Position numbers and translations under genes: made by a program
Shown here: one piece after another, positions 1-15,559 of the stretch
Layout of the letters: each line of letters begins with the position of its first letter
Position numbering within the stretch: position 1 is the stretch's first letter
From: an uncultured Candidatus Rokubacteria bacterium
GTDB lineage: Bacteria; Methylomirabilota; Methylomirabilia; Rokubacteriales; CSP1-6
NCBI GenBank assembly: GCA_963747235.1
Contig: CAVVEU010000009.1
Location: 1-15,559, forward strand
Direction of reading: 5' to 3'
Length of the DNA stretch: 15,559 nt
Notes under the pieces: generated by a model
Database searches by the model: none
Told to the model about the DNA's origin: nothing
Seen by the model: only the letters and a program-made list of their open reading frames with translations

Positions 1-6
1 TCACGA

Positions 7-44
7 CCCCTCACCCTGGCTCTCTCCCCTGAAGGGAGAGAGGA
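7..44 (+). repeat. REP-like palindromic interspersed repeat, copy 1
   Basis: CCCCTCACCCTGGCTCTCTCCCCTGAAGGGAGAGAGGA contains the hairpin CTCTCTCCC-CTGAA-GGGAGAGAG. It shares a consensus with the copies at 2517-2554 and 2570-2604 and lies just past the stop of the M48 gene. Confidence 0.8.
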
Positions 45-48
45 CCGC

Positions 49-756
49 CTAGCGCGGCGGCTTCGCCCGCGCGACCGGATTTGCCGCCGGCTTCGCCGGG
101 GCCTCCAGCGGGATCAGCGCGGCCAGCCGATCGTCGATCGTGGGGTGCGTGGCCAGCAAGCCCTCGAGCCCCTCGCGCTCCCGGGGCGTGTGGGCCGCGA
201 TGGCCTCGAGCGCGGTGGCCAGCGTCCGGCGGGGCGCCGCGTGGCCCATCGCGCGCAGGATCTCGACGGCCTTCTGGTCGGCCTGCAGCTCCTGGTGGCG
301 GCCGAAGGCGCGCACCACCAGCGGGTTGACCACGAAGTCGAGCAGACCCGCGCCCGGCGCGAAGATGCCGAGGGCGCCGAAGCTCGCGGTGAGCGACAGC
401 GACAGCTTCCGGCGCGTGCCCACGTGGCCCAGCACCTCGTGGGCCACCTCGTGCGCCACCACTGCCTCGATGATCGCGGCCGGCTGGCGCATGAGCCCGT
501 CGGTGAAGTAGAACGTGGCGTCCTCGTCGCTGTAGGCGGCCGCGGTGGGACTTTTGATGAAGGCGAACCCGTACCGCTGCGGGTCGTCGCCGCTCGCGAT
601 GGCGGCCCGGTGGAGGATGTGCGACATCCGGACGGTGGTCGGGTCGGCGGGCGAGGCATAGTAGGTGCCCTCGGGCGCGGAGGCGCAGGCCGAGAGCAGA
701 AGGCCTGCCGCGAGCGCCGTCACGCCGCTCCGGATCCCCACAGTCCGCGCCATCAT
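49..756 (-). CDS. M48 family zinc metallopeptidase, predicted lipoprotein
   Basis: Lipobox LLSAC after a basic/hydrophobic N-terminus, zincin motif HEVAHE, downstream E-x-x-AD (QELQADQ) and C-terminal THP...R typical of M48. Start is ATG 756 or 753. Confidence 0.85.
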   Translation of the reverse strand: MMARTVGIRSGVTALAAGLLLSACASAPEGTYYASPADPTTVRMSHILHRAAIASGDDPQRYGFAFIKSPTAAAYSDEDATFYFTDGLMRQPAAIIEAVVAHEVAHEVLGHVGTRRKLSLSLTASFGALGIFAPGAGLLDFVVNPLVVRAFGRHQELQADQKAVEILRAMGHAAPRRTLATALEAIAAHTPREREGLEGLLATHPTIDDRLAALIPLEAPAKPAANPVARAKPPR

Positions 757-894
757 CTTAGGTTAGAGGTTAGAGGGCGGCGCGGGCCAACCCCGCAGAA
801 ATAAGGAGCCCGGGCGGCCCCGAGGGTGGACCCACGGATGGGGGCGGGGCGCAGCGGCACCCTCACTGGGTAGGGGCGAAGGGTTCACACCCCC

Positions 895-925
895 GTGACA
901 TCCGCCGGGCACCGGCTGCTACACT
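895..925 (+). promoter_or_regulatory. Putative sigma70 promoter for msrPQ (extended -10)
   Basis: TG-C-TACACT at 917-925 and a weak GTGACA at 895-900 (19 nt spacer). RBS AGGAGG precedes ATG 951. Confidence 0.4.
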
Positions 926-950
926 CGACGGAACAGGAGGACGCGCAGAC

Positions 951-1916
951 ATGCTGATCAAGCGGGGCGGCGACATCAAGAGTGGGGAGATCACGGACCA
1001 GGCGCTGTACCTGAACCGGCGCGCCTTCATGACGGGCTCGGTGGCGGGTGCCGCCGCGCTGGCCCTGATGCCCCGGACGGCAAGGGCCGCCGCGCCGCCC
1101 GCCGCCGGCCAGCCCCTGGCGGCCGCCCGCAACAAGGCCTTCGACCTCGCGGACGCGACCACCAAGTTCCAGGACGCGACCACCTACAACAACTTCTACG
1201 AGTTCGGGGTCAACAAGGACGACCCGGCGCAGCTCGCGGGCACGCTCAAGCCGCGGCCGTGGAAGGTGCAGGTGGACGGGCTGGCCCTCAGGCCGGCGAC
1301 CTTCGACGTGGACGACATCCTCAAGATGGCGCCGCTCGAGGAGCGCGTCTACCGCCTGCGCTGCGTCGAGGGCTGGTCCATGGTGATCCCGTGGATCGGC
1401 TTCCCGCTCGCCGCGCTCCTGAAGCGCGTCGAGCCGACCGGCGCGGCCAAGTACGTGGAGTTCTCCACGCTCGTGGATCCCGAGCAGTTCCCCGGCCAGA
1501 AGAAGGGCCTGTTCAACTTCGGCGGGCTCGACTGGCCCTACACGGAAGGGCTGCGCCTCGACGAGGCGCTCCACCCGCTGACCCTGCTGACCGTCGGCAT
1601 GTACGGCCAGGTGCTGCCGAACCAGAACGGCGCGCCGATCCGCGTCGTCATTCCGTGGAAGTACGGGTTCAAGAGCGCCAAGTCGCTCGTCCGCATCCGG
1701 CTCACCGCCGATGAGCCGAAGACGGCGTGGAACAAGGCGGCGCCCCAGGAGTACGGCTTCTACTCCAACGTCAATCCCAAGGTGGATCACCCCCGCTGGA
1801 GCCAGGCGACCGAGCGGCGTATCGGCGAGTTCCGCCGTCGCGAGACCCTGATGTTCAACGGGTACGACCAGGTGGCGGGGCTCTACTCCGGGATGGATCT
1901 GAAGAAGCAGTACTAG
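951..1916 (+). CDS. msrP: Protein-methionine-sulfoxide reductase, molybdopterin catalytic subunit MsrP (YedY)
   Basis: Tat signal [29 protein letters not shown] (Mo-ligand Cys), [39 protein letters not shown]. Confidence 0.97.
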
Positions 1917-1917
1917 G

Positions 1918-2559
1918 GTGACCCGCCGCGGCCGCGTCGCGCTGAAGGTCGCGGTGTGGGCCGCCGGCCTCGCGCCGCTCGCGTGGCTCCTCTATCGCGC
2001 GGCCACCGATGCCCTGACCGCCAACCCGATCAGCTTCATCACCAACTGGCTGGGCGACTGGACGCTGCGCATCCTGCTCGTGAGCCTGGCCATGACGCCG
2101 CTGCGGCTGCTCTTCCGCTGGTCCTGGCCGGTGGCGCTGCGCCGCCTGCTCGGCCTCTTCGCCTTCTTCTACGTCGTGCTGCACTTCTCGGTCTGGCTCG
2201 TGCTCGACCACTTCTTCGCGTGGGGCCAGATGGGCGCCGACATCGTCAAGCGGCCGTACATCACCATCGGGATGGCCGCCCTGGTGCTGATGATCCCGCT
2301 GGCCGCCACCTCGACCGCCGGCGCGATCCGGCGCCTCGGCGGGACACGGTGGCAGTGGCTGCACCGGCTGGTCTACGTGATCGGGGTCTGCGCGGTGCTG
2401 CACTACCTCTGGCTGGCCAAGAAGGCGAACCCCGACCCCTACTACTACGCGGCCGCCTTCATCCTGCTCATGGCGATCCGCGCCTGGGACTGGCTCCGCC
2501 GCGCGCTGCGGGCCGGCCCCTCACCCCGGCCCTCTCCCCAGCGGGGAGAGGGAGCGTAG
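1918..2559 (+). CDS. msrQ: Protein-methionine-sulfoxide reductase, heme-binding membrane subunit MsrQ (YedZ)
   Basis: GTG start 1 nt after the msrP stop. Multiple TM helices, RRLLGLFAFFY..LH, KRPYITIG, PLAATS, W..LHRLVY, LHYLW. Confidence 0.95.
   Translation: MTRRGRVALKVAVWAAGLAPLAWLLYRAATDALTANPISFITNWLGDWTLRILLVSLAMTPLRLLFRWSWPVALRRLLGLFAFFYVVLHFSVWLVLDHFFAWGQMGADIVKRPYITIGMAALVLMIPLAATSTAGAIRRLGGTRWQWLHRLVYVIGVCAVLHYLWLAKKANPDPYYYAAAFILLMAIRAWDWLRRALRAGPSPRPSPQRGEGA
2517..2554 (+). repeat. REP-like palindromic repeat, copy 2 (overlaps msrQ 3' end)
   Basis: CCCCTCACCCCGGCCCTCTCCCCAGCGGGGAGAGGGAG, with hairpin CCCTCTCCCC-AGC-GGGGAGAGGG. Confidence 0.85.
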
Positions 2560-2569
2560 AGACACGAAA

Positions 2570-2604
2570 CCCTCTCCCCAGAGGGGAGAGGGTAGGGTGA
2601 GGGG
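2570..2604 (-). repeat. REP-like palindromic repeat, copy 3 (inverted relative to copy 2)
   Basis: Reverse complement reads CCCCTCACCCTACCCTCTCCCCTCTGGGGAGAGGG. It forms an inverted doublet with copy 2 between convergent msrQ and nfu. Confidence 0.85.
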
Positions 2605-2634
2605 CTAGAAGTCGAGGGGGCTCGAGAGCTCGCG

Positions 2635-2913
2635 CTACTTCGACGGCTGGTAGTACGGGTTGTCGCCCGAGGCGTGGTCGGTGGTGTCCAGCACTTCCTC
2701 GATCTCGGGGAGCTCTTCCTTGATCAGCCGCTCGATGCCCTGCTTCAGCGTGACGTCCGCGGCCCCGCAGCCCTGGCAGCCGCCGCCCATCTGCAAATAC
2801 ACCTTGTTGTCCTTGACGTCCACGAGCTGGACGAACCCGCCGTGCCCGGCGACGGCCGGGTTGATCATGTTCTCGATCAGGTCCTGCACCTTGGTCATCA
2901 GATCGTCGCTCAT
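2635..2913 (-). CDS. NifU/Nfu-family Fe-S cluster carrier (stand-alone NfuA C-terminal-like domain)
   Basis: INPAVAGHGGFVQLV, MGGGCQGCG (CxxC), TLKQGIE, DTTDHASGDNPYY. ATG at 2913 has a GGAGG RBS and is preferred over the GTG at 2937. Confidence 0.92.
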   Translation of the reverse strand: MSDDLMTKVQDLIENMINPAVAGHGGFVQLVDVKDNKVYLQMGGGCQGCGAADVTLKQGIERLIKEELPEIEEVLDTTDHASGDNPYYQPSK

Positions 2914-2951
2914 AGGGGCCTCCGCGAGGACTGTCACGCTACACGGTTACT

Positions 2952-5900
2952 CTACCCGAACTTGCGGCCCAGGGCCAATCCCACGGGAAGCCCGTCGGAG
3001 CCGCCATCGAGGGCGGCCCGGACGGCCCGGGCCAGGGCCGGCGGCGTGAACGGCTTCTGGAGGAGCGCCGCGAGCGGCTCGGTCTTGCCCCCGGAGGAGG
3101 CCATCTCGTCCGTGTAGCCCGAGATGTAGAGCAGGCGCAGGTCGGGGAGCTGCCCGCGAAGCTGGGCGGCGAGCGCCGAGCCCCGGATGGTCGGCATGAC
3201 CATGTCGGTGACGAGGAGGTCGATCTCCCCACCGCGTCGCGCGGCGATGGTGAGGGCCTCGCGCGGATCCCCGGTGGCCAGCACCGTGTACCCGCACGAC
3301 TCCAGCACGTCGAGGGCGAGCTGGCGCACCTCGGTCTCGTCCTCGACGAGGAGGATGGTCTCGCTTCCCCCGACCATCGCCACGTCCTCCTTGACGCCCG
3401 GTGGCGTCGGCGTGGGCGTCTCCGTCCGCGGCAGGTAGATCGTGAACGTGGTGCCGCGCCCGGGCGCGCTGTCCACGCCGATGTGGCCGCCGCTCTGGTG
3501 GACGATGCCGTACACCGTCGAGAGTCCGAGGCCCGTGCCCTTGCCCGGCTCCTTGGTCGTGAAGAACGGCTCGAAGATCTTGGCCAGGGTCGCCGGGTCC
3601 ATGCCGCATCCCGCGTCCTGAACGCGCACCGCGACGTAGTCGCCCGGCGGGATCCGTCCCTCGAGGTGCTCCTTGGCCTCCACGAGGTTCACGTGCCGGG
3701 TATGCGACCGTCAGGACTCCGCCGTCCGGCATCGCGTCGCGCGCGTTGACGACGAGGTTCATGACGACCTGCTCGATCTGCCCGGGATCGGCCATCACCT
3801 GGCCGAGATCGCCTCCGGGGGCGATGACCAGATCCATGTGCTCGCCGATCAATCGGCGGAGCATCGGCGCGAGCCCGCCGACGAGCGCGTTCAGGTCGAG
3901 CGGCTCCGGCTGCAGCACCTGCTTGCGGCTGAACGCGAGGAGCTGGCGGGTCAGGCCCGCGGCGCGCTCGGCGGCCTGGTTCACCAGCTCCACCTCCCGG
4001 CGGCCCGGGTCGCCGGCGTCCGCCCGCGCGAGGAAGACCTGGCTCCGCCCGATGATGATGGTGAGCAAGTTGTTGAAGTCGTGTGCGACCCCGCCCGCGA
4101 GCTGGCCGATCGCCTCCATCTTCTGCGACTGGATGAGCTGGTCCCGGGTCTCGGAGAGCGCCCGTAGCGCGTCCTGCGTCTCTTGGTAGAGGCGGCTGTT
4201 CTCGAGCGCGATGGCCGCCTGCGCGGCGAAAGCCATCGCGATCTCGACGTCGCCCGATGAGAAGCTGCCTTCCCGCGTGATCCGGATCGTCAGCACCCCG
4301 GTTATCCTCTCGTCGACCTTGACCGGCACACCGAGGAAGGCCCGGATGCCCGCCCGGCGGTAGCTCTCCCGATTGAGGGGGTTGAGCCGCGGGTCGTTGG
4401 CGGGGTCGTCGACGATCAGCGGCTCGCCGGTGACGGCCACGATCCCGGTCAGGCTCTCACCGACCTTGATCGCGGGCGTCGGCATGAGGTCTCCCCAGGT
4501 GCCACAGACTTGCAGCTCGTCGCCGGCGAGGAGCCGGAACGACGCGGATTCCGCGTCGAACAGGTGGCCGCACGCCTCCGCGACTCGGTTCAGCAGAGGC
4601 TCTACCGGCTGAATGCGCGACAGCTCCCGTCCGATGGTGAGCAGCGCCTCGAGCCGCCTCTGGCGCGTCTGCAGCTCGCCGACGAGACGGGCGTGAGCGA
4701 GGGCGATGCCGGCCTGACGGCTGATCCCCTGGACTAGCTGTACCTCGGGGGCGCCAAATCGATGCTCGCGCTCGATCCAGATGACGAAGATGCCTCCGAT
4801 CGGCTCTCCGTGAACCACCAGCGGAGAGAACAGGCTTGACCGATGTGGCAACCGGCGAAGGAATCCCTGATCCACGCGCGGGTCGCTCGCCACGTCGGCG
4901 ACCGCGACGGCTCTGCGCTGCTCCCAGGCTTCTTCAACGATGCGATGGCCCTTCAGTGGAATGGGCGTCACCATGAAATCGCCCAGCAGGTGCCTGGACA
5001 CGTGATAGCCCGCGATGGGGCGCAGCGTGACGTGCCCGGCGTCGGCCAGGAACACCCCCACCATGTCCGCGCCCAGCGCCAGTCCGGTTTCCTGCGCGAC
5101 CCGGCGCATCATCTCGGTGACGTCGAGTATCCCGTTGACTTGCCCGCTCACCGTGAGCATGGTCGTGCTCTGGTCTCGGCTCTCATCCAGGGCCACCTCG
5201 GCCTTCTCGCGGCCCGTCACGTCACGGATCACGCCCACGATCGACGTCTCGGTGTCGGTCGGCCAGGCCCAGAACCGCGCTTCCACTGGGAAGGCGTTTC
5301 GGTGGTGGGCGAGGCCGGTCAGGTTTATCGTCCTCGCGGTCCCGCGCGGGCCGCCGCCCGCGTGGAGAAGTCTCTCGATCTCTGCTTCCAGCCCGGGATG
5401 GTCGCTCGGGCTGATCATCTGGCTCAGGTGTCGTCCGGCCATCTCCTGCGCGGAGAGACCGAACAAGGTGGCCGCGCTCATGTTCCACCGCCTGATCCGG
5501 CCGGTCGAATCCAGGATCAGGACGGCGTCCGGCGCGGAGTCCATGATCGCGAGCAAGCGCTCTTCACTGCGCTCGAGCGTGCGGATCCGCAGGACGCGGA
5601 GGATGACGTAGAGCCCGATCGCCAGCAGCCCCGACGCGAGGGCCGCGCCGGCCGTCCAGGTCACGATGGCGGTGAGGGATCGCGCGACGCGAATCTCGCC
5701 TATCCGCTTGCCCGAGTCGAGAAGCGGCTGGGAGCGGACAAGCTGGAAGGTCGGGTCATCGGAGCCCACGGTGACGATCGGCCGTCCCTGCGCGTCGAGG
5801 ACCTGCCAGACTTCGGGGATCGCGGTGGACACGTGCCGCGTCACGATGTCTTCGATGCGATGGACCTGGAGATGCCAGAGATACGGCGCGGAATCCGCCA

Positions 5901-6069
5901 GGCGGTTGACGTGACTGACCGCGATCGCGAGTGTCGCCTCTACCGCGCCGGCTTCGTGCTCGTAGCCGACGGCGAGGAACGCAGCCGGCGGGACGCCGGC
6001 CACGAGGAAGGCGGTCGCCAGCGCAAGTCGCCTGGTAACCCGAGCGACTTGTGCCGTAGGGGCGGGCAT
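2952..6069 (-). CDS. Membrane-bound hybrid sensor histidine kinase (2 TM, PAS, 2 GAF, HisKA, HATPase, REC); one frameshift near 3702
   Basis: ORF 2947..6069 supplies TM, PAS (DSAPDAVL..WN.SAA.LFG), GAF-GAF, H-box AHDFNNLL and N-box NLVVNARDAM. ORF 2952..3692 supplies DAGCGM, FEPFFTTK, GTGLGL and REC (LLVEDE, LLVTDMVMP, QKPF). Removing one base near 3702 joins them (VLTVA-TRHVNLVE), about 1038 aa. Confidence 0.9.
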
Positions 6070-6414
6070 CAGGGTGACGGCCGGGCCGGGAGAGGGAGGA
6101 AACTGGCGGCCAGCGTCGGGGGGCCGAGCGCTCCTGGCACGCTGACGGCCGCGTCCGGGCCGGTGGTCGCGACCAGCATGCCGTCCCGCTTGAGAGCCGT
6201 TTCCCTTGCTGCCACTGCCACGAAAGCCCCTTCACTTCGACCCGGCAATCAGCGCTGCGGGCCGATCCTATCCACCTGTCAGGGGGCATCCGTCATGCCA
6301 CGGCGGCCCTCGCCGGCGCGGCCTCTATCTGGATGTCCTGACCTCGATAGACTGGCTCCCGGCCTGGCGCCGGGTAGAAACCGCGCAAGGACGCCACGTG
6401 ACTGCCGCCTTCCG

Positions 6415-7953
6415 TCACCGCGCGATCTCGCCGACCACGCGGACGCGGGTGCGCAGCGAGTTGCCGGGCAGGTAGGCGAGCGGCAGGTCCTCGACCTCGA
6501 CCACGTTGATGGTGGCCCGGTCGGCGCCGGCCGCCACCGCCTTGTCCTCGGCGGCCCGGCGGGCGCGCGCGATGGCCTCGTCCCGGGTGAGGTCCTGGAA
6601 GATCTGGTCCACCTCGCCGCTCACCTGGGCGATCGCGGCGCCCACCGCGTTGGCCACCGCCTGGTGCGGCACGTTGAGCACCTCGGAGACGCCGGCCAGG
6701 CGCGGCGGCACCAGGAACGAGCCGCCGCCCACCGCGATCAGCGGGGCGTCGCCCGCGTCGGTCTTCATGCGGTCCACGCCCTCCTCGATCATGGCGCGGA
6801 TGCGCGCGAGCGCCTCGGTCACCAGCGCGGCGGGCAGCGAGGCCACCCGCTTGCGGTCGCCCAGGTCGATGAGCCCGGCGGCGACCGCGACGTCGGTGAC
6901 GGTGAGGACGTCGCCGCCGAAGACGAGCGCCTGCTCGGTGAGGCGATAGCCGACGCTGGCCGGCCCGATCGTGAGGGCCGGCTCGGTCAGGACGCGCGTC
7001 CCGCCGCCCAGGCCCAGCGAGAGCAGATCGGGCATGCGGAACAGCGTGCGCACCCCGCCGATCTCCACGACGCTGTTCGCCTCACGCGGGAAGCCGTGGC
7101 GCAGGCTGCCGATGTCGGTGGTGGTGCCGCCCACGTCGATCACGAGGGCCTCGTCGCGCTTGGACAGGAAGGCGGCGCCGCGCATCGAGTTGGTCGGCCC
7201 CGACGCGAAGGAGTAGACCGGGTACTCCTCCGCCACCTCGGCCAGCATGACGGTGCCGTCGTTCTGGGTGAGGTAGAGCGGCGCCGCGATGCCGCTCGCG
7301 CGCAGCGCCTCGCTGAACGCCCGCGTGGTCTTCCGGGCCAGCTCGATGAGGCAGGCGTTGAGCAGCGCCGCGTTCTCGCGCTCGAGCAGGCCGATGCGGC
7401 CGAGCCGGTGCGACAGGGTGACCGCGACGTCCGGGCATTCCTCGCGGACGATGGCGGCGGCCTCCTCCTCGCACGAGGCGTTCAGCGGCGAGAACACCGC
7501 GGCGATGGCGACCGAGCGGATGCCGGCGTCGCGGATCCGCCGCGCCGCCGCGCGCATGCCCTTGCCGTCGAACGGGACGAGCGGGCGGCCGTCGAACTCG
7601 TGGCCGCCCTCCAGCATCACCACCTCGGCGCGCACCAGCTCGGCCAGGTCCTCCGGCCAGTCCACGAAGGGCGGCAGCGAGGCGCCCGAGGGCAGGCCGA
7701 TGCGCACCGCGGCGACGCGGCCCAGGTCGCGCCGCTGCACCACCGCGTTGGTGAAGTGGGTGGTGCCGATCATCACCGCGTGGGCCTCGCGGGCGCCGGG
7801 CGCCTGCTCCACCAGGGCGGCGAGGGCGCGGGTGATCCCGGTCGTCACGTCCGGCGTGGTGGGCGTCTTCACCCCCGCGGCCACCGCGTCGTCTTCGAGG
7901 AGGACCGCGTCGGTGTTGGTCCCGCCCACGTCGATGCCGATGCGCCGTCTCAC
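6415..7953 (-). CDS. Hydantoinase A / 5-oxoprolinase-family ATP-dependent subunit
   Basis: GIDVGGTNTD, IGTTHFTNA, GGHEFDG, LERENAALLNA, SGPTNS, DVGGTTTD, ANAVGAA. The true start is GTG 7953, overlapping the upstream TGA (GTGA). The 866-aa ORF in the track is an artefactual extension. Confidence 0.9.
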   Translation of the reverse strand: MRRRIGIDVGGTNTDAVLLEDDAVAAGVKTPTTPDVTTGITRALAALVEQAPGAREAHAVMIGTTHFTNAVVQRRDLGRVAAVRIGLPSGASLPPFVDWPEDLAELVRAEVVMLEGGHEFDGRPLVPFDGKGMRAAARRIRDAGIRSVAIAAVFSPLNASCEEEAAAIVREECPDVAVTLSHRLGRIGLLERENAALLNACLIELARKTTRAFSEALRASGIAAPLYLTQNDGTVMLAEVAEEYPVYSFASGPTNSMRGAAFLSKRDEALVIDVGGTTTDIGSLRHGFPREANSVVEIGGVRTLFRMPDLLSLGLGGGTRVLTEPALTIGPASVGYRLTEQALVFGGDVLTVTDVAVAAGLIDLGDRKRVASLPAALVTEALARIRAMIEEGVDRMKTDAGDAPLIAVGGGSFLVPPRLAGVSEVLNVPHQAVANAVGAAIAQVSGEVDQIFQDLTRDEAIARARRAAEDKAVAAGADRATINVVEVEDLPLAYLPGNSLRTRVRVVGEIAR

Positions 7954-9026
7954 GCGAACACCGAGCGGAAGTCGAGATCGTAGCCGAAGGCGCGCGGGCC
8001 GACGTGCTCGATCCCCTTCGGGGTCAGCAGGATCGGCGGCGCGGGCAGCGCGATGACGGTGACCCGCTGGCCGTAGCGCAGCAGCTCGGTGCCGATCGCG
8101 TCGCCGGCCACCGTGTCGAGCACGCAGATGAGATCGGGCGTCATGACCCGCGGCACGTCGTCGAGCCAGCCCACCGCGAACTCGTTCTGGAAGGCGAGCT
8201 TGAAGGTGTGGCCGCGGAACTGGTCGAGGCCCTCGATGGTCGCGGTGCCGCGGAGGAAGCCCTCGGTGGTGCGCCGGGCGATGTCGTGGATCTTGCCGCT
8301 GAAGATCTTGATGCCGGCCTCGACCTCGAGCACCGCGTCGATCGGATCGCGGTGGGCCCGCCGCGCGGCCTGGACCGCCCGGCCGATGCCGATGGCCTTG
8401 GTGGTGGAGCCCAGGATCGCGCACTCCTTGATCTCCTTGCCGGTGCGCGGGGCCTTGCAGGTGGAGGCGATCGAGCCGACCTCCACGCAGGCCTTGCGGC
8501 TGATGCGCTCCATCCACTTCCAGGAGGCCGCGCGCGCCACCACCACCGCGTTGTCGCGCACGTCGGCCAGGGTGAGCGGGTACATCTTGAGATCGTGGAT
8601 GGCGAAGCTGGTCATCTGGGCTTCGGGGAACGCGCGCCCCATGCAGTCGCCGTCGATCACCGGCAGGTCCAGCATCGCGGCGGCCATGAAGGGCTGGATG
8701 GAGTTGCCGCCGCCGATCTCGAGCGACATCACCGCGCGGAACTTCCGCCCGAGGTACTCCTCCATCATGGTGACGGCCAGCGCCATCGTCTTCGGATCGG
8801 TGAGGCGCTCCTGGCCGACCAGCGGCGCGCCCATGTTCGACACCACCGCCACCAGGTCGTCGTCGGCCAGCTCGGAGGCGTCCATGAGCTGGCACACCAC
8901 GCCCTTGCCGGTAGAGCTGGCGCATGTTGAGCAGCGCCAGGTACGGGCTGCCGCCGCCGCCGGTGCCCAGGATCCAGGCGCCGATGGCCAGGCTCTCGAT
9001 CTCTTCCGCGGCCACCGGTCTCGCAT
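7950..9026 (-). CDS. DUF917-family protein; two compensating frameshifts (about 9020 and 8905)
   Basis: N-terminus LAIGAWILGTGGGGSPY is in one frame. MGAP..ER, EIGGGNS, DGDCMGRAFPE, FQNEF, PDLICVLD, LRYGQRV and GPRAFGYD are in the other. ATG 9026 overlaps the upstream stop (TGATG). Confidence 0.88.
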   Translation of the reverse strand: MRDRWPRKRSRAWPSAPGSWAPAAAAARTWRCSTCASSTGKGVVCQLMDASELADDDLVAVVSNMGAPLVGQERLTDPKTMALAVTMMEEYLGRKFRAVMSLEIGGGNSIQPFMAAAMLDLPVIDGDCMGRAFPEAQMTSFAIHDLKMYPLTLADVRDNAVVVARAASWKWMERISRKACVEVGSIASTCKAPRTGKEIKECAILGSTTKAIGIGRAVQAARRAHRDPIDAVLEVEAGIKIFSGKIHDIARRTTEGFLRGTATIEGLDQFRGHTFKLAFQNEFAVGWLDDVPRVMTPDLICVLDTVAGDAIGTELLRYGQRVTVIALPAPPILLTPKGIEHVGPRAFGYDLDFRSVFA

Positions 9027-9798
9027 CAGAAGCCGGTGAACTCCTCGAGCCCCATGAAGCGCGCGATGCCCAGGACGAGCACCAGGGCCACCCCGATGGC
9101 GAAGGCGGACACCGCGGCCGCGGTGGGGTCGAAGGAGTACTTGAGATAGGCGAAGAGCTCGATCGGGAGCGGGGTCAGCTTCGCGCTGGTCAGGAAGAGC
9201 GACAGCGTGAAGTTGTCGAAGGAGATCGCGAAGGCGAAGATCGCGCCCGCCACCACGCCCGGCTTGATCACCCCCAGCGTGATCTCGAAGAACGCGCGCA
9301 CCGGGTGGGCGCCCAGGCTCTGGGCCGCCTCCTCGAGCGCCATGTCGAAGTGGGTGAGGGTGGCGGTGACGGTGCGGATCACGTAGGGCGTGGTCACCAC
9401 GATGTGGCCGATGAGGAGCGCCCGTAGGAGGCCTGCATCTTCAGCAGCGTGTAGAACTGGAGCAGCGCCACCCCGGTGAGGATCTGCGGCAGCAGCAGCG
9501 GCGAGGTCACGAACGCGTTCAGCAGGTCGCGGCCGCGGAAGCGCCCGCGCACCAGCACGATGGCGGCCGCGGTCCCGATCACGGTGGACGCGAGCGCGGT
9601 CCAGATCGCCAGCTCGGTGGAGAGCCAGAGCGCCTGCATGAACTCCCGCCGCTGGAAGAAGTTGGCGAACCACTTGAGCGAGAAGCCCTGGGGCGGAAAC
9701 GTGAAGTAGTTGCCCGCGTTGAACGCGGCCAGCACCACGACGACCATCGGGAGCAGCAGGAAGGCGTAGACCAGCCCGACGACCGATCGGAGGATCAC
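9026..9798 (-). CDS. ABC transporter permease (PotC-like); frameshift near 9422
   Basis: FPPQGFSLKWF and SPLLLPQILTGVALL in ORF 9394..9798. LLIGHIVVTTPYVIR, EAA loop LEEAAQSLGA, SFDNF and PLPIE in ORF 9026..9829. Adding one base joins them. Confidence 0.9.
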
Positions 9799-10643
9799 AC
9801 GATCCCGCCGCGAGCGCGCGCTCGGTCACTCTTGATGTAGACCGCGATCAGGGCCACCGAGATCACGAGCAGCACGAAGGCGTTGGCGGCGCCGAACGGC
9901 CAGTCGAACACCGAGAGCACCTGCTCGTAGACCACCATCGGCAGCACGTGCACCTTGAACCCGCCCACCAGGATCGGCACCACGAAGGAGCTGATGGCGA
10001 GCGAGAAGACGAGCAGGGAGCCCGCGAGGATGCCGGGCAGCGAGAGCGGCAGCGTCACCTCGAAGAAGGCCCGGCGCGGCGAGGCCCCCAGCGTCTGCGA
10101 GGCCTCGATGAGCTGGGGCTCGATGCGCTTCAGCACCCCGGTGAGCGAGAGCACCATGAAGGGCAGGAAGACGTGCACGAGCGCCAGGGTGACGCCGAAC
10201 TTGTTGTACATGAGCGGCAGCGGCTTGGTGATCCACCCGTGCTGCACGAGCGTGGCGTTGATGAGGCCGCGGTCGGCGAGCAGGATCATCCAGCCGTAGC
10301 AGCGGATGACGATGCCGACCAGCAGCGGCGACAGGATGAAGACGATCAGGAGCGGCTTCCAGCGCGAGCGGGTCAGGGCCAGGTGGTAGGCCAGCGGATA
10401 GCCCAGGAGGAGCGAGGCCACCGTGGTGAGCACGCCCAGCCACAGGGTGTCCGCGAGCACGGTCAGGTAGTACGTGTCGGTGAAGAAGTGGATGTAGTGC
10501 TGCGGGGTGAAGGACCACTCGAGCTGCCCGTACGACTGGCGCGAGAAGCTGATGGCGAGCATCAGCAGGAGCGGGGCCATGAAGAAGACCACGAGCAGCA
10601 GGACGTAGGGCCCCAGCAGCAGGACGCGGGCGCCGCGGGTCAC
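9795..10643 (-). CDS. ABC transporter permease (PotB-like)
   Basis: LGYPLAY, IRCYGWMILL..GLIN, FLPFMVL, LIEASQTLGAS, TLPLSLPG, DWPFGAA. Confidence 0.93.
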   Translation of the reverse strand: MTRGARVLLLGPYVLLLVVFFMAPLLLMLAISFSRQSYGQLEWSFTPQHYIHFFTDTYYLTVLADTLWLGVLTTVASLLLGYPLAYHLALTRSRWKPLLIVFILSPLLVGIVIRCYGWMILLADRGLINATLVQHGWITKPLPLMYNKFGVTLALVHVFLPFMVLSLTGVLKRIEPQLIEASQTLGASPRRAFFEVTLPLSLPGILAGSLLVFSLAISSFVVPILVGGFKVHVLPMVVYEQVLSVFDWPFGAANAFVLLVISVALIAVYIKSDRARARGGIV

Positions 10644-10646
10644 GGG

Positions 10647-11321
10647 TCAGCGGCCGAGCAGCTCCGCGGCCACGCGGGCCACGAGCAGGTTCGCCACCAG
10701 GGTGGGCGCGCCGGTGAGCGCGGCGATCTCGTCGCGCGTCTTCCGGCGGAAGCCGATGCAGTCCATGACCACGAGGCCCGCGTGTCCGGCCCGCAGCGCG
10801 TCGGCGGCGCGGCGGACCGCGGCCGGGTCGTTCTCCTCGTAGGGCGAGAGCGGGGCCACGTGCGCGTCGAAGCCCGAGGCGCGCCACCGCGCGATGGTCT
10901 GCGGCACGTGGCGCTCGGACGGCGTCAGCACGCCCAGGCGCCCGGGGAAGACCATCGCGCGGAGGAGGCCCAGCAGGAGCTGCTGCGGCTCGAGGAACGG
11001 CCGGCGCGCGGCGAGCTTCGGGAACTCGCCGGTGCAGAGCAGCACGTTCAGCGCGGTGCCCCGGTCCTCGAGCGCGGCGATCTTCGCCTCGATGCGCGGC
11101 GATCATCTTGGACTTGCCGACGAAGACCGAGGAGCCGTCGGCCAGCCGGGTGACCAGGATCTCGTCGTCGCCCTCGGGGGCGAGGGGCTCCATCTGCGCC
11201 CGCGTGAGCCCGTCGAGCGCGCCCGCCTCGATGATCTCGACGTCGCTCCCCAGGATCGCCGCCATGTCCGGCACCACGTCGCTGCGCGGCGCCTGTCCCA
11301 CCGTGATCAATCCGACCTTGG

Positions 11322-11325
<4 letters not shown>
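10647..11325 (-). CDS. AroM-family protein; frameshift near 11100
   Basis: GLITVGQAPRSDV, GALDGL and LVTRLADGS in the first frame. LLCTGEFP, LGVLTP..Q..RW, SPY and VMDCIGF in the second. Removing one G gives KMIPRIEAKIAALE, about 225 aa. Confidence 0.85.
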
Positions 11326-12406
<1,081 letters not shown>

Positions 12407-12410
<4 letters not shown>

Positions 12411-13438
12411 CGCATCTCCCGGTTCCACTTCTCCGTCCACTGCGGCCGCTGCTTGGCCACCTGGGCCCAGTCGAACAGCACGAGCTTGTCCACGTCGGCC
12501 GGCCCGCCGATGATCTTCTTCGCCACGTCCGCGGGCACCTTCACCGTCTTGTTGGTCGGGCTCCAGAAGAGCTCGGTCGCGAAGGCGAGCTGCACCTCGG
12601 GCGAGAGGTAGGCGTCGATGAACTTCCACGCCAGCTCCTTGTTCTTCGAGCCCTTCGTGACCTGGACGATCTGGTCGAGGATCGGCAGGCCCTCGCTGGG
12701 GGCGACCCAGTCCACCGGGATGCCGCGCTTCTGCAGGTCGTAGGTGGAGGCGTCGTGGAGCACCGCGATCACGACTTCCTTCTGCTCGAGCTGCTTCTCC
12801 ACGGTGCCGGTGAAGTCCACCAGCTTGGGCTGGGCGCGCTTGATGGCGGCGACCCCGGCGTCGATGTCGAAGTAGTCCTTGCCGAAGATCTTCGAGATCG
12901 ATGAAGAGGAAGTTGATGCCGAGCGTGTTGCCGATGACGTAGGTGGCCCGCTTGCCCACGTAGGCCTCGTCCCAGAAGTCCTTCCAGGAGGTCGGCTTCT
13001 TGAGGCCCGGATGTCGGTGCGGTAGGCGAGGCCGATGCGGCCCCAGAACATGGCGAGGCTCGTGTCGCCGATCAGCGCCTTCGGGTAGAGGTTCTTGATG
13101 TTGGGCGCCAGGGTCTCGTTGCGCTTCTCGAAGAAGCCGCGCTCGCGCGGGATCGGGAAGGCCGGCTCGTTGCCGAAGACCACGTCGTACGGCGGATTGT
13201 CGGGGCCGGCGGCCAGGAGCTTCGCCACCCACTCGGTGGTGATCCCGGTGACGACCTCGACCTTCACGTTGTGCTTCTTCTCGAAGGGCTCGACGAGCGC
13301 CTTCTTCATCACCTCCGACCAGCGGCCGCCGTAGCCGGTGACCACGAGGGTGGTCTGCTGGGCCTGGGCGGGGAGCATCGGGAGGAGGAGCGTGCCGGCC
13401 AGGATCGCGATCAGGACGACGGTCAGGCGACTTCTCAT
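12407..13438 (-). CDS. ABC transporter substrate-binding protein (PotD/PotF-like); two compensating frameshifts (about 13008 and 12900)
   Basis: Signal peptide MRSRLTVVLIAILAGTLLLPMLPAQA with GGAGG RBS. YGG..FEKKHNVKV, KPTSWKDFWD (shifted segment), PSEG, KNKELAWKFIDAYLSPEVQ, WTEKWN. Confidence 0.9.
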
Positions 13439-13533
13439 GAGCAGGCCTCCACTGAGGGCGCGATGAAGAAACGGGCAGGGCGAGTCATCGATGTGGCCTC
13501 TGCTTTTCTCACGAACCCCACCGATGTTCAAGG

Positions 13534-13968
13534 CTACAGCGTTTTCAGGACCTCGGCCGGCCAGGCGCGGGCATCCACGCGGGCATGCCACTCCTTGATC
13601 TTGCCGTCCCGATCGATCACCACCCCGACGCGCTGCGCGCCCTTCTGCGGGTCGGCGTTGGCGCCGTAGGCGGTGCCGATCGTCCGGTCGGTGTCGCAGA
13701 TCAGGGGGAAGTTGAAGGAGAACTTCTCGGCGAACTGCTTGTTCTCGGCGGGGGTGTCGAAGGACACCCCGAGGATCACCGCGTTCTTGCTGTCGTACTC
13801 GGCCTTGAGGTCGCGGAACCCGCAACCCTCGGCGGTTCAGCCCGGCGTGTCGGCCTTGGGGTAGAACCAGAGCACGACCGTCTTGCCCTTGAAGTCCGCG
13901 AGCTTCACCGGGTTGCCGTTGTGATCGCGGCCGGTGAAATCCGGCGCCTTGTCTCCTGGGTTGAGCAT
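13534..13968 (-). CDS. bcp: BCP/PrxQ peroxiredoxin, selenocysteine-containing (UGA at codon 44), 144 aa
   Basis: Manual translation: MLNPGDKAPDFTGRDHNGNPVKLADFKGKTVVLWFYPKADTPG-U-TAEGCGFRDLKAEYDSKNAVILGVSFD...FPLICD...AQRVGVVID. AAGGAG RBS before ATG 13968, TGA at 13839-13837. Confidence 0.92.
13807..13830 (-). promoter_or_regulatory. Candidate bacterial SECIS element
   Basis: GAGGGUUGCGG-GUU-CCGCGACCUC hairpin starts 6 nt after the UGA, with the apical loop about 17 nt downstream and G first in the loop. It resembles the E. coli fdhF SECIS core GGUUGCAGGUCUGCACC. Confidence 0.75.
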
Positions 13969-14004
13969 GAGGTCTCCTTGGTACCCGCCGGCGCGGGACG
14001 GTGT

Positions 14005-14397
14005 CTAGGCGCAGCCGGCGCGGGGGGTTCCCGGCGCCCGCCGGGGCACGAGGGTGCAGGCGAAGGTGGCCGGCTGCTTGCGGTGCTGCTCGAGCAGGGC
14101 CGAGAGCCGCGCCAGGGTCCGATCGCGCTTGGCGAGGCCGATGCCGTAGATGGCCAGGTCGTTCACGAGCCGGAGATAGAACACGTGCTGGGCGTCCGCT
14201 CCAGCGCCCATGCAGGGCGTGGGCTTCTCGGCCAGCCGCAGCAGGGGGCCGAACGCCCGCGTGTACTCCTGGAGGGTGGGCTCGTCGCGCAGGTCGCGGG
14301 GCACCTCGGGAAACCGGGCCAGGAGCTCGTCCACCGACATCGGCCCCGCGGCGGCGCGCCCCCGTTGTTCGAGGTCTGGCATGCGGCGGATCTGCAT
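14005..14397 (-). CDS. Hypothetical protein (about 130 aa; alternative start 14340)
   Basis: Protein-like composition (MSVDELLARFPEVP...FYLRLVNDLAIYGIGL), GC-rich third positions, GGAGG upstream of ATG 14397. It fills the gap between bcp and the divergent cupin. Confidence 0.7.
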   Translation of the reverse strand: MQIRRMPDLEQRGRAAAGPMSVDELLARFPEVPRDLRDEPTLQEYTRAFGPLLRLAEKPTPCMGAGADAQHVFYLRLVNDLAIYGIGLAKRDRTLARLSALLEQHRKQPATFACTLVPRRAPGTPRAGCA

Positions 14398-14438
14398 GGT
14401 GTGGGCCCTCCGCCCGCAAGTATAGCCGGTTGGTGATG

Positions 14439-14467
14439 TTGACGCTCGCGGAGCCGCGGCGTACGGT
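14439..14467 (+). promoter_or_regulatory. Putative sigma70 promoter for the cupin gene
   Basis: TTGACG-17 nt-TACGGT, then GGGAGG RBS and ATG 14489. An opposite-strand TATACT at 14424-14419 could serve the divergent hypothetical-bcp unit. Confidence 0.5.
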
Positions 14468-14488
14468 GGCGAACGGGAGGGACGGACC

Positions 14489-15016
14489 ATGAACGCCATG
14501 CGCGCGCTGGACCTCGACCAGATCACCGCCATCATCGGGGGGGCCACGAAGCCGGTCAACGTGCTCTGGCAGACCGACGACTCGATCGCCTTCGTGGCGC
14601 GCGGCCGCGAGGGCCGGAGCGAGTTCCACGTGGATCCGAGCGACGAGGTGATGTACATGATCCGCGGTGACATGAACCTGCACTACCGCACGCCCGACGG
14701 CGCCGAGAAGGTCGCGGTGATCCGGGAGGGTGAGATCCTGCACTGCCCGGCGGGCACCCCGCACTCGCCGCGCTTCCCCGCGGACGCCTACGTGCTGGTG
14801 CTGGAGCGCAAGCGGCGGGCGGGCGAGCAGGATCGCTTCCTCTGGTACTGCCCGGCGTGCGACGCCCCGCTCCACGAGGCGGTGCGGCAGGTGGGCGACT
14901 GGCGCGACGATCCGGTGTCCGAGGTCTACGCGGAGTTCTACGGCTCCGCCTCGCACCGCACGTGCCGCAAGTGCGGGCACGTGGCGCCGGGTCGGCCCGC
15001 GCCGGTCACCGGGTAG
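14489..15016 (+). CDS. 3-hydroxyanthranilate 3,4-dioxygenase-like cupin
   Basis: R..FHVDPSDE (His/Glu Fe ligands), PAGTPHSP, LVLERKR and the rubredoxin-like pairs WYCPAC...RTCRKCG characteristic of HAO/NbaC. Confidence 0.8.
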   Translation: MNAMRALDLDQITAIIGGATKPVNVLWQTDDSIAFVARGREGRSEFHVDPSDEVMYMIRGDMNLHYRTPDGAEKVAVIREGEILHCPAGTPHSPRFPADAYVLVLERKRRAGEQDRFLWYCPACDAPLHEAVRQVGDWRDDPVSEVYAEFYGSASHRTCRKCGHVAPGRPAPVTG

Positions 15017-15140
15017 CGTCTGCGCCTCGCGCCGGACGTTCATGGCTGGTCGGGCGACGCTCCGGGGCCTGGCGCCGAATTGACACGTTGTTCACGACTT
15101 GTCCCTCGATCCCTGCGAAGCTAGGGAGGAGGAGGGGACC

Positions 15141-15559
15141 ATGTCCAGGACGGCAAGGGGAGTGCTGGGCGCCGCAGCCGCGTGGCTGCTGGTGGTAGGC
15201 GGCGCGGCCGGATCTGACGCGGCGACCGAGACGGAGCTGCAGTCCGCCGTCTTCCGCGCCAAGCCGGCCGTCGTCATGGTCGCGGTCCGCGTCAGCGCGA
15301 CCTCGACGGTGCGCTGTGGTGCGGGCGGCGAGACGGTCGTGCAGCCGGGCGCGATCGGGGAGCTCGGGAGCGGCTCCATCATCCATCCCGACGGCTGGAT
15401 CGTGACGAACGGGCACGTCGTCCAGCCCTACCAGGAGGGCGCCGCGGGCGCCTTCGCGACCGAGCTGCTCGAGCGATCGGTGGCGTCGGCCTGCGCCGCC
15501 GAGCTCGACGTCCTGCCCACCGCCGCCCGGGCGCAGCGCATCCGGGCGCTCGCCGACGC
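15141..15559 (+). CDS. Secreted trypsin-like (S1C) serine protease, 5' part, truncated by window end
   Basis: Not in the ORF track because it has no stop. GGAGGAGG RBS, signal peptide MSRTARGVLGAAAAWLLVV, AKPAVVMV, GSGSIIHPDGWIVTNGHVV (catalytic His motif). Confidence 0.85.
   Translation, partial: MSRTARGVLGAAAAWLLVVGGAAGSDAATETELQSAVFRAKPAVVMVAVRVSATSTVRCGAGGETVVQPGAIGELGSGSIIHPDGWIVTNGHVVQPYQEGAAGAFATELLERSVASACAAELDVLPTAARAQRIRALAD

Follow-up and report, generated by a model that had tools for sequence, protein, structure and literature searches.

Locus, reading frame and predicted protein

The window analysed here is a stretch of 15,559 nucleotides on one contig (C9) of the genome of an uncultured Candidatus Rokubacteria bacterium, for which a 5.57-Mb assembly of 42 contigs with a completeness of 88% is available. 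On the minus strand of the window, a peroxiredoxin-like reading frame is interrupted by a single TGA codon. The features of the locus are listed below in the order in which they are read.

13974..13979, minus strand: Shine-Dalgarno sequence AAGGAG, 5 nt upstream of ATG 13968 (from inspection of the sequence)
13534..13968, minus strand: predicted coding sequence of a selenocysteine (Sec)-containing BCP/PrxQ-type peroxiredoxin, 144 codons plus TAG stop at 13536..13534 (from translation, Pfam, PDB and dN/dS)
13837..13839, minus strand: UGA codon 44, predicted Sec at the peroxidatic position (TGA kept in orthologues)
13822..13824, minus strand: codon 49, TGC, candidate resolving Cys of a UxxxxC pattern (from alignment with PDB 2ywn, where it matches the second Cys in CxxxxC)
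13808..13828, minus strand: predicted bacterial SECIS hairpin, with the 5' arm at 13828..13820, a GUU loop at 13819..13817 and the 3' arm at 13816..13808

Translation of the frame yields MLNPGDK...VVLWFYPKADTPG, followed by TGA (13839..13837), TAEGCGFRDLK...AEVLKTL and the TAG stop at 13536..13534. The TGA is the sole in-frame stop within the 144 codons. Under translation table 11, the frame appears as two ORFs, one of 43 aa (13837..13968) and one of 81 aa (13534..13779) with a GTG start. A preliminary description of the locus had claimed that the frame opened by ATG 13968 passes through the TGA into the 81-aa ORF, and that the TGA sits on the peroxidatic Cys in a UxxxxC pattern. Translation and the ORF list confirmed the first claim; the motif and the alignment with 2ywn confirmed the second.

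When read through the TGA, the 144 residues match the family PF00578 (AhpC-TSA) with an E-value of 4.9e-38 and a score of 130.3 bits (cut-off 26). The match spans residues 4-126 and covers profile positions 1-123 of 124. With TGA translated as U, the peroxidatic motif is P37-K-A-D-T41-P-G-U44, and Cys49 is located five residues beyond U44 (U44-T-A-E-G-C49). Matches to BCP/PrxQ proteins in the PDB include 2ywn/4g2e (E-value 4.1e-23) and 3drn (6.7e-22). In the alignment with 2ywn, the peroxidatic (CP) and resolving (CR) cysteines of this protein (C-TKEM-C) fall on U44 and C49, while R113 (AQRVGVVID) is aligned to its conserved Arg (AKRAVFVID). The homology with BCPs of solved structure is sufficient to assign the BCP fold. 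The Bcp equivalog NF006960 (110.2 bits, cut-off 140) and the PrxQ equivalog NF053650 (102.4 bits, cut-off 260) were the best matches in NCBIfam. As both scores are under the curated cut-offs, the protein is filed at the level of the BCP/PrxQ subfamily and not as an equivalog.

Conservation of the UGA codon and alternation with cysteine

A six-frame search of 40 relatives and the window genome yielded 41 match rows. Eighteen of these are 80-99% identical to the window protein, and each of the 18 has exactly one TGA, always at codon 44, with no additional stops or frameshifts. They represent 17 genomes, namely the window genome itself (twice), 14 of 20 genomes from its own genus and 2 of 8 from another one. 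The remaining 23 rows are stop-free paralogues with identities of 39-49%. The Cys paralogue of the window genome, located on contig C6 (41% identity), reads FYPKDDTPGCTKEAC. The second TGA-containing copy of the same genome (C33:382737-383168) differs in 7 of 435 bases, 6 of the differences being synonymous; none affects the TGA or the hairpin, and identity over the region is 96.8%.

In a scan of species-representative genomes, 80 named loci were recovered; they belong to Methylomirabilota, Myxococcota and Acidobacteriota, and the closest of them carry the labels Candidatus Rokubacteria, Rokuibacteriota or Methylomirabilota. TGA forms with identities of 59-71% were found in Myxococcota (Archangium, Myxococcus, Pyxidicoccus, Anaeromyxobacter and Polyangiaceae) and in Acidobacteriota (Thermoanaerobaculia). 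The codon 44 column contains TGA in 65 loci and TGC in 15, the latter belonging to Corallococcus (10), Hyalangium (2), Minicystis (1) and Acidobacteriota (2). Together with the TGA in all 18 close orthologues, this gives the TGA/Cys alternation among homologues that had been proposed beforehand as a check.

These counts bear on the accuracy of the TGA itself. If the TGA were a substitution error of sequencing or assembly, the real codon would be TGC or TGT, and an ordinary Cys-BCP would be encoded. The assembly does show many frame breaks: selD is in two pieces, a second selD-like gene is in three, and the window itself contains a split histidine kinase gene and a split S-Me-THD gene. However, these lesions are frame shifts and not substitutions, the point on which a TGC-to-TGA error had been judged less likely from the window. 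The same codon is TGA in the C33 copy, in 16 other genomes and in 65 of the 80 named loci, which come from independent assemblies. The SECIS hairpin described below goes with the TGA and is absent from the TGC forms. For practical purposes, the conservation of TGA across genomes excludes such an error.

The interruption of the frame under table 11 would also be expected of a pseudogene created by a nonsense mutation, or of a truly split gene that leaves a peptide of 43 aa and a remnant of 81 aa; the Cys paralogue of the same genome could cover the peroxidase function in this case. Among the 18 orthologues, however, dN/dS amounted to 0.155 in codons 1-43, ahead of the TGA, and to 0.184 in codons 45-141, behind it. 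The similar values indicate that the stretch beyond the UGA is as constrained as the stretch ahead of it, with purifying selection on either side. All 18 orthologous frames are otherwise intact, and the TGA is common to three phyla. The segment between the TGA and GTG 13779 contains no start codon, so that a split gene would lose 20 conserved codons including Cys49. Loss of function or a genuine split is thus given a negligible probability, compared to one continuous gene that is read through the UGA.

Predicted SECIS hairpin

The hairpin consists of 9 bp and a GUU loop, begins 8 nt past the A of the UGA and lies within codons 47-54 (E-G-C-G-F-R-D-L). The spacing from the UGA to the loop is 17 nt, and the minimum free energy (MFE) is -19.6 kcal/mol in a 41-nt context. 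The accessible text of a 2026 review (PMC13188914) lists as criteria for bacterial SECIS elements a loop of 3-9 nt with a G in the first two loop positions, a stem of 4-16 bp, a UGA-to-loop distance of 16-37 nt and an MFE of at most -7.5 kcal/mol. The window hairpin falls within all four as given there. A SECIS-like hairpin at the expected spacing had been claimed before; it was located at 13828..13808 on the minus strand, in agreement with these published criteria, and is conserved with covariation as detailed below.

Compared to shuffled sequences, a 66-nt fold gave a z-score of -0.68, with 43 of 200 shuffles folding equally well; for the 41-nt fold, the z-score was -1.82 (13 of 200 shuffles). 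Since the fold of the lone sequence is no better than chance at 70% GC, the significance of the hairpin rests on comparative data. A search of Rfam gave no family match to the hairpin, the five hits being weak (E-values 5.2-9.3) and far under the gathering scores. A 3-bp lower helix (columns 16-18 with 45-47) was dropped from the element, as only 63.4% of its positions are paired across relatives.

To evaluate pairing, 71 distinct 60-mers of the Sec form were aligned, giving 639 stem cells. Of the latter, 98.0% are paired, compared to 28-56% when the 3' partners are slid by 1-3 columns. A compensatory change was found at pair 26-36, where 59 of the 71 sequences have G-C and the other 12 have C-G. 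One-sided compatible changes are G-U to A-U in 17 sequences, U-G to C-G in one and U-G to U-A in one. Pair 26-36 is the only doubly changed one of the stem, and because its 12 C-G carriers form one Acidobacteriota clade, the swap was probably a single event. Four of the nine stem pairs show no variation at all, and two loci (L085 and L087) each break two stem pairs.

Conservation was also evident at the level of codons. Codons 48-53 (GGT TGC GGG TTC CGC GAC) are identical in DNA sequence among the 18 close orthologues. When only degenerate codons with an invariant amino acid are considered, 6 of 6 are DNA-invariant in this segment, compared to 21 of 76 in the rest of the gene (Fisher p 8e-4, a value inflated by relatedness). 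As the hairpin encodes the conserved residues GCGFRD, its conservation is partly protein constraint. The 15 Cys forms have a near-identical peptide, yet the synonymous sites of the hairpin vary in them. Only 61.5% of their stem cells are paired, and their mean MFE is -5.1 kcal/mol, compared to -14.2 kcal/mol in the Sec forms. The Gly48 codon is GGT in 69 of the 71 Sec forms, whereas it is GGC in 12 of the 15 Cys forms.

Selenocysteine decoding capacity of the genome

A tRNA-Sec gene (selC) was found on contig C14 with 69.3 bits (gathering score 47) and was labelled by ARAGORN as tRNA-SeC with the anticodon tca. It is adjoined by both selA (578 bits) and selB (365 bits). The selD gene is located on contig C27 (227.8 bits) and matches in two frames (8-240 and 235-309), a split that is probably an assembly indel. 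The genome thus contains selA, selB, selC and selD, all of them above curated cut-offs, as expected from the earlier claim that these four genes should occur elsewhere in the genome. In addition, the formate dehydrogenase alpha subunit FdhA (1122.5 bits) has exactly one in-frame TGA, which is a classical selenoprotein signature. Among relatives, selB was detected in 36 of 41 genomes; this co-occurrence supports competence for Sec decoding but is non-discriminating, since selB is also present in many relatives in which no TGA form was found. In one TGA-form genome (G017, 80% complete), neither selB nor tRNA-Sec was found.

The residue inserted at a UGA is not deducible from sequence alone, which leaves some room for decoding as Trp, Gly or Cys without selenium, either by a lineage-wide change of the code or by near-cognate suppression. 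Nevertheless, TGA terminates 7 of the 14 reading frames of the window that were examined, and all 7 have Pfam domain matches, indicating that TGA is not reassigned in this genome. The codon 44 column alternates with Cys codons only (TGC, 15 of 80), which is expected of Sec/Cys pairs. A hairpin of the SelB type is conserved, tRNA-Sec, selA, selB and selD are present, and FdhA has its classical single TGA. Decoding without selenium is hence regarded as very unlikely. Insertion of Sec at codon 44, as postulated in the preliminary description, is in turn supported by sequence evidence, namely the Sec/Cys alternation, the conserved hairpin and the presence of the sel genes.

Taken together, we conclude with a probability of roughly 95% that the region forms a single, intact gene encoding a BCP/PrxQ-type thiol/selenol peroxidase, the predicted peroxidatic residue of which is selenocysteine.

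Resolving cysteine and evolution of Sec and Cys forms

The middle base of the Cys49 codon is one partner of the SECIS pair 26-36. In the Acidobacteriota group with the stem swap, represented by 12 of the 71 distinct sequences in the 60-mer alignment, the exchange turns Cys49 (TGC) into Ser (TCC), and the change in the opposite arm is synonymous (CGC to CGG). The occurrence of Cys49 and of a further cysteine, Cys91, was counted in 92 distinct proteins (77 Sec and 15 Cys forms).

Sec forms (77): both Cys49 and Cys91, 50; only Cys49, 11; only Cys91, 16; neither, 0
Cys forms (15): both Cys49 and Cys91, 15; only Cys49, 0; only Cys91, 0; neither, 0

Cys49 is accordingly present in 61 of the 77 distinct Sec proteins and in all 15 Cys proteins; position 49 is Ser or Arg in the other 16 Sec proteins. 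The distribution suggests that, with selenium at the active site, either thiol (Cys49 or Cys91) may be able to resolve the oxidised enzyme.

A tree was calculated with FastTree from 78 rows, leaving out 18 loci without a genome name, 2 truncated loci and duplicates. It shows a clade of 33 rows from Rokubacteria, all of them Sec forms (support 99), beside mixed Sec and Cys forms of Myxococcota. The topology needs at least five Sec/Cys changes, a soft count because the strongly supported branches force only one; strong support was obtained for 12 of the 75 inner branches. For the Sec-PrxQ clade as a whole, the SECIS of which is nearly identical throughout, one may tentatively imagine horizontal spread among the soil phyla Methylomirabilota, Myxococcota and Acidobacteriota, several reversions to Cys (Corallococcus, Hyalangium, Minicystis), a relaxed need for Cys49 and a coupled evolution of SECIS and catalysis, although we regard this combined scenario as rather doubtful. 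A modest novelty lies in the position of the SECIS, which is embedded in codons for the active-site helix, that of Cys49 among them.

Proposed mechanism

The steps proposed here are drawn from recoding of the E. coli fdhF type and from PrxQ catalysis. The cycle of Cys-type BCP/PrxQ enzymes involves an intramolecular bond and thioredoxin as the reductant. By analogy, SelB-GTP-Sec-tRNA(Sec) would bind the loop of the hairpin (G-U) at the UGA, and Sec would be inserted without termination. The selenolate of U44, presumably activated by T41 and R113, would then reduce H2O2 or an organic hydroperoxide and become a selenenic acid. Reaction of the latter with Cys49 would yield an intramolecular selenenylsulfide, and in relatives without Cys49 its role as the resolving residue may be taken by Cys91. 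Reduction of the selenenylsulfide by thioredoxin would finally recycle the enzyme.

Consequences for annotation and biology

Under table 11, an annotation would show the gene as pieces of 43 aa and 81 aa. Due to this expected split, and since the selenoprotein-specific peroxiredoxin models of NCBIfam miss the protein, Sec-PrxQ is likely under-called in Rokubacteria, Myxococcota and Acidobacteriota. With regard to biology, the gene contributes a Sec/Cys pair that is well supported and has a compact SECIS defined by its sequence. Sec-PrxQ is an abundant antioxidant enzyme of soil bacteria. Cultured carriers (the loci of Archangium gephyra and Pyxidicoccus fallax) could serve for a comparison of selenium- and sulfur-based PrxQ catalysis. 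The same carriers could show how a SECIS in active-site codons limits protein evolution.

Comparison with known systems

Under the names Sec-PrxQ or bacterioferritin comigratory selenoprotein, no paper devoted to the family was found among titles and the beginnings of abstracts; in print, the family goes by the name 'Prx'. We take COG1225 to be the Bcp-type COG. According to the accessible text of PMC1088965, 43 genes for Sec-Prx with a TXXU motif were assigned to COG1225 in the Sargasso Sea data. The corresponding part of PMC1794560 gives 12 Sec-Prx in bacterial genomes, of which Anaeromyxobacter dehalogenans has three. The motif of Sec-peroxiredoxins is stated as PxxxTxxU in the text available from PMC13188914. 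As far as these published descriptions allow a comparison, the Sec-Prx TxxU family (Zhang and Gladyshev groups, 2005-2006) has PF00578, the PxxxTxxU motif and the alternation of Sec and Cys in common with the window protein, and differs in the host, which for the window gene is found among soil MAGs of Rokubacteria/Methylomirabilota. An Anaeromyxobacter MAG locus of the present data set (L106) is a TGA orthologue with approximately 69% identity to the window protein.

The Cys-type BCP/PrxQ proteins (E. coli Bcp type; 2ywn/4g2e, 3drn and 5enu) have the fold, the length, the PxxxTxxC motif, the resolving Cys at position +5 and the Arg in common with the window protein. In contrast to these, the window protein has a predicted Sec in place of the peroxidatic Cys, and its score for Bcp (NF006960) is below the cut-off.

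PrxU of Eubacterium acidaminophilum (NF040737) is likewise a Sec-bearing peroxiredoxin with a thioredoxin fold and is the experimentally established precedent for such enzymes (Sohling et al. 2001, as cited in the accessible text of PMC13188914). However, its models comprise about 233 residues, compared to 144 in the window protein. Identity with PrxU was ruled out by a score of 42.7 bits for NF040737 (cut-off 270), and identity with Prx-SUH by 18.7 bits for NF045827 (cut-off 298). The Prx-like thiol:disulfide oxidoreductase selenoproteins, which the same part of PMC13188914 describes as PF00578-related with Sec in a UxxC or UxxU motif, were ruled out as well, since the window motif is TxxU followed by xxxxC.

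The remark in the preliminary description that Sec-Prx are already known as a class is correct, the literature being about twenty years old. For a Methylomirabilota MAG, 63 selenoprotein genes are predicted according to the available text of PMC13188914. As both Sec-peroxiredoxins and the richness of Methylomirabilota in selenoproteins are already in print, no new class is opened here. Judged by its sequence and that of its relatives, the window gene is a new member, from Rokubacteria, of the known BCP-type kind of Sec-peroxiredoxin.

Candidate resolving cysteines and phylogenetic placement

Two candidate resolving cysteines were compared among homologues of Sec-BCP, the BCP/PrxQ-type peroxiredoxin gene of the window: Cys49, whose codon lies inside the SECIS hairpin, and Cys91. 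Among 77 distinct Sec proteins, 16 have exchanged Cys49 for Ser or Arg, and each of these keeps Cys91; 11 further Sec proteins lack Cys91 and keep Cys49. None of the 77 lacks both residues, and all 15 Cys forms retain both. The variation of Cys49 was recorded in the Sec forms at loci L085, L087 and L099-L135, and in columns 25-27 of the alignment of 71 distinct Sec-form 60-mers.

Rokubacteria-type Sec-BCP genes with 80-92% identity to the window gene were also observed at loci L058, L078, L079, L085 and L087, on contigs whose MAGs bear the labels Deferrimicrobiaceae, Verrucomicrobiia, Dormiibacterota, Acidoferrum and Actinomycetota. These loci fall within the Rokubacteria clade of the tree, indicating either mis-binning or recent transfer. 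Two Cys forms from Hyalangium (L094 and L097, TGC at codon 44) cluster with Sec forms in the tree and still carry the hairpin sequence in partly decayed form, which would fit a reversion from Sec to Cys followed by decay of the SECIS element.

Genomic context and assembly

The window makes up the entire contig C9. Parts of it (34-2979, 6418-9022 and 13512-15038) match positions 381666-388822 of contig C33 of the same genome (G000) at 93-97.5% identity. This partial duplicate looks like a co-assembled strain variant. Compared to C33, the window features two extra blocks, because of which the downstream neighbours of the two Sec-BCP copies differ:

2979-6418, PAS-GAF histidine kinase
9022-13512, ABC transporter operon

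Several genes of the window and of G000 are represented by two or three overlapping frames matching one family each, which suggests indel errors in the assembly:

window 2947-6069/2952-3692, histidine kinase
window 6415-9015/7950-9026, S-Me-THD/hydantoinase genes
window 9826-11325, AroM
G000 contig C27, 46033-46945, selD
G000 contig C8, 303114-303868, second selD-like gene (three pieces)

The selB gene of a relative's genome (G040) is broken likewise. ARAGORN additionally called one tRNA in the window:

502-593, + strand, tRNA-Tyr (gta), 92 nt

It lies antisense within a peptidase M48 frame (49-756, - strand) whose Pfam match spans the same stretch, and the call may be spurious, as the DNA is GC-rich.

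Other Sec-related genes

Judging from its single in-frame TGA, the following gene is a predicted second selenoprotein gene of G000:

contig C8, 590703-593795, + strand, formate dehydrogenase alpha subunit (TIGR01553, 1122.5 bits)

Two loci of G040 match tRNA-Sec with bit scores that exceed the gathering score:

contig C21, 228131-228224, 76.9 bits
contig C21, 394561-394654, 52.2 bits
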